A stretch of DNA of 64,000 nt, taken from NCBI GenBank assembly GCA_937903605.1, contig CALCZC010000007.1, positions 124,459-188,458 on the forward strand, written 5' to 3'. The stretch comes from an uncultured bacterium. Lineage in GTDB: Bacteria; Patescibacteriota; Patescibacteriia; Magasanikbacterales; GWA2-37-8. The translations under genes and the position numbers were made by a program. Every line of letters begins with the position of its first letter. Position 1 is the stretch's first letter. The notes beneath the pieces are model-generated. The model had not been told where the DNA came from, did no database searches, and saw only the letters and a program-made list of their open reading frames with translations. This document shows positions 1 through 64,000 of the stretch, one piece after another.

Positions 1-1293
1 CCTTTTTTACCGGTGACCGGAGCGATAATAATTTCCGGATCAACCAAACCGGTCGGACGGACGATTTGTTCCACCACTTGGTCGCTCAATTTCATTTCAT
101 AATCATCGGGAGTCGCGGAAACATAAATAACTTTCTTGGTACGAGCATCAAATTCTTCATAAGTAAGCGGACGATTATCGCGCGCGCTGGGTAATCTGAA
201 TCCGTGTTCAATCAAAGTGTCTTTGCGTGATCTGTCGCCGGCAAACATCCCGCGCAATTGCGGAATAGTTACGTGCGATTCATCAATCACGGTCAAGAAA
301 TCCCCTGCTCCGTAATTGAAATAATCTAGCAAGGTAAAGGCCGGTTCGCCGGCTTTTCGCTCTTCAAAAAATCTGGAATAATTTTCTATACCGTTGCAAT
401 AACCGATATGTTCAATGAGTTCCAGATCATAATTTGTTTTACGTTTCAATCTTTCCGCTTCCAACAATTTACCGCCCCGCATCAATTCTTCATATCTGAT
501 TTTCAATTCATCTCTGATAGCTTGCAAGGCATTATTTTTGGTTTCTTGCGATACCACATAATGTTTAGCCGGAAAAAGCCAAACATCTTTACTTTCCCCC
601 ACCCTCTTGCGAGTCAAAGCGTCAAAAATTTCAATAGAATCTATTTTGTCGCTAAGTCCGAAACGATAAATTTTTTCTTCATTCACCGGAACCAATTCCA
701 AAACTTGTCCACGTAACAAAAATGTTCCACGTTTGAGTTCTCCGTTTGTTCTTTCAAATTTCATTTCAACTAATTTTTCCATCAAACCCCGACGATCCAG
801 TTTATCTCCAACTTCCAAATGCAAAACCGTGCGTTCGTATTCTTTTGGTGAACCAAGATTATAAATTGCCGATACTGATGCCACGATTATTACGTCTTTA
901 CGAGTGAGTAAAGCTTGCGTGCAAGCGTGACGCAAACGGTCTATTTCTTCGTTTATCTGCGCTTCTTTTTCAATATAAGTGTCAGTGTGGGGCATGTATG
1001 CCTCGGGTTGGTAGTAATCGTAAAAAGAAACAAAATACTCCACCGCATTATCGGGAAAAAATTCACGAAATTCATTGCAAAGTTGCGCGGCTAAAGTTTT
1101 GTTATGTGCAATAACCAGCGTCGGCTTCTGGGTTTTTTCTATAACATTGGCAATGGTAAAAGTTTTACCCGAACCGGTCACGCCAAGCAAAGTTTGCCGA
1201 CGCATATCAGAAGATATACCATCTACTAATTTTGTGATGGCCTCTGGCTGATCGCCTGATGGCTTGTAATTTGACTTAAGCTTAAACTTCATT
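1..1293 (-). CDS. uvrB: Excinuclease ABC subunit B, N-terminal ~431 aa. The gene starts at ATG 1293 (minus) and runs off the window edge.
   Basis: Reverse-complement translation from 1293 gives MKFKLKSNYKPSGDQPEAITKLVDGI...LLGVTGSGKTFTIANVI...PTLVIAHNKTLAAQL...YFVSFYDYYQPEAY... A check near 300-420 gives ...GIENYSRFFEERKAGEPAFTLLDYF..., which matches the UvrB helicase core. It is absent from the ORF track because it is truncated by the window edge. Confidence 0.85.
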
Positions 1294-1310
1294 TTAAACA
1301 ATGTTATTTT

Positions 1311-1406
1311 GTCATTCTGAGCAAAGCGAAGAATCGCTTATAGTTTAACTTATTTCCTAAATCCTTGTTTAAGGGATCTTTCTCCGCCTAGGCGGATCAA
1401 GATGAC
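1311..1406. repeat. MITE-like interspersed element, family A (GTCATYCTGAGC...GAATC...GGATC...GATGAC). One of three copies.
   Basis: Near-identical copies at 8004-8092 (inverted) and 27111-27207. It has GTCAT/ATGAC termini and internal hairpins, and it is intergenic. Confidence 0.8.
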
Positions 1407-1448
1407 GCTTACATACTTAATACTTGATACTATATACTTAATACTATT

Positions 1449-2543
1449 TTAGTATTTCTTCTCCACCATACTTTCCACTATACCTATAAGCAATAGATTC
1501 ATCATTAATGATGAGCCTCCATAGCTCACAAACGGCAAAGTGACACCGGTGACTGGCAACAATCCGACATTGGCACCAATATTAATAAAAAACTGTGTAA
1601 AAAACAAGGCTACAACTCCCGACACGGTCAAAGCAATAAAATCATTTCCAGTTTTAGAAGCCAAAGATAATAATCGCCAAAAAATAATCAAGAAAAGTAT
1701 TAAAATGACACTAACTCCCAAAAAACCCATTTCCTCGGCAATCACAGAAAAAACAAAGTCAGTCTGTGTTTCTGGTAAAAATCTCAATTGACTTTGTGAA
1801 CCAAAACCCAAACCACGGCCAAATAAATTTCCAGATCCAACCGCGATTATAGATTGAGTAACGTTATAACCGGACCCCAATGGATCGTGCGCCGGATTTA
1901 TAAAAGTTAAAACCCTGTCTTTTTGATAATCCTTTAACAAGAAAAACCAACTGAAAACAGATAGAACTATAAAAAAAACAATAAAACCAAAAATCAGGGA
2001 TTTTTTGGCTCCGGTTAAAAACATCAAGATAAACCAGATAGCTCCCAAAAGTATTGCCGATCCCAAGTCCGGTTGACCCATCACAAAAAAAATCGGAGTT
2101 AAGGTTAAAAATAAAGTAAAAAAGAAAAATTTAGGTCTCTCAAATTGTCTCCCCGCATTGGAGATAACATAAGCCAACATCAAAATCAAACCGACTTTAG
2201 CCAACTCTACCGGTTGAAAAGAAAAACCGGCAAAATTAAACCAACCGGTGGTACCACGAATATTTTGTCCGAATAACAAAACTCCGATCAACAAAATAAC
2301 AGAAGCAAAGTAAAACCAGCGGGCATAAATCTTGAAGAAAGTATATTGCAAAGCACTGCTAAAAAACAAAATTATCAGTCCCAACGATAAGGCTAAAATT
2401 TGTCTTTTGAAATATATCAATTCACTGCCCCGAGATAAATCCACGCTGTAAATAGCCATCAATCCGAAAGCAACCAAAAAAAATACGGCCAAAAAAAGAA
2501 GCCAGTCAAAACTCCTCCCTGAGAATTTGGCCAAACTAAACAT
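1449..2543 (-). CDS. SEDS-family peptidoglycan glycosyltransferase (RodA/FtsW/SpoVE)
   Basis: 10-TM protein with the FtsW/RodA signature ...SGYNVTQSIIAVGSGNLFGRGLGFGSQSQLRFLPETQTDFVFSVIAEEMGFLG... Confidence 0.85.
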   Translation of the reverse strand: MFSLAKFSGRSFDWLLFLAVFFLVAFGLMAIYSVDLSRGSELIYFKRQILALSLGLIILFFSSALQYTFFKIYARWFYFASVILLIGVLLFGQNIRGTTGWFNFAGFSFQPVELAKVGLILMLAYVISNAGRQFERPKFFFFTLFLTLTPIFFVMGQPDLGSAILLGAIWFILMFLTGAKKSLIFGFIVFFIVLSVFSWFFLLKDYQKDRVLTFINPAHDPLGSGYNVTQSIIAVGSGNLFGRGLGFGSQSQLRFLPETQTDFVFSVIAEEMGFLGVSVILILFLIIFWRLLSLASKTGNDFIALTVSGVVALFFTQFFINIGANVGLLPVTGVTLPFVSYGGSSLMMNLLLIGIVESMVEKKY

Positions 2544-2544
2544 A

Positions 2545-3504
2545 CTATCTTACCGGTTCAAAATAAACACTTCTTTCAAAATAATTGATGGAAGGATAAA
2601 TGACAATTTCGTCAACAGAAAGATTATCAGCAAAACTGCGTAAATCTATATTTCTCCTTTGCAATGATTCAAATCTTTCCAAGCGTATTTCTGCCACTCC
2701 CGTGGTAAAACCACCACTTTTAAATTCTACTAAAAATGTCGGGTCCCAGTAGTGAAACGGGCTATTGTTTATAAGATCAAACTTGATAATATTGGCATTT
2801 GCTCCTTCCGGATGTAAAACACCTTTAAAATCAAAATTTTCGACTACAAATAGATTTCTCTGCATAATATAGCCAATCGGATCGGGAAATAAATGAGCAT
2901 TCAATCTTTTAAAGGAAATATTTTCCAAAATCAAACCCGAACCATAATTATCCTCCAAACCAAATTCAGCAAACAACTTTGTTTCTTGTGGTAAAAGAAA
3001 GCCTTTCTTTTTTTCTGTCAAAACACCGTTAAACGAAAAATAATAATCGAAATAAACCACATGATTGGCGTTGGGGTTGGAAATTTGAGCCACTGCATCA
3101 TATTTACCGACACCGGAAACAAAAATTTGTGTTTCATCCATTAATAAAGCTTGTGGAGCAAAAATAGAACGTATTCTTTCATAATCATCAGAACGAGTCA
3201 TCTGTTCAATAGTTTTGTTGTCACGAGGTATCTCTATAATAAAAATCCAAGCAATCCTAAGTACAGAATAAAAAATAGTAATAACAGAAAAAACAACCAA
3301 ACAGCCTACCAAAATACGATACAATAACATGCGATTTTCTACATACCAAGCGGAAAAATTCAATTGGCGATTACTAAACATTCCCGTCGGATCTTCGTAT
3401 TTTTTAAAACCGTTTTTTTTGAGACCTTTTAAATTCGGGATATCTTGACCCGCATTAACGATTTTTCTTTGGTCTAAATTATTTTTTTGCGAATAAAAAT
3501 CCAT
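2545..3504 (-). CDS. Hypothetical membrane-anchored protein (single N-terminal TM, ~250-aa extracytoplasmic domain), co-oriented with the SEDS gene and abutting it
   Basis: A 319-aa ORF ends 1 bp before the SEDS start. TM segment LLYRILVGCLVVFSVITIFYSVL. No recognisable transpeptidase motifs (no SXXK). Confidence 0.6.
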   Translation of the reverse strand: MDFYSQKNNLDQRKIVNAGQDIPNLKGLKKNGFKKYEDPTGMFSNRQLNFSAWYVENRMLLYRILVGCLVVFSVITIFYSVLRIAWIFIIEIPRDNKTIEQMTRSDDYERIRSIFAPQALLMDETQIFVSGVGKYDAVAQISNPNANHVVYFDYYFSFNGVLTEKKKGFLLPQETKLFAEFGLEDNYGSGLILENISFKRLNAHLFPDPIGYIMQRNLFVVENFDFKGVLHPEGANANIIKFDLINNSPFHYWDPTFLVEFKSGGFTTGVAEIRLERFESLQRRNIDLRSFADNLSVDEIVIYPSINYFERSVYFEPVR

Positions 3505-3659
3505 ACTTTTTAAAATTAGTTCATTTAAGATAATTTTATCATTGTTTGTCTTTTTTTACAACAAAAGACATTTCTCTTCTATCAGTAAACTATTGTTTTG
3601 ACAATTTTTTAATAAATCCTAAAAATAGACTAGATCGTCTTTTTTGAATTTTTATACAC

Positions 3660-5781
<2,122 letters not shown>

Positions 5782-5784
5782 TTG

Positions 5785-5813
5785 GACTTCGGACTACAGA
5801 CTACGGACTACTG
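5785..5813. repeat. Short tandem heptamer repeat (ggactac x4) followed by a partial family-A MITE 5' half at 5813-5848
   Basis: ggacttcggactacagactacggactact, then ctgtcattgcgagtgaaacgaaacaatcc. Confidence 0.6.
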
Positions 5814-5889
5814 TCATTGCGAGTGAAACGAAACAATCCCACTGATTTGAGAAATTGATAATTAATAATTAAAAATTGACAAAACAAAC

Positions 5890-5921
5890 AAAAAACTTCG
5901 CTGATTGGGCGAAGTTTTTTT
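5890..5921. terminator. Bidirectional rho-independent terminator shared by gyrB (+) and the convergent 5968-6864 gene (-)
   Basis: A-run, then hairpin cttcgctgattgggcgaag, then T-run. Almost the same hairpin sequence recurs at 24517-24548. Confidence 0.8.
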
Positions 5922-5967
5922 ATTTTTTAAATTACTTTATTTTTTTATAGAATTATATATTTAAAAA

Positions 5968-6864
5968 TTAATCAAAAGCTCGTACATGCAAATTTTTCAT
6001 AGTTGCAAATAATTTTCTTTCAAAATCAAAGAAAAAACGGTACATCTCTTTTCTTTCACCATCCTTTAGATAACCCCGTCCATCATCATCTAGCCAACTC
6101 CGAAAATTACCCAATTCTATCATTATTTGCTTACTAAGTAAATCCAAATTATTATAACTTTTTCCAAAAAGTCTTTCATCTTTTGAGAGTTTTTCTACAA
6201 CTTTTGTTAAAACATCATTATTAAAGTTATTAAAATTATTCATTTTCATGGTTTTTTCAATAAACTTAACATAACAATCTTCGATAGATAATTTTTCATC
6301 ATTTTCCGATAAACTTTGTGTTTCTAGTAAAATTTCTTTTATTAATTTTTGAGATCTAGCAAATAAATCTTTAATTTTTTCAAAACCCCCTAAAATGTAC
6401 GATTTTCGATATTGAAGTACTTGAAACCAACCAGGGGGATTTTCTTCAAGTTCACTTAACTTTTCCAAAAAAGGTTGAGTATTTATCAAATATTCATTAA
6501 AATTTTTAGCGTAAGTAGAATTATCGTTTATCTTTTCAGTGAGTAATTTAGCAAAATCTCCATAACTTTTTTTAACTAGTTCAGTGTCGAGAAAAAACTC
6601 TTTATCTTCTGGATTAAAACCTAATTCTTTCATTTTTTCTATTTGAGATTTTAATTCTTCAATTTCTTTTTTTAAAGATTTAATTTCCTCATCTTTTTCT
6701 ATATTTTTTATTTCTTCTTTCCCTTCTACTTTATTAAATCTTTCCATAACTTCTTCATGACTAGAAACACCAACTATCTCTTTTGCCTCTTCCAATTCTC
6801 CTGAATTTTTAATTTCTAAATCATATTCTTTATAAGCAGGATGAACATTTTTATTTTTTTCCAT
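5968..6864 (-). CDS. Hypothetical coiled-coil protein (Lys/Glu-rich N-terminal half), with no recognisable family
   Basis: A 298-aa ORF in a very AT-rich stretch bounded by MITE copies. It has heptad-like KEIEELKSQIEKMKEL repeats. Confidence 0.55.
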   Translation of the reverse strand: MEKNKNVHPAYKEYDLEIKNSGELEEAKEIVGVSSHEEVMERFNKVEGKEEIKNIEKDEEIKSLKKEIEELKSQIEKMKELGFNPEDKEFFLDTELVKKSYGDFAKLLTEKINDNSTYAKNFNEYLINTQPFLEKLSELEENPPGWFQVLQYRKSYILGGFEKIKDLFARSQKLIKEILLETQSLSENDEKLSIEDCYVKFIEKTMKMNNFNNFNNDVLTKVVEKLSKDERLFGKSYNNLDLLSKQIMIELGNFRSWLDDDGRGYLKDGERKEMYRFFFDFERKLFATMKNLHVRAFD

Positions 6865-6935
6865 ATTTTAAAAATTATTTTTTATATTTTATATTACGAT
6901 ACCAATTTTATTAAGTTTTTGTCAAACGAGTTGAG

Positions 6936-6955
6936 CCTGCCTGTCGGCAGACAGG
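6936..6955. repeat. GC-rich palindrome, variant of the CCTGCCTRCCGGCAGGCAGG family
   Basis: cctgcctgtcggcagacagg lies immediately 5' of a MITE family-B copy. Confidence 0.7.
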
Positions 6956-6960
6956 ATACT

Positions 6961-7034
6961 GTCATTCCTGCGAAGGCAGGAATCCAGTGGCTATCTTAAT
7001 TTTTCCTGAGGATCCCCGCCTTCGCGGGGATGAC
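6961..7034. repeat. MITE-like element, family B (GTCATTCCTGC-hairpin-GAATCCAGTGG...TTTCCTG-GGATCC-hairpin-GATGAC)
   Basis: Second copy at 9759-9875 with the same termini and spacer motifs but different internal hairpin arms. Confidence 0.75.
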
Positions 7035-7123
7035 AATTGGGACTATTTTTAAATATCTTAATATCCAATATCCCAATATCTTTTTGGCTACATTTAGCCA
7101 AAATCACCAGTGCACACCCAATC

Positions 7124-7152
7124 TTGACTAAATCCCCGACTTATGTTAATAT
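7124..7152 (+). promoter_or_regulatory. Sigma70-like promoter for secE-nusG (TTGACT-17-TAATAT)
   Basis: cttgactaaatccccgacttatgttaatat lies 45 bp upstream of the secE ATG. Confidence 0.55.
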
Positions 7153-7196
7153 ATTAGTATAAATCGGCTGACAGGCCGTTTTTAAATACAAAAAAT

Positions 7197-7385
7197 ATGA
7201 TCGAAAAAATGATCCAATATTTCAAGGATTCTTACGCCGAGATGAAAAAAGTCACTTGGCCGACAAAAAAACAAACCATCAACTACAGCGCTTTGGTTAT
7301 CGCCATGAGCGTCGGGATGGCGGTGTTTTTTTCTGTTTTGGACTACGTGTTCAACTTGGGTTTAACCAAACTCATCACTCAGTAA
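7197..7385 (+). CDS. secE: Preprotein translocase subunit SecE
   Basis: A 62-aa protein with a single C-terminal TM, and ...KKVTWPTKKQT..., in the conserved position upstream of nusG. Confidence 0.8.
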   Translation: MIEKMIQYFKDSYAEMKKVTWPTKKQTINYSALVIAMSVGMAVFFSVLDYVFNLGLTKLITQ

Positions 7386-7411
7386 TTTATCTTAACTAAG
7401 GAGAAAATAAT

Positions 7412-7957
7412 ATGGCTAAACAAACGATGAATCTCGGTCGTCGCTGGTATGTACTACATACTTATAGCGGTTACGAAGAAAATGTAAAACACAATTTGGA
7501 ACAAAGAATCGCTTCTTTTGATATGCAAGATAGAATTTTTAATATTTTGGTTCCTAAAGAAAAGAAAATTAAAATAAAAAATGGCAAACGCACCACTGTA
7601 GAAGAAAAGATTTTTCCTGGTTATGTGCTTTGTGAGATGATTGTAACAGATGATTCTTGGTATGTTGTTCGCAACACTCCAAACGTTACCGGCTTTGTTG
7701 GTTCCGGCACTACTCCAACTCCTATAGACCAAAAAGAAATAGAAAGTTTAATGAAAAGAGTGTCTGCAGAAAATACTCAACAAAAAATTGATATGGAAGT
7801 TAGTGATATCGTTCGTATTGTTGATGGTCCTTTCAAAAATTTCGAAGGTAAGGTCAGTCATGTTGATGAAGAACGCGGTAAAATCAAAGTCATGGTTACT
7901 ATGTTCGGTCGTGAAACACCGGTTGAATTGGATGCTTTACAAGCTAAAAAGATTTAA
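7412..7957 (+). CDS. nusG: Transcription termination/antitermination factor NusG
   Basis: NGN domain (WYVLHTYSGYEENV) plus a C-terminal KOW (IVRIVDGPFKNFEGKVSHVDEERGKIKVMVTMFGRETPVELD). SD taaggag. Confidence 0.9.
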   Translation: MAKQTMNLGRRWYVLHTYSGYEENVKHNLEQRIASFDMQDRIFNILVPKEKKIKIKNGKRTTVEEKIFPGYVLCEMIVTDDSWYVVRNTPNVTGFVGSGTTPTPIDQKEIESLMKRVSAENTQQKIDMEVSDIVRIVDGPFKNFEGKVSHVDEERGKIKVMVTMFGRETPVELDALQAKKI

Positions 7958-8003
7958 TAATCAAACTACTGCCCTGGCAACAGGGGCTTCTCAGTAGACA
8001 AAC

Positions 8004-8092
8004 GTCATCCTGAGCGTAGCGAAGGATCCCTTAAACAAGGATTTAGGAAATAAGTTAAACTATAAGCGATTCTTCGCTTCGCTCAGAATGAC
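8004..8092. repeat. MITE-like element, family A, inverted copy, occupying the nusG-rplK spacer
   Basis: Reverse complement of the 1311-1406 copy. It supplies an in-frame ATG (8088) that falsely extends the rplK ORF in the ORF track. Confidence 0.8.
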
Positions 8093-8120
8093 AAAATTAA
8101 AAATTAAAAATTGCTTTACT

Positions 8121-8546
8121 ATGGCAAAAAAATTACTTACTCAAATCAAATTGCAAATCATGGGTGGCGCCGCCAACCCAGCACCACCGGTTGGTCCGGC
8201 TTTGGGTCAACATGGGGTAAATATCGCCGGATTTTGTAAAGAATTCAACGATAAAACTCAAGATAAAAAAGGTGAAGTCGTACCAGTGGTTATCTCTGTA
8301 TACGATGATAGAAGTTTTTCTTTCATCATGAAAACTGCACCGGTTGCCGAACTTATCAAAAAAGCCGCTAAAATCAGTAAGGGTTCAGCCAAACCTTTAC
8401 AAGAAAAAGTTGGCAAATTGACTAAAGCTCAAGTTCGCGAAATCGCCGAGAAAAAACTTTCCGATTTAAACGCTAGTGATGTTGAAGCTGCCATGAAAAT
8501 GGTAGAAGGCACTGCCAGACAAATGGGTGTAACGATTGAGGGATAA
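8121..8546 (+). CDS. rplK: 50S ribosomal protein L11
   Basis: [43 protein letters not shown]... The start is set at the ATG giving the canonical MAKK N-terminus. The ORF-track start at 8088 lies inside the MITE. Confidence 0.9.
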
Positions 8547-8559
8547 AATAAATTCAACA

Positions 8560-8591
8560 AAAATAACGGTCTTACGACCGTTATTTTTTTG
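8560..8591 (+). terminator. Rho-independent terminator after rplK (no rplA follows)
   Basis: Hairpin aacggtcttacgaccgtt followed by a T-run. Confidence 0.75.
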
Positions 8592-8628
8592 TTCTATCAA
8601 TCTTTAAATCTTATAATCTTGAAATCTT

Positions 8629-9741
8629 TTAATATAGTAGCATTGCATCTCCAAAACTATAAAATCTATAGTCTTCTTTTACCGCTTCTTCATAACATTT
8701 GAGCATAAATTCTCGATCATCGGCAAAAGCGCAAACTAACATCAGCAAAGTGCTTTTTGGTAAATGAAAATTGGTAATCAAAGCATCAATCACTTGAAAT
8801 TTAAAACCTGGAATAATAAAAAGATTTATATCTCCTTGAAAAGATTTTATTAATCTTTTATCTTTAGAGTCTTTATTTATTTCTGCCAAACCTTCCAAAG
8901 TGCGGACTGTGGTGGTGCCCACGGCAATTATTCTCCTACCTTGTGCCTTGGCATCATTTATCAGACTGGCATTTTTATCAGTCACTTCTACCCATTCATG
9001 GTGCATTTTATGATTTTCCAATTTTTCAGTTTTAACCGGTTGAAAAGTACCTAAACCGACATGTAAAGTAACTTCAGCAAAATCTACACCCTTTTGTTTT
9101 ATTTTTTCAATCAATTCCGGTGTAAAATGAAAACCGGCTGTTGGTGCGGCTACCGAACCCTCATTTTTTGCATATACAGTTTGATATTTATCATTTAGTT
9201 CATCTTGGGTAATATTAATATTTTTGATATATGGCGGAGTTGGTACTTCACCATATTTATTGGCTTTGGCACGAACATTAAAATCACTGTCGTTAAAATC
9301 AACCAAAACAGTGCCATCCGTATCTTTGAGCAATACTTCGGCAACAAAATCCGTAGCAAAAACTATTTTCATTCCCAAACGTAGTCGCTTCCCCGGTTTA
9401 GCTAGCACTTTCCAAATACCTTCATTTTCCGAAGGTCTTAACAGAAAAACTTCTACTGGTTTCAAATTGAGAATTTTATTGGTTGACTTTCTGTCTTTGA
9501 GATTATCTGACCTCTGATCAAGCTTGATTTCTCCTTTTAACCTCGCTTTAAAAACTTTGGAATTGTTCCACACTACCAAATCTCCAGGTTGCAGGTAATC
9601 CAAAATATCAGTAAATTTTTTGTGTTCAACGGTTTTTTCTTCTTTATTAATTACCATCAAACGTGAAGAATCCCGAGGCTCTGCCGGAGCTTGAGCGATA
9701 TTTTTAACGGGCAGGTTGTAGTCGAAGTCGGAAGTATGCAT
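8629..9741 (-). CDS. queA: S-adenosylmethionine:tRNA ribosyltransferase-isomerase
   Basis: MHTSDFDYNLPVKNIAQAPAEPRDSSRLMV... and C-terminal ...TLLMLVCAFADDREFMLKCYEEAVKEDYRFYSFGDAMLL. Confidence 0.85.
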   Translation of the reverse strand: MHTSDFDYNLPVKNIAQAPAEPRDSSRLMVINKEEKTVEHKKFTDILDYLQPGDLVVWNNSKVFKARLKGEIKLDQRSDNLKDRKSTNKILNLKPVEVFLLRPSENEGIWKVLAKPGKRLRLGMKIVFATDFVAEVLLKDTDGTVLVDFNDSDFNVRAKANKYGEVPTPPYIKNINITQDELNDKYQTVYAKNEGSVAAPTAGFHFTPELIEKIKQKGVDFAEVTLHVGLGTFQPVKTEKLENHKMHHEWVEVTDKNASLINDAKAQGRRIIAVGTTTVRTLEGLAEINKDSKDKRLIKSFQGDINLFIIPGFKFQVIDALITNFHLPKSTLLMLVCAFADDREFMLKCYEEAVKEDYRFYSFGDAMLLY

Positions 9742-9758
9742 AAAAAGTTTTTTATTTT

Positions 9759-9875
9759 GTCATTCCTGCAGGCCAAAGGCCTCCCTTTGGGAAACGCGAA
9801 GAATCCAGTGGTTTTATTAAAATTTTCCTGGATCCCTGCTGTAGTTTATACCCGCTTGACGGGTGCAGGGATGAC
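9759..9875. repeat. MITE-like element, family B copy
   Basis: gtcattcctgcaggccaaaggcc...gaatccagtgg...ttttcctggatccctgc...gcagggatgac. Confidence 0.75.
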
Positions 9876-9890
9876 ACTTTATTTCAATTT

Positions 9891-10760
9891 TTACTTTAAA
9901 TATCTCACCTTATATATGTTATGTTGTTCTAGCGTTTTAGAGTAGTATATATTTCCATCATTATCGCTCAAAAAATACCAATAATCGTTTTTTTCCGGAT
10001 AAATTACCGCTTTTATAGCAGTTAAACTAGGGTTGGCTATAGGTCCTGGGGGTAAACCGCGATATTTGTAAGTATTATAAGGCGAATCTATCTGTGTGTC
10101 TGCAAGCGATACGGCCGGAGTGGTTTTGCCGGTAATATAATTGACTGTAGCACAAGATTGTAAAGCCCATTTCATATTGAGACGTCGCCAAAAAATATCT
10201 GCTACTTTGGCCATACTAGTAGCGTCCGGTGCTTCTTTTTCTACGATTGAAGCCATGGTCAAAATTTCAAAAAAAGTTTTATTTTGTCGTGTTATTTCTT
10301 CCCTCATTTCCGGAGTTATTTTCTTTTCCAAATTTTCAAAAATTTTTCTGAGTATTTCTTCCGGTTTGGCGTCTTTATAAATACGATAAGTATCAGGATA
10401 TATAAAACCCTCGTAAGAAGAGTTTTTTTCTTTTTCTTTTAAAATGGAAAAATCTGGAAAAAGCCCGGTAAGATCTGGAGCAGAGTTTCCCAATCCCCCG
10501 TATTTATGAGCCGGTTTTCCAAAAAGATTATAAATTTCTTCTTCGTTTTTAAACAATCCTTTAGATACCCAATCAGCGGCTACTTGTCGCAAAGTCCAGC
10601 CTGGAATAATGGTAATATTTATTTCCTCTCGTGGCGGAGCCATTTTTTTCTTTGCTTCCTCAGCTGCTTTGTGTTTTTGATAACCAAAAAAACCGACCGC
10701 TAAAGGCAGGCCAATAAGTATGAGTATAGAAATGCTTATTATTTTGTTATTGAAAGACAT
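9891..10760 (-). CDS. mltG: Endolytic murein transglycosylase MltG (YceG family)
   Basis: N-terminal TM plus a YceG-like domain ...DSPYNTYKYRGLPPGPIANPSLTAIKAVIYPEKNDYWYFLSDNDGNIYYSKTLEQH. Confidence 0.8.
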   Translation of the reverse strand: MSFNNKIISISILILIGLPLAVGFFGYQKHKAAEEAKKKMAPPREEINITIIPGWTLRQVAADWVSKGLFKNEEEIYNLFGKPAHKYGGLGNSAPDLTGLFPDFSILKEKEKNSSYEGFIYPDTYRIYKDAKPEEILRKIFENLEKKITPEMREEITRQNKTFFEILTMASIVEKEAPDATSMAKVADIFWRRLNMKWALQSCATVNYITGKTTPAVSLADTQIDSPYNTYKYRGLPPGPIANPSLTAIKAVIYPEKNDYWYFLSDNDGNIYYSKTLEQHNIYKVRYLK

Positions 10761-10765
10761 GAAAA

Positions 10766-10845
10766 TAAATATTAAATATTGGATATTGAATATTAAAAAA
10801 ATTTAAACGGTTTACTAATATTCAATATTTAATATTCAGTATTAT
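10766..10845. repeat. AT-rich inverted-repeat array (aatattgaatatt / aatattcaatatt), one of three
   Basis: Same motif arrays at 50321-50398 and 58624-58722. All are intergenic. Confidence 0.6.
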
Positions 10846-11537
10846 TCGTTCCAATTCTCTCTCGCCCATTCCAATCTCTCCGGTACGCCAATGTCTATCC
10901 AATCACCATCAAAAGTATAAACATCCAGCTCTTTCATCTTGGGAAAAACATCATATTCTACGCTAAAACTATTTAACTCTTTAGGAAAATGTTCGTGGGC
11001 TTTGTGTGTAAAAAGATAAATACCTCCATTTATATATCCAGGAATATTTTTACCTTCTTTTTCTTTAAATTCCAGCAGATTATTTTTTTCATCAAATAAT
11101 AAAGTACCATAAGTACTGGAATCTTCTACGCGAGCCCCGAGCAATAATCCTTCTTTATCCGGATTTAATCTGGTTAACATTTCTCGTAAATTTACTCCTG
11201 TTAAAATATCCCCGTTTAATACGAATGTCGGCAGATGTGGATCTTTTAAATGTGAGAAAGCGAATTTAATAGCACCACCAGTTCCTAAACGTTCTTTTTC
11301 TATCGCATAAATTAGTTTTACTCCATTTCTTTCTTCACCAACGGTATTTTTCAAAACTTCGGAAAGATGGCCTGCAGCCAAAACAACTTCATTTAGACCT
11401 ATTTCTTTAATTTTTTCCAACTGCCAATCTAAAACCGTTTTACCTTTTATTTCTAGTAAAACCTTAGGGATAGATTTGGTTATATCTTTTAGTCTAGTGG
11501 ATAATCCACCACAAAGGATGATTGCATTCATAATCAA
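10842..11537 (-). CDS. Sugar-phosphate nucleotidyltransferase (NTP_transferase family)
   Basis: AIILCGGLSTRLKDITKSIPKVLLEIKGKTVLDWQLE...GTGGAIKFA is a typical G-rich pyrophosphorylase signature. Confidence 0.75.
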   Translation of the reverse strand: MIMNAIILCGGLSTRLKDITKSIPKVLLEIKGKTVLDWQLEKIKEIGLNEVVLAAGHLSEVLKNTVGEERNGVKLIYAIEKERLGTGGAIKFAFSHLKDPHLPTFVLNGDILTGVNLREMLTRLNPDKEGLLLGARVEDSSTYGTLLFDEKNNLLEFKEKEGKNIPGYINGGIYLFTHKAHEHFPKELNSFSVEYDVFPKMKELDVYTFDGDWIDIGVPERLEWARENWNE

Positions 11538-11538
11538 G

Positions 11539-12075
11539 CTAAAAGGTAAAATTTAAAATAAACAAAAAATAATACATAATCAAACTGGAAACCAAGGCGG
11601 TTAAAAATCCAGCTAGGGCGTCCAATGGATAATGTACTCCACAATAAACCCTTCCCCAAACTACCCATAAAGCCAGAACAAACAAGCCGCTGATATAAGG
11701 TAATCCAAAAATTATAGCTAGAAAAAAAATAAGAAAAGCGGTCATAGCATGATCTGAAGGAAATGATTTCCAAGCCATCACTGGAGTAAACAGTTGTTTT
11801 ATTTCCGGCATTTGCACCTGGGGACGATTTTCTTTTATCAAAAAAGCTATTGCTAAATCCAGCAACCAGGCAAAAATCCAAGCTATAGGTAATGCTAATA
11901 ATCTAGTATACAACTTTTCTAAAGTCGAAGAACTGACCATAACAGATACAAAATACCAGCCGGCCATGGCAATAATAACAAATTCCGCCCCAGCTTTACC
12001 AAAAGAGTCCAGCCATTTATTTTTACCTATTAATTTGTTTATTTTTAGAAAAATTTTAGTATTTAAATCCATCAT
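11539..12075 (-). CDS. PAP2-family membrane phosphatase (phosphatidic acid / undecaprenyl-diphosphate phosphatase type)
   Basis: Multi-TM protein with PAP2 motifs KENRP...SFPSDHA...YCGVHYPLD. It abuts the nucleotidyltransferase gene and is co-oriented with it. Confidence 0.75.
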   Translation of the reverse strand: MMDLNTKIFLKINKLIGKNKWLDSFGKAGAEFVIIAMAGWYFVSVMVSSSTLEKLYTRLLALPIAWIFAWLLDLAIAFLIKENRPQVQMPEIKQLFTPVMAWKSFPSDHAMTAFLIFFLAIIFGLPYISGLFVLALWVVWGRVYCGVHYPLDALAGFLTALVSSLIMYYFLFILNFTF

Positions 12076-12087
12076 ATATTTTTTGCT

Positions 12088-12116
12088 ATTTTACCAATAA
12101 ATAAATGTTTTGGCAA
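12088..12116 (-). promoter_or_regulatory. Sigma70-like promoter (TTGCCA-17-TAAAAT) for the PAP2-nucleotidyltransferase unit
   Basis: Minus strand reads tttgccaaaacatttatttattggtaaaat. Confidence 0.5.
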
Positions 12117-12172
12117 ACTTGAAGACTACTTGCCAAAAAATAAAAAATACGCTAATATTTATTCACATTTAC

Positions 12173-12229
12173 GCGCCCATAGCCTGCCTGCCGGCAGGCA
12201 GGCTCAGTGGTTAGAGCACTGCCCTTATA
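12173..12229 (+). pseudogene. Degenerate 5' half of the downstream tRNA (through the anticodon loop), with a 21-bp palindrome inserted in the D-arm
   Basis: gcgcccatagc[ctgcctgccggcaggcaggct]cagtggttagagcactgcccttata, then divergent sequence. Compare the intact tRNA at 12272. Confidence 0.65.
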
Positions 12230-12271
12230 TTCGCTAAATGAGTAGTAAAACACAAATTTGCCGTGCGCCAA

Positions 12272-12344
12272 GCGCCCATAGCTCAGTGGTTAGAGCACTG
12301 CCCTTATAAGGCAGGGGTCGATGGTTCAAGTCCATCTGGGCGCA
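12272..12344 (+). tRNA. tRNA with anticodon UAU (reads AUA, Ile). Cloverleaf is intact and CCA is not encoded.
   Basis: Acceptor gcgccca/tgggcgc, D-stem gctc/gagc, anticodon stem ctgcc/ggcag with loop cttataa, T-arm gatgg-ttcaagt-ccatc, discriminator a. Confidence 0.75.
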
Positions 12345-12437
12345 CGACAAATTTGTATTTTCTGCGAATGGCGCGAATATATCATCTACGCTCGAAGAAA
12401 ATAAAAATAAATTTTTGCTTTACTTCTCGCTTGATGA

Positions 12438-12480
12438 TATAAGGCAAGGGTCGATGGTTCAATTCCATCTGGGCGCACCA
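12438..12480 (+). pseudogene. Degenerate 3' half-copy of the same tRNA (anticodon loop to CCA)
   Basis: tataaggcaagggtcgatggttcaattccatctgggcgcacca, with 3-4 mismatches to the intact gene and an encoded CCA. Confidence 0.65.
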
Positions 12481-12499
12481 AATAGTGTATAGAAAAGAT

Positions 12500-13465
12500 A
12501 TGGAAAAAATAAAAAAATTGATTGTCAAAAATACCGACGCTTATCAGCGTCTGGATTTGTTTTTAACGGAAAAATTGAACATTAGTCGCTCGCAAGTACA
12601 AAAAATGATTGAGAACAATCAAATTTTTATCAACGATATAGCCCCTAAAAAAACCGGTGAAAAAATTTCCACCAATGATATTGTTACTGTTTCAACCTTT
12701 AAAATCAGTAAACAAGAAAAAAAAGAAAACTTAATAAAAAAAGAAAGCGATGTTTCTTTACGTCCGGAAATAATCGCTGAAGAAAAAGATTTTTTAATAG
12801 TTAACAAACCATCCGGATTACTTACACATAACACGGAAAAAGAAGATTATTCGATGGCCGAATTTTTGGTTAAAAAATATCCAGAAATAAAACATGTCGG
12901 TGAAGATAAAAGCAGACCTGGCATAGTTCATCGCCTAGATAAAGAGGCTTCCGGTTTATTGGTTGTCGCACGCACTCAAGAAATGTTTGATTTTTTAAAA
13001 AAACAATTTCAAGACAGAACTATTGAAAAGGAATATTTTGTTTTGGTTCATGGGCAAGTTTCTGCCGATACTGCAATAATTGATTTTCCGCTTGAAAGAG
13101 GAAAAAACAATGAACGCATGGCCGCTTTACCTAAAATTGTCAAAGGAATAGAGAACGAAAAAGGAAAGGACGCTATAACAGAATTTTGGGTAGAAAAAAG
13201 ATTTGTCAATTTTTCTTTTCTAACCGTTAAAATTCACACCGGCCGTATGCATCAAATCCGCGCCCACTTTTTGGCCTATGATCATCCGGTAGTCGGAGAT
13301 ACTCTTTACTTTCAAAAAAAACAAAAACGAAAATGGGATGACGAACTTGGGAGATTATTTTTACACAGTTATAAATTGGAGTTTACGGATCTACAAGGCG
13401 AGAGAAAACATTATGAAATAGAGTTACCGGACGAATTAAAAGATTTTTTAAAGAAATTAAAATGA
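12500..13465 (+). CDS. RluA/RluD-family 23S rRNA pseudouridine synthase (S4 domain plus catalytic domain)
   Basis: HRLDKEASGLLVVARTQEMFDFLKKQFQDRTIEKEYFVLVHG contains the catalytic Asp motif. The start is set at ATG 12500 rather than the GTG at 12485 used by the ORF track. Confidence 0.8.
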   Translation: MEKIKKLIVKNTDAYQRLDLFLTEKLNISRSQVQKMIENNQIFINDIAPKKTGEKISTNDIVTVSTFKISKQEKKENLIKKESDVSLRPEIIAEEKDFLIVNKPSGLLTHNTEKEDYSMAEFLVKKYPEIKHVGEDKSRPGIVHRLDKEASGLLVVARTQEMFDFLKKQFQDRTIEKEYFVLVHGQVSADTAIIDFPLERGKNNERMAALPKIVKGIENEKGKDAITEFWVEKRFVNFSFLTVKIHTGRMHQIRAHFLAYDHPVVGDTLYFQKKQKRKWDDELGRLFLHSYKLEFTDLQGERKHYEIELPDELKDFLKKLK

Positions 13466-13470
13466 TACAA

Positions 13471-13593
13471 AAATCCCAATTCCCAAATCCCAATGACCAA
13501 TCAAATCCTAAATCCCAAACCCTAAAAATATTTGGTCATTTGAACATTAGTCATTCATTGGGCATTGGACATTGGGGCTTAGTCATTAAAAAC
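13471..13593. repeat. Interspersed element built from cccaat/tcccaaatccc direct repeats and ttggtcattgg / ccaatgaccaa inverted repeats
   Basis: A related copy at 25433-25570 also contains the GC palindrome. Confidence 0.6.
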
Positions 13594-13633
13594 ATTCCAA
13601 TTTAAAAAAACCAAATTATAAATTGATATTATT

Positions 13634-14209
13634 ATGACAAAAAAAGGTTTACTTGTGATTATTTCCGCCCCATCCGGCAACGGCAAAGACACTGTTATTG
13701 AAGCTCTCTTAAAAATTATTCCGAATTCCACCAGATTTATTACCACCACTTCTCGCCCACCGCGTCCCGGCAACCAGGAAGGTGTAGATTATTATTTTAT
13801 TTCCAAGGAAGAATTTGAAAACAAAATAAAAAATAATGAATTTCTGGAATATAATTTTTACGCCGGAAATTATTATGGCACGGAAAAAAAACGTTTAGAA
13901 GAAATGCTCTCGAATCACTCTGTTGTATTCTCCGCTATTGAAGTCAACGGCAAACATAATTTGGATAAAGCCAAAGTTAAAAACCTTTCTATTTTCCTAT
14001 TACCGGACAGCCTGGAAATTCTCAAAAATCGCATTCGTCAAAGGGGTGGAGTAAGTGAGGAGATAATAGAAGAAAGGATGAAAACAGCTAAATATGAAAT
14101 AGAAAATTCTCTAGACTATGACTACAGGATAGTCAACGAAAATGGTAAATTAGACGAAACTATTGATAAATTAGCCAAAATTATCCTTTCTGAAATCGCC
14201 AAAAGCTGA
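13634..14209 (+). CDS. gmk: Guanylate kinase
   Basis: P-loop SAPSGNGKDT, then ...TTTSRPPRPGNQEGVDYYFISKEEFE... Confidence 0.85.
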   Translation: MTKKGLLVIISAPSGNGKDTVIEALLKIIPNSTRFITTTSRPPRPGNQEGVDYYFISKEEFENKIKNNEFLEYNFYAGNYYGTEKKRLEEMLSNHSVVFSAIEVNGKHNLDKAKVKNLSIFLLPDSLEILKNRIRQRGGVSEEIIEERMKTAKYEIENSLDYDYRIVNENGKLDETIDKLAKIILSEIAKS

Positions 14210-14213
14210 AATA

Positions 14214-14242
14214 TTGACAAAAAAACAAATTTAGGCTAAGAT
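14214..14242 (+). promoter_or_regulatory. Sigma70-like promoter for rplS (TTGACA-17-TAAGAT)
   Basis: attgacaaaaaaacaaatttaggctaagat. Confidence 0.5.
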
Positions 14243-14276
14243 AATAGCACTTTATTAATTTTCAAACAGTTTTAAT

Positions 14277-14618
14277 ATGACTGAAGAAACCAAAAATACA
14301 GCCGCACCGGTAGAATATAAACCGGGAATGGTGGTAAAAGTTCACCAAAAAATTAAAGAAATGAATACCAAAGGAGAAGAAAAAGAACGTATTCAGATTT
14401 TTGAAGGTATTATTATTGCTGCTAAACATGGCAATGAAGCCGGAGCAACTATTACCGTTCGTAAAATTTCCGAAGGTATCGGTGTAGAAAAAATATTTCC
14501 TCTTCGAGCACCGGTAGTTGCTAAAATAGAAATTGTGAAACAAATGATTGTCCGCCGAGCAAAATTACATCATCTACGTGATCCGAAATTTAAAAGAAAA
14601 ATGAAAGAAATAAAGTAA
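14277..14618 (+). CDS. rplS: 50S ribosomal protein L19
   Basis: ...VVKVHQKIKEMNTKGEEKERIQIFEGIIIAAKHGNEAGATITVRKISEGIGVEKIFPLRAPV... Confidence 0.85.
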   Translation: MTEETKNTAAPVEYKPGMVVKVHQKIKEMNTKGEEKERIQIFEGIIIAAKHGNEAGATITVRKISEGIGVEKIFPLRAPVVAKIEIVKQMIVRRAKLHHLRDPKFKRKMKEIK

Positions 14619-14671
14619 GTTGAAAGTATAAAGTTGAAAGTTAAAAGTTATAGGATTTTTAAAAATAAACT

Positions 14672-14706
14672 AAAAAAGTTTCCTTTTTCAAAGGAAACTT
14701 TTTTAA
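14672..14706. terminator. Bidirectional terminator between rplS (+) and uvrA (-), embedded in a larger inverted repeat of gttgaaagt units
   Basis: aaaaaagtttcctttttcaaaggaaacttttttaa. Confidence 0.75.
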
Positions 14707-14759
14707 TATATAAATCTAGAAAACATCTAACTTTCTACTTTCTACTTTTGACTTTACAC

Positions 14760-17579
14760 TTACTTCAAATACTTCCCTGTCCAGCTTCTTTTATTTTTTA
14801 TAACATCTTGCACAGTTCCCGCCACGACCAATTCACCGCCTTTTTTTCCACCCTCTGGACCAAGTTCGATAACCCAATCTGAATTTTTGATAACATCCAA
14901 GTTGTGTTCAATTATCAAAACAGAATTCCCCTTTTCAACCAATTGTTTTAAAACCAGGAGCAGACGTTTAACATCTTCAAAGTGTAACCCAGTAGTCGGT
15001 TCGTCTAAAATATACAGGGTTTTTCCGGTAGAGGCCCGGGATAACTCTGTGGCTAATTTTATTCTTTGAGCCTCACCGCCAGAAAGTGTGGTGGCCGGTT
15101 GACCGAGTTCCAAATAACCCAACCCTACCTGACGTAAAACATTCAATTTGTCGGCAATTTGTCTTTGATCCACAAAAAATTTATACGCTTCTTCTATAGT
15201 CATTTTCAGAACTTCGGCAATGTTTTTACCATGATAATGAATATCCAGAGCTTCTTGGTTGTAACGAGAACCGTTGCAGTCGTTACATACTACAAAAACA
15301 TCGGCTAAAAATTGCATCGGGATACGAATATAGCCTTCGCCAGCACAAGTTTCACAACGACCGCCACCTTTAACGTTAAAACTAAATTTTCCAGCATCAT
15401 AACGACGCATTCGGCTTTCCGGTAAAGAAGCATAAAGATCACGAATAAGTGTAAAGACTCCTGTATAAGTTGCCGGATTACTGCGTGGTGTGCGACCAAT
15501 CGGACTTTGATCAATAGCAATAACTTTATCAATATTATCAACACCTTTTATTTCTTTATGAATTCCGGGTTCGTCTTTGGCACGATAAAAATATTTGGAT
15601 AAATATTTTCCCAAAATATCCACTATCAAGGTTGATTTACCCGAACCTGAAACACCGGTGACGCAAACCAATTTGGAAAGAGGAATTTCAACATTGATAT
15701 TTTTCAAATTAAAACCTTGAGCGCCGATAATGCTGATATTTTTCTGTTTTTCTTTTTTATTTTCTTTTTTCTTGCGTAAATCATCTTCAAAGTCATCTGA
15801 AACATCGGCTTTACCAAAAAGATAATCGGCGGTCAGAGAGTTTTTTGCTTTTTTTATTTCCGCCAAAGTTCCGGCCGCAATTATTTGTCCACCGTAAATA
15901 CCCGCTCCCGGACCAACATCTATCAAATAGTCGGCTTCTTTCATAATAGCCGCATCGTGCTCAACCACAATCACAGTATTGCCTAAATCTCTCAAATATT
16001 TCAGAGTGTCTATCAATTTTTGATTATCCCGGGAATGTAAGCCGACAGACGGTTCATCCAAAACGTAAATCACTCCGGTTAAACCCGAAGAAAGCTGAGT
16101 GGCCAATCTGACACGGGTCGCTTCTCCACCGGAAACCGTATTCATCGAACGTGTCAAACTCAAATAATCCAACCCAACTCGAGATAAGTTTTCTAATCTA
16201 ACCAAAATTTCTTTTACTACCGGCTCTATAATGTATTTTTTGGTTAAACCGTTTTTCTTGATTAAATTTCTAAAAAATACAATGCTGTCTTCAATATTCA
16301 TCTCGGATAATTGAGCAATATTAAAACCTTCAAATTTGACGGCTAACGAATCTTTTTTTAGTTTTCTACCAAAACATAGAGAACAAATCTGTTCTCTCAT
16401 ATATTGTTCTATTTCTTTTCGAATATAATCGGAATCGGTTTGCAAATGACGTTGACGTAAATCTTCTAAAACACCTGGGAAATTAATTTTTTTACCTTCT
16501 ATTTCATAAATCTCTTTTCCGGTCCCTTTCAAAATAATATCCATTGTCTTGGAAGACAGAGAAGATACTGGAATTTCAACAGAAAAACCATGTTTGTCAG
16601 CTACAGCCTTAAGTATTTTTTGATAATAACTTTGATTACCGGTGATACGCGTCCAAGGCTGTATTGCTCCTTCCAAGAGCGAAAGTCGCGGATTTGGTAT
16701 GACCAAAGCCGGATCAACTTCCATGGTAATACCAAGGCCCGTACAACGCGGACAAGCACCAAACGGACTGTTAAAGCTAAAATTACGGATATCTAGATCG
16801 GGCATTATCCTACCGCATTTCAAACAAAGTCCAGAAGTAGAAAAAAATTTATCTTCTTTGTCCGTACCAACATAAAGTAATCCATTGCTCAAATCAAGGG
16901 CTGTCTCCACCCACTTGGTCGGGTCTTGTTTTTTGATGTCATTTATTTTTCCGATAAGTAATTCTACTTGGTATTTTTTTTTCGGATCAAAAGCCAAAGC
17001 GGCTAATTCGTTTATTTTAATTACTTTTCCATTTACCCGCACATGGTCATATCCTGATTGTTCCACTTTTTCCAACAAAACTCTTGATTGTTCAACCGCT
17101 TCATTGCGTACCAAAGGAGATAAAATCAAAATTTCTTTATTTTTTCTACCTAAATCGCGGACTTGTTCCACAATCTCACCGGTGGTATAAGAAACAACTT
17201 CTTCTTCACATTCAGAGCAATATTGTTTTCCGGCTCGAGCAAAAAGCAAACGCAAAAAATCATAAATCTCCGTCACCGTACCGACGGTAGAACGAGGATT
17301 TTGGGTATTGATGCGTTGATCAATAGCAATAGTTGGTGACAAACCTTCTATTCCATCAATGTCGGGTTTGTCGCGAACTTCCATAAACTGACGCGCATAA
17401 GCAGATAGACTTTCCGCATAACGACGTTGACCTTCGGCATAAATAGTATCAAAAGCCAAACTGGACTTTCCCGAACCGGACAGACCGGTGATAACTACCA
17501 ATTTATTTTTCGGGATATTTATTGAAATGTTTTTGAGATTATGTACTCGAGCTCCTTTGATTTTAAGCATTTCCGGCAT
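14760..17579 (-). CDS. uvrA: Excinuclease ABC subunit A
   Basis: 939 aa with two ABC ATPase modules ([24 protein letters not shown]) and zinc-finger Cys clusters. Confidence 0.95.
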
Positions 17580-17596
17580 AAATATTTATTTTTATT

Positions 17597-19171
17597 TTAA
17601 TCACCTAAATGTTGGACATAAGTACCACCATCACAATAATAAACACCTGTTTCATTTGGCTGACGAAAACCAGTTTTAAAATTATTTTTAATAAATAAAC
17701 TCGTTAGGCTTTCATCTCCTTTGCAAACCCCTTGTTTTCCTTCAACAGGATAACTATTCTCGATACCTACACCCTGATAAAGACCAAGAAAACCATACAT
17801 AGCTTTCAGATCGGTTGTTTGATCAATCTTATATTCTAAACATGACCCATTGCTTCTTACAAAAGTATAACATCCTTTATAAAACCCTTGACTTTCGCAG
17901 TCTAAATTATTACTACAGGCGCCTCCACTCTGTGTTCCGCCTGTTCCACAAAAACCTATTGTAGAGGCCACTCTTACACATTTTAGAGGACTATTGCAGT
18001 TTGTATCTTCAACACAAGAAGATCCTGAGTTGCCATCGGTACATGCACTTAAATTACTAGCAACAGGGCGACACAAACAAGTGGCGCTAGTTTGTCTACA
18101 AGCAGCACAGTTACTATCGTCGTTACAAACCGCATTTAGCTTACCACTACTGCAAATACCTAAATCAGACCCTGTCCAACAACTTAAACCTGTAGTTGCA
18201 GGAACAACTAAACAAGCGAGTCCTTCAGCACATTTGGATTTTTTCCCGGTCGGATCGCAAAAAGAACCGGCAGACGCACTCTGATTCCCGATAACACAAA
18301 CACCCACTGGGGAAGTTTCAAGAAATTTATCTTGAGCATAAAGATAACCACCTATTTTTGCTACCGCGACTAATTTTCCACCAGACAATAATAAATTACC
18401 CACAACCGCTCCACCTGGAATAGGGGTTGCTAACACAGCTACATTGGCAGCAAGTTGTATAGAATTTCTAACTAATTTAGCACAAGGCCCCTCTAAACCG
18501 TCTGCTCCCAGTGCTTGGCAATAAGCATTTGGATTATTGTAATGAGCCTGACATTTACCATTTTCTTTTTCTCCTCCTTTTGGATCGCAACTAGCCAAAT
18601 TTTCCGAAGATACTGGTACTTCTCTTATCAGATATATTTGAGGTAAACGCAAATTTATTGTGTTTGGATTTATCATGTTTAAAATAGTATAGGACATGTA
18701 AGCCAAAGCTAGACCAATAATCGCTCCGGAAATTTTCTTTTTGGCACTACTTATCATTTCTTGACTACCAGCTGATCCTACATATTGTATGCCAGCTACA
18801 ATAATCATTATTGACGATAATATTGCCAAAATTACCAAAGCATAATTATAAATGGTTTTGATGTAATAACCAATATTGGAAAATTTAGCATTTCCACCAA
18901 AAGAAACTTGTGTTATTGTCGCTCCACCAGCCAAACATTTTCCCCATTTATAACTATCATTATTTTCTCTATCCTTTAAATAGCCGGGGCAAATTTCTGG
19001 ATCTAATACAAAAGCATCTTTATTGGCCCTATAATCTACACAATCTTTTTGAAGCCAACAAAGGGGATTTTTTTCCGGTGGTGTATCATCAGACCAAACA
19101 GTTTCTGAAAACAAAAAAACTCCCGACAAAAAAAGAGTTAGAAAAGAAACCAAAATTATTTTTTTATTCAT
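17597..19171 (-). CDS. Secreted/membrane Cys-rich protein: signal peptide, a small Cys-containing N-domain, two adjacent TM helices, then a ~350-aa extracytoplasmic domain of repeated C-x3-5-[DN]-C-x5-8-C modules
   Basis: 524 aa with at least 40 Cys. Repeated motifs include [59 protein letters not shown] and [18 protein letters not shown]. Confidence 0.7.
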
Positions 19172-19183
19172 ATCCCTAAAAAA

Positions 19184-19927
19184 TTAAGGGTTTAAAATGG
19201 AAGAAATCATATCCTCCCAACTATTTAAAGGTATATCACCTTGTATTTTATAACCATTTATAAAAAAGGTTGGGGTACCCATTACGCCATATTTATAACC
19301 TGTGGCGTAATCAAGATTAATCTCAATTTTAGTTTTATCTGAAATCAAACAAGAATTAAATTGTATACTGTCAGCACCAATATAATTAATAAAACTATTA
19401 ATAGTTTCAGCGGTTAAATTTTGTGTCAATTCATCTTGATGGGAAAAAATATAGTCATGAGCCAGCCAATAAAGTCCCTGTTCATGGGCACAATGTGCCA
19501 TTTCCGAAATTTTTGAGGCTCCCGGGTGCAATGATTCTATTGGAAAATTTCTCACTATAAATTTAATTCTTTGACCGTATTTATCAATTATTTGACGAAT
19601 GACAGGATCTTGTTGTTTACAAACCGGACATTTAAAATCAATAAATTCTACAATTACTATTTCCGCCTCAGAATTTCCCAAAAAAGGCCTATCTTTTTTT
19701 TCCAATTCTTCTCTGGTAGCCATAATCTGTAAATCTGATTGTTGATTGCCAAAAATCATTTTGCGCAATTCATCTCCATAGCCTTGTTTGATCAAACTCT
19801 GATAACGCCAAGTCAAAAGACCGATAGCTATAGAAAGAGAAACCAAAAGACAAGCAACAACTATAATTGTGACCCCCCACCACTGTTTATACCAGCTTTT
19901 TTTAGCTAAAAATTGGAAATTTTCCAT
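19184..19927 (-). CDS. DsbA-family thiol:disulfide oxidoreductase (membrane-anchored thioredoxin fold)
   Basis: N-terminal TM, active site FKCPVCKQ (CPVC), and a thioredoxin-like C-terminal part ...GVMGTPTFFINGYKIQG. It lies 12 bp downstream of the Cys-rich protein gene on the same strand. Confidence 0.8.
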   Translation of the reverse strand: MENFQFLAKKSWYKQWWGVTIIVVACLLVSLSIAIGLLTWRYQSLIKQGYGDELRKMIFGNQQSDLQIMATREELEKKDRPFLGNSEAEIVIVEFIDFKCPVCKQQDPVIRQIIDKYGQRIKFIVRNFPIESLHPGASKISEMAHCAHEQGLYWLAHDYIFSHQDELTQNLTAETINSFINYIGADSIQFNSCLISDKTKIEINLDYATGYKYGVMGTPTFFINGYKIQGDIPLNSWEDMISSILNP

Positions 19928-20046
19928 AAAAAATACTATGGTTTTATCCTACCACGAAATTCCAAACTAATCAAGAGTGACAAAGCAATACATCAGATTT
20001 TTCATTTTAGCTTAAAAAAGCTTAAAATTAACGATCGTCTTGATTA

Positions 20047-20075
20047 TTGACATAACCATCCTTTTGTGTTATAAT
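20047..20075 (+). promoter_or_regulatory. Consensus sigma70 promoter (TTGACA-17-TATAAT) for secG
   Basis: ttgacataaccatccttttgtgttataat. Confidence 0.6.
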
Positions 20076-20104
20076 TTCCAAAGACATTAAACTTCTTAAT
20101 TTTT

Positions 20105-20323
20105 ATGAAATCTCTAATTTTAAACATAATTCAGCTTGTTTTAGCCATTGTTTTGATTATTATTATTCTTTTACAGCAAAAAGGAACCGGTTTATCCGGA
20201 GTTTTTGGCGGATCTTCCAATGTCTATAGCACAAAACGAGGTATTGATAAGATACTTTTTTACGCTACCATAGTAGTTTCCATACTCTTCTTCGGTATTT
20301 CTTTTATCAGATTATTCTGGTAA
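20105..20323 (+). CDS. secG: Preprotein translocase subunit SecG
   Basis: A 72-aa protein with two TMs and ...LLQQKGTGLSGVFGGSSNVYSTKRG..., typical of SecG. Confidence 0.7.
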   Translation: MKSLILNIIQLVLAIVLIIIILLQQKGTGLSGVFGGSSNVYSTKRGIDKILFYATIVVSILFFGISFIRLFW

Positions 20324-20372
20324 AATAAAAAGGCTTCTTAAAATAATTTATCTTCTTTAAGTAACACCGAAA

Positions 20373-22322
20373 ATGAAATTACCGGACTTTTTTAAATTCA
20401 GCAAAAAGAAGACCGGCGTTTTATTGAAAGATTTTGATCAAACTTTGGTTAAAAAAATCAATAAAAAACGCTTCCCTTCTTGGGCACAAATCAAATACTT
20501 TTTTTATTTTTTAAATAAAAAAGAAAGAGCTGTTTTTTGGTCGGCTTTTTTATTGAGCTTAGTCACCGGTTTAATTTGGTTTATTTTTTATATTTTTTCT
20601 CATCTCTTTGTTTTACCAACCATTGGTGGAGAATATACGGAAGGATTGATTGGATCACCAAAATTGATAAATCCGATTTTTGAAACAGTCAATGATGTTG
20701 ATGGCGATATCTCATCTTTACTTTATGCCAAACTTTTTAAGCATGGAGAAAACAGACAAATATTCCCCGAATTAGTGGAAAGTTATGAACTTAGTGAAGA
20801 TAAAAAAATATACACTTTTAAATTAAGAGACGATGCTTATTGGAGTGACGGAAAAAAAATTACTTCAAATGACGTGGCTTTTACCATAGACTCTATTCAG
20901 AATCCGGAAGTTGGCAGTCCGCTTTTCGGATCATTTCAAGGAGTTTTGGTAGAAAAAATAGATGATTTAAAATTTTCCTTAACTTTAAAAGAGCCTTTTG
21001 CTCCTTTTTTAAACAGTTTGGTTTTTGGCCTTATCCCCGAACACATTTTTGGGCAAATGAATCCTGCTAATATTCGTTTAGCCAAAGACAATTTACAACC
21101 AGTGGTTGTTTCTGGACCTTACAAATTTACCAAGCTCTTAAAGGATAGCTCTACCAATAAAATTCAGACCTATACTCTGGAAAAAAATAATGAATATTTT
21201 GGAAACAAACCCTATCTAGAGACTATTATCTTCAAATTTTATGAGGACTTTGATTTAGCTTTAACTGATTTACGCAATCAAACTATTGACGGTTTGGGTT
21301 TTATCTCGGCTGAAAATAAAGAAAAGATAGCAAGTAAGAATTTCAATCTTTATGATTTACAATTACCTCAATATACCGCTTTATTTTTTAATCAAACAAA
21401 AGAGCCATTGCTAAAAGACGAAACCTTACGAACTTGTTTAGCTATGGGTATTGATAAAACAAAGATTTTGGAACAAGTTTTCAAAAATAACGCACAGACA
21501 GTTCATGCTCCAATATTAAAAAATGAATTGGGTTATTACCCGGATATCAAAAAAATATCTTTTGGTGTTGATGAGGCTAACGGCTTGCTTGATAAAAATT
21601 GGACCAGAGTGGAACCGGAAAAGTTTTTAGAAATCCGTCAAAATCAAATTCTAAAAACCTTGAGAGAAAAGTATCCTGTTACAACCTCAAGTGAAAACTC
21701 TGAAGAAATCACGGCTCCGATCATAAATTTGGAAGAAGAAACCCAAAAATTATTACAAGAAGAAATCGATTCTACCCAACCATTTTATCGAAAAGATAAA
21801 AATGAAAATATTTTGTCTCTGGTTATCACCACCGCGAATATTCCGGAGTATATAAACACCGCCAATATAATAGCTTCTTTTTGGAAGAATCTCGGAATCA
21901 AAACTACAGTAGAAATAATAGATAGTCAAAGAATAATCAAGGAAAATATTCGTGAAAGAAATTATTCCATTTTGCTTTTTGGCCAGGTTTTAGGCGGAGA
22001 TCCCGATCCTTACGCTTTTTGGCATTCCAGTCAAACCCAGTTTCCAGGCTTAAATCTAGCCCTATTTTCCGATAGAGATGCGGATAAATTACTTGAAGAT
22101 GCTCGGATAACGGATGATAAAACTAAACGCGAAGAGTCTTATAAAAAATTTCAAGATATTTTAGCCAAAAAAATTCCAGCTATATTTCTCTACACTCCGA
22201 CTTACAGCTACGCTGTAAATAAAAATATAAAAGGAGTCAGTATTGGACCAATTTTGACCCCGGCCGATCGTTTCACCTCTTTGAATAAATGGTATATTAA
22301 AACGGCTAAACAGTGGAAATAA
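20373..22322 (+). CDS. ABC-type solute-binding protein, family 5 (peptide/nickel-like), membrane-anchored, with no adjacent permease genes
   Basis: 649 aa with an N-terminal TM and an SBP_bac_5-like core (GPYKFTKLLKDSSTNKIQTYTLEKNNEYFG..., ...QVLGGDPDPYAFWHSSQ...). Confidence 0.7.
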   Translation: MKLPDFFKFSKKKTGVLLKDFDQTLVKKINKKRFPSWAQIKYFFYFLNKKERAVFWSAFLLSLVTGLIWFIFYIFSHLFVLPTIGGEYTEGLIGSPKLINPIFETVNDVDGDISSLLYAKLFKHGENRQIFPELVESYELSEDKKIYTFKLRDDAYWSDGKKITSNDVAFTIDSIQNPEVGSPLFGSFQGVLVEKIDDLKFSLTLKEPFAPFLNSLVFGLIPEHIFGQMNPANIRLAKDNLQPVVVSGPYKFTKLLKDSSTNKIQTYTLEKNNEYFGNKPYLETIIFKFYEDFDLALTDLRNQTIDGLGFISAENKEKIASKNFNLYDLQLPQYTALFFNQTKEPLLKDETLRTCLAMGIDKTKILEQVFKNNAQTVHAPILKNELGYYPDIKKISFGVDEANGLLDKNWTRVEPEKFLEIRQNQILKTLREKYPVTTSSENSEEITAPIINLEEETQKLLQEEIDSTQPFYRKDKNENILSLVITTANIPEYINTANIIASFWKNLGIKTTVEIIDSQRIIKENIRERNYSILLFGQVLGGDPDPYAFWHSSQTQFPGLNLALFSDRDADKLLEDARITDDKTKREESYKKFQDILAKKIPAIFLYTPTYSYAVNKNIKGVSIGPILTPADRFTSLNKWYIKTAKQWK

Positions 22323-22354
22323 AAGTAATCAGTATTTCAAAGTCCGACAAATAT

Positions 22355-22436
22355 GGGCGAGTGGCGGAATTGGTATACGCGTACGTCTCAGAAGCGTATG
22401 GGGAAACCCATGAGAGTTCAAATCTCTTCTCGCCCA
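22355..22436 (+). tRNA. tRNA-Leu (anticodon CAG) with a long variable arm
   Basis: Acceptor gggcgag/ctcgccc, anticodon stem tacgt/gcgta with loop ctcagaa, variable arm tggggaaacccat, T-arm gagag-ttcaaat-ctctt. The ORF-track ORF 22313-22555 across it is spurious. Confidence 0.8.
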
Positions 22437-22671
22437 CAACGCTAAGCGTTGTAATCGGGACGCTCAGCGTCCCACGTTTTCTTATTTATCAAAATTATTA
22501 TTCAAGACAGACTTCAAACAACTGTCTTGAGCAGTTTATAAATTTAACTTATTAATTTAAAATTCAAAAGTCAAAAATTAAAATTACAATTTAAAATTCA
22601 AAATAACAGAAAATTTTTATTGTTGAATTGAAATTTTGCATTTTACATTTTGACTTTTAACTTAATTACTT

Positions 22672-24477
22672 ATGATTTTTAACAAATCAAATCAACAAAC
22701 AAATAGACCGCCACAGAGAAGTGGTGGACAAAAATTCTACCGTCGAAACAGCGCGGCCAGACAAGGACATATAAACACTACGGCTCGTCCTTCTTTTGCG
22801 CGTTTTCGTACAGAAAATAAAAAGCTTCGTGTTATGGTTTTGGGAGGACTAGAAGAGGTCGGCCGAAATTGTACACTTTTTGAATATGGTGATGATATTA
22901 TTATCATTGACATGGGGTTACAATTTCCCGAAGAAGATATGCCTGGTATTGATTATATTATCCCAAACATGTCTTATCTAAAAGGTAAAGAAAAAAATAT
23001 CCGCGGTGTTATCATAACCCACGCTCACTATGATCATATCGGTGGTATCCCCCACCTTATACCGCTACTTAACTATCCACCAATTTTCGGATTACCTCTG
23101 ACCAATGCTATTATTAAAAAACGTCAAGAAGATTATAAAAATCTCAAACCACTCAATATTCACAACATTACTACCGAAGATAAGCTCCGTTTAGGTAGTT
23201 TTGAATTGGAGTTCTTTCATCTCAATCACAATATTCCTGATACCATGGGTATAGTGATAAAAACTCCAGAAGGTAATATCGTTCATACCGGTGACTGGAA
23301 ATTTGATCATCAGCCATCAGGCGAAAAACCAGCCGATTTACAACGTATCGCCAGAATAGGCTCTGAAGGGGTCTTGGCTTTAATGTCTGATTCTACCAAT
23401 GCTTCTCAACCCGGCAATCAAATGTCTGAATCTGAAATTCGCGGAAATTTGGATGAAATAGTTTCCAAAGCTCCAGGACGTCTCATCATTGGCACTTTTG
23501 CATCTCTGCTTTCTCGCATAAAACAGATCGTGGAAATTTGCGAAAAACATGGTAAGGTTATTGCTCTTGATGGTTTTTCTATGAAAAGCAACGTGGAAAT
23601 TGCCAAACAACTCGGCTATATGAAATTTTCACCAAAAACCCTGATTGATCTACGCCACGTCCATAACTATCCAAATAATAAAGTTGTAATAATGTGTACC
23701 GGTGCGCAAGGCGAAAAAAATGCTTCACTTATGCGTATTGCTAATGGTGAACATAATTTTGTCAAATTAATTCCCGGAGACACGGTCGTATTTTCTTCTT
23801 CAGTTATTCCCGGCAACGAACGCACGGTACAACGTCTCAAAGATACCTTATTTCGCAAAGGCGCCGAGGTTATTCATTATCAAATGATGGACGTTCATGC
23901 CGGCGGTCATGCCAAAGCTGATGATGTTAAATTGATGATCCGCTTGCTTAATCCAAAATATTTTATTCCGATTGAGGGTAATCACTTTTTATTGCATTAT
24001 AATGCCAGAGTAGCCACTTCCATGGGTTTCCCCAAAGAAAATTGTTTTATCGCTGATAATGGACAAGTTATGGAATTTTCCGCCGGAACCGGAAAACTTA
24101 CCAAAGAAAAAATCAACGCCGATTACGTCTTTGTGGATGGACTCGGAGTATCTGATGAAACAAATATTGTACTTCGTGATCGTCAGGTTTTGGCTGAAGA
24201 TGGTATGATCGTGGTTATCGCCACCGTGGACAGCAAAACCGGAAAACTTATTCAAAATCCGGATATTATCTCGCGTGGTTTTGTCTTCCTCAAAGAAAAT
24301 AAAGAAATGATCGAGGATCTGCGCCATCGCGTGAAAAAGATGGTTATAGACTCTGATCCGCTTTCTTGGGCCGATACCAATAATATACGCAATAAGATTC
24401 GCGATTATGTTGGACAGTTTCTCTATACAAAGACTGAAAAAAGACCGATGGTGTTGCCAGTGGTGATTGAAGTATAA
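22672..24477 (+). CDS. rnj: Ribonuclease J (metallo-beta-lactamase / beta-CASP family) with a basic N-terminal extension
   Basis: ...VIITHAHYDHIGGIPHL..., HTGDWKFD, and a beta-CASP plus C-terminal domain. 601 aa. Confidence 0.85.
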   Translation: MIFNKSNQQTNRPPQRSGGQKFYRRNSAARQGHINTTARPSFARFRTENKKLRVMVLGGLEEVGRNCTLFEYGDDIIIIDMGLQFPEEDMPGIDYIIPNMSYLKGKEKNIRGVIITHAHYDHIGGIPHLIPLLNYPPIFGLPLTNAIIKKRQEDYKNLKPLNIHNITTEDKLRLGSFELEFFHLNHNIPDTMGIVIKTPEGNIVHTGDWKFDHQPSGEKPADLQRIARIGSEGVLALMSDSTNASQPGNQMSESEIRGNLDEIVSKAPGRLIIGTFASLLSRIKQIVEICEKHGKVIALDGFSMKSNVEIAKQLGYMKFSPKTLIDLRHVHNYPNNKVVIMCTGAQGEKNASLMRIANGEHNFVKLIPGDTVVFSSSVIPGNERTVQRLKDTLFRKGAEVIHYQMMDVHAGGHAKADDVKLMIRLLNPKYFIPIEGNHFLLHYNARVATSMGFPKENCFIADNGQVMEFSAGTGKLTKEKINADYVFVDGLGVSDETNIVLRDRQVLAEDGMIVVIATVDSKTGKLIQNPDIISRGFVFLKENKEMIEDLRHRVKKMVIDSDPLSWADTNNIRNKIRDYVGQFLYTKTEKRPMVLPVVIEV

Positions 24478-24516
24478 AAGCAAATAAGCCGATAAGCTTA
24501 TAAGCTAGTAAGCAAC

Positions 24517-24548
24517 AAAAAACTTCGCTGATTAGGCGAAGTTTTTTA
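24517..24548. terminator. Bidirectional terminator (same hairpin sequence as 5890-5921)
   Basis: aaaaaacttcgctgattaggcgaagttttttaaa. Confidence 0.8.
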
Positions 24549-24558
24549 AATTTATTTT

Positions 24559-24774
24559 TTATTCTTCAGGATCACTATCCGGAGTATCTGCAAAATCTCT
24601 ATTTGATGCAAAATTTCCACTCATCTTTCTTTCTTTTGAAGTAGGCTTAATCTCGCCTCTTTCTACTTTTTTCTTATAATCTTCATAAAGCTTTCTTGAT
24701 TCTTCTTGTTCTTTAGGTGTTAAATCTGGCAAGGGCCTTTTTTCACCTCTCGAACCAAAACTAAAATTTCCCAT
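24559..24774 (-). CDS. Small (71 aa) charged hypothetical protein with its own consensus promoter
   Basis: MGNFSFGSRGEKRPLPDLTPKEQEESRKLYEDYKKKVERGEIKPTSKERK... It sits between a canonical promoter at 24817-24845 and the terminator at 24517-24548. Confidence 0.5.
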   Translation of the reverse strand: MGNFSFGSRGEKRPLPDLTPKEQEESRKLYEDYKKKVERGEIKPTSKERKMSGNFASNRDFADTPDSDPEE

Positions 24775-24816
24775 ATTTTTATATTTAAAAATTAAATATT
24801 TCTAAAATACCTGTAT

Positions 24817-24845
24817 ATTATAGCATAAAAAGGCGGTTTTGTCAA
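24817..24845 (-). promoter_or_regulatory. Consensus sigma70 promoter (TTGACA-17-TATAAT)
   Basis: Minus strand reads ttgacaaaaccgcctttttatgctataat. Confidence 0.6.
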
Positions 24846-24887
24846 TTTAAACAACAAAAGCACCCGTTTTGGGTACTTTTGTTATAT

Positions 24888-25356
24888 GTTTCGCTCAAAG
24901 CTATAAGCCGAATTTCGTCTACCCGTTTTTAAATTAAAAACGAGGAGATGGTCATTTATCTTGTCGGTCACATCACTGCGCCGATCTTTGCGAGCTAACT
25001 TTCTGAATTCCTGACTAAAAAGTCGGAAAACATTGCTCTTGCGCCAGGCAGGGTTTGGCACGTTTTGGCATTGCTGCCAATCGAGTATGATAGCCCATAT
25101 ATAAGACCTTCATACACTTTTCACCTTTGGCGAGGAAAAATCCTCGTTAGTATAGTCTCTGTGCCACTTTCCCTTTTACATTGTTACCAATGCAACGGCG
25201 GGTATTACCCGCTACCCCTTACCTTTCAGACAAACGAGACCTCTAAAAACCAAGAAATTCTTAATTTTTAGCCTGTCTATAATTGCTTGCCGATAGAGGC
25301 GTTCGGACTTTCCTCTCGGGTCGTATTCCGACCCAAGCGACCATCCGCTTTGAACC
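24888..25356 (-). ncRNA. rnpB: RNase P RNA (bacterial type A-like)
   Basis: Minus strand contains the P4 5' strand GAGGAAAGUCCGAAC, then GGUAAUACCCGCC, AAGGUGAAA, ACCCUGCCUGGCGCAAG (E. coli has ACUCCACCCGGAGCAAG), and the P4 3' strand ACGAAAUUCGGCUUAUAG. A P1 pairing guucaaagc/gcuuugagc closes the molecule. The region is about 50% GC in an AT-rich context and has no protein ORF. Confidence 0.75.
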
Positions 25357-25432
25357 TTACCACTATATCATAATTTTTTACTTTTGTCAAGAGTGTTGGG
25401 TTTTATTTGTGCTAACTATAGCAAAAAATATA

Positions 25433-25570
25433 AAATCCCAATGTCCAAATCCCAATTCCCAATCAAGGCCCAATGCCTAAATGATCAAATATTTTTAAGA
25501 TTTTGGGCTTAGGATTTGACCTGCCTACCGGCAGGCAGGTTGGTCATTGGTCATTAGGGTTTGGTCATTT
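25433..25570. repeat. Second copy of the cccaat/ttggtcattgg element, here with the GC palindrome ACCTGCCTACCGGCAGGCAGGT (25518-25539) embedded
   Basis: aaaatcccaatgtccaaatcccaattcccaat...acctgcctaccggcaggcaggttggtcattggtcatt. Confidence 0.6.
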
Positions 25571-25643
25571 GAGCTCTTTGACTTTATGTGATTTTTGTAA
25601 TAAAATATCATTAACTTGATTTATTTATTTTTCTTCATTTTGT

Positions 25644-27062
25644 ATGAAGCGTTTCGAACTTTTTTTTACCTTTCTCCAGCTTCCTATTGATTATCTTATG
25701 ATAGTTTTGGCCGGATTTTCCGCCTATAGTCTTCGTTATACCGAATTTATCAAAAGCATTCGCCCGATAATGTTTGATCTGACTTGGCACACTTATTGGC
25801 CTATAGTTCTTCTGGTTGCCGGAGTTTGGATAATCATCTTTGCTTTTTCCGGACTTTATCATGCCGATCCCAATCGTCGCTTACTCAAAGACATTAATCG
25901 CATCTTCTTTGCCTGCGCCACCGGATTTGCCGGTATCACAATCTATGTATTTTTTACTTTGCAAAAATTTGATTCTCGTTTTCTGGTTTTGATGGGATGG
26001 ATTTTGGCGGTTGTTTATGTGATTTTTGCTCGTGCCATTATTCGCGGTCTAAAAATATTTTTATACAGTCGCGGTTTTGGTTTACGCAAAACCGTGATTA
26101 TAGGAGCTCAAAATATCGCTCTTCGCTTAATGGAAAATATAAATAATCAACCGATGCTTGGTTATAAACTGGTCGGTAATTTTGAAACTTTTAATGAAGA
26201 AATTGCCAATAAAATAAAAAATCTCAAACCTGATGATATTATTTTTGCCGATCCTAAGGCCAATCAAGAAGAAGCTCTCTCAGCCATAGATTTTGCCAAC
26301 GAACACCATCTATCTTTCAAATATTCCGCTGATCTACTTGATACCATTACCTCCAACATTTCACTTAGTACAATTGACGACATACCGATTATTGAACTTC
26401 GTCGAACCAGACTAAATGTCTGGGGTAGAATTTTCAAACGAATTTTGGATATTATTGGTAGTTTGATTTTAATAATAATTTTTTCTCCAATTTATCTAGT
26501 TGTTTCTTTGATAATACTCATAGAAACCGGGCGACCGATAATTTATAAAAACGAAAGAGTCGGACAAAAAGGAATTTTATTTTTTACTTACAAATTTCGT
26601 TCCATGTATCAGAAATATTGCACCGGCAAACAGTTTGGCTCTCAAGGTCAAGAAGCTTTGGAAAAAGAAAAAGAACTGATAAAAGAATTGAACACCAAAA
26701 AAGGCCCGGTTTACAAAATAGAAAACGATCCGCGTGTCACACCTTTTGGCCGTTTTATCCGTCGCTGGAGTTTGGATGAATTTCCTCAATTTTTCAATGT
26801 TTTTATCGGCAATATGAGCTTAGTCGGACCTCGTCCGCACCAACCGCGCGAAGTGGAAAAATATAAAAAACATCACAAAATAGTTTTGGCTATCAAACCT
26901 GGCATTACCGGTCTGGCACAAATTTCCGGACGCAGCGACCTGAGTTTTGAAGACGAAATCAAACTGGATACTTTTTATATTGAAAACTGGAGGTTGCTGC
27001 TAGACTTTATTATTCTAATTAAAACACCCTTTGTAGTTTTGAGTCGCAAGGGAGCGAAATAA
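25644..27062 (+). CDS. Polyprenyl-phosphate glycosylphosphotransferase (WbaP/CpsE-type initiating sugar transferase)
   Basis: N-terminal TMs plus a C-terminal bacterial sugar transferase domain ...PIIYKNERVGQKGILFFTYKFRSM...LDEFPQFFNVFIGNMSLVGPRPHQP... Confidence 0.85.
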   Translation: MKRFELFFTFLQLPIDYLMIVLAGFSAYSLRYTEFIKSIRPIMFDLTWHTYWPIVLLVAGVWIIIFAFSGLYHADPNRRLLKDINRIFFACATGFAGITIYVFFTLQKFDSRFLVLMGWILAVVYVIFARAIIRGLKIFLYSRGFGLRKTVIIGAQNIALRLMENINNQPMLGYKLVGNFETFNEEIANKIKNLKPDDIIFADPKANQEEALSAIDFANEHHLSFKYSADLLDTITSNISLSTIDDIPIIELRRTRLNVWGRIFKRILDIIGSLILIIIFSPIYLVVSLIILIETGRPIIYKNERVGQKGILFFTYKFRSMYQKYCTGKQFGSQGQEALEKEKELIKELNTKKGPVYKIENDPRVTPFGRFIRRWSLDEFPQFFNVFIGNMSLVGPRPHQPREVEKYKKHHKIVLAIKPGITGLAQISGRSDLSFEDEIKLDTFYIENWRLLLDFIILIKTPFVVLSRKGAK

Positions 27063-27110
27063 AAAAATTTTAGATTTAAGATTTTTGATTTTAGATTACG
27101 AACAAAGACC

Positions 27111-27207
27111 GTCATCCTGATCCTGCCTAGGCGGAGAAGGATCCCTTAAACAAGGCTTTAAGAAATAAGTTAAACTATACGGGATTCTTCGTTTCACTCA
27201 GAATGAC
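27111..27207. repeat. MITE-like element, family A, third copy
   Basis: gtcatcctgatcctgcctaggcggagaaggatcccttaaacaagg...cactcagaatgac. Confidence 0.8.
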
Positions 27208-27234
27208 GAGCTGTTCATCGGATTATAATATTTT

Positions 27235-28353
27235 ATGAACATCGCATTAGTCCATGATTATTTAGCGCAAGACGGGGGCGCAGAAAAAGTTTTGAAAGCC
27301 CTCCACGAAATTTGGCCGGAGGCGCCAATTTTTGTTTTATTTCATGATGAAAAAAAACTAGAGCAATTTAAAAAAGAACAAGTTAAAGAAAGTTTTTTGA
27401 AAAACTTTCCTTTTATTCACTCTCATTATCAATGGTATCTGCCTTTTATGCCAATAGCGATAGAACGATTGGATCTAAAAAATTTTGATTTGGTAATTTC
27501 CAGCACTTCTCTCTTTGCCAAAGGAGTAATAACAACCCCGTCCACTCTACACATTTCTTATTGTCACACTCCTCCTCGATTTTTGTGGTCAGATACTCAT
27601 AAGTATCTCAGTGATTTTCGTTATAATTTTTTTATAAAACTTTTTTCTCCCAATTTTATTCATCGCTTACGTTTGTGGGATAAAATGAGTGCTGACCGTG
27701 TGGATGAGTTTATCGCCAATTCTTTTACTGTCGCCAAACGTATTCAAAAATTTTACCGCCGTGAAGCAACCATTATTAATCCACCGGTGGAAACAGAAAA
27801 ATTCAAAATTTCTCCTACTCTTGGTGATTATTATCTTTGCGGGGGCAGATTGGTGCCTTACAAAAAAATAGATTTGGTCATCAAGGTCTTTAATCGCCTG
27901 GGAAAACCCTTAAAAATATTTGGTGACGGACCTGAATTAAAACATTTAAAAAAGGTAGCTAAATCAAATATTGAATTCCTGGGTCGCATTACCGAAGATC
28001 AAAAAACAGATTTGATGAGTAAAGCCTTGGCTTTTATCAACCCTCAATTGGAGGATTTTGGCATTACCGCGATAGAAAGCATGGCTGCCGGAAGACCGGT
28101 CATAGCTTATGGTGTTGGTGGGGCGGGAGAAACTGTTATCGATGGTGAAACCGGCATTCTTATTAAAAACCAGACTTGGGAAAGTCTTTTTGACACCATT
28201 TTAAATTTTCATCCCGAAAATTGGGACAGTGCCAGGATTCGTGCACATGCGGAAAAATTTAGTGAAGAAATTTTTAAAGAAAAAATGCAACGATTTGTGA
28301 CTGATAAGTATGAGGAATTTAAGAAAGGACTCATCCAAAATAAACTATTTTAA
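27235..28353 (+). CDS. GT4-family glycosyltransferase
   Basis: MNIALVHDYLAQDGGAEKVL... plus the C-terminal EDFGITAIESMAAGRPVIA motif. Confidence 0.8.
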   Translation: MNIALVHDYLAQDGGAEKVLKALHEIWPEAPIFVLFHDEKKLEQFKKEQVKESFLKNFPFIHSHYQWYLPFMPIAIERLDLKNFDLVISSTSLFAKGVITTPSTLHISYCHTPPRFLWSDTHKYLSDFRYNFFIKLFSPNFIHRLRLWDKMSADRVDEFIANSFTVAKRIQKFYRREATIINPPVETEKFKISPTLGDYYLCGGRLVPYKKIDLVIKVFNRLGKPLKIFGDGPELKHLKKVAKSNIEFLGRITEDQKTDLMSKALAFINPQLEDFGITAIESMAAGRPVIAYGVGGAGETVIDGETGILIKNQTWESLFDTILNFHPENWDSARIRAHAEKFSEEIFKEKMQRFVTDKYEEFKKGLIQNKLF

Positions 28354-28361
28354 AATTACCT

Positions 28362-29492
28362 ATGAATATAGGTGTTGATATCCGCCCGCTCCTGTCCCCT
28401 GTTCGTACCGGAGTCGGCGAATATACATTTGAGCTTCTCAACGCAATATTCCAAATTGATAAACAAAATCAATATTTTTTATTTTATAATTCTTATAAAG
28501 ACTTGGATAAATATTTACCAAGCTGGAAATACGAAAATGTCCGTTTTATAAAAAAAAATTGGTCAAACAAGCTTTTCAATTTTTGCCAAAAATTTCTAAA
28601 CTGGCCAAAAATAGATCTTTTTGTAGCCAAAGAATTCTCTTTGGAAAAACTGGATTATTTTTTTTCTCCTAATCTAAATTTTACTGCTTTGAGTAAAAAA
28701 CCCAAGAAAATTCTAACTATCCACGATCTCTCTTTTGATTTTTTTCCAGAATATCTTTCTTTTAAACAAAAACTTTGGCACCTCTTTATCAACCCTAAAA
28801 AGCAATGTTTTGGCGCCGACATAATACTGGCCCCGAGCAAAAACACCAAAAGAGATCTAATAGATTTTTATAATCTGTCTGAAAACAAAATCCGCACAAT
28901 TTATCCGGGGCTTTCTTCTATTTTTCAAAATATCACTGAAAACAAAAAAAATTTGAATTTGCCGGACAATTATATTTTATTTTTGGGAGCTCTCGAACCT
29001 CGCAAAAATATCCTAGGAGTTATTGAAGCTTATGAAAAAGCTTTTACTCGCTTATCTCTCCCGTATCATTTGGTAATTGCCGGCGCACCTGGATGGAAAA
29101 ATAAAGAAATCTTTGAAAAAATAGAGGGTTCTCCGTTAAAACAAAAAATAACTTTCATCGGTTATGTGAAAAACGAAGATAAACCGGAACTTTATCGTCG
29201 AGCGAGTATTTTTGTTTATCCTTCATTTTATGAGGGTTTTGGTTTTCCTGTTTTAGAAGCTATGTATTGTCATGTTCCAGTCATAACAAGCAATGTATCC
29301 TCTCTGGTAGAAATAACTTCAAAAAACGCTTACTTGGTAGATCCTAATAAACCGGAGCAGATATCTGACGGCTTAATCAAAATACTTAATAAACAAAATA
29401 TAAAAAATAATTTAATATCAAAAGCTAAAATCCGATCTGAAAAATTTTCTTGGAGCTCATCAGCAAAAGATTTTTTGAATATTTTAAAATAA
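28362..29492 (+). CDS. GT4-family glycosyltransferase
   Basis: ...YVKNEDKPELYRRASIFVYPSFYEGFGFPVLEAMYCHVPVITSN... Confidence 0.8.
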   Translation: MNIGVDIRPLLSPVRTGVGEYTFELLNAIFQIDKQNQYFLFYNSYKDLDKYLPSWKYENVRFIKKNWSNKLFNFCQKFLNWPKIDLFVAKEFSLEKLDYFFSPNLNFTALSKKPKKILTIHDLSFDFFPEYLSFKQKLWHLFINPKKQCFGADIILAPSKNTKRDLIDFYNLSENKIRTIYPGLSSIFQNITENKKNLNLPDNYILFLGALEPRKNILGVIEAYEKAFTRLSLPYHLVIAGAPGWKNKEIFEKIEGSPLKQKITFIGYVKNEDKPELYRRASIFVYPSFYEGFGFPVLEAMYCHVPVITSNVSSLVEITSKNAYLVDPNKPEQISDGLIKILNKQNIKNNLISKAKIRSEKFSWSSSAKDFLNILK

Positions 29493-29526
29493 AATAAGAC
29501 CCTTGGTAAAGGGTCTTTGTTTTTAG
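29492..29526. terminator. Bidirectional terminator
   Basis: aaaataagacccttggtaaagggtctttgtttttag. Confidence 0.75.
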
Positions 29527-29537
29527 TAGCTACAAGG

Positions 29538-29768
29538 CTACATTTCTTTTATGACAAAACCTTCCATTATTTTGTCTTCTTCTTTGCTATTGACCGGTTC
29601 CTGGCTGATGACTCCGCATGTTTTACAATTCATTTTCCTCCACAATGTCCCCACACACATAGCATAATAGGCTACATGGGGAACGGGTTTTTTTTCTTTA
29701 CCACTGCATTGACCGCAAATACGATCAACTTCTTCAGTTTCCTTTTTCTTCAAAAGAGGTTTGGTCAT
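29538..29768 (-). CDS. Small zinc-ribbon protein (76 aa), antisense-embedded between glycosyltransferase genes. It belongs to the same C-x2-C...W-[NR]...C-x2-C family as 43279 and 43618.
   Basis: MTKPLLKKKETEEVDRICGQCSGKEKKPVPHVAYYAMCVGTLWRKMNCKTCGV... The start is set at the internal Met of the 176-aa track ORF because that ORF overlaps the GT start. A strong SD (ttggaggcgccaATG) and a canonical promoter at 29821-29849 support this start. Confidence 0.5.
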   Translation of the reverse strand: MTKPLLKKKETEEVDRICGQCSGKEKKPVPHVAYYAMCVGTLWRKMNCKTCGVISQEPVNSKEEDKIMEGFVIKEM

Positions 29769-29820
29769 TGGCGCCTCCAAAGACAGGTTGGGTGATTTGT
29801 CGAAAGAACAAGAAGAAACT

Positions 29821-29849
29821 ATTTTATCCCTCTTTTTTTTGTTTGTCAA
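29821..29849 (-). promoter_or_regulatory. Consensus sigma70 promoter (TTGACA-17-TAAAAT) driving the antisense zinc-ribbon gene
   Basis: Minus strand reads ttgacaaacaaaaaaaagagggataaaat. Confidence 0.55.
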
Positions 29850-29917
29850 ATTTATCCAATCAATCAATTCGGAAAAAACTTGGCTTAACCAAAAATTTAC
29901 ATTATACTTAAAACAAT

Positions 29918-31093
29918 ATGAAAATAGGGATAGATGCGCGCCTATACGGTCCAAAACAGGGCGGCTTAGGACGATATCTACAACAATTGATAGAAGGACT
30001 AGAAAAAACGGATTTGCAAAACGATTACGTAGTTTTTTTGCGTCAAGAAAATTTTTTCGCCTATACACCCGTCAATCCTCGTTTCAAAAAGGCACTGGCC
30101 GATATCCCATGGTATGGCTGGCAAGAGCAAATTTTACTGCCTAGAATTTTGAAAAAAGAAAATTGTGATTTTGTCCATTTTCCCCACTGGAATATCCCTG
30201 TTTTTTATAACAAAAAATTTATAGTCACCATTCACGATCTAATTTTGTTCCATTATCCAAGTCGCCAATCCAGCACCTTGGGACCGTTGAAATATTTTTT
30301 TAAAAATCTCGCCTATAGATTTATTTTGCGTCATGCGGTTAAAAAAGCCACTCAAATAATAACCCCAAGTAATTTTACCAAACAGGATGTAACTAAAAAC
30401 CTACACGTTCCGGAAGAAAAAATCACCGTAACATATCTTGCCCCTGTCTTAAAAAATAATATCCAATATCCAACCTTGCCTACCGGCAGGCAGGTATCCA
30501 ATACTAACAACCAACAAAATAATGATAAAAACCAAAAAATCCTTCAAAAACATGGGATAACCAAAAATTACCTGTTATATGTCGGTGTTGCTTATCCTCA
30601 CAAAAACCTGGAACGTCTGGTTAGAGCTTGGAAAATGTTTGAGAAACAAAACAAAAATTTTCAACTTGTTCTGGTTGGCAAAAAAAATTATTTTTACGAT
30701 CGCTTGATAAATTCCGAAATTTTCAAAAGTTGTAAAGATGTCATTTTTACCGATTTTATTCTTGATGAGAATCTAGTTGATATTTACAAAAACTCCAGCG
30801 CTTATATTTTTCCGTCTTTATACGAAGGTTTCGGACTACCGCCGCTTGAAGCTATGCAATATGGCATCCCGGTTATTTCTTCAAATAAAACCTGTCTCCC
30901 AGAAATTTTGGGAGATGTCGCTTTATATTTTGAGCCGCAAAATGAACAAGATATTTGTTCAAAAATCAATCTTATTTTAACCGATTCAGATACACGCCAA
31001 AAACTTATCAACAACATACCGGATATTTTGTCTAAATATAGCCAAAAAAATACCGCTGAAACTACTTTATCGGTTTATAAAAAAATGGTATAA
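29918..31093 (+). CDS. GT4-family glycosyltransferase carrying an in-frame palindromic-repeat insertion
   Basis: MKIGIDARLYGPKQGGLGRY... and ...SLYEGFGLPPLEAMQYGIPVISSN. The insert YPTLPTGRQVSNTNNQQNNDKNQ is encoded partly by accttgcctaccggcaggcaggt (30473-30495). Confidence 0.8.
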   Translation: MKIGIDARLYGPKQGGLGRYLQQLIEGLEKTDLQNDYVVFLRQENFFAYTPVNPRFKKALADIPWYGWQEQILLPRILKKENCDFVHFPHWNIPVFYNKKFIVTIHDLILFHYPSRQSSTLGPLKYFFKNLAYRFILRHAVKKATQIITPSNFTKQDVTKNLHVPEEKITVTYLAPVLKNNIQYPTLPTGRQVSNTNNQQNNDKNQKILQKHGITKNYLLYVGVAYPHKNLERLVRAWKMFEKQNKNFQLVLVGKKNYFYDRLINSEIFKSCKDVIFTDFILDENLVDIYKNSSAYIFPSLYEGFGLPPLEAMQYGIPVISSNKTCLPEILGDVALYFEPQNEQDICSKINLILTDSDTRQKLINNIPDILSKYSQKNTAETTLSVYKKMV

Positions 31094-31168
31094 TAAATAA
31101 AATAATAAATTCAAAATCACAAATCCCAAATTTTGTGAATTTTTTTCGGATTTCAAAAAATTTTAGTC

Positions 31169-33751
31169 ATGAAAGATAAAAAAAGAATTCAACTTCGACG
31201 TTGCCACTTTTGCAACAAACCCGGACACAACAAAGCCACTTGCCCGGAATTTTTGGCTTTGCAAAAAAATACTAAAACTCAACCTCTTCAAAAAATAGAC
31301 AGAAAAGTTCGCATTTTTTACCATCCACCGGAACAAAAAAATTCCGATACTGTTTCCGTCCATTTACTCAATCTCAAAAAACAAAACAGTTATTGGCAAA
31401 AAACCGAAACCGCTTCTCCTGAAAATATTACTAATGAATGGGAAAAATTTTATGAAGACATAAAAAAAGAGAAACAAATTCCGGTTTATAAACCAGAAGA
31501 AGTGTTTATTTTACCAAAAAAAGAAAGATTGGTAGTGGCGGACAAACAAACAGAGGTGACAGACAAACAAACAAAAGAAAAAAACAAAGAGGAGCTCCTT
31601 AGTTTTGAAAAATTTATTGACGAAATAAAAAAAGAAAATAGTAAAAAATACCTGCAAAAAATACAAAAAATAAAATTACCCAAAAAAGAAACTACAAAAA
31701 AAGAAGTTAGTTATAATTTTCAATCTTTATTCTATTTTCCTTCACTAGAAAAAATAAATTGGCGAAAATCTTTATCCACAGCGATGATTGTTTTGACAAT
31801 TTTGGCCTTGCCTTTACAAACAAAAACTTTTTATAAAAATATTAAAGTTAGTACCGATAAAATAACCGCCAATAGTACCGAAGGATTTATGGCTTTGCAA
31901 GATTCTACCGCTGCTATTATAACTGCTGATTTGCCAAATGCCCAATATTCCATAACCGAAGCTTTAAACAAGTTTAACGAGGCTATCGAAGAAATCCAGG
32001 ATCATAAAATTTTACAAGCTATCGCTAAAAATGTGCCTTTGATTAAAAACGAAGTTCAAAGTCGTCAAAATATAGTCATGGCGGGACAAAAAATAGCTCT
32101 TGGTAACACGTATCTTATAAAAGGAATTACAGAAGCTAACAACACTGAATTATCGCCTTTGGATAGACTTAACACTCTCACAGAACATCTCAAATTTGCC
32201 GTACCCAACTACGAGCAAGCTTTTGATGATCTAGAGGGGGTTGATTTAAAAGTGTTGCCTTTTGAATATCAAGCACCTTTTAAGGATTTTAAATTTATTT
32301 TTAGCGGATTGCTTTATGATCTAAAAAATATTGCTGAGATTAGCCGAAATATCAATGAAATTTTTGGTGGTCACGGATCACGTCGTTATCTTTTAGTTTT
32401 TCAAAACGAAGCGGAATTACGTCCAACCGGCGGTTTTTTGGGTAGTTTCGCCGTTATGGAAATCAAAGATGGTAATATAACAAACTTAGAAATTCCCCCT
32501 GGCGGTTCTTATGATTTACAAGGTCAGCTTTCTGTATTAATCGAACCCCCTACGCCTTTGCTTTTATCCAATAAAAAATGGGAGTTTCAAGACGCTAACT
32601 GGTTCCCCGATTTTAAAACTTCAGCTGAAAAAATGCTTTGGTTTTATCGTCATAGTCGCAACATAACTCTTGATGGGGTTATAGCTATAAACTCTTCTGT
32701 TTTGACTAGGTTATTATCTTTAATCGGACCGATTTCAGACGAACAAAGAAACTTAGTTTTAAATGAAAAAAATATTTTATTTTCTTTACAAAAAGTGGTA
32801 GAGGAGGGAGAAGAAAAAGAACTAAACAAACCAAAACAAATATTATCGGATATTGGACCGCAAATTTTATCGTCTCTATTATCTTTACGTCCGGAAAATA
32901 CTCTACCCTTACTTTTTAACCTCAATGAAGCTTTGACTCAAAAAGAAATTCAGGCTTATTTTACCAGCCCTTCTACCCAAAAGGCTGTAGAATCTTTTAA
33001 TTGGGCGGGTAAAATTATACAAACCCCTGATGATCGAGATTACCTAATGGTTGTAAACACCAATATTCAAGGACAAAAAAGCGATTCTCAAATAAAACAA
33101 AGGATTCAACATCAGGCCCTTGTCCAAGAAGATGGTACGGTGCTCAATAGTGTGACTATCACCAAAACACACGAGGGTCAAGCGGGACAAAAATTTTACG
33201 GTCAAACAAATATTGATTATATCCGTATCTATGTTCCGGAAGGTTCACAGCTGATTTCCGCCCAAGGATTTACTTGGCCGGATGAAAAATATTTCCGCGC
33301 TCCGATCAAAGGCGCGACAAAAGATGAAGATTTGAAAAATATTGAACAGGAAATGGGTTTTGATGAAGCTTCCGGCACTAGAATTACCAATGAATTTGGA
33401 AAAACCGCTTTTGGAAATTGGCTTATCACCGAACCCGGATCTGTAAATACGGTACAATTTATCTACCGTTTACCTTTTCGTGTTTTCTCTCCGGAAAAAA
33501 ATCCAAACAAAAATAATATTTTTACTTCTATCTTAAATTCCGATAAAACTGTTTCTCAATACCAACTATTGGTTCAGAGACAGTCCGGGAGTCGCAGTAC
33601 TTTCGAATCTCAAGTGGTTTATCCGGCCGGTTTTGAATCTGTATGGAGTGATGGTGAAAATAGCAACTTGGCTCTAAATGGACATTTTGTCACGGAATCG
33701 CCGCTAAAAAAGGACAAAATTTGGAGTTTGATAATGGAAAAAAATAATTAA
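31169..33751 (+). CDS. Large membrane protein with an N-terminal CCHC zinc knuckle (CHFCNKPGHNKATC), a Lys/Glu-rich linker, one TM and a ~650-aa extracytoplasmic domain (DUF4012-like?)
   Basis: 860 aa with C-x2-C-x4-H-x4-C at residues 12-25 and TM AMIVLTILALPL. The conserved block is LLVFQNEAELRPTGGFLGSFAVMEIKDGNIT. Confidence 0.65.
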   Translation: MKDKKRIQLRRCHFCNKPGHNKATCPEFLALQKNTKTQPLQKIDRKVRIFYHPPEQKNSDTVSVHLLNLKKQNSYWQKTETASPENITNEWEKFYEDIKKEKQIPVYKPEEVFILPKKERLVVADKQTEVTDKQTKEKNKEELLSFEKFIDEIKKENSKKYLQKIQKIKLPKKETTKKEVSYNFQSLFYFPSLEKINWRKSLSTAMIVLTILALPLQTKTFYKNIKVSTDKITANSTEGFMALQDSTAAIITADLPNAQYSITEALNKFNEAIEEIQDHKILQAIAKNVPLIKNEVQSRQNIVMAGQKIALGNTYLIKGITEANNTELSPLDRLNTLTEHLKFAVPNYEQAFDDLEGVDLKVLPFEYQAPFKDFKFIFSGLLYDLKNIAEISRNINEIFGGHGSRRYLLVFQNEAELRPTGGFLGSFAVMEIKDGNITNLEIPPGGSYDLQGQLSVLIEPPTPLLLSNKKWEFQDANWFPDFKTSAEKMLWFYRHSRNITLDGVIAINSSVLTRLLSLIGPISDEQRNLVLNEKNILFSLQKVVEEGEEKELNKPKQILSDIGPQILSSLLSLRPENTLPLLFNLNEALTQKEIQAYFTSPSTQKAVESFNWAGKIIQTPDDRDYLMVVNTNIQGQKSDSQIKQRIQHQALVQEDGTVLNSVTITKTHEGQAGQKFYGQTNIDYIRIYVPEGSQLISAQGFTWPDEKYFRAPIKGATKDEDLKNIEQEMGFDEASGTRITNEFGKTAFGNWLITEPGSVNTVQFIYRLPFRVFSPEKNPNKNNIFTSILNSDKTVSQYQLLVQRQSGSRSTFESQVVYPAGFESVWSDGENSNLALNGHFVTESPLKKDKIWSLIMEKNN

Positions 33752-33761
33752 ATTTATAATT

Positions 33762-35654
33762 ATGCCGGAGAAAAAAAATATCCTTGCTGCTTCTCGTCCC
33801 CAAAGAAAAAAACCGGATTATTTTGATAAAGAAATAGGTTCAGACAAACAAAAAGAAATAGCGGATAAAATCGCAAAAATTTATACCGACCAAGACGGTA
33901 AAATTCCGGAAATGCATAAAATAAAACTCAAGAACAAAAATCCCCTCCTCCGATTTGCCGTCTTTCTTCTCTTTTTAACTTCTTTGATGGCTTTTTTTTC
34001 TTGGGCTGGATTTCTTTATTTTCCACAAGGAGAAAAATTTTCCGAAGAAAAAATAAGTTTAATTATAGACGGACCTTCGCAAGTACAATTGGGCGGAACT
34101 AGTACTTATAAAATCATAATAAAAAATAACTTAAACGTTCCGTTAGAAAAAATGACGCTTAACACCAATTATCCGGACGGATTTGTCTTTTTACAAAGTG
34201 ATAAACCGGCGCAAAACCTGGGAAATACTGAATGGTCATTGCCGGATTTGGACGGTTTAAGTGAAGCAGAATTGATTATTACCGGAAAAACTTATGGTTC
34301 TTTGGAACAACAAGGCTCTTGGCGAGTTTTTCTTTCTTATCAACCAAGCAGTCTCAATTCCCAAATGCAAAAAATAGCAACCCTAAACACTCAGGTTTCT
34401 TTGACCCCATTTGTTCTCACCGCCAAAACTCCGGAAAAAGTGGCTTATGGTACTGAAACAGAAATTATTTATACTTTGGAAAATAAAAATGGTTATCTAC
34501 CAGAAAAAATGTATTTATCTTTGAAAATGCCGGAAAAGTTTTCTATTACTTCAAGTAGCCCGGCTCTGGATAAAGAAAACCGCTGGATCATAACCCCCAG
34601 CAGTACCGATTATTTCCCAAAAAATTTCAAAGTTAGCGGTCGTTTTACCGGAGAATTGGAAACACAAGAAACAATACAGGCTTTCTTGGAACTACCTATT
34701 TTGGCTGCTCGTCAAACCTATACTATCGGACAAATTGAAAATAAAATTTCTCTTTCAAGAACTGCTTATTTAATGGCTATGGCTGTCAATGGTAGTATAA
34801 GTGACTTAAGTGTTAAACCTGGAGATCCTTTGAACATTACTTTTAATTTTAAAAACGCCGGAAAAGAATCTTTAAAAAATGCTATTATTAAAATGAGGTT
34901 TGATGCCCCTTCTTATAATAAAAGTAGTATTTTGGATTGGTCAGAGCTCTCCGATATATTAGACGGTACCATTGTTGGTAAACAAGTAAGTGATACTATC
35001 CGTAACGGAACCATCACCTGGGATAAAAATAAATTAAAAGACTTAGCTGAAATAAAAACCAATCAAGAAGTGAATATGGATTTACGTCTTCCCATAAAAG
35101 ACAGTGGTAAAATATCACTCTCTGAATTAAAAGAATATGAAATTTCCATTTTGACTGAAATTTCTTTTGTTGATGAAAATAAAAATCAAAAAACTATTGC
35201 CGGTAGTCCTATAAAATTAACTCTTAATTCTGATTTTAGTTTTGAGAAAAGAGTTGTTGTAGCCCAAAACAACAACGGTAAAGATCAGCGAGATTTCACT
35301 TGGATTTTAAAAAATACTTTTCACCCGCTAAAAAATATAGAACTTTCCGCCGAGATCTACGGCGATGTTACTTTAACAACATCTACCATTCCGGCTGGCA
35401 AAATAACTTACGATTCTACAGAAAAAATCATCACTTGGACTATCGATGAAATGCCTGAAAATCTAGATATTTTGGCCTTACCGTTTACTTTGACAGTTAA
35501 CAAAAAGAATCCCACCCAACAAGTTCTTTTGTCTAAAATCAAAATTAAAGCTGAAGACACTGTTACCTCACAATTGATAACTTTCATGGGAAGCGAGACT
35601 CTCCTTTTTGAAGAAAAAATAGAAGAAGAGGAAGAAGATCCTTTTGCCAGATAA
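33762..35654 (+). CDS. Large N-in membrane-anchored surface protein of unknown function (630 aa, beta-rich C-terminal region)
   Basis: Cytoplasmic N-terminal ~60 aa, TM LLRFAVFLLFLTSLMAFFSWAGFLYF, then a long extracytoplasmic region. It starts 11 bp after the previous gene. Confidence 0.6.
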   Translation: MPEKKNILAASRPQRKKPDYFDKEIGSDKQKEIADKIAKIYTDQDGKIPEMHKIKLKNKNPLLRFAVFLLFLTSLMAFFSWAGFLYFPQGEKFSEEKISLIIDGPSQVQLGGTSTYKIIIKNNLNVPLEKMTLNTNYPDGFVFLQSDKPAQNLGNTEWSLPDLDGLSEAELIITGKTYGSLEQQGSWRVFLSYQPSSLNSQMQKIATLNTQVSLTPFVLTAKTPEKVAYGTETEIIYTLENKNGYLPEKMYLSLKMPEKFSITSSSPALDKENRWIITPSSTDYFPKNFKVSGRFTGELETQETIQAFLELPILAARQTYTIGQIENKISLSRTAYLMAMAVNGSISDLSVKPGDPLNITFNFKNAGKESLKNAIIKMRFDAPSYNKSSILDWSELSDILDGTIVGKQVSDTIRNGTITWDKNKLKDLAEIKTNQEVNMDLRLPIKDSGKISLSELKEYEISILTEISFVDENKNQKTIAGSPIKLTLNSDFSFEKRVVVAQNNNGKDQRDFTWILKNTFHPLKNIELSAEIYGDVTLTTSTIPAGKITYDSTEKIITWTIDEMPENLDILALPFTLTVNKKNPTQQVLLSKIKIKAEDTVTSQLITFMGSETLLFEEKIEEEEEDPFAR

Positions 35655-35694
35655 AATAAATAAAAAAACAGACTCGACAACCGAGCCTGTTTTT

Positions 35695-36630
35695 TTATTT
35701 CAAAAATTCGTCTATTTTCTTTTCTGCCTGTTTCTCATTTTCTATCCAAACTATTTTTTCGTCTTTTTTGAACCACGTCATCTGTCGTTTGGCATAATGC
35801 CGAGTATCCATTTGAAGCCATTCTATCGCTTCCTCCAAAGTCATCTTACCCTCAATATAATCACGCATTTGTCTATAACCGATACCACTCATACTGGGCA
35901 ACTCCCAAGAATATTTTTGCGCTAACCTTTTAGCTTCTTGGATTAAACCGGCTTCAATCATTTTTTCACAACGCTTGTTTATTCTTTCGTATAAATTTTC
36001 TTTATCAACTTTTATCCCCAGCTGTAAAACATTAAAAAGAGACTTGCCTTTCTTTTGTTGTTTCAAAAACGATTCTCCGGTACTTAGCACCACTTCAAGC
36101 GCTCGAATAACCCGGCGCGGATTTTGTATGTCTATTTTTTCATAAGTTTCCGGATCAATTTCTTTGAGCATTTTGACCCTTTCCTCCAGACTTTTACTTT
36201 CTAATTCTCTGCGCAAAACCAAATCCGGTTCAACTCTCGGGATTTCCAGATTATCTACAATCGCTTTGATATAAAGACCGGTTCCACCGACCAAAAAAGG
36301 AATTTTTCCTTTTTTGATAATTTCTTTGATTGTTTTTTGAGCTTGATCTTTATAATCGCTGAGTGTAAAATTTTCATCCGGACTTATCATATCCAACAAA
36401 TAATGTTTAACCCCGTCAATAATATATTCATCCGTACTTGTCACTTGTAACTTGTCACTTGTAACTTTCAATGGCTTTGCCGTTGCAATATCCATTTCTT
36501 TATAAATTTGTCGAGAATCGGCATTGACTATTTCACCGTTAAATTTTTTGGCTAATACAATAGCCAAATCAGTTTTACCACTGGCGGTCGGACCGCAAAC
36601 AACGATTAATTTTGGAAGTTTATTTTTCAT
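35695..36630 (-). CDS. miaA: tRNA dimethylallyltransferase, with a small in-frame tandem insertion
   Basis: P-loop VVCGPTASGKTDLAIVLAKKFNGEIVNADSRQIY... The tandem repeat gtcacttgtaacttgtcacttgtaactt (36438-36465) encodes KVTSDKLQVTSTDE. Confidence 0.85.
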   Translation of the reverse strand: MKNKLPKLIVVCGPTASGKTDLAIVLAKKFNGEIVNADSRQIYKEMDIATAKPLKVTSDKLQVTSTDEYIIDGVKHYLLDMISPDENFTLSDYKDQAQKTIKEIIKKGKIPFLVGGTGLYIKAIVDNLEIPRVEPDLVLRRELESKSLEERVKMLKEIDPETYEKIDIQNPRRVIRALEVVLSTGESFLKQQKKGKSLFNVLQLGIKVDKENLYERINKRCEKMIEAGLIQEAKRLAQKYSWELPSMSGIGYRQMRDYIEGKMTLEEAIEWLQMDTRHYAKRQMTWFKKDEKIVWIENEKQAEKKIDEFLK

Positions 36631-36697
36631 AATGATTACATTATACCAATTATATTTTTTTCGTCAAAAAACCGACCCTGTAGAAGGACCGGTTTTG

Positions 36698-37090
36698 TTA
36701 TTCTTTGTAAATACTGCTGAGAAAAATCGCTTCGGCATTGGTTGGGTCTTTTTCTTTGAGCATTTCCCATGCTTGCCGGCGATAATCTTCACAATGGCGG
36801 ATAATGAGCGACAGATTATCTCTGGTAGGAAAATCCATCAATAGGCGTTTGGCCGCTTTTTTACGCATTTCTTTGGGAGAATAACGCAAGATATGACGGA
36901 GCGAAATCTCATCACAATCTTCTCGTGATAAAATTTCTTCCGCCACTCTTCTAAGCTTGAAAATCAACTCATCGGATAAAGCGATCAGTTCATCTATAGA
37001 AAGATCGTTTATCGCGAGATCTCTTATTCGACTTTCAAAAATAGCAAACTTTTTCTTTCCTTTAGTAGCTTTTCTGATGATACTACCCAT
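36698..37090 (-). CDS. Hypothetical helical protein (130 aa)
   Basis: Intact ORF with a downstream hairpin terminator (ccggtccttctacagggtcgg then T-run on the minus strand). It shows a possible weak similarity (IRHCEDYRRQAWEML vs IRSQFYRRGMQNFL) to the 43988 protein. Confidence 0.45.
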   Translation of the reverse strand: MGSIIRKATKGKKKFAIFESRIRDLAINDLSIDELIALSDELIFKLRRVAEEILSREDCDEISLRHILRYSPKEMRKKAAKRLLMDFPTRDNLSLIIRHCEDYRRQAWEMLKEKDPTNAEAIFLSSIYKE

Positions 37091-37221
37091 GTTTTTTCTC
37101 CTTATTGTTTAATGTACTATCAAAACAGTAGCATAAAAAAACACTTTGGTCAACGACGCATCCTTGATTAAAAAGCGTCAAAAGAATATACTAAATTTAT
37201 AATTAATTTATCAAATAACTT

Positions 37222-37857
37222 ATGAGAAAAACATCTTTCTTCGTTTTACTTTTATCCGCATTTTTTATCGCCGGGTGTTTTAGACTAACAGTTGAAAAAC
37301 CCTATCCGCTACCGGGGGTTATAGAACAACAATATTATGAAACCGCGGATTTGAAAATAATCCTTTTGGAACCCTTTACAATAAAAGACGAGAATGGGAC
37401 CGTAACTCTTTCTCATACGGTAGAAACTTTTCTTCATACTGATTTTTGCGATTTCAAGGGCGATTCTCTGCCAACTACTACTTTTCACGACCTTACTATC
37501 AAATTTTCTTTTACTACTCTATCGCTTGATAGAGCTCTGACAAAATTTGGCGGAGAATATCTAAAAGAGTTTGTAAATACCGACGGCACTATAAAAGAAG
37601 AAACAGGATTTTTGGAAAAAACAAAAATCGGAGACCGCGAGGGATATAAACTGACACAAGGAGTTGAAGGGTGTGGCCACGACCAATATTATTTTTCAAC
37701 TGAAAACGGTGTTTTGATAGTTCAAAAAAACTTTGTTCCCGAACTAACCGACCTTAATCCGCAAAAAGAAAAATTTTCTTCTATCCCCGGGGTTATCTTG
37801 CCCGACGAGGCTAATGAATTGTTTGAAAAAACAGTGAGATTTACCGGGGTGAAATAA
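37222..37857 (+). CDS. Hypothetical lipoprotein
   Basis: Signal peptide with lipobox LSAFFIAGC. 211 aa. Confidence 0.6.
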   Translation: MRKTSFFVLLLSAFFIAGCFRLTVEKPYPLPGVIEQQYYETADLKIILLEPFTIKDENGTVTLSHTVETFLHTDFCDFKGDSLPTTTFHDLTIKFSFTTLSLDRALTKFGGEYLKEFVNTDGTIKEETGFLEKTKIGDREGYKLTQGVEGCGHDQYYFSTENGVLIVQKNFVPELTDLNPQKEKFSSIPGVILPDEANELFEKTVRFTGVK

Positions 37858-37882
37858 AAAAGGCCCTTTTCAGGGCCAAAAT
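37855..37882. terminator. Bidirectional terminator
   Basis: aaaaaggcccttttcagggccaaaatc. Confidence 0.7.
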
Positions 37883-38745
37883 CAATATTTATTATAGAAC
37901 TCTTTTAGCTTTGGATGGTATTCTGTTCCACCATTGTATTGAGTTCCACATTTTTGAATATTACTGGGCGACAGGGCCAAACATTCTTCGCTTTTTTTGT
38001 CTTTTTCAAGCCAATAAGCGATAAAAAGTTTAACACTGTTTTTAGGAGACAATATAACATCCCCTTCGCTCAGGCGTAAATTCATCCTGGCTGTAAAACC
38101 CGGATTGCCTTTTCCCATCAGAACATGAAAGTAGGAAAAGGAGTATGCTTTATACTTTTTTTCCCAACGATTTAAAGCATACACACCGAGCTCGCTTTCG
38201 GCCATGGCGTAGGCATAAGCAGATCTTTTAACGTCCTCTTTTGAGACGGTTTTCATAAATCCACTAAACCTTTTGCCATATTTGGGAGTTTTCTTCATTT
38301 CTTCTATGGCTTCATCAGTCTCAGCAAGAAATTTTTCTTTACTAGTAATCCTCTTACTTTTTTCTATCGGAATTGCCAATAAAAAACCCGGGTGTATGAC
38401 AGTGCCTGGGATATTGAATCCAAAAACACCTTGGTACTCCCTATAGTTCAGGTACTCAAACTTTGGGCCACAAGATTTTTTTATCTTGTCGACAATCGTT
38501 GTCAGATTGTCATTGTTCTGAACACGATAGAAAAAAATATCGTGTTTTTTCTCTTTTTTCAGAGAAAATTTTCCATTGCAGTCATGATATTCAAAGATAT
38601 CAATTTCCTTGGCTAATTCTTCATTCTGAATTTCCTCTTCAGCAGCCACCTCTTTTTCTCTTTTTTCTTTCACAACCTTCTGAATCGCAATAACTACCAA
38701 AACGATAGTTACAATGACGACTATTGCTTCAAAGCTTTTTCTCAT
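37882..38745 (-). CDS. Hypothetical N-terminally membrane-anchored protein (287 aa)
   Basis: TM AIVVIVTIVLVVIAI, strong SD (gggaggcgtatcATG) and a canonical promoter at 38792-38820. Confidence 0.6.
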   Translation of the reverse strand: MRKSFEAIVVIVTIVLVVIAIQKVVKEKREKEVAAEEEIQNEELAKEIDIFEYHDCNGKFSLKKEKKHDIFFYRVQNNDNLTTIVDKIKKSCGPKFEYLNYREYQGVFGFNIPGTVIHPGFLLAIPIEKSKRITSKEKFLAETDEAIEEMKKTPKYGKRFSGFMKTVSKEDVKRSAYAYAMAESELGVYALNRWEKKYKAYSFSYFHVLMGKGNPGFTARMNLRLSEGDVILSPKNSVKLFIAYWLEKDKKSEECLALSPSNIQKCGTQYNGGTEYHPKLKEFYNKY

Positions 38746-38791
38746 GATACGCCTCCCTAAGCGTTATGTTATTAATGAACTAAAACGGTAT

Positions 38792-38820
38792 ATTATAACA
38801 TATTTTAACGATTTTGTCAA
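38792..38820 (-). promoter_or_regulatory. Consensus sigma70 promoter cassette (TTGACAAAATCGTTAAAATATGTTATAAT)
   Basis: Nearly identical to the cassette at 39891-39919 and similar to 53604-53632. Confidence 0.65.
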
Positions 38821-38894
38821 TACCCTAATTTGGCTAAAATAAGCAAAAATAAAAAATCCCCGTCCAGGCTTTTTCAAGCTTGAACGGGGGTGTA

Positions 38895-39839
38895 TTAAAA
38901 GAGCGTTGGTAGTGCGTCTACGGCTGGGGTAAACCCCTTTGGCACTGACGGCACATACCGCACTTGGGTTTTCCTCTGTCGGAACCCCTCCTCCAAAGAC
39001 ACCTTGTTTTTCTTTGACAGTTTTACCGGACCATCAAAGTAGTCTTTGGCAGCCTGGACATCCTCTTCTTCAGTAGCCTTCTTCCAACTGTCATTCTCAC
39101 TTAAAAGATATGACAGATAAGAATTAAAGGTTGTTTCAGAAGTCGGGAAAAGTAGTCCCAGATAATTGACCGAACTAGATTGATCATATCTTATGACGGT
39201 ATAAATCTCTTCACTGGTCAGTCCTCTGGAGGGATTTTTCAAACCCACTTTTCCAGCCATTAGTGTGTAGTCCTTATCATCGGTTTTTATCCAAACCGCT
39301 TTTAAACCCCACACCGGCAGTCTGGAAACTTTTCCCTCTGCCACAACAACAAGGGTCATATACAGATCTTCTCCGGATGGAGATGCCCAATTCGGAATCT
39401 TTTCCGGTATGTTTTGGGTCTCGGTATATTCCCGGAGCCACATACCATGAAGCAAAGCCGTGTCTTTATATATCAAGACATCGTCTTTGTAAAACTCCGA
39501 TCTTCCTTGACCGGGGAAATTCACGAGTCGTTCACCAAAAATTTCCTTTTCGGTTACCGTCTCCGTGACTGAGCATTTTTCTTCATCAAAAGACATGGTG
39601 TGTCTCTCAAATCCGATTTTCTGCCCATCTACCCCGTTGATGATCTTCGTATAAACAGCCGATTGAGTGTCGACTTTTTTTACGAAGCCATCCTTGTCAG
39701 GAAGCTTGGTGACGATGTCACAGGTTTCCTGGACCACAACCACTTCTTCCTCAGCACCGTCGCTGAAAATGAAGTAAAGGGAAACAAGAATCAGCGCTAT
39801 CGCAACTACGATAAGCGCGCTTTTGGAATGCTTTTTCAT
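38895..39839 (-). CDS. Hypothetical N-terminally membrane-anchored protein (about 314 aa)
   Basis: The start is set at MKKHSK (ATG 39839), which is preceded by SD taggagggcaatcATG. The ORF-track start at 39884 would sit at or before the predicted transcription start. Confidence 0.55.
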   Translation of the reverse strand: MKKHSKSALIVVAIALILVSLYFIFSDGAEEEVVVVQETCDIVTKLPDKDGFVKKVDTQSAVYTKIINGVDGQKIGFERHTMSFDEEKCSVTETVTEKEIFGERLVNFPGQGRSEFYKDDVLIYKDTALLHGMWLREYTETQNIPEKIPNWASPSGEDLYMTLVVVAEGKVSRLPVWGLKAVWIKTDDKDYTLMAGKVGLKNPSRGLTSEEIYTVIRYDQSSSVNYLGLLFPTSETTFNSYLSYLLSENDSWKKATEEEDVQAAKDYFDGPVKLSKKNKVSLEEGFRQRKTQVRYVPSVPKGFTPAVDALPTLF

Positions 39840-39890
39840 GATTGCCCTCCTATAGGCAAAGTTAATAAATTTCCAAGGAACCAACGAAGC

Positions 39891-39919
39891 ATTATATCAT
39901 ATTTTAATGATTTTGTCAA
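39891..39919 (-). promoter_or_regulatory. Consensus sigma70 promoter cassette (TTGACAAAATCATTAAAATATGATATAAT)
   Basis: Minus strand reads ttgacaaaatcattaaaatatgatataat. Confidence 0.65.
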
Positions 39920-40062
39920 CCCCTAAAATATCTTTTTGGCCAATATTAGCTAAAATATAATGTTTTTATCAAAATTTACTCTAATTTTAGGTAAAATATA
40001 ATTTGGATAAAAGTTGGCTAATATTAAATAAAAAACCGCGGACTGAGCCGCGGATTAACTTT

Positions 40063-40425
40063 TTAGCCATGGTGTTTTTCTATTACCTCCTCCAGGGCAT
40101 AGAAATTTTTATGCTTGGAAATAAAATCTTTGACTTTTTCGTCAAATTCTTTTTCCCCGCATTTATCAACTACAACTATCTCGTTTTTTTCATATTCGGA
40201 AAGAATCTTTTCTGCCATTTCCAAGGGTATGGTCTCCCCGCTTTTTAATTTAGGAAGCCCAAGCTGGTTCACGGCAAAAACCGGTTCAAAATTTTCTTTG
40301 ACATTTGAAAGATGAAAACGACCTTCCAAAACTTCAAAGAATTTTTTTCTTCCGGCTTGAAACCTATCTTCTTTCCAAAAACATTCGGTTCCGACCTCAA
40401 AAGTGATAAAAATTACTTTTGTCAT
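40063..40425 (-). CDS. Small cytoplasmic hypothetical protein, paralog A of a three-gene array
   Basis: MTKVIFITFEVGTECFWKEDRFQAGRKKFFEVLEGRF... Own promoter (40471-40499), SD gggggtgacaaATG and a ccgcgg-type hairpin terminator. Confidence 0.55.
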   Translation of the reverse strand: MTKVIFITFEVGTECFWKEDRFQAGRKKFFEVLEGRFHLSNVKENFEPVFAVNQLGLPKLKSGETIPLEMAEKILSEYEKNEIVVVDKCGEKEFDEKVKDFISKHKNFYALEEVIEKHHG

Positions 40426-40470
40426 TTGTCACCCCCTATGAAAAAATTTTTATCAAAAGAACAGACTACT

Positions 40471-40499
40471 AATTTACTCCTTCACAATATTTTTGTCAA
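40471..40499 (-). promoter_or_regulatory. Consensus-like promoter (TTGACA-17-TAAATT) for paralog A
   Basis: Minus strand reads ttgacaaaaatattgtgaaggagtaaatt. Confidence 0.5.
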
Positions 40500-40527
40500 A
40501 AACAAAGCCCCGACAAAATCGCGGGGC

Positions 40528-40917
40528 TTACAGCTCTTCACCTTCCATTTTCCCCTTAAAAATAGATTTCAACAGAAGTGTGGTTCTATTTTCAAAGTAG
40601 AAAATTTCTATTGGGTGATCATCCTCTCTCATGATGTCCGCCATAAAAAGAATTTTCTGGTTTATTTCCAGGGATTCATGAGCTTGGACAACTACACCAA
40701 CAATTTCCGGATTCCTATCTCGGAAATAATCTCCAAGAACCTTGGAAGGCGGAATGTCTGGAGGAAGATCGATGTGTCTGATAACAATTTCAATATCCTC
40801 CTTCACTCCAAACCTGGCTTTTATCCTTTCCAAAAAATACTTGATAAACTCGCGATATCGCGAACTATACCAAGTATTTGTCGGATCGGAAAAGGTAATC
40901 AGAATTAGCCTTCTCAT
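40528..40917 (-). CDS. Small cytoplasmic hypothetical protein, paralog B
   Basis: MRRLILITFSDPTNTWYSSRYREFIKYFLERIKARF... aligns with paralog A across the first ~40 residues. Own promoter, SD aaaggaggataagATG and a hairpin terminator gccccgacaaaatcgcggggc. Confidence 0.55.
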   Translation of the reverse strand: MRRLILITFSDPTNTWYSSRYREFIKYFLERIKARFGVKEDIEIVIRHIDLPPDIPPSKVLGDYFRDRNPEIVGVVVQAHESLEINQKILFMADIMREDDHPIEIFYFENRTTLLLKSIFKGKMEGEEL

Positions 40918-40967
40918 CTTATCCTCCTTTTATTTTTATTATTAATGTACTAATTAAATTACATCAT

Positions 40968-40996
40968 AATATAGCACAAAAAGCCAATTTTGTCAA
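40968..40996 (-). promoter_or_regulatory. Consensus-like promoter (TTGACA-17-TATATT) for paralog B
   Basis: Minus strand reads ttgacaaaattggctttttgtgctatatt. Confidence 0.5.
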
Positions 40997-41097
40997 TCGG
41001 TCTTCGTCCGCCAGATAGCGGACTACGCCCGACAAGTCCTCTAAATAAAAAACCGCGGATTTTAACCGCGGAAGTAAAATCTATTTTGAAATAAACT

Positions 41098-41652
41098 TTA
41101 CATAAACTTTTTTGGCGGACCAATTATCTCTGACGCGCTTTCGCAAATTTTCTGAAACCCTATCTTTGCTTTTGTAATTTCTTTCTCATGTTTAGGAGAA
41201 TTGATCTTTTCTTCTTTTTCAGGAAAAATAACTTCTTCCCCTTCAAAATAACTTTTCCTGATCCCTGTAACTTTTACAAAACCTTTTTCGGTTTTATAAA
41301 GCATGGTGGCGTTTTCAGGAAACCGACTTACCTGTTTCCATATTTCTTCATCAATTTCCTTTTTACCACAAGCCATGATGAAAAAATCATCTGGCTCTTC
41401 TTTTTTGATGTTTTCCTCCAAAAGGGATTCTAAATGAAGATTCGGGTTTTTTATCCTTGCTTCGTCACTTGGAAATAAAGAGCCGATTGTCAGAATCTTT
41501 CTTTCTACATTATGATATTTCATAATACCATCATCACCAAGATTACAAATAAAATTGAACGATGTGCTTTTGACTACAACTTCATAAAATCCTTCGTCTT
41601 CAATGCTTTTCCCTTCAAAATACTCTCTAAAAAAAACAACGATTGCTTTCAT
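41098..41652 (-). CDS. Cytoplasmic hypothetical protein, paralog C (184 aa, longer C-terminal tail)
   Basis: MKAIVVFFREYFEGKSIEDEGFYEVVVK... has an N-terminal M-[KR]-x-[IL]-[IV]-x-[IF]-[TF] strand like A and B. SD aaaaggagaaggaaaATG and terminator ccgcggattttaaccgcgg. Confidence 0.5.
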   Translation of the reverse strand: MKAIVVFFREYFEGKSIEDEGFYEVVVKSTSFNFICNLGDDGIMKYHNVERKILTIGSLFPSDEARIKNPNLHLESLLEENIKKEEPDDFFIMACGKKEIDEEIWKQVSRFPENATMLYKTEKGFVKVTGIRKSYFEGEEVIFPEKEEKINSPKHEKEITKAKIGFQKICESASEIIGPPKKFM

Positions 41653-41786
41653 TTTCCTTCTCCTTTTTATATAAATTGATAAAGATCTACCTTTAAACTA
41701 ACATAAACAATCAAAAAAGTCAATTACCAAAACCCCGCCAAAAGCAGGGTTTTAATCTTTTAAATTTCTTGAATCTCTTAAATCTA

Positions 41787-43160
41787 TTAAATTATTTCTC
41801 CCTTGAGTATCCACTTCTCCGCAAAATTTATTTTCACTTTTACCAACTTCCCAATCATTTTTTTATTTCCCAAAAATTGCACCATTTTCATTTCGTTTGA
41901 ATTTCCTGTACAAATCTCCCTCTCCACCCCATCCTCCTCTCGGGCAGAGGAGGGAGACTGACAATCATCCACCAATACTTCTACAGTTTGTCCTAAATAT
42001 TTTTGATTTTTACGCAAAACTATTTCTTCCATCAAATCCTGCAATATACGCCAACGACGTTTTTTTTCTTCCATTAAAACATCGTCTTTGTAAATTTTCG
42101 CCGCTACCGTCCCACTGCGCTGACTGTACATAGCAAGATACGCAATATCAAAATCACATTGTTTATACAAATCAACCGTTTGTTCAAATTGTTTTTTAGT
42201 TTCCGAGCAAAAACCAACAATAATATCCGTACCAATGGCAATCTCGGGTTTTTGCGCGCGAATTTTTTTGATTAATTTTATAAATTGTTCGCGCGTATAT
42301 TTGCGATTCATTTTCTTGAGTATTTCATTATCCCCCGCTTGCACCGGTAAATGAATATAATTGACCATTTTGGGCAAACTCAACGCTTTAACTTGATAAT
42401 CATCAAAATGTTGAGGGTCGGGTGCGGTATAAAATACACGAAAATCGCCCGGCAATTTATTTATTTCCCAAAGTAAGGCGGCAAAATCGTTTTTTTGAAT
42501 TGCTGGATAAAAAAGATTTTTCTTATTATAATTTTCCGGATCTGGCGCGCGATAATTATTGACTACTTGCCCAAGTAAGGTGATTTCTTTGGCGCCTTTT
42601 TTCACCGCTTTTTTTATTTCTTGCAAAACATCTTTCACTGGTCTGTTTTTTTCTCTACCCCGAGCATAAGGCACTACGCAATATGAACAAAAATTATTGC
42701 AACCGATTTGAATAGTGACAAAAGCTTTATAATCATGTTCACGCTTAGGATCTATATTCCAATATTGTCCAACATCTTCAAATTTCAGTTTAAACCAATC
42801 AGGTCGAAGTTCTCGCAACCATATCGATAACTTTGGAAGATCAATAATCGGAAAAAATAGATCCGCACTGGGAATTTTTTTTCGCAATCGTCCATCCGTA
42901 TCTCGTCCAGGCATGCAACCGGTCACAGCAAAAATCAAATTTGGTTTTTGTTTTTTTAATTTTAAAATTTTTCTGTTTATTCCGCTGGTTCTGTCTTCGG
43001 CCATTTGACGCACACTGCAGGTGTTTACCAGCACCAAATCCGCCTTTTCCAATACCGGCGTTTCTTTCATACCAAGAGACACTAAAAGCGCCCCGGCGCG
43101 CTCTGAGTCGTTTTTATTCATCTGACAGCCAAAAGTGATAAGGTGATAGTATTTAGGCAT
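41787..43160 (-). CDS. Radical-SAM methylthiotransferase (MiaB/RimO family) with a GC-rich palindromic insertion in the C-terminal TRAM region
   Basis: MTTase N-domain ...HLITFGCQMNKNDSERAGALL...VNTCSVRQMAEDR, and the radical SAM motif CNNFCSYCVVP. The palindrome ctccctc...gagggag (41897-41960) encodes ...SPSSAREEDGVEREICTGN... Confidence 0.8.
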   Translation of the reverse strand: MPKYYHLITFGCQMNKNDSERAGALLVSLGMKETPVLEKADLVLVNTCSVRQMAEDRTSGINRKILKLKKQKPNLIFAVTGCMPGRDTDGRLRKKIPSADLFFPIIDLPKLSIWLRELRPDWFKLKFEDVGQYWNIDPKREHDYKAFVTIQIGCNNFCSYCVVPYARGREKNRPVKDVLQEIKKAVKKGAKEITLLGQVVNNYRAPDPENYNKKNLFYPAIQKNDFAALLWEINKLPGDFRVFYTAPDPQHFDDYQVKALSLPKMVNYIHLPVQAGDNEILKKMNRKYTREQFIKLIKKIRAQKPEIAIGTDIIVGFCSETKKQFEQTVDLYKQCDFDIAYLAMYSQRSGTVAAKIYKDDVLMEEKKRRWRILQDLMEEIVLRKNQKYLGQTVEVLVDDCQSPSSAREEDGVEREICTGNSNEMKMVQFLGNKKMIGKLVKVKINFAEKWILKGEII

Positions 43161-43278
43161 AATCTAGGGCATTTTAACGGTTTTTTGACGTTTTGGCAAC
43201 TACCAATGAAATTGACATAACTTTCAATAAACACTAGGATATAATTAGTACATTATACATAAATAAAAGGAGAATGAA

Positions 43279-43506
43279 ATGAAAACACAAAAGCTGAACT
43301 TCTCTTTTAACAAGAAGGACAAGCAGGAGTCTTATTGCAAAAAATGCGGGATGCACACTACTCACCACACTGGACTGGCGTGGAATCATGATGCCGGTTT
43401 GTATCTGAGCGTTTTCCGCTGTGAAAAATGCAAAAAAACTCTTAAGAAAAAGATTGATTATGAATCTTTCAAAGAAGCAAAGACTCTCGCTGAGCTTCCT
43501 TCCTAA
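43279..43506 (+). CDS. Small zinc-ribbon protein (75 aa)
   Basis: Strong SD aaaaggagaatgaaATG. CKKCGMHTTHHTGLAWNHDAGLYLSVFRCEKCKKT. Terminator at 43504-43529. Confidence 0.6.
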   Translation: MKTQKLNFSFNKKDKQESYCKKCGMHTTHHTGLAWNHDAGLYLSVFRCEKCKKTLKKKIDYESFKEAKTLAELPS

Positions 43507-43545
43507 CCGCCCTCTGTGGGCGGTTTTTTAATATATTAGATATTC

Positions 43546-43574
43546 TTGACAATTTTATTTTTTTATTGTATAAT
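43546..43574 (+). promoter_or_regulatory. Consensus sigma70 promoter (TTGACA-17-TATAAT) for the second zinc-ribbon gene
   Basis: ttgacaattttatttttttattgtataat. Confidence 0.6.
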
Positions 43575-43617
43575 CTTCCTGGTCCTTTTTTATAAAATAT
43601 TTTTCCGGGAGGAAAAA

Positions 43618-43857
43618 ATGCACAACAACAATGAATATCGTTATCCACCGTCTGCTTCTTATCAAAGTCTCGGGGTAATAAAAAAATTCTGCAAAGGCCG
43701 TTGCCAGATGGAAACAGATCATTTTGAAGGTGTTTCTTGGAACAAGGGTGTTAGCGAAAGAAAGATAACCTGTGTTGTCTGTCAACGCATAGAAACAGAG
43801 AATATATCTTGGGAAAAGTGCATACAGTTGGCTCCCAGAGCCGCTTTGGACACATAA
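43618..43857 (+). CDS. Small zinc-ribbon protein (79 aa), a paralog of the 43279 gene
   Basis: SD gggaggaaaaaATG. CKGRCQMETDHFEGVSWNKGVSERKITCVVCQRIE has the same C..C-x-[ME]T-x-H-x-G-[LV]-[AS]-WN...C-x2-C pattern. The ORF-track start at 43546 lies inside the promoter, so the start is reset to 43618. Confidence 0.6.
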   Translation: MHNNNEYRYPPSASYQSLGVIKKFCKGRCQMETDHFEGVSWNKGVSERKITCVVCQRIETENISWEKCIQLAPRAALDT

Positions 43858-43917
43858 ACCAAGTTCTTTTTATTTTAGTCCGCCCTTTTTAGGGCGGATT
43901 TTTTAATTCCCCCAAAC

Positions 43918-43945
43918 CTTGACATTTGAAATAAAAGAAGTAAAA
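43918..43945 (+). promoter_or_regulatory. Consensus sigma70 promoter (TTGACA-16-TAAAAT)
   Basis: ttgacatttgaaataaaagaagtaaaat. Confidence 0.55.
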
Positions 43946-43987
43946 TTCATGTGTTCTTTAAAAACAACTTCCTTAATGGAGCCGTGA

Positions 43988-44434
43988 ATGCCGAAAGAAA
44001 AACAAACAAAGCTTTTCGATCAGGAAAAAGCTCGCCAAGAAAGAGAAAAAGAAACGCTTTTGTTGGAACTTTCCAAAAAGAATCCCGACCTAATGCTGTT
44101 AAAAAAAGCCAACACCTATCTCTTTGGTCTTTTATCTGAAACAGAAAAAGAAAAAATCTGGAAAATCATCAAAGATGATATTGAATGTTTGCTTCATCTT
44201 ATTCGCCCAGAGTCTAACCGTGGCGATGTTTTTCCGGAAAAAGCCTTTTGTTTCGATACGCTCAATGTTATTTTTACCAACGGAGACTCAAACATTGTTG
44301 AATTTTTTATCCGCTCGCAATTTTACCGGAGAGGCATGCAAAACTTCTTGCTTTCTCTGAAGAAAAACCCCCGTCTCATCACGGAAAAAATAGGTAAAAA
44401 GACCTATCAAAAATTTCTGAAAGAAATCAAATAA
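43988..44434 (+). CDS. Hypothetical helical protein (148 aa)
   Basis: An intact ORF lies between the promoter and the convergent terminator before thrS. Confidence 0.5.
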   Translation: MPKEKQTKLFDQEKARQEREKETLLLELSKKNPDLMLLKKANTYLFGLLSETEKEKIWKIIKDDIECLLHLIRPESNRGDVFPEKAFCFDTLNVIFTNGDSNIVEFFIRSQFYRRGMQNFLLSLKKNPRLITEKIGKKTYQKFLKEIK

Positions 44435-44483
44435 AGGAAGGTGCTTACAAAACCGCCCCGACTATATGTCGAGGCGTTTTTTA

Positions 44484-46319
44484 TTAAACTCTATCTTTTA
44501 TTTCTCCCAAAATCTTTTCAACAAATTTTTCTTTACTCATTTTTTCTTGTTTTTCCACTCCCCTTATTCTGATCATCCATTCTTCACCACTCAATTCTTT
44601 ATCACCTACCGCGACGATATAAGGTACTTTTTGTTTTACAGCTTTGCGAACTTTGTTACCAAGTGTTTCATCCGCTTCATCGCTTTCCACTCGTAAACCA
44701 AGATCAATCAACTCGGTTCTGATTTTTCTCGCGCCTTCTACATGTTTTTCACTCACCGGTACGAGCATAATTTGTGTCGGTGCCAACCAAACTGGAAAAG
44801 CTCCGGCATAATGTTCTATGAGCAAGCCGATAAATCTTTCAAACGAACCAAATAACGCGCGATGTAACATATAAGGACGTTCTTGTTCGCCTTTATTATT
44901 GACGAAATTCATATCAAAGCGTTCCGGAATATTAAAATCAAACTGCAAAGTAGAGCATTGCCATAAACGGCCCAAACAATCTTTAATTTTGAAATCCAAT
45001 TTCGGACCGTAAAAAGCGGCTTCACCAAGTTCTTCGGTAAAGTTTAATTTCTTTTCTTTGGCAACTTTACGCAAAACACTTTCCGTCAATTCCCAACCCT
45101 CGTCGCTACCAACATATTTTTCTTTATCATTTGGATCACGCAAAGATAAGAATACTTGTACATCATCAATGTTGAAACCAAACGATTTATAAATAAACAA
45201 AATAAAATCTATCACTCTTTTGAGCTCTTCTTCTACTTGTTCTTTGGAACAAATAATATGCGCATCATCTTGAGTAAAACCGCGCACGCGAGTCAAACCC
45301 GATAACTGACCTTTTTTCTCATGACGATAAACTGTGCCACATTCCGCCCAACGCAGAGGAAGTTCGCGATAAGAATATGGACGATTTTTGAAAATCTGCA
45401 CATGAAACGGACAGTTCATGGGTTTGAGCAAATAAGTTTCATGCTCTTTGGCTTCTTGATTGTTTTGACTTTCTTTGAGTGTTTGCCCGACCTCCAGTGG
45501 CGGATACATACTATCATTATAAAATCCCCAATGTCCGCTAGTTTCCCAAAGCGCTTTGTTACCAATGTGCGGAGTACGCACTAATTCATAACCTCCAAGC
45601 AAATGATGCTTGTACCAAAATTCTTCAATCACTCGCCAGACTATCGCGCCCTTGGGATGCCACAGGGGCAAACCCAAACCAACCATCTCATCAATATGAA
45701 ATAGATCCAACTCCTTGCCCAGTTTGCGATGATCGCGTTTTTCCGCTTCTTCCAATAAAAATAGATAATCATCCAACTCCTTTTGTTTGGCAAAACAAAC
45801 GCCATAAACTCTGGTCAACTGCGGATTTTCGCTTTTACCGCGCCAATAAGCACCAGCCAGTTTAGTTAACTTGAAAACACCGATATCTTTGGTGGATTCC
45901 AAATGAGGACCGCGACAAAGGTCTATAAAATTACCGGTTTGATAGATAGTGACTTTATCTATATTTCCGCCAATCTCGACCAATTCTTCATCATTAACTT
46001 TGGTCGTGCCTTTTGTTTTCAAATCATTTAACAGCTCTACTTTGTAATCTTGGCCCATTTGTGCAAACTGTTCCATAGCTTTGTCAATGGTCACCTCTTG
46101 ACGGGAAAATGGCAAATCTTGTTTTTGCAATTCTTTGGCTTTATACTCTATTTTTTGTAAATCATCTTCTGTTACCGGCACACCAAAATCAATATCATAA
46201 TAAAACCCGTTTTCAACAGTCGGACCTACACCAAATTTAGCTTTAGGATAAAGCTCGGCTACGGCTGCAGCCACCAAATGCGCACAACTATGACGCATAA
46301 TTGAAATATCTAATTTCAT
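44484..46319 (-). CDS. thrS: Threonyl-tRNA synthetase (no N-terminal TGS domain)
   Basis: It starts in the second additional domain (MRHSCAHLVAAAVAELYP), then has the class II catalytic core and a C-terminal anticodon-binding domain. 611 aa. Confidence 0.9.
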   Translation of the reverse strand: MKLDISIMRHSCAHLVAAAVAELYPKAKFGVGPTVENGFYYDIDFGVPVTEDDLQKIEYKAKELQKQDLPFSRQEVTIDKAMEQFAQMGQDYKVELLNDLKTKGTTKVNDEELVEIGGNIDKVTIYQTGNFIDLCRGPHLESTKDIGVFKLTKLAGAYWRGKSENPQLTRVYGVCFAKQKELDDYLFLLEEAEKRDHRKLGKELDLFHIDEMVGLGLPLWHPKGAIVWRVIEEFWYKHHLLGGYELVRTPHIGNKALWETSGHWGFYNDSMYPPLEVGQTLKESQNNQEAKEHETYLLKPMNCPFHVQIFKNRPYSYRELPLRWAECGTVYRHEKKGQLSGLTRVRGFTQDDAHIICSKEQVEEELKRVIDFILFIYKSFGFNIDDVQVFLSLRDPNDKEKYVGSDEGWELTESVLRKVAKEKKLNFTEELGEAAFYGPKLDFKIKDCLGRLWQCSTLQFDFNIPERFDMNFVNNKGEQERPYMLHRALFGSFERFIGLLIEHYAGAFPVWLAPTQIMLVPVSEKHVEGARKIRTELIDLGLRVESDEADETLGNKVRKAVKQKVPYIVAVGDKELSGEEWMIRIRGVEKQEKMSKEKFVEKILGEIKDRV

Positions 46320-46695
46320 ATGTGAATATTATTTAATTTATACTAATATACGAATTGTACTAATTATACGAATGGAATACGAATATATTCGTATTGAGTA
46401 TTAGTATAGCATTAGTATCATTCGTACCATTAGTATATTGGTATGTTTTAAAATAAAAAACCGATACCTCAAAAACAAAGATATCGGGGTCCTTAAAAAT
46501 TTAGGACGGTTCCACCCGTATTTTTCACTTTTTATAAATTGTCATTTCTCCAAAGAGTGGTACCATAACGTCAATGCGTCTGGGCTGGTTCTTTTGACTA
46601 GCAATCAAAATTATAACAATTCCCCAAAAAAAGTCAACCACAAAACAAAAAGTAATAAAAAAACCGCCTTGTTTAAGGGCGGCTATAAAAACATT

Positions 46696-47324
46696 TCAGA
46701 GAAGCTCTTCTTCGACAAATCCCCGAAGAACAGCGGCGGCGTTGTAGTGATGGTGTTTTTCGTAATCGGTCACAAAAGATTCAAAACAGCCTTTGAACCC
46801 CTTGAGATCCACACCGAACTTTTCCGCCAGCATTTTGAAATTACACAAAGTTCTCTTGGTGCTTTCGGAAGATCTGGTAACTTCTTCACGAAAACGTTCT
46901 GTATATTTGACCATCAATTCAAAAGCTTCCGGAGAACCCGGCTTGATTTCCAAGTTGCGTAAAAGACCAAGCAAGTCCTCAAGAGCAATCTCATCGCAGA
47001 AATTCTGTTGAACCAGGGCGTTTAAAACCGCCTTGTTGACCGAGAAATCGTCAAACTCTTTTTTGAAAAAAGCCGGAGAAGTTCATTGGCCTTGGACAGA
47101 TCGTTTTCCGGTTCCAGTAAAATAATACATTCCAGGGACCAGGAAAGAAACTCTTTTTCTTCTGCCGGAGTAAACCGGTAATGCTTGTCCAGATAAGCCT
47201 TTATGTTTTCTCTTTTAAAAAAAGGAAAGACATTGAGGCTCGGAAGAGAGTTCGGATCATGCTTTTCAAACAGTTGCCGCGCGCCAAAATAAAGCGCGAT
47301 TTGGGAAGTCATTCTTTGTTCCAT
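46696..47324 (-). pseudogene. Hypothetical gene split by a +1/-2 frameshift in the homopolymer cttttttcaaaaaag (about 47058-47070). The two track ORFs (47022-47324 and 46696-46974) are one reading frame if a single base is added or removed.
   Basis: The upstream ORF ends ...KANELLRLFSKKSLTISRSTRRF*. In the shifted frame it continues ...LFFKKEFDDFSVNKAVLNALVQQNFCDEIALEDLLGLLRNLEIKPG..., which is the downstream ORF. The plus-strand ORF 46438-46962 across it is spurious. Confidence 0.6.
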
Positions 47325-47395
47325 TTTTTCCTCCGAAAAAACGTTAATAAATCATCTAATATTTAAAGAACCTTATCTTTGAAAAAAGACATTTT

Positions 47396-47424
47396 ATTTT
47401 AGCCAAAAAAATACTTTTTGTCAA
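47396..47424 (-). promoter_or_regulatory. Consensus sigma70 promoter (TTGACA-17-TAAAAT) for the frameshifted gene
   Basis: Minus strand reads ttgacaaaaagtatttttttggctaaaat. Confidence 0.55.
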
Positions 47425-47604
47425 CACAAACCCCATGTTGATAATTTAACCACAAAAATTTCCCCATTTTAGCCAAAATATGCTATAATAATATAGTCTA
47501 ATTCCGATAGGATTTTTTTGGGAAAATTGTTTAGGTTATTTATTTTATTATTTACTAACTTATAAGCTCGTTGGCTTATTTACTTTAAAAATTTTTACTT
47601 TAAT

Positions 47605-48570
47605 ATGTATTCCCCTTCTTATCGCGAAGCTTTAAAAAATTCTTTTATTTTAATTTGGAAAAATAAATCTTTTTGGATTTTCGGTATTCTTGCCGCTCTT
47701 TTTGTCAGCCCTTTTGGCATGGGCGGTTTTTTTGGTCAAATAATTTTAACCGGTAGTGAAACTTTACCGTTGAGCTATTTTCCTTGGGGCGGTTTTTTCA
47801 AATTTTTAGCCAATAGCGATCCGACAAATTTTGTTTCTGCGGTTTGGTTGCTCGAAATTATTTTGGCGATCTTTATAATTGTAGTTTTTGTTTCTGTTTG
47901 CGCGCAAACTTCTTTGATTATCAACACTTGTGAATATTATAAAAAGAAAACACACTCCAAGCTGTCCGATACTTGGCACAAAAGTTACAAATATTTTTGG
48001 AAAATACTTGGTTTTGATTTAATCCGCAAAATAACCTTGGTTTTATTAATAGCTTTTAGCTCCGCCCTTTGGTTTATAGCAACTAACAACGATTTTTGGA
48101 CAAAATTATTTTTAATTTTATCTTTTATAATCGTTATTTTTTTAATGTTAGTGATTTCCGCTATAACTATTTATGCTTCCGGATACGCGGTTATTGATAA
48201 TGAAAATTTTTGGGCTAGCTTCAAAAAAGGCGCTCTACTGTTCAAAGATCATTTTTTGGTTTCTTTTGAAATAAGCTTGATAATGTTGGTGTTGGATTTG
48301 ATACTGGCTTCTTTTATTTCTACCGCGATTGTTTTGTCTTTTATTCCAGCAACTCTGTTATGGTTTTTGGCCGGATTGGCTAATAGCTTATTTTTATTAA
48401 ATTTGGCACTTGTTTTAAGCCTTTTGATTATAACTTTCCTGATAATTATTATCGGCGGTTTTTATAATGCTTTCAATACCGGGACTTGGATGTATTTATT
48501 CATGAAAATGCATCACAAAGGCATCTTTTCCCGAATTGGCCATCTTTTTATTAAACTTTTTCAAAAATAA
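47605..48570 (+). CDS. Polytopic integral membrane protein (~8 TM), hypothetical
   Basis: 321 aa, almost entirely hydrophobic. It ends 3 bp before the PilB-like gene. Confidence 0.6.
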   Translation: MYSPSYREALKNSFILIWKNKSFWIFGILAALFVSPFGMGGFFGQIILTGSETLPLSYFPWGGFFKFLANSDPTNFVSAVWLLEIILAIFIIVVFVSVCAQTSLIINTCEYYKKKTHSKLSDTWHKSYKYFWKILGFDLIRKITLVLLIAFSSALWFIATNNDFWTKLFLILSFIIVIFLMLVISAITIYASGYAVIDNENFWASFKKGALLFKDHFLVSFEISLIMLVLDLILASFISTAIVLSFIPATLLWFLAGLANSLFLLNLALVLSLLIITFLIIIIGGFYNAFNTGTWMYLFMKMHHKGIFSRIGHLFIKLFQK

Positions 48571-48572
48571 TT

Positions 48573-50276
48573 ATGTCCGATTTTCAATCCATCAACGAAT
48601 TGATGAAAAAGGGGGGCACTAAGAAAAAAAGCGATGATGTCCAGGAACAATTAACCCAACAGATAAAAAATATCCGTCAAAAAGGCAAAGAGGAAGACAC
48701 AGAAAAGAAGGCTAAAGAACTTAGTTTGCCTTATATTAATCTTTATGGATTCCCTGTTTCCGCCGAATCATTGCGCGTTATTCCTGAAGCGCAAGCTCGC
48801 GAAAAAAACATTATCTGCTTTTATTCCGCACCGGATAAAATAAAGTTAGCCTCTACGGAAATAAACGAAGAAATCAAAGAACTGGCTTATCAGCTGGGAG
48901 AAAAAAACCATGCTGAATCGGAATTGTATTTAGTTTCCGCAAATAGTCTGGATTATGTTATGAAACTTTATGCCAACCTTCCGATCATCAAACCGGTTAG
49001 TAAAGAGATTAATATTACCGAGGAAGAACTCAATAAATATCAGGTAGAAATGAATAATATTCAATCTCTAGAAGAAAAGTTTAAGAATATCAATATTACA
49101 GATATTTTAACTTTGATCATTGCTTCCGCGCTCAAACTCAATAGCTCCGATATTCATGTTGAAGCCGAAGAAAAAGGTATTGCCGTACGTTATCGTATTG
49201 ATGGGGTGCTCCACGATGTTGCTAATTTACCTATAGAACAATGGAAACGTTTTGTATCGCGTATCAAGCTCTTGGCTGCTCTAAAAATAAATATTGATGA
49301 CAAGCCACAAGATGGTCGGGTAACTTTGAAACTTCCTTCTGGTAATATTGATGTACGTGTTTCCACCATGCCGACAACTTATGGCGAGAGCGTGGTGATG
49401 AGAATTTTGTTTTCCGGTAGCAAGGGGGTTACTTTTGACGATCTGGGTTTTTATGGTGATTCTTACAATAAATTAAAACGAGAAATAGAACGTCCAAACG
49501 GGATGATTATTACTACCGGTCCGACAGGTTCCGGTAAAACTACTACGCTTTATGCTATTTTGCGTACTCTCAACAAACCCGGAGTAAAGATCATTACTTT
49601 GGAAGATCCGGTGGAAATCAAAATGGAAGGTGTCAACCAAAGTCAGGTTGACCCGAGCCGCGATTATACTTTTGCCAAAGGTTTGCGTAGTATCTTACGC
49701 CAAGATCCTGATATTTGTATGGTTGGGGAAATCCGTGATTTAGAAACCGCTGAAATTGCTATTCAGGCCGCCCTTACCGGTCACTTAATGCTTTCTACTA
49801 TCCATACCAACAGCGCTTCTGGAGCTTTACCTCGTTTCCTTTCTATGGGTGTTAAGCCTTTTTTACTGGCCCCTTCTCTAAACGCTATCATTGGTCAACG
49901 CTTGGTTCGTCGTACTTGTCCTAAATGTATTGAGGAAGAAAAAATAGACGATGAAAAAATGGCTAGAGTTAAAGAACAGTTGGAAAAACTACCTCTGGGC
50001 GAAAAAGAAAAAATAGATTTCAATAATCTTAAATTTTATCGTGGCAAAGGTTGTGAAGCTTGTTCGGGTTTGGGTTATAAAGGCCGTATCGGTATTTACG
50101 AAATATTTACCATGAACAAAGAAATAGAAGAGATCATTTTAACCGGTCAAACCAGTGAATATGCTATCCAAGAAATCGCGGTAAAAAATGGGATGGTTAC
50201 GATGGTGCAGGACGGTTTACTCAAAGCACTCAATAAGGTCACTACTGTGGAAGAAGTATTCCGTGTAACTGAATAA
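48573..50276 (+). CDS. Type II/IV secretion-system ATPase (GspE/PilB family)
   Basis: N-terminal T2SSE_N-like domain, Walker A TGPTGSGKTTTLYAIL, and the tetracysteine motif CPKC...CEAC. Confidence 0.85.
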   Translation: MSDFQSINELMKKGGTKKKSDDVQEQLTQQIKNIRQKGKEEDTEKKAKELSLPYINLYGFPVSAESLRVIPEAQAREKNIICFYSAPDKIKLASTEINEEIKELAYQLGEKNHAESELYLVSANSLDYVMKLYANLPIIKPVSKEINITEEELNKYQVEMNNIQSLEEKFKNINITDILTLIIASALKLNSSDIHVEAEEKGIAVRYRIDGVLHDVANLPIEQWKRFVSRIKLLAALKINIDDKPQDGRVTLKLPSGNIDVRVSTMPTTYGESVVMRILFSGSKGVTFDDLGFYGDSYNKLKREIERPNGMIITTGPTGSGKTTTLYAILRTLNKPGVKIITLEDPVEIKMEGVNQSQVDPSRDYTFAKGLRSILRQDPDICMVGEIRDLETAEIAIQAALTGHLMLSTIHTNSASGALPRFLSMGVKPFLLAPSLNAIIGQRLVRRTCPKCIEEEKIDDEKMARVKEQLEKLPLGEKEKIDFNNLKFYRGKGCEACSGLGYKGRIGIYEIFTMNKEIEEIILTGQTSEYAIQEIAVKNGMVTMVQDGLLKALNKVTTVEEVFRVTE

Positions 50277-50320
50277 AAAGTAGTCACAAATCTATAAAAA
50301 TGGTATAATGGACTTAATCA

Positions 50321-50398
50321 AAAGTACTGAATATTGAATATTGAATATTGTTTTTATTTTACACAATATTTAATATCTAATATTCAATATTTAATTTT
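50321..50398. repeat. AT-rich inverted-repeat array (aatattgaatatt family)
   Basis: tactgaatattgaatattgaatattg...caatatttaatatctaatattcaatatttaa. Confidence 0.6.
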
Positions 50399-50403
50399 TA
50401 CTT

Positions 50404-51552
50404 ATGTACGCTCATCGCCTTTCTACCAAACCGGCTCATGAACCGCCGGTTAAAACTTATCGAGTTATCGCTTTCTCCTTTTTAGCATTAACCGTGGTAT
50501 TGTTGGCTATTGTTATTTTTTCCGCTTTGAAAAAAACCGAAATTACCATTATCGCCAAAGAAAGTAACAAGGCTATTACCTTATCATTGAATGCAATAAA
50601 AGAAAAAGGTGTTGAAAATTCAGTTGTTTCTATCGTTACTACAACTAAATTTTACTTAAGTGAAAATTATACTCCGACCGGCGCTAAAACCGTAGAAGGA
50701 ATTTCCAAAGGCGAAGTGATTTTATATAATGATACTTCCGAAGTACAAATTTTGGTTAAAACTACCAGATTATTATCTCCTGAAAATGTTTTATTTCGTT
50801 TGGAAGATAGAGTTACTATCCCCGCTCGAGGACAAACAAACGCCAAGGTTTATGCCGATCAAAACGGAGCCGCTAGTGATATCGGACCGACCAAATTTAC
50901 CATTCCCGGACTATCTGCTGATAAACAAAAAGTGGTTTATGCACAGAGTTCCAAACCCATGGCCGGTGGTAGCGGTAAAATAGGTATTGTTTCGGAAAAC
51001 GACATTACTGCCGCTAAAAATGATTTTAAAGAAAAAGTTAAACAAGCCTATCTCAAACAAATCGGAGAAGTTGAACTTTGGGCTGACATGAAAATAATAA
51101 CTGTAACCGATAATAATCCTGTTTCCTCGCATAAAGCCGGTGATGAAACTGGCGCTTTCACTATCTCTGGCACTTCCACCGTGGTTGGTGTTTTCTTTGC
51201 TAAAAAAGATTTGGAAGAAATATTAAACAAAGAAATCGGCAAATCGGTTGATAATAATTCCGAAAAAATACTTTCTTTTTCCGGAGAACCAACAGTCACT
51301 ATAGCCTCTACCGACTTGGTTAATCAATCTGCACAACTAAACATATCTCAAGAAACTTTGGTTACTCTCAATGCCGAAGCTCAGAGTCTAGAAAAATCAA
51401 ATTTTGTTGGTAAAGAGAAAAGTGAAATAGAAAGATATGTTGTCGGTTTACCCCATGTCACAGGAGTCAATGTAAAGTTCTCCCCTTCCTGGAGTGACAC
51501 CGCACCTAGCTCGGCGGATAAGATTAAAGTGGTGGTAAAAAATGTGAAGTAA
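50404..51552 (+). CDS. Hypothetical membrane-anchored extracytoplasmic protein (382 aa) downstream of the PilB-like ATPase
   Basis: Single TM VIAFSFLALTVVLLAIVIFSAL, and the remainder is beta-rich and S/T-rich. Confidence 0.55.
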   Translation: MYAHRLSTKPAHEPPVKTYRVIAFSFLALTVVLLAIVIFSALKKTEITIIAKESNKAITLSLNAIKEKGVENSVVSIVTTTKFYLSENYTPTGAKTVEGISKGEVILYNDTSEVQILVKTTRLLSPENVLFRLEDRVTIPARGQTNAKVYADQNGAASDIGPTKFTIPGLSADKQKVVYAQSSKPMAGGSGKIGIVSENDITAAKNDFKEKVKQAYLKQIGEVELWADMKIITVTDNNPVSSHKAGDETGAFTISGTSTVVGVFFAKKDLEEILNKEIGKSVDNNSEKILSFSGEPTVTIASTDLVNQSAQLNISQETLVTLNAEAQSLEKSNFVGKEKSEIERYVVGLPHVTGVNVKFSPSWSDTAPSSADKIKVVVKNVK

Positions 51553-51644
51553 AAAATATTTAAAATATTAGAATATTAAAAAATCCGACCAAATTGGCCG
51601 GATTTTTATTTATTTTTATCTTTACAATTTTACTATTTACAAGC

Positions 51645-53471
51645 TTATCCGAGTATCTCTTTTATTTCTTCCTGTTCAATTGTTTCTTTTTCCAAAAGCA
51701 CGGCGACCATTTCTTCCAATTTATCTCTTTTACTTTCCAAAATTTCTCGCGCTTTGTTTTGCGCTTCATTTATAATTTTGATAACTTCTTCATCTATTTT
51801 TTCCGCAGTCTTGTCACTGTAATCTTGTTGCTCATGAATTTCTTTACCCAAGAATATCATCTCTTCTCTTTCACCAAAAGTTCGCGGACCAAGTTCACTC
51901 ATACCATAACGAGTTACCATGTCTTTGGCCACTTTAGTGGCATTTTTCAAATCCGATGAAGGACCGGTTGAAATCTGATCTTCACCATAGATCATCTTTT
52001 CTACTACATAACCACCCAAAGTCATCGCGAGTTCATCTTTAAACTGCGCCAGAGTATAGTAATGTTTATCCTCAGTCGGCATCTTGAGCGTATACCCTCC
52101 GGCTTGTCCGCGAGAAATGATAGAAACCTTTCTAACCGGATCACAATTTGACAAAGAATGACCAACAATGGCATGTCCGGCTTCGTGATAAGCGGTCATC
52201 TTTTTGTCTTTATCACTTATCACCCTACTTTTGCGTTCCGGTCCAAGCATTACTTTTTCAATACTTTCCAAGATTTCTGTTTCTGTAATTTTTTTGAGAT
52301 TACGACGCACAGTCAAAATAGCCGCTTCGTTTAACAAGCTTTCCAAATCTGCTCCGGAAAATCCAGGAGTGCGTTCGGCAACTTTACGCAAAGAAACATC
52401 TTTGATGAGCGGTTTGTTTTTAGCATGAATTTTGAGAATTTCTTCTCTATCTTTGATGTCAGGCATATTCAAAACTACGCGACGATCAAAACGACCAGGG
52501 CGAAGTAGCGCCGGATCCAAAACATCCGGACGATTGGTAGCAGCCATTACAATAACACCGCTGTTTGGTTCAAAACCATCCATTTCCACTAAAATTTGAT
52601 TGAGTGTTTGTTCACGTTCATCATGACCTCCGCCAAGGCCTGTACCACGTCTGCGACCCACAGCATCTATTTCATCAATAAACACGATGGCTGGAGCGGC
52701 TTTTTTGGCTTTGGCAAATAAATCACGCACCCGAGAGGCTCCCACCCCTACAAACATCTCTACAAACTCAGATCCTGACATATGGAAAAACGGCACATTG
52801 GCTTCACCGGCTACTGATTTGGCTAATAGTGTTTTACCGGTACCTGGAGCACCCATCAAAAGTACACCTTTGGGAATTTTGGCACCCATATCGGAAAACT
52901 TTTTTGGACTTTTTAAGAATTCCACTATTTCTTGTAACTCTTCTTTGGCTTCACCGGCTCCGGCAACATCCGCAAATGTTTTACGATTTTTATCACGCGG
53001 ATTTACCATGCGAGCGCTACTTTGTCCAAAACCCATAGCTTTATTATTTACCCCCTGCACCCCGCGACTCATGAAATAAAAAAATCCGATGATGATAAGC
53101 AGTGGCAATAATATCGGTAAAATGAAGTTTATCGCCCAAAATTTGACCGAGCTTTCATCTTTGATTTCCACTTCCAAACCAGCTTTGGCTTCTTCGCTGA
53201 CACTGTAATTTTTCAAAATATCACCAAACGATTCTCCAGCTTCTTTTTTTACTTCTTGCGGTCTGGCATTTTCATCCTTTAGTTCTATCTTGAGCAAATT
53301 TCCTTCTACCACTACTTTTTTAACCTGACCTTGATTTATCTGCTCAATCAAACGACCTATCCCGATTGTTTCCGGTTTTTTACTTTCCTCTTGTTGGACA
53401 AAACTCAAAACCGCGGCCACAACCAACAAACAACAAAAAATAATAATAAAATTTTTGAAAAAATCCTTCAT
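51645..53471 (-). CDS. ftsH: ATP-dependent zinc metalloprotease FtsH
   Basis: AAA module [31 protein letters not shown], and the zinc motif HEAGHAIVG. Confidence 0.95.
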
Positions 53472-53603
53472 AAATAAACGTTTTTAATATAATTTAGAGT
53501 AAATTAATTTTACAATATATATAAGAAAAAATCAACTCTGTTTAATTTAACAGTGTTTTTAATATATCAAAAATCAAAATTAAACTAATTTTGGCTAAGG
53601 CTA

Positions 53604-53632
53604 TTGACAAAATCGCTAAAACATGTTAAAGT
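53604..53632 (+). promoter_or_regulatory. Sigma70-like promoter (TTGACAAAATCGCTAAAACATGTTAAAGT), the same cassette as 38792 and 39891
   Basis: It is followed in the 5' UTR by a perfect palindrome ttcccctat-gaattata-tatagggaa (about 53640-53668) and the SD taggaga. Confidence 0.55.
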
Positions 53633-53715
53633 ATTCTGTTTTGTTCCCCTATGAATTATATATAGGGAACCGAACTTTTTTTGTACTTTAAAAACACAAC
53701 ATAGGAGAATGCACA

Positions 53716-54948
53716 ATGAAAGATCCTTTTATTTTTGAAAAGTCAATCTTGGAAAATGGATTGACGGTCGTGAGTAAACAAATCCCCGGTAAAAAAAGAG
53801 TTGATGTGGGTTTCGTGATTCACGCCGGTGCTTACCAAGACCCTGTCGGTAAAAGCGGCTTGGCACATTTCGTGGAACATTTAGCCCCACACAATTCCGG
53901 ACTTTCGATCTCACAGATTCTGAAAAATTTCGACTTGGCCGGTGGTTTTGCCGAACTTGGCGAAACCAGGTTTTTTGACACTTCGTATCAATTCTGTTGT
54001 CCGCTTGAAAATTTCGAAGATAGCCTTGACTTCTTTGGTAAATTCCTGATGGAGGCTTTGTTTGACAAAAAAGCCGTTCTCAACGAGAAACCAATAATCA
54101 TCAATGAGTTCGGAGAAAAGTACGCTTGCGATCGTGATTACAAAAAACACATGATTCAACTGCAAGAGCTCTATCGCGATACTATACTCGCCAAAATCAA
54201 AGGGGTTGTCGGTTCGAAAAAAGACATCAGAAATATCACTCATCATGATCTTCAAGAATTCTATAATACCTACTATACTCCGCAAAACATGAGTGTCGTC
54301 GTTTTGAGCAGTTTCAAAAAGGAAGATCTTTTGAAAAAAATAAGCTCCAGTCCTTTGGGGAAAAAGAAGTCGGGAAAAAGAATTGTCTTACCCGAACCGG
54401 CTGATTTTGAGAATATCTTGCCCTCGGATTATACGGAAAGGAGACGTAATAGGGTTTCATCCGGGATGATACAAGTGAATCATCTGTTGCCGAAAAAATT
54501 CCCCCGTGGAACAGTCCAGATATTTGAAAAACTTGTTTCTGATCTGTTGTTTAACAAAATCCGAGAAGAAAAGAGGATAGCTTACCAAGCCAATCTGGAT
54601 ATAATCGACCATGTTTCGTTTTACGAATCCATCATTTATATTCCTAGTTTCGAACTGAAAAGTAAAAACATTATCTGGAGGATAATAATGGAAACGATAG
54701 AACAAGTGGCTGACAATGAAGAATTTTTTGACGAGGTGAAAAAGATCACGATAAACAAGTTCAATCTGTATGAACACAGTGCCGAGGGCATACTTTCAAG
54801 TGCCATGGAAATGCTTTCCTTTAACCATATTACCTTCAGTAAAAAGGAATTGCGGGATGTGTTAAAGAAAACGACTTTCCAAGACATGATAGAAATATCA
54901 GCCTGTTACAAAAATGGCAGATCTTTCTGCATTTTGGAAACTCCTTAA
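53716..54948 (+). CDS. M16-family (pitrilysin/insulinase-like) zinc peptidase
   Basis: Inverted zinc motif HFVEHL (HxxEH) near the N-terminus. 410 aa. Confidence 0.75.
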   Translation: MKDPFIFEKSILENGLTVVSKQIPGKKRVDVGFVIHAGAYQDPVGKSGLAHFVEHLAPHNSGLSISQILKNFDLAGGFAELGETRFFDTSYQFCCPLENFEDSLDFFGKFLMEALFDKKAVLNEKPIIINEFGEKYACDRDYKKHMIQLQELYRDTILAKIKGVVGSKKDIRNITHHDLQEFYNTYYTPQNMSVVVLSSFKKEDLLKKISSSPLGKKKSGKRIVLPEPADFENILPSDYTERRRNRVSSGMIQVNHLLPKKFPRGTVQIFEKLVSDLLFNKIREEKRIAYQANLDIIDHVSFYESIIYIPSFELKSKNIIWRIIMETIEQVADNEEFFDEVKKITINKFNLYEHSAEGILSSAMEMLSFNHITFSKKELRDVLKKTTFQDMIEISACYKNGRSFCILETP

Positions 54949-55042
54949 ACACAAAAAACGTTCTTTACACCGGCCTCCTCTTTGGAGGCCTTTTTATTTA
55001 CAAAAAAATAACGCCGTTATCGGCGTTATTTTTAAAAAAGTT

Positions 55043-56242
55043 TTATTCTTCTTTTTTATCTTCTTTTTCTTCCTTGTGCTTTTTTTCTTTTTTCTCTGCT
55101 TTTTCTGACTTCACCGCTTTTTCTTCTTTTCCTGGTTTTTCATCTTTCTTTTCTTCCTTTTTAGCCTTACCTTTTACTCCAGCCACGCGCAAACCAAGAC
55201 GATGTTCGGTCGGTTCTAGAGATACGACAGTAAAGTCCATTTCCGTACCAACTTGAAATTTACTTTGAATATTGGCAATCGGTTCATCGGATAATTCAGA
55301 AACATGGGCTAAACCATGGATATCTTTATCCAAACCGATCATCAAACCAAACGGTTCAATTTTCAAAATTTTACCTTTAACCGTATCGCCAATTTTATAT
55401 TTTTCCTTAACCACTTTCCACGGATCTTCAACTAAACGTTTCATGGAAAGATAAATTTTGGAATGATCAAGTTGAATAATTTGAGCTTGAACTCTATCAC
55501 CAACTCTGAGTAGATCTTTCGGATGATCAATACGTTGCCAAGCAATTTCGGAAATATGGATAAGACCTTCAAGTCCTTGACCAAATTTGATGAAAGCACC
55601 AAAAGAAGTGAGAGCAGAAACTTCACCGTCAACCGTATCGCCGACTTTATAAGCTTCCAATACCGCCTTTTGAGCATCATCCCAAACACTTTTTTCAGAA
55701 ACTATCAATTTTTCTTCATTTTCATCAACGTCAATAACTTTAACTTCCAAATCCTTACCAATAAGCTCCTGAAGTTTTTCCAAAATTCTATTTTTATCTC
55801 CACCCATCACTCGAGGATAATGATCCGGGTTAAGTTGAGAAACAGGCATAAAACCGGCTACAGCGCCGACCTGCATCATAACTCCACCTTTGTTGGCAGC
55901 CAAAACTTTGGCTTTAACCGTTATGCCGTCTTTCATCCATTTGCGTAGATTATCCCAAACACGTTGCATGCCAGCAACTTTGAAAGAAAGCTCCATTTCG
56001 CCGTTTTCGTTTTCCAAATCAATAACCGTACCTTCTACTTCATTGCCCGGTTTTAAATTGGCATATTCTTGAGATTCAGTAAACATTTCCGCACCTCGAA
56101 CAATGGCGGTTGTTAAGCCTTCTATCTCTAAACGAATTTCTCCTTTATCGACATATATAACTTTGCCTTTGACAATGTCTCCCAATTTAGGAAAATTGAC
56201 TAAATTTTCAGCTAATAATGTCTTAAAATCTTTGTTAGACAT
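55043..56242 (-). CDS. rpsA: 30S ribosomal protein S1 (four S1 domains) with a Lys/Glu-rich C-terminal tail
   Basis: Repeated S1-domain motifs (GKV...GAFV/FIKF...GLIHISE). C-terminal tail KKEEKKDEKPGKEEKAVKSEKAEKKEKKHKEEKEDKKEE. Confidence 0.85.
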   Translation of the reverse strand: MSNKDFKTLLAENLVNFPKLGDIVKGKVIYVDKGEIRLEIEGLTTAIVRGAEMFTESQEYANLKPGNEVEGTVIDLENENGEMELSFKVAGMQRVWDNLRKWMKDGITVKAKVLAANKGGVMMQVGAVAGFMPVSQLNPDHYPRVMGGDKNRILEKLQELIGKDLEVKVIDVDENEEKLIVSEKSVWDDAQKAVLEAYKVGDTVDGEVSALTSFGAFIKFGQGLEGLIHISEIAWQRIDHPKDLLRVGDRVQAQIIQLDHSKIYLSMKRLVEDPWKVVKEKYKIGDTVKGKILKIEPFGLMIGLDKDIHGLAHVSELSDEPIANIQSKFQVGTEMDFTVVSLEPTEHRLGLRVAGVKGKAKKEEKKDEKPGKEEKAVKSEKAEKKEKKHKEEKEDKKEE

Positions 56243-56335
56243 ATATATAAAACAAAAAAATTCTCTTAACCCTCCGCCTCTGGCGGATGAGTGCTTACCA
56301 CTAAAACGGGTAAGCTTAATAGCTAATTTTTAATC

Positions 56336-56364
56336 ATTATACACAGGTCTCTAATACTTGTCAA
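56336..56364 (-). promoter_or_regulatory. Consensus sigma70 promoter (TTGACA-17-TATAAT) for rpsA, with a ~115-nt structured leader
   Basis: Minus strand reads cttgacaagtattagagacctgtgtataat. The leader hairpins are gcttacccgttttagtggtaagc and ccgccagaggcgg. Confidence 0.6.
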
Positions 56365-56369
56365 GAGTT

Positions 56370-57353
56370 TGTACAGTACACCTTCAAGGGTTACACTTGT
56401 GGATAATTGCTAAGCTAAGATATTTCTCGTAAGGAGTAAGCCCATTCATGCCTTTACCTTCATGTGGTCTTTGATGGTTGTACCAATAAGTATAAGCTTG
56501 TAGTTTGTTCCAAGGACGATTTTCATTTAAATAATATTCATCATCAATACTTCTGTTAGCTCTTTCTACTTTACCATTCCAAGGAGCAGATCTTTTAGGA
56601 ATATATCTATGAATTATGTTTTTGTTGTTTAAATATTTGTGGAACACCCCTCTAAATTCCGAACCATTATCTGTTTGAATACCTACAATTAGAAAAGGAA
56701 AATATCTTTTAGCTTGTTGGTATGCCCAGATAGTGGAAAAAGCATCTTTGCTTTTTGTTTCTATGGCAAATTGTAGATTGGTAACTGTGTCTAAAAATCT
56801 ATATTGATAACTCCAAGTTAAATCTTCTCCTGGTACGTATTTTACGTCTAATTGCACGTTTTCTCCGGGTATTAGGGCTATATATGGTTTTTTCAAAGGA
56901 GCATACCAAGACTGCTTCTTCTGTGGTTTTCTAATTAAATGTCTTTTTTTATAGTATTTATATATTGTATTGGCAGATATTTTTAATTTGTAATTTTTTT
57001 CTAAAAACAGTTTCATTTTATTAGGTCCAAAATTATATTTAATTTTGTTTTCATAAATAATAACCTTGAACTTCGTTGTTAATTTTGTTTGAGGATGAAT
57101 CTCTCTTCTTTTGGAGTTTCTAAATACTAAATGATGGTCCAAATTATACCATTTGTAATATGTCTTTCGACTAATACCAAAGACATTACAAATCTCTTTA
57201 ACTGTCTTTCCATATTTATCAACTTGTAGATACCAACGAGCTCTCATTTCAGAAGGAGCGCTTAAAGGTGTACCTGCCATATTTTTATTTACTAAGGATT
57301 AAAAGTGTTACCCTTAGTTTAGCAGAGTGTTACCTTTTATGGTGTACTATACA
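56370..57353. mobile_element. Complete insertion sequence (~984 bp) with imperfect terminal inverted repeats and a 5-6 bp target-site duplication (a)GAGTT
   Basis: Left end TGTACAGTACACC-6-GGTTACACT. The reverse complement of the right end is TGTATAGTACACC-6-GGTAACACT, with a second GGTAACACT copy. Flanks are ...caagagtt|IS|gagttgg. It carries a single DDE transposase ORF. Confidence 0.8.
56384..57280 (-). CDS. IS transposase (N-terminal HTH plus rve/DDE integrase core; IS481/IS3-like)
   Basis: ...IQTDNGSEFRGVFHKYLNNKNIIHRYIPKRSAPWNGKVERANRSIDDEYY...YNHQRPHEG... is typical of a DDE integrase catalytic domain. Confidence 0.8.
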   Translation of the reverse strand: MAGTPLSAPSEMRARWYLQVDKYGKTVKEICNVFGISRKTYYKWYNLDHHLVFRNSKRREIHPQTKLTTKFKVIIYENKIKYNFGPNKMKLFLEKNYKLKISANTIYKYYKKRHLIRKPQKKQSWYAPLKKPYIALIPGENVQLDVKYVPGEDLTWSYQYRFLDTVTNLQFAIETKSKDAFSTIWAYQQAKRYFPFLIVGIQTDNGSEFRGVFHKYLNNKNIIHRYIPKRSAPWNGKVERANRSIDDEYYLNENRPWNKLQAYTYWYNHQRPHEGKGMNGLTPYEKYLSLAIIHKCNP

Positions 57354-57533
57354 GAGTTGGCTAATTTTAGCTGTTTTTTAATCACATTTTCCCCTTGCGG
57401 AGAACCTAGGTTTATGTTAAAATATAGTCGTTATTAAATCTAAAAATCAGAAGCTAAAATATAAATAAACTCGCCCCGCTTGACGGAAAAACGAGATTTT
57501 ACCTTTTGATTTTTGACTTTTGAATTTTTTAAT

Positions 57534-58154
57534 ATGCATATCAATTGGCTTGGACAAACTTGTGTTAAAATACAAACCAAAAATCTCAAAGACGAAGATA
57601 TCGTGATTATTATTGATCCCTATAAACCGGAAAAAGGTGATTTTCCTCGTAACTTTTCTCCAGACGTAGTTTTATATAGTAAAACCGCAAAAGATTCGGT
57701 CACTATTTCCGATTCCGCTTTTGTCGTGGAAACACTTGGTGAATATGAAGTTAAAGATAATATGATTTATGCTATTGACGCCAATGAAAAAGAAATGATT
57801 TTCAAAATTTCAGCCGAAGGAATGAACATTGTTCATCTGGGCAATGTCAAAGAGAAAATTTCTGAAAGTGTTATAGAAAAACTAGGCACTCCTGATATTC
57901 TCTTTTTACCGATCGGTAACGGAGAAAAATCTCTTGATCCTAAAAAGGCTCGGGAAGCTGTTTCTATACTTGAACCACGTGTTATAATTCCAATAGCTTA
58001 TAAATGTGATACTGACCCGGAAGCATTGCCTTTGGAAAATTTTCTTAAAGAAATCGGGATAAAACCGGAAACAACGGATAAAAAAATAATTATCAAGAAA
58101 AAAGATCTTCCTCAAGAAGATACTAAAATTTTTGTTTTGGAAAAAAATTATTAA
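57534..58154 (+). CDS. Small MBL-fold metal-dependent hydrolase (UPF0173-like)
   Basis: MHINWLGQTCVKIQ...IIIDPY... The start is set at ATG 57534 because the ORF track uses a TTG at 57513. Confidence 0.6.
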   Translation: MHINWLGQTCVKIQTKNLKDEDIVIIIDPYKPEKGDFPRNFSPDVVLYSKTAKDSVTISDSAFVVETLGEYEVKDNMIYAIDANEKEMIFKISAEGMNIVHLGNVKEKISESVIEKLGTPDILFLPIGNGEKSLDPKKAREAVSILEPRVIIPIAYKCDTDPEALPLENFLKEIGIKPETTDKKIIIKKKDLPQEDTKIFVLEKNY

Positions 58155-58157
58155 AGT

Positions 58158-58610
58158 ATGGCCAAGAAGAAAAATTTTGCAAAACAACCGCCGGAAAAAG
58201 AACCTTCCACTAACCTGGAAAAATTTGCTATTTTTTTTGAACAACAAAACTCCAAAGATTCTGCTAGAAAACTTATGTGGAGCGGGGTTGTTTTAATTTT
58301 CGCCGGAATTTTATTTTTTGTAATTTTCGCCGCCAAAATGCAGATAAGTGCTTTTACTTGGGACCAAGAAACTCTAAAAATCAAAGATTCTGCACAACAA
58401 AGCTGGTCAGAATCGTTTGCTAAACAAGAAAAAGAAAAAGGGGTCAATGATATTAAAAAACAAGTTTCTGAATTTTTACAGCAAATTGCCAGTACTACCG
58501 CTATCAGCACAACCACTGTGTCTTCAACAATTACGTCTACGACATCTCCTATCATTACAAACACCACCACAGTAAGTTCATCTATCAAAAATAATATAAT
58601 AAAAAAATAA
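58158..58610 (+). CDS. Hypothetical membrane-anchored protein with a Ser/Thr-rich C-terminus
   Basis: TM LMWSGVVLIFAGILFFVIFAA. C-terminal STTAISTTTVSSTITSTTSPIITNTTTVSSS. Confidence 0.55.
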   Translation: MAKKKNFAKQPPEKEPSTNLEKFAIFFEQQNSKDSARKLMWSGVVLIFAGILFFVIFAAKMQISAFTWDQETLKIKDSAQQSWSESFAKQEKEKGVNDIKKQVSEFLQQIASTTAISTTTVSSTITSTTSPIITNTTTVSSSIKNNIIKK

Positions 58611-58623
58611 CTTGTCTTCAGCT

Positions 58624-58722
58624 TAACTGACAAGTATTTAATATTTAATATTCAATATTTTTGGCATAACTATTTTTTTAAATAACCAATATTGAATAAT
58701 AAATATTGAATAATAAAAAATA
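58624..58722. repeat. AT-rich inverted-repeat array (aatattgaatatt family) upstream of gyrA
   Basis: taatatttaatattcaatattttt...accaatattgaataataaatattgaataat. Confidence 0.6.
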
Positions 58723-58731
58723 TAATAATGT

Positions 58732-61221
58732 ATGGCTCAAGAAAAAATGAAATTAGTAAAAGGAGATATTGGCAAAATTACAGACGCTTCACTTTCGCAA
58801 GAAGTTAAACAAGCTTATTTGGAATATGCGATGAGCGTTATCGTGTCTCGCGCGCTACCGGATGTTCGTGACGGTCTCAAACCTGTTCACAGACGCATTC
58901 TTTATGCTATGTGGGATATCGGTCTGAAACATAATGCCAAATTCCGCAAATCCGCTCACGTGGTCGGTGAGGTGATGGCCAAATACCACCCTCACGGCGA
59001 TGCTGCAATTTATGATTCTATGGTGCGCATGGCCCAAGATTTTTCAATGCGCCATCAACTAGTCAATGGTCAGGGAAACTTCGGCTCTATGGACGGAGAC
59101 AGTGCGGCCGCTATGCGTTATACTGAAGCCAAGCTCCAAGCAATTGCCGAGGAAATGCTTACTGATATTGAAAAAAATACCGTTAATTTCAATCCTACTT
59201 ACGATGGCTCTCACAATGAGCCGGCTGTATTACCAACAAAGGTACCAAACCTCCTTTTAAACGGTACCATGGGTATTGCTGTCGGCATGGCGACTTCTAT
59301 CGCCCCTCATAATTTAGGTGAACTTTGCGACGGTATTACAAAATTGATTGAGGACCCAGAAACTTCTTTGGAAGATTTATGTGAAGTAGTCAAAGGTCCG
59401 GATTTTCCAACTGGCGGTATAATCTATAATAAAAAAGATATTTTTACCGCTCTAGCAACCGGCAAAGGCGGTGTGGTATTACGCGCCAAGGCTGATATTG
59501 AAGAACCAAAAGCCGGACATTTTCAAATTATTGTTACTGAAGTCCCCTATCAAATCAACAAAGCTACTCTTTTGGAAAAAATAGCAAATTTAGTTCAAGA
59601 AAAAAGAATTGAAGGCATCAAAGATTTACGTGATGAAAGTAATAAAGATGGTGTCCGTGTTGTTATTGAGCTCAAAAAAGATGCTTATCCCAAAAAAGTT
59701 CTCAATCAACTTTATAATCTCACGGAATTGCAGACCACATTTCACACCAACATGTTAGCATTGGTTGATGGTATTCAGCCTCGTGTTTTGAACCTCAAAA
59801 CTGTTTTGGAAGAATTTATTAAACACAGACAAGAAGTAATAAAAAGACGAACAGAATTTGATTTGGAAAAGGCCAAAGATCGCGCCCATATTTTAGAAGG
59901 TCTCAAAATGGCGCTGGATAAAATCGATCTTATCATCAAAACTATCAAGGCCAGTAAAGATAAGGAAGAGGCACGTAAAAATTTGATGGGCAAGTTTAAA
60001 TTTACTGAACGACAAACAGTGGCTATTTTGGAAATGAAATTACAACAATTAGCTAACCTGGAAGCGAAAAAAATTGAAGATGAACTTAAAGAAAAATTAA
60101 CTTTGATAAAAGAACTGGAAAGTATTCTGGCCTCTAAAACCAAAATTCTCAAAATCATCAAGGATGAAACTGTAGAGATAAAAGAAAAGTTTGCACAACC
60201 TCGTCGCACTCAAATAATTGCTCATGGCATCAAGGATTTCACTGTGGAAGATCTGATTCCCAACGAACCAACTATGATCCTTATTACTTCCGATGGTTAT
60301 ATCAAACGTATGCCGCCGGATACTTTCCGTCAACAAAGCCGAGGTGGCAAAGGTGTTATCGGCATGACCACCAAAGAAGAAGAGGCGGTGGAACAAATCC
60401 AATCAACCAATACCCATGATAATATTTTGTTTTTTACCAATCGCGGACGATGTTTCCAGCTGATGGCTTATGATATTCCGCAAGCTTCTCGCACCGCCAA
60501 AGGCCAAGCTTTGGTAAACTTCTTGCAATTAGCGCCAAATGAAAAAGTAACCGCCTTCCTTGCTATGTCAGATATGGAAAAAATAAAATATTTAGTCATG
60601 GTTACCACTAAAGGTGTTATCAAAAAAACTCCGCTGAATGATTTTGCCAATGTACGCAAAAGCGGTTTGATAGCTCTAAAAATCCGTCCTGAAGACAATC
60701 TGGAGTGGGTCAAACCAAGCACCGGCAAAGACGAAATCATGATCGCTACCAAAGAAGGACAATCTATCCGTTTTGAAGAAGAAGATGTCCGTTCTATGGG
60801 CAGAACAGCCTCGGGTGTCAAAGGCGTAAGATTACACGATAAAGATGAAGTTATTGGTATGGATATCGTCAACCCAGAAAGCAAAAACCTAAAATTTTTA
60901 ACCGTGGGTGAAAATGGTTTGGGCAAACTCACTCCGCTAAATGAATATAAAGTTCAAGGACGTGCCGGCAGCGGTATCAAAACCGCCAAAGTTACAGAGA
61001 AAACCGGCTATATCATTCACGCCAGTGTGATTGATCCGGAATTATCCGCTAATCAAGATATTATACTGATGTCCGCCAAAGGCCAAGTAATTCGCATGCC
61101 TTTCAAAACCATTCCAACCACCGGCCGAGCTACTCAAGGTGTTCGTCTGATGCGTTTCAAAGAAGAGGGTGATAAGGTTGTATCTGTCGCTATGGTATTA
61201 CAAGAAACAGAAAAGGAATAA
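58732..61221 (+). CDS. gyrA: DNA gyrase subunit A
   Basis: ...[29 protein letters not shown]... (active-site Tyr region) plus the C-terminal beta-pinwheel repeats. Confidence 0.95.
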
Positions 61222-61235
61222 AAAATAAATAAAAA

Positions 61236-61267
61236 GAACACCCCTTAAATAAGGGTGTTCTTTTTTA
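61236..61267 (+). terminator. Rho-independent terminator after gyrA
   Basis: gaacaccccttaaataagggtgttc followed by a T-run. Confidence 0.8.
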
Positions 61268-61564
61268 TTATTATTCCTTACACAAGTGAAGAACCCCGTT
61301 TTTGATCCAACATCTTTTAACACACCCCTCAAATAAACAGACAAGCAATGCTATTTTTTGAGATGTTTAAAATATTTGGAACGAAATTCTTCGCTTTTGT
61401 ATGAAATAATAATTTTATCTAATCATTTTTGAGCAACTTATGATTATATCAGAATTCTATATTTTTGTCAATATTGTTATAATATTTTTTAAACACTTTT
61501 ATCTTTAATCTTAAAAATAAGGTCTAAATTAGCTAAAATAAACCAAATTATTGTCAAAAAAAAC

Positions 61565-61593
61565 TTGACAAAATTAATAAATTATGCTATATT
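61565..61593 (+). promoter_or_regulatory. Consensus-like sigma70 promoter (TTGACA-17-TATATT)
   Basis: ttgacaaaattaataaattatgctatatt. Confidence 0.55.
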
Positions 61594-61627
61594 AACCTTA
61601 TATTAAAAATTCTTAATCAAAGAATAT

Positions 61628-62389
61628 ATGCATGAAGATTTGCTTTTATCTTTAGGTTTAAATAAAAATGAGGCTGAAATTTATGAAATTTTACTTACTA
61701 GTGGAAAATCTATGGTTAAGGACGTTCTTAAAAAAACCAAGATTCAAAGAAGTAATGTGTATAACATTTTAAATACACTAAAGGATAAAGGGCTGATTCA
61801 AGAAACACAAAACCGACGCGGTTTATCGATGTATTTCTGTGAAAATCCGGAAAAACTAGAAATGCTAGTTTTAAAAGAACAAGAACGACTAGAAGAGACG
61901 GCGGAAAAATTAAAAAAACATTTGCGTGAATTAAAAAAAATATACATTGAAAAACAAGAAAGACCTGTGGTAAGCTATGTTCAGGGCTTTGAAGATTATA
62001 AAAAAATATATGAATTAGTCTTTGATTCTCCCGAAAAAGAATCTTTGGTTTTTAGTTCAACTTTTGGCAATACGATATTGGATAATTATCTTACTGAATA
62101 CGGAAAAAGAAAATCAGAGGCTGGAATTACAACAAAAATATTTTCTTCTAAAAAACCAATCCCCTCTCTTCTCAAAAGTGATGCTGAATTTAAAAGAATA
62201 CGCCGTTACATGGGAGAAGATCTCCCAGCTGAAATTTTAATTTACGGAAAAAATACCATGGCTTTTCTCTGTTATCAAAAAGAACCTTTTGGGGTGGTAA
62301 TTGAAAACGAAGAAATAGTTCAAACATTAACTAAACTATTTAATTTTGTCTGGAAAGCAACTCCTTCCCCCTATCAAGATAATAAGTAA
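61628..62389 (+). CDS. TrmB-family-like winged-HTH transcriptional regulator
   Basis: N-terminal LGLNKNEAEIYEILLTSGKSMVKDVLKKTKIQRSNVYNILNTLKDKGLI, with a coiled segment and a C-terminal domain. Confidence 0.55.
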   Translation: MHEDLLLSLGLNKNEAEIYEILLTSGKSMVKDVLKKTKIQRSNVYNILNTLKDKGLIQETQNRRGLSMYFCENPEKLEMLVLKEQERLEETAEKLKKHLRELKKIYIEKQERPVVSYVQGFEDYKKIYELVFDSPEKESLVFSSTFGNTILDNYLTEYGKRKSEAGITTKIFSSKKPIPSLLKSDAEFKRIRRYMGEDLPAEILIYGKNTMAFLCYQKEPFGVVIENEEIVQTLTKLFNFVWKATPSPYQDNK

Positions 62390-62403
62390 TAAATTATTAA
62401 AAT

Positions 62404-63057
62404 ATGCGTGAAAATTCTTCTACTCACTCTGAAATAAATATTAATAATCCGGATATCGCAAAAAATAAAGAGTCTATAAAACCGTTTTATTTTGATAAAA
62501 ATAAAAACAAAGTTTTTATTTCTGAAAAAACACGGGAACATTTATTAGCTCACCCCGATGTAATCCAATATCTCCAAGAAGCTATAGGAAAAGCTGATTT
62601 ATCTGAAATTGAAAAAATTTTTAAAATAGAAATAAATTTAGAAAAAAATATTGGGAAATCATATTGTATTCCCGCTGAACCTTTGAGGGGAAAGACCAAA
62701 GCTCTGTTTGCTAAAAGAAAAAATAGATTGGGGCCATCGCGAGTAGTTTATGGTCAAGGAGTAGATTGTAATAGCATAACCTTGTTAGGGGCCAGAAGTA
62801 TTTATGAACCTGATAATTTTGTTCTTTTTACCGCTTATATTGGCCATTTAGCGGACATGGAACCATGGGATATCAACATCAAAGATGGCGAAACGATGAA
62901 AAAAGCTTACGATTTTTGGCGTACTCATGCTCTAGTTTATGATTCAGATGACACAAGCACTTCTTTTATAGAAGAACCCCAAGAAAAAACTTGGGAACAG
63001 GTAATGCAAGAAATGCAACCGATTTATAAAAAACTTGATGAAGAAAGAAATAAATAA
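62404..63057 (+). CDS. Hypothetical protein (217 aa)
   Basis: An intact ORF with a terminator hairpin at 63064-63091. No recognisable motifs. Confidence 0.5.
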   Translation: MRENSSTHSEININNPDIAKNKESIKPFYFDKNKNKVFISEKTREHLLAHPDVIQYLQEAIGKADLSEIEKIFKIEINLEKNIGKSYCIPAEPLRGKTKALFAKRKNRLGPSRVVYGQGVDCNSITLLGARSIYEPDNFVLFTAYIGHLADMEPWDINIKDGETMKKAYDFWRTHALVYDSDDTSTSFIEEPQEKTWEQVMQEMQPIYKKLDEERNK

Positions 63058-63133
63058 AATAAAACACCTCGGAAAAACCGTGGTGTTTTTTAAAAAAACA
63101 AAAGGGGTCTTCGCAAAGAACCCCTAGGAACGG

Positions 63134-63196
63134 CTATGTAATCCGGACAGGCCTGCCGTTGAGATTGCCTGTCCGGTTTTTCATCACCTTTTTCAT
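63134..63196 (-). CDS. Speculative 20-aa ORF directly downstream of the GC-rich gene, with a perfect SD
   Basis: Minus strand reads aacaaggaggaaaaATGaaaaaggtgatgaaaaaccggacaggcaatctcaacggcaggcctgtccggattacatag, which gives MKKVMKNRTGNLNGRPVRIT. It overlaps a GC hairpin and is followed by a minus-strand terminator, ggggttctttgcgaagacccc then T-run. Confidence 0.25.
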   Translation of the reverse strand: MKKVMKNRTGNLNGRPVRIT

Positions 63197-63210
63197 TTTT
63201 CCTCCTTGTT

Positions 63211-63543
63211 TTATTTTTTTATCAGGTTGCCTATACTGTTCTTCAGGTGCTGCGGTTTGGGTTTAGCTACGGATTCAGATACCTTGTTCTCAATATGCAG
63301 GTTTTTGAAGAGTATGGGATAATTCGGGTTTTCATACTGCAGATTGCCCTTTTCTCCGTTTTCCTTCAGAAATGCAATCAGGAGTTCCAGGTTGTCCTCA
63401 TTCATAGTCGCCTTCCCTTCCACCTTGCGGTTGTCGGTTCTAACTTTTGCGTTCTGAGATCCCTCCAGCATCTCTGCCACCTGTCCTGCTGCCATGAAAC
63501 CCTTCATTCTCATAGAGATTCTTACTTCAAAACTCTTTGTCAT
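63211..63543 (-). CDS. Hypothetical protein (110 aa) in a GC-rich, compositionally foreign segment
   Basis: SD ataaggagcttatcATG. Codon usage (ctg, cag, aag, ggc) is unlike the rest of the window. A ~200-nt GC-rich structured leader lies upstream at 63544-63760. The plus-strand ORF 63247-63807 is antisense and spurious. Confidence 0.55.
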   Translation of the reverse strand: MTKSFEVRISMRMKGFMAAGQVAEMLEGSQNAKVRTDNRKVEGKATMNEDNLELLIAFLKENGEKGNLQYENPNYPILFKNLHIENKVSESVAKPKPQHLKNSIGNLIKK

Positions 63544-64000
63544 GATAAGCTCCTTATAAAAAATATTAATAAAACACGGAATATTTCTGATGATTTTTTA
63601 AAGAACAATTTTTTCGTTAGGGATGACCCTTTACTGGCGCTCGCTTTTGAATTGCGAACCGAGGTGTCATCCCTACCGAAGACTTGGTACGAATCCCCTT
63701 TACGGTCGCCTCAACTTCCGGTTGGGCCGAGGTGGTCTTCCCAAGTTTTTAATCGAAATTATTTTCGACATTCCTATTTCCTTGTAATCCAACTCACAAA
63801 GAAATAGAGTGTTGAAGATATTGTGAAACAAGCTTTATACGAATTACCAATTTATTTGTTTATTTTCTCTCTCCCTTGAAAACAAACTTTACTGCTGTTT
63901 TTAAGGAACAATGGAAAAGGTTGTAAAAACCATATATTATTTAATTAACTTTTTTAATTTACTTGTTTGGTCTTTTTTAACCAACAGCATAATGTAGCAT

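Follow-up and report, generated by a model that had tools for sequence, protein, structure and literature searches.

A recombining cassette of a structured leader RNA and a small ferredoxin-fold protein gene in Candidatus Magasanikbacteria

The tiny genomes of CPR bacteria are rich in genes that lack an annotated function, and very little is known of their regulation and DNA exchange. In a 64-kb stretch of the chromosome of an uncultured Candidatus Magasanikbacteria (CPR), hereinafter designated the window, a first-pass annotation singled out a GC-rich segment as a possibly foreign module of RNA and protein. What is this segment, and is any of it foreign? The segment is a ~750-bp unit on the minus strand, hereinafter the cassette, which lies between a FemAB gene on one side and a convergent 217-aa gene/TrmB pair on the other. 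FemAB, the 217-aa ORFan, TrmB, and gyrA are its neighbours at all loci compared. At least 16 contigs, drawn from independent assemblies (ENA, Logan, JGI, and NCBI), carry the same gene, so an assembly artefact is excluded. The cassette is known in at least two deeply diverged alleles, represented here by the window and by locus L018, whose protein is 45% identical to that of the window.

The window has a mean GC content of 35.9%. The jump in GC content that drew attention to the segment is where the first-pass annotation placed it, but it is not a single uniform block; it consists of three GC-rich blocks and one AT-rich spacer (Table 1). Parts of gyrA also reach 44–49% GC (200-nt windows), so GC content by itself is not unique to the cassette. 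The RNase P RNA and tRNAs of the window are 45–58% GC, and a high GC content, as in the leader and the 3' hairpins, is ordinary for structured RNA in an AT-rich genome. The coding sequence (CDS) is different. Its GC content is not explained by RNA structure, because its fold is not unusually structured (z = +1.45), and the idea that the GC-rich CDS is itself a structured RNA was rejected. Thus, a foreign explanation is needed for the CDS only.

Table 1. Positions of the cassette features in the window, in the direction of minus-strand transcription, followed by the GC layout
Feature	Position	Strand	Basis or remark
Second candidate promoter, TTGACA-N17-TACATT	across the window end, L001 9526-9554	-	read in sequence
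Candidate sigma-70-type promoter, TAAACA-N17-TATAAA	63834..63862	-	by eye; within the most conserved upstream block
5' box, CUUCAAC-ACUCU	63806..63817	-	predicted pairing with gene codons 4-7, closing the whole leader
Leader hairpin A, 12-bp stem	63776..63805	-	compensatory double changes at 2 pairs; G.U pairs in the sense strand only
Leader hairpin B, UCGAAA/UUUCGA	63752..63769	-	fold and variant comparison; L018 equivalent AUCGAUGGUAUCGAU
GC-rich RNA module A	63681..63746	-	near-invariant among relatives; R1 score 72.9 bits
GC-rich RNA module B (gggatgac/gtcatccc stem)	63613..63680	-	tandem homologous copy of module A; R1 score 74.6 bits
Conserved box GUUCUUU, candidate anti-SD	63600..63606	-	pairs with AAGGAGC in MFE folds; invariant
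Shine-Dalgarno (SD) of the 110-aa gene, AAGGAG	63550..63555	-	read in sequence
110-aa protein gene	63211..63543	-	ferredoxin-like core (residues 4-85) and basic disordered tail with conserved motif L-x3-I-[GA]-[NS]-L
Second SD, for the mini-ORF, AAGGAGG	63201..63207	-	invariant in all variants; UAAGGAGGU in L018
20-codon mini-ORF, MKKVMKNRTGNLNGRPVRIT, pI 12	63134..63196	-	ATG at 63196, 4-nt spacer after AAGGAGG
10-bp GC hairpin within the mini-ORF	63143..63176	-	fold z = -3.2
Intrinsic terminator, stem-loop GGGGUUCUUUGCGAAGACCCC and U-run UUUUGUUUUUUU	63092..63124	-	sequence, variant comparison, fold
GC block	63098-63210		47.8% GC
GC block, CDS	63211-63543		43.5% GC
AT-rich spacer	63544-63609		21.2% GC
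GC block, leader	63610-63760		49.7% GC
Stretch upstream of the GC-rich blocks	63761-64000		27.5% GC

The minus-strand ORF of 110 codons is a real gene under strong purifying selection, because changes at third codon positions dominate among its relatives and the antisense ORF is broken in them. Specifically, relatives differ from the window gene at 40 synonymous and 10 non-synonymous codons, and 43 of the 55 differences in L011 fall at third positions. The antisense candidate, a 186-aa plus-strand ORF at 63247–63807, is interrupted in L010, L011, and L012, and the AT skew fits coding on the minus strand; it was rejected as a gene.

The codon usage of the 110-aa gene is the most atypical in the window. 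Its fit score (z = −5.3) is lower than that of any of 434 windows of equal size drawn from 49 other ORFs, which bears out the earlier remark on its ctg, cag, and aag codons. CTG supplies 8 of 10 leucine codons (8% in core genes), CAG 4 of 4 glutamine codons (21%), AAG 8 of 14 lysine codons (13%), and AAC 9 of 12 asparagine codons (30%). GC3 of the gene is 0.54, compared with 0.15–0.50 for the other ORFs, and it rises to 0.74 in the L018 allele.

If the segment were a recent arrival, it should be missing from sister genomes, a check that the first-pass annotation proposed. No sister genome without the cassette was found; every flank lineage sampled carries one allele or the other, and the cassette GC content in relatives is equally high or higher. 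The locus is long-lived, recombining, and multi-allelic, rather than the result of one recent insertion that sister genomes lack.

Two comparisons define how the alleles move. In the first, the three flanking genes of L010 and L018 share 85–90% DNA identity, whereas the cassettes share only ~45–50% and cannot be aligned, with a sharp breakpoint between. The neighbour protein of L010 is 87% identical to that of L018 and 73% identical to that of the window; against this affinity, the L010 cassette protein is 91% identical to that of the window. In the second, L013 and L023 share 94–100% identity along ~1.7 kb in and around the cassette but 55–79% beyond this tract. The recombination tracts end inside the flanking genes. 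Related lineages exchange the cassette by recombination in these genes, and the suggestion of horizontal acquisition stands in this form. The locus is a clean natural case in which recombination between CPR lineages has replaced one allele with another. It resembles strain-variable replacement islands in having deeply diverged alleles in one syntenic slot with sharp homology breakpoints, but differs from them in that it holds just one small gene and an RNA apparatus that belongs to it, not a multi-gene surface or defence island, and in that its host is a CPR bacterium.

The foreign-like codon usage persists because the cassette is exchanged between related lineages. Exchange among AT-rich relatives does not fully explain the persistent GC3 in both alleles, and no GC-rich donor lineage was found in the protein libraries, GTDB genomes, or IMG/VR. 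The missing donor, the high GC3 of both alleles, and the same syntenic position in every relative would also fit a native, non-mobile gene at a fast-evolving locus, with unusual codons arising from selection (e.g., on expression level or speed). However, cassette and flank relationships are incongruent in both comparisons, which are independent, and the remaining high-GC3 ORFs of the window are also Pfam-less ORFans with no known housekeeping gene among them. We assign a native, non-mobile gene a low probability.

The first-pass annotation also raised a phage remnant, in which the gene would no longer function for the cell. The convergent 217-aa gene has a match to phrog_23674 (E = 2e-18), a phage-associated family, and its distant homologues are found within phage-like gene arrays. 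An rve-family integrase gene lies 6 kb from the cassette, and the atypical codon usage would be in keeping with such an origin. This reading has no direct support in the 110-aa gene, which is under strong purifying selection, has no relatives in PHROG, BFVD, or IMG/VR, and occupies a conserved chromosomal position in a single-copy element without terminal inverted repeats; there is little chance that the cassette is a phage or other mobile-element remnant. A mobile repeat or MITE was likewise rejected, the element being single-copy and absent from GTDB representatives and IMG/VR. The hallmarks of an IS200/IS605- or MITE-type element, namely several copies, repeats at or near the termini, and an HUH/Y1 transposase, were not found.

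The 110-aa protein represents a new family; its core is ferredoxin-like (b-a-b-b-a-b-b), and its basic tail bears a short conserved motif. It has no match in Pfam (E ≤ 1), NCBIfam, PHROG, or PADLOC; a PDB sequence search returned noise only; and scans of GTDB genomes, IMG/VR, and BFVD recovered no relatives. Libraries of 5.8 billion and 1.8 billion proteins yielded only three close clusters and one distant cluster. The predicted fold follows the ferredoxin-like pattern b1-a1-b2-b3-a2-b4(-b5). The structures nearest to it are Cas2 nucleases; Foldseek resolves only a generic ferredoxin fold, with E-values of 0.075–0.089 among CutA, ACT, PII, and acylphosphatase. Sequence identity to Cas2 (type I-E)/VapD nucleases is 8%, Pfam CRISPR_Cas2 and Cas_Cas2CT1978 are not matched, and hhalign of a 5-sequence profile against E. 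coli Cas2 gives a probability of 0.3%. No cas1 gene lies near the cassette, and the 64-kb window has no CRISPR-like repeat array. A Cas2 homologue was therefore rejected as a fold similarity only.

The tail follows a disordered linker and ends in ...LKNSIGNLIKK in the window and ...LKSPIGSLVPAKPKE in P0004; the motif residues L, I, and L are invariant between the two alleles. Encapsulin cargo targeting peptides of the GSL type are also C-terminal, follow a flexible linker, and have the consensus DGSLGIGSLKG (PMC7925596). The resemblance of the tail to such a peptide is one of short motif only, no encapsulin shell gene adjoins the cassette at any locus, and Linocin_M18/encapsulin has no match in the 16 other window ORFs scanned. 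Within the loci and window ORFs covered, an encapsulin cargo is thus not supported.

The 287 nt upstream of the gene fold at −82.3 kcal/mol (z = −4.3), so the long structured leader described at first pass is real. Divergence is 0.03–0.10 in module A and likewise in the spacer and promoter block, compared with 0.35–0.39 at third codon positions. The promoter block itself (A1 columns 101–138) shows a divergence of only 0.03–0.11 in L011 and L012 and is common to L018. Across six distinct leader sequences, all closely related, 96.7% of cells are paired and double changes occur at eight pairs; 1 of 500 shuffles reaches this score, and slid controls give 0–2. The helix between the 5' box and codons 4–7 appears in the MFE folds of four of five window-type variants. 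It has 11 pairs, of which 10 never vary and one is unpaired in one variant; L018 retains UCUUCA, complementary to its own AUGAAGA. Hairpin A is also found in L018, with a different sequence. At the other end of the leader, two U.G pairs of the GUUCUUU/SD helix are possible in the sense RNA only, and the probability that the SD is unpaired is 0.01–0.41 across leader variants. Invariance of the anti-SD helix, of the 5'-box/CDS helix, and of module A is compatible with the model proposed below and allows no covariation signal.

The GC-rich core of the leader (63746–63613) consists of two tandem copies of one ~67-nt module. Module A is built from an outer stem, an A bulge, a CCU/AGG helix, a 3-nt YAA bulge, a CGG/CCG helix, and a terminal hairpin. 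Modules A and B are identical at 34 of 64 positions (~53%) and share the same block order (CACCUCGG ... GCGNCNGUAAAGGG); their local alignment score is matched by 0.6% of shuffles. Module B carries compensatory double changes at five stem pairs, so the gggatgac/gtcatccc stem reported previously does covary. The inner pairing reported with it, cgctcgc/gcgagcg, is one site read on both strands; the helix that actually forms the inner part is GGUUCGC/GCGAGC, which includes U.G pairs. What follows module B is an A-run instead of a U-run, and no terminator is called there.

A covariance model of the module (R1) finds exactly two matches, both within the leader. Rfam 15 gives nothing at the gathering threshold on either strand of 63544–63830, and its hits at E ≤ 10 are chance-level and to unrelated families. 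ARAGORN finds nothing, and TRF reports no repeats in the leader. The 5' UTR is a conserved, structured, and probably regulatory RNA that matches no Rfam family. The modules occur on only two JGI/ENA metagenome contigs, both of one lineage, and are absent from GTDB representatives and IMG/VR. The L018 allele has neither module; thus, the modules are not essential to this protein family. AT-rich direct repeats (TTTTTAA...) flank the modules, and L018 has an 'empty site' at this position; a single divergent comparison is too little to establish an insertion origin.

The leader could in principle be read from the other strand, as an independent small RNA antisense to it that starts at a promoter-like hexamer pair (63537–63564) and ends at CCCAAG-TTTTT near 63751, a T-run that follows the module A closing stem. 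The plus-strand fold is equally stable (z = −4.6), and two A-C mismatches in the L011 leader become G.U pairs when the opposite strand is read. However, many G.U pairs of the leader are formed by the sense (minus) strand only, specifically the U.G/G.U pairs of helices 2, 3, 9, 10, and 11, and the closing stem is no compact terminator hairpin. With the R1 model, the minus strand reaches 73–75 bits and the plus strand 14.9 bits, a partly circular comparison because the model was built on the minus strand. An independent plus-strand RNA is very unlikely.

The reading that we tentatively prefer is a recombining accessory cassette, transcribed as one unit, with leader-controlled translation and possibly regulated by its own protein. 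The idea of a discrete RNA/protein module is upheld. The ~295-nt 5' UTR would control expression post-transcriptionally. In the proposed default fold, the SD is masked by the GUUCUUU box while codons 4–7 are held in a helix with the 5' end, so the mRNA would be translated poorly. The tandem pair of GC-rich modules, which immediately precedes the anti-SD box, would be the sensing or operator part. A protein dimer would be their most likely ligand. Most simply, this would be the product of the cassette itself, which might act as dimeric ThrRS does on the two-domain thrS operator.

The E. coli thrS operator and ribosomal-protein leaders such as the S6:S18 leader of rpsF control autoregulated genes and present two similar RNA domains to a dimeric protein. 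The cassette resembles such two-domain translational operators in having a long structured 5' UTR directly before the SD, two homologous tandem stem-loop modules, a leader conserved far above neutral sites, and a small, basic a/b protein whose fold class is frequently RNA-binding. It differs from them in that its RNA and protein are new families of one CPR clade, its modules mimic no known tRNA or rRNA site, and the sister allele has a different leader. Autoregulation, which here we infer from co-inheritance, fold class, and two-module architecture, is possible. If the protein binds its own leader, this would be among the first post-transcriptional autoregulatory circuits described in CPR. The locus offers a new structured, tandem-duplicated leader RNA with covariation support and a small, strongly selected protein of a new ferredoxin-fold family. 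Its general importance is limited, because it is confined to one clade and known from only a few metagenome contigs.

A riboswitch-like leader had also been proposed. As in glycine-type tandem-aptamer riboswitches, two homologous structured modules precede a single possible SD-sequestering platform, here the GUUCUUU/SD helix, and module A is near-invariant in the way of ligand pockets. However, no Rfam family is matched even at E = 10, the tandemly duplicated RNA is confined to a single narrow clade upstream of one ORFan, the L018 allele of the same gene has no modules, no metabolic gene is associated with it, and the gene product points to no metabolite. Nothing identifies a riboswitch, and a small-molecule sensor is very unlikely.

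An RNA-protein addiction or defence system akin to type III toxin-antitoxin loci (ToxIN, CptIN, TenpIN) would account for several of the same features. The effector would be a ferredoxin-fold protein like Cas2 or VapD, which the modules would neutralise or sense, and diversifying selection with horizontal exchange would produce the divergent alleles. The tandem RNA repeats stand immediately before a small protein gene in one transcription unit, Cas2 nucleases are the nearest structures, the locus is strain-variable, exchanged, and compositionally atypical, one contig bears a disrupted cassette copy, and the 217-aa neighbour belongs to a phage-associated family. However, there are just two degenerate ~67-nt repeats instead of a near-identical array, no terminator separates RNA and gene, and L018 lacks the modules. 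The protein is not ToxN/Kid-like in fold, shows no ToxN/CptN/TenpN-family sequence, and has no PADLOC or Pfam match, and the hhalign and Foldseek results given above speak against a Cas2-like effector. We regard such a system as unlikely. A more speculative variant, to which we give little credence, is that the RNA, the ferredoxin-fold protein, and the basic mini-ORF form an undescribed self-contained RNA-protein-micropeptide module. It could be, for example, an RNA-gated effector or addiction system that CPR strains swap in an arms race, in which the tandem bulged-helix modules would specifically dock a dimer of the protein or the Arg/Lys-rich peptide.

The 3' part of the cassette contains the second SD, the 20-codon ORF overlapping a hairpin, and the terminator that the first-pass annotation described; the spacer between SD and ATG is 4 nt, not 5 nt. 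Start, stop, and 20-codon length of the mini-ORF are kept in all alleles, even in L018, where the remaining cassette DNA cannot be aligned, and the attenuator-type parts (SD, ORF, hairpin, terminator) are present and conserved in both alleles. The next gene past the 3' end (62404–63057) is on the opposite strand and convergent, so the mini-ORF has no downstream gene to attenuate and a leader-peptide-like trailer is not supported. Neither an alternative anti-terminator pairing nor a run of regulatory codons was identified in this region. A programmed −1 frameshift at the A-run, joining mini-ORF and gene, was rejected: the two frames match in the window, but the relation is not conserved across relatives, where the SD-ATG spacer is 4, 5, 6, or 8 nt.

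Substitutions in the mini-ORF are ~8 non-synonymous to 1 synonymous (counted on the A2 alignment and L023), so the peptide sequence is not constrained. Within the preferred reading of a leader-controlled cassette, the SD and mini-ORF are probably translated for the act of translation, not for the peptide. Translation could set the folding of the 3' hairpin and terminator, and this in turn would determine how stable the mRNA is or how much transcription reads through into the convergent operon. The hairpin is followed by TTTTT on the plus strand and may also stop read-through from the convergent gene. Its stem carries a compensatory C-G to U-A change in L006, L012, and L013, and in L018 it includes two G.U pairs in the sense strand.

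The locus around the 110-aa gene combines a new RNA family with a new protein family; the arrangement is a familiar one, an accessory cassette with a probable cis-regulatory leader, and the locus is limited to one CPR clade. The window has a GC content of 35.9% and carries housekeeping genes (gyrA, FtsW/RodA, MiaA, YceG and others), RNase P RNA and two tRNAs. Because the convergent 217-aa neighbour is 93% identical to an NCBI protein from 'Candidatus Magasanikbacteria bacterium' and the TrmB-like regulator likewise matches a protein of that name, the window is a CPR/Patescibacteria chromosome. The locus reads FemAB, a long intergenic region, the cassette (leader, 110-aa gene, mini-ORF, terminator), the convergent 217-aa ORFan, TrmB and gyrA, an order common to at least 16 contigs from independent assemblies. 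All elements described in the first-pass annotation are present; its reading of them as an acquired regulatory RNA/protein module or a phage remnant is partly right.

Features of the cassette, its surroundings and related contigs (window coordinates unless a contig is named)
Feature	Coordinates	Strand	Remarks
5' box CUUCAAC-ACUCU	63817-63806	-	
Hairpin A	63805-63776	-	
Hairpin B	63769-63752	-	
Module A	63746-63681	-	
Module B	63680-63613	-	
GUUCUUU box	63606-63600	-	
SD region AAGGAGC	63555-63549	-	
110-aa gene	63211-63543	-	
Codons 4-7, AGAGUUUUGAAG	63536-63525	-	
Antisense 186-aa ORF	63247-63807	+	
AT-rich direct repeats	63595-63616; 63746-63767	+	TTTTTAA...TTTTCG
Convergent 217-aa gene	62404-63057	+	no Pfam match; matches phrog_23674, E = 2e-18
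TrmB-family regulator	61628-62389		always paired with the 217-aa neighbour
298-aa gene	56384-57280	-	
RNase P RNA	24888-25356	-	
Raised-GC3 ORFs	38895-39884; 40312-40908; 46438-46962; 47022-47324; 408-716; 43546-43857		no Pfam match
189-aa ORFan	L018 2469-3038; L010 2366-2935; L023 1288-1857		no Pfam match
10-nt deletion	L023 ~3995-4000 (window equivalent ~63490-63500)		
tRNA-like stretch	L001 9236-9305		~240-310 nt past the window's end at 64000

The GC content is 47.8% at 63098-63210, 43.5% in the coding sequence, 21.2% at 63544-63609, 49.7% at 63610-63760 and 27.5% beyond. The codon usage of the minus-strand gene, first annotated as atypical, is extreme for this genome (CTG 8/10, CAG 4/4, AAG 8/14, AAC 9/12, GC3 0.54); none of 434 windows of equal size taken from other ORFs has a codon-fit score as low (z = -5.3). 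Folded as RNA, the coding sequence is not unusually structured (z = +1.45), and its GC content is therefore a codon property rather than a structural one. Six other window ORFs also have raised GC3 (0.38-0.50) and poor codon fit; in this genome, GC-richer ORFans in general may be a class of acquired genes, and some of these ORFs are possibly spurious. In the sister lineage, the 189-aa ORFan (53% GC) lies divergent beside TrmB where the window has gyrA, adding a further gene of unusual composition at the neighbourhood's edge.

The 110-aa gene is real. Relatives of its product are 98, 91 and 86% identical, and the DNA differences from the window are mostly third-position. Specifically, 43 of the 55 differences in the related contig L011 are third-position, with 40 synonymous versus 10 non-synonymous codons. 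The antisense 186-aa ORF is interrupted in three contigs (L011, L010, L012) and was rejected as a gene; it is a by-product of the real gene's codon bias. In contig L023, a 10-nt deletion (TCATGGCAGC) creates an immediate TAG and a stop at codon 16 in a copy otherwise identical to that of L013; the copy may be a pseudogene of one population, or the deletion may stem from misassembly.

The protein represents a new family. It has no match in Pfam, NCBIfam, PHROGs or PADLOC, none in a PDB sequence search, and no relative in GTDB genomes or IMG/VR; when 1.84 billion representatives were searched exhaustively with a HMMER profile, only one further relative came up, P0004 (114 aa, E = 2e-21, 45% identity). 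The rival reading as a phage remnant has the PHROG match of the convergent neighbour on its side and these PHROGs and IMG/VR results against it. AlphaFold2, run on a shallow alignment, predicts a confident core (block-mean pLDDT 93-94 at residues 11-70) with the order b-a-b-b-a-b-b and a disordered tail from residue 89. Foldseek returns only generic ferredoxin-like folds (E > 0.01), the best target-normalised TM-score being to Cas2 (0.60-0.63). Because these matches are generic, the hhalign probability for E. coli Cas2 is 0.3%, and neither a cas1 gene nor a CRISPR array lies near the cassette, we class the protein as a ferredoxin fold and not as a Cas2. The whole-protein pI is 9.5, with a near-neutral core and a basic tail. 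Between the two alleles the tail is unconserved except for L-x3-I-[GA]-[NS]-L, a motif similar to the targeting peptide of GSL type in encapsulin cargo (consensus DGSLGIGSLKG; PMC7925596). A scan of 16 other ORFs of the window, like the locus itself, showed no encapsulin shell gene.

The 287 nt upstream of the gene fold with z = -4.3. In an alignment of six distinct, closely related sequences, with third-position divergence as the yardstick (0.39 in L011, 0.35 in L012), the putative promoter block (0.03-0.11), hairpin B (0.04), module A (0.07-0.10) and the AT-rich spacer (0.10) diverge little; change is faster in hairpin A and in module B's long stem (0.19-0.35), via compensatory substitutions. 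The window's minimum-free-energy (MFE) structure, itself derived from one of these closely related sequences, has 96.7% of cells paired and 8 pairs with double changes, a count equalled by 1 of 500 shuffles (partner-slid controls, 0-2). Of the stem first annotated, gggatgac/gtcatccc holds, while the inner cgctcgc/gcgagcg was one site read on both strands, and the real inner helix is GGUUCGC/GCGAGC. U.G/G.U pairs in helices 2, 3, 9, 10 and 11 are compatible only with minus-strand RNA. A plus-strand sRNA is a rival, and two A-C mismatches in L011 would become wobbles on that strand. From the sequence comparison we conclude that the leader RNA is the sense-strand 5' UTR.

The GC-rich core of the leader is a tandem duplication. 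A repeat search found two blocks, CCGAGGTG and CCCTTTAC.G..CGC, recurring at the same 68-69-nt spacing. Modules A and B are identical at 34 of 64 positions, a local score equalled by 0.6% of shuffles, and six modules (halves from three lineages) share 26 invariant columns, CACCUCGG ... GCG.C.G.AAAGGG ... UA.C.A. Both halves contain a CCU/AGG helix and a CGG/CCG helix with a 3-nt YAA bulge between, and the outer helix around this core covaries between modules. The module covariance model finds exactly two copies (73-75 bits), both in this leader, and none elsewhere in the window or the other loci searched. Within the metagenome collection the core sequence is on just two contigs, each of this lineage, and it is absent from GTDB representatives and IMG/VR contigs. 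Repeated RNA ahead of a protein gene would also suit a type-III-TA-like module, to be weighed against this copy number of two and the absence of a PADLOC match. AT-rich direct repeats (73% identical) exactly flank the two-module RNA, for which the diverged L018 allele is an apparent empty site; they may be a target-site-like duplication, or similar by chance because the DNA is AT-rich.

Seven nucleotides past module B lies the invariant GUUCUUU box, which in MFE folds is paired with the SD region (P(SD unpaired) 0.01-0.41 across variants). The 5' box is predicted to pair with codons 4-7. The first 20 nt of the coding sequence have zero synonymous changes in any variant, and changes start right after; the L018 allele retains UCUUCA, complementary to its own AUGAAGA. 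Both predicted helices are invariant, consistent with a sequestration model in which translation would be controlled via the SD. A riboswitch-like leader, as first suggested, is a less likely reading of such control; neither module matches Rfam. In the main reading, a dimeric factor would bind the two modules, the simplest candidate being the encoded 110-aa protein.

The SD, mini-ORF, hairpin and terminator at the 3' end are conserved as a set. The perfect SD and 20-codon trailing ORF were correctly annotated, with a spacer of 4 nt rather than 5. AAGGAGG, ATG and the 20-codon frame are present in every variant; the L018 allele has UAAGGAGGU-N4-AUG and MLKKISWRGNFWTATRVGST, also 20 codons, though the DNA is otherwise unalignable. 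Window-type variants have ~8 non-synonymous versus 1 synonymous change, several being two sides of a compensatory stem change, and the conserved ACGGCA is in different reading frames in the two alleles. Thus, selection seemingly acts on ribosome loading and RNA structure rather than on the peptide. The hairpin loop ACGGC is complementary to GCCGU just past the stop codon, and the L011 loop, GCGGC, retains the pairing as G.U, which suggests a putative pseudoknot. Mini-ORF translation may act on 3'-end folding. Frameshift fusion to the main gene was ruled out by the varying spacer length. Read on the plus strand, this hairpin precedes TTTTT and might halt transcription running through from the convergent gene.

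Comparison of contigs shows that the cassette, which exists in at least two alleles, is exchanged by recombination. L010 and L018, whose source runs have neighbouring accession numbers, share 85-90% DNA identity in the 216/221-aa gene, TrmB and the 189-aa gene; identity falls to ~45-50% throughout the cassette, and the boundary, at the convergent terminators, is sharp. The L010 neighbour protein is 87% identical to that of L018 and 73% to the window's; in contrast, the window's cassette protein shares 91% identity with that of L010 and only 45% with the L018-type protein. L023 has L010/L018-type flanks (TrmB 69% identical to the window's) but a cassette of the L013 type. A tract of ~1.7 kb, which starts in the 3' part of FemAB and takes in the first ~230 nt of the 217-aa gene, is 94-100% identical between L013 and L023; outside it their identity is 55-79%. 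Because the tract ends fall inside flanking genes, ordinary homologous recombination is enough, and nothing points to site-specific machinery. The L018 allele is more GC-rich still (57%, GC3 0.74; surroundings 30-36%) and lacks both RNA modules, with nothing from hairpin B to the GUUCUUU box and a different AT-rich hairpin further down. Another rival, a native, fast-evolving gene, fits the high GC3 of both alleles; the conflicting relationships of cassette and flanks in the two comparisons argue against it.

Distant homologues of the 217-aa neighbour (P0009) lie among small unknown genes, all on one strand, in long arrays with a phage-like look (L021, L022). The 298-aa gene, ~6 kb from the cassette, has weak rve/rve_3 integrase and faint HTH_23 matches that point to an IS-type transposase, its position conserved in L001 and L002. 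In L001, a tRNA-like GC-rich stretch, not called by ARAGORN, directly follows FemAB and precedes a terminator. The RNase P RNA is bacterial class A (140.7 bits; 469 nt versus a 367-position model), with an insertion of ~107 nt close to position 88 of the model and lesser insertions at other places.
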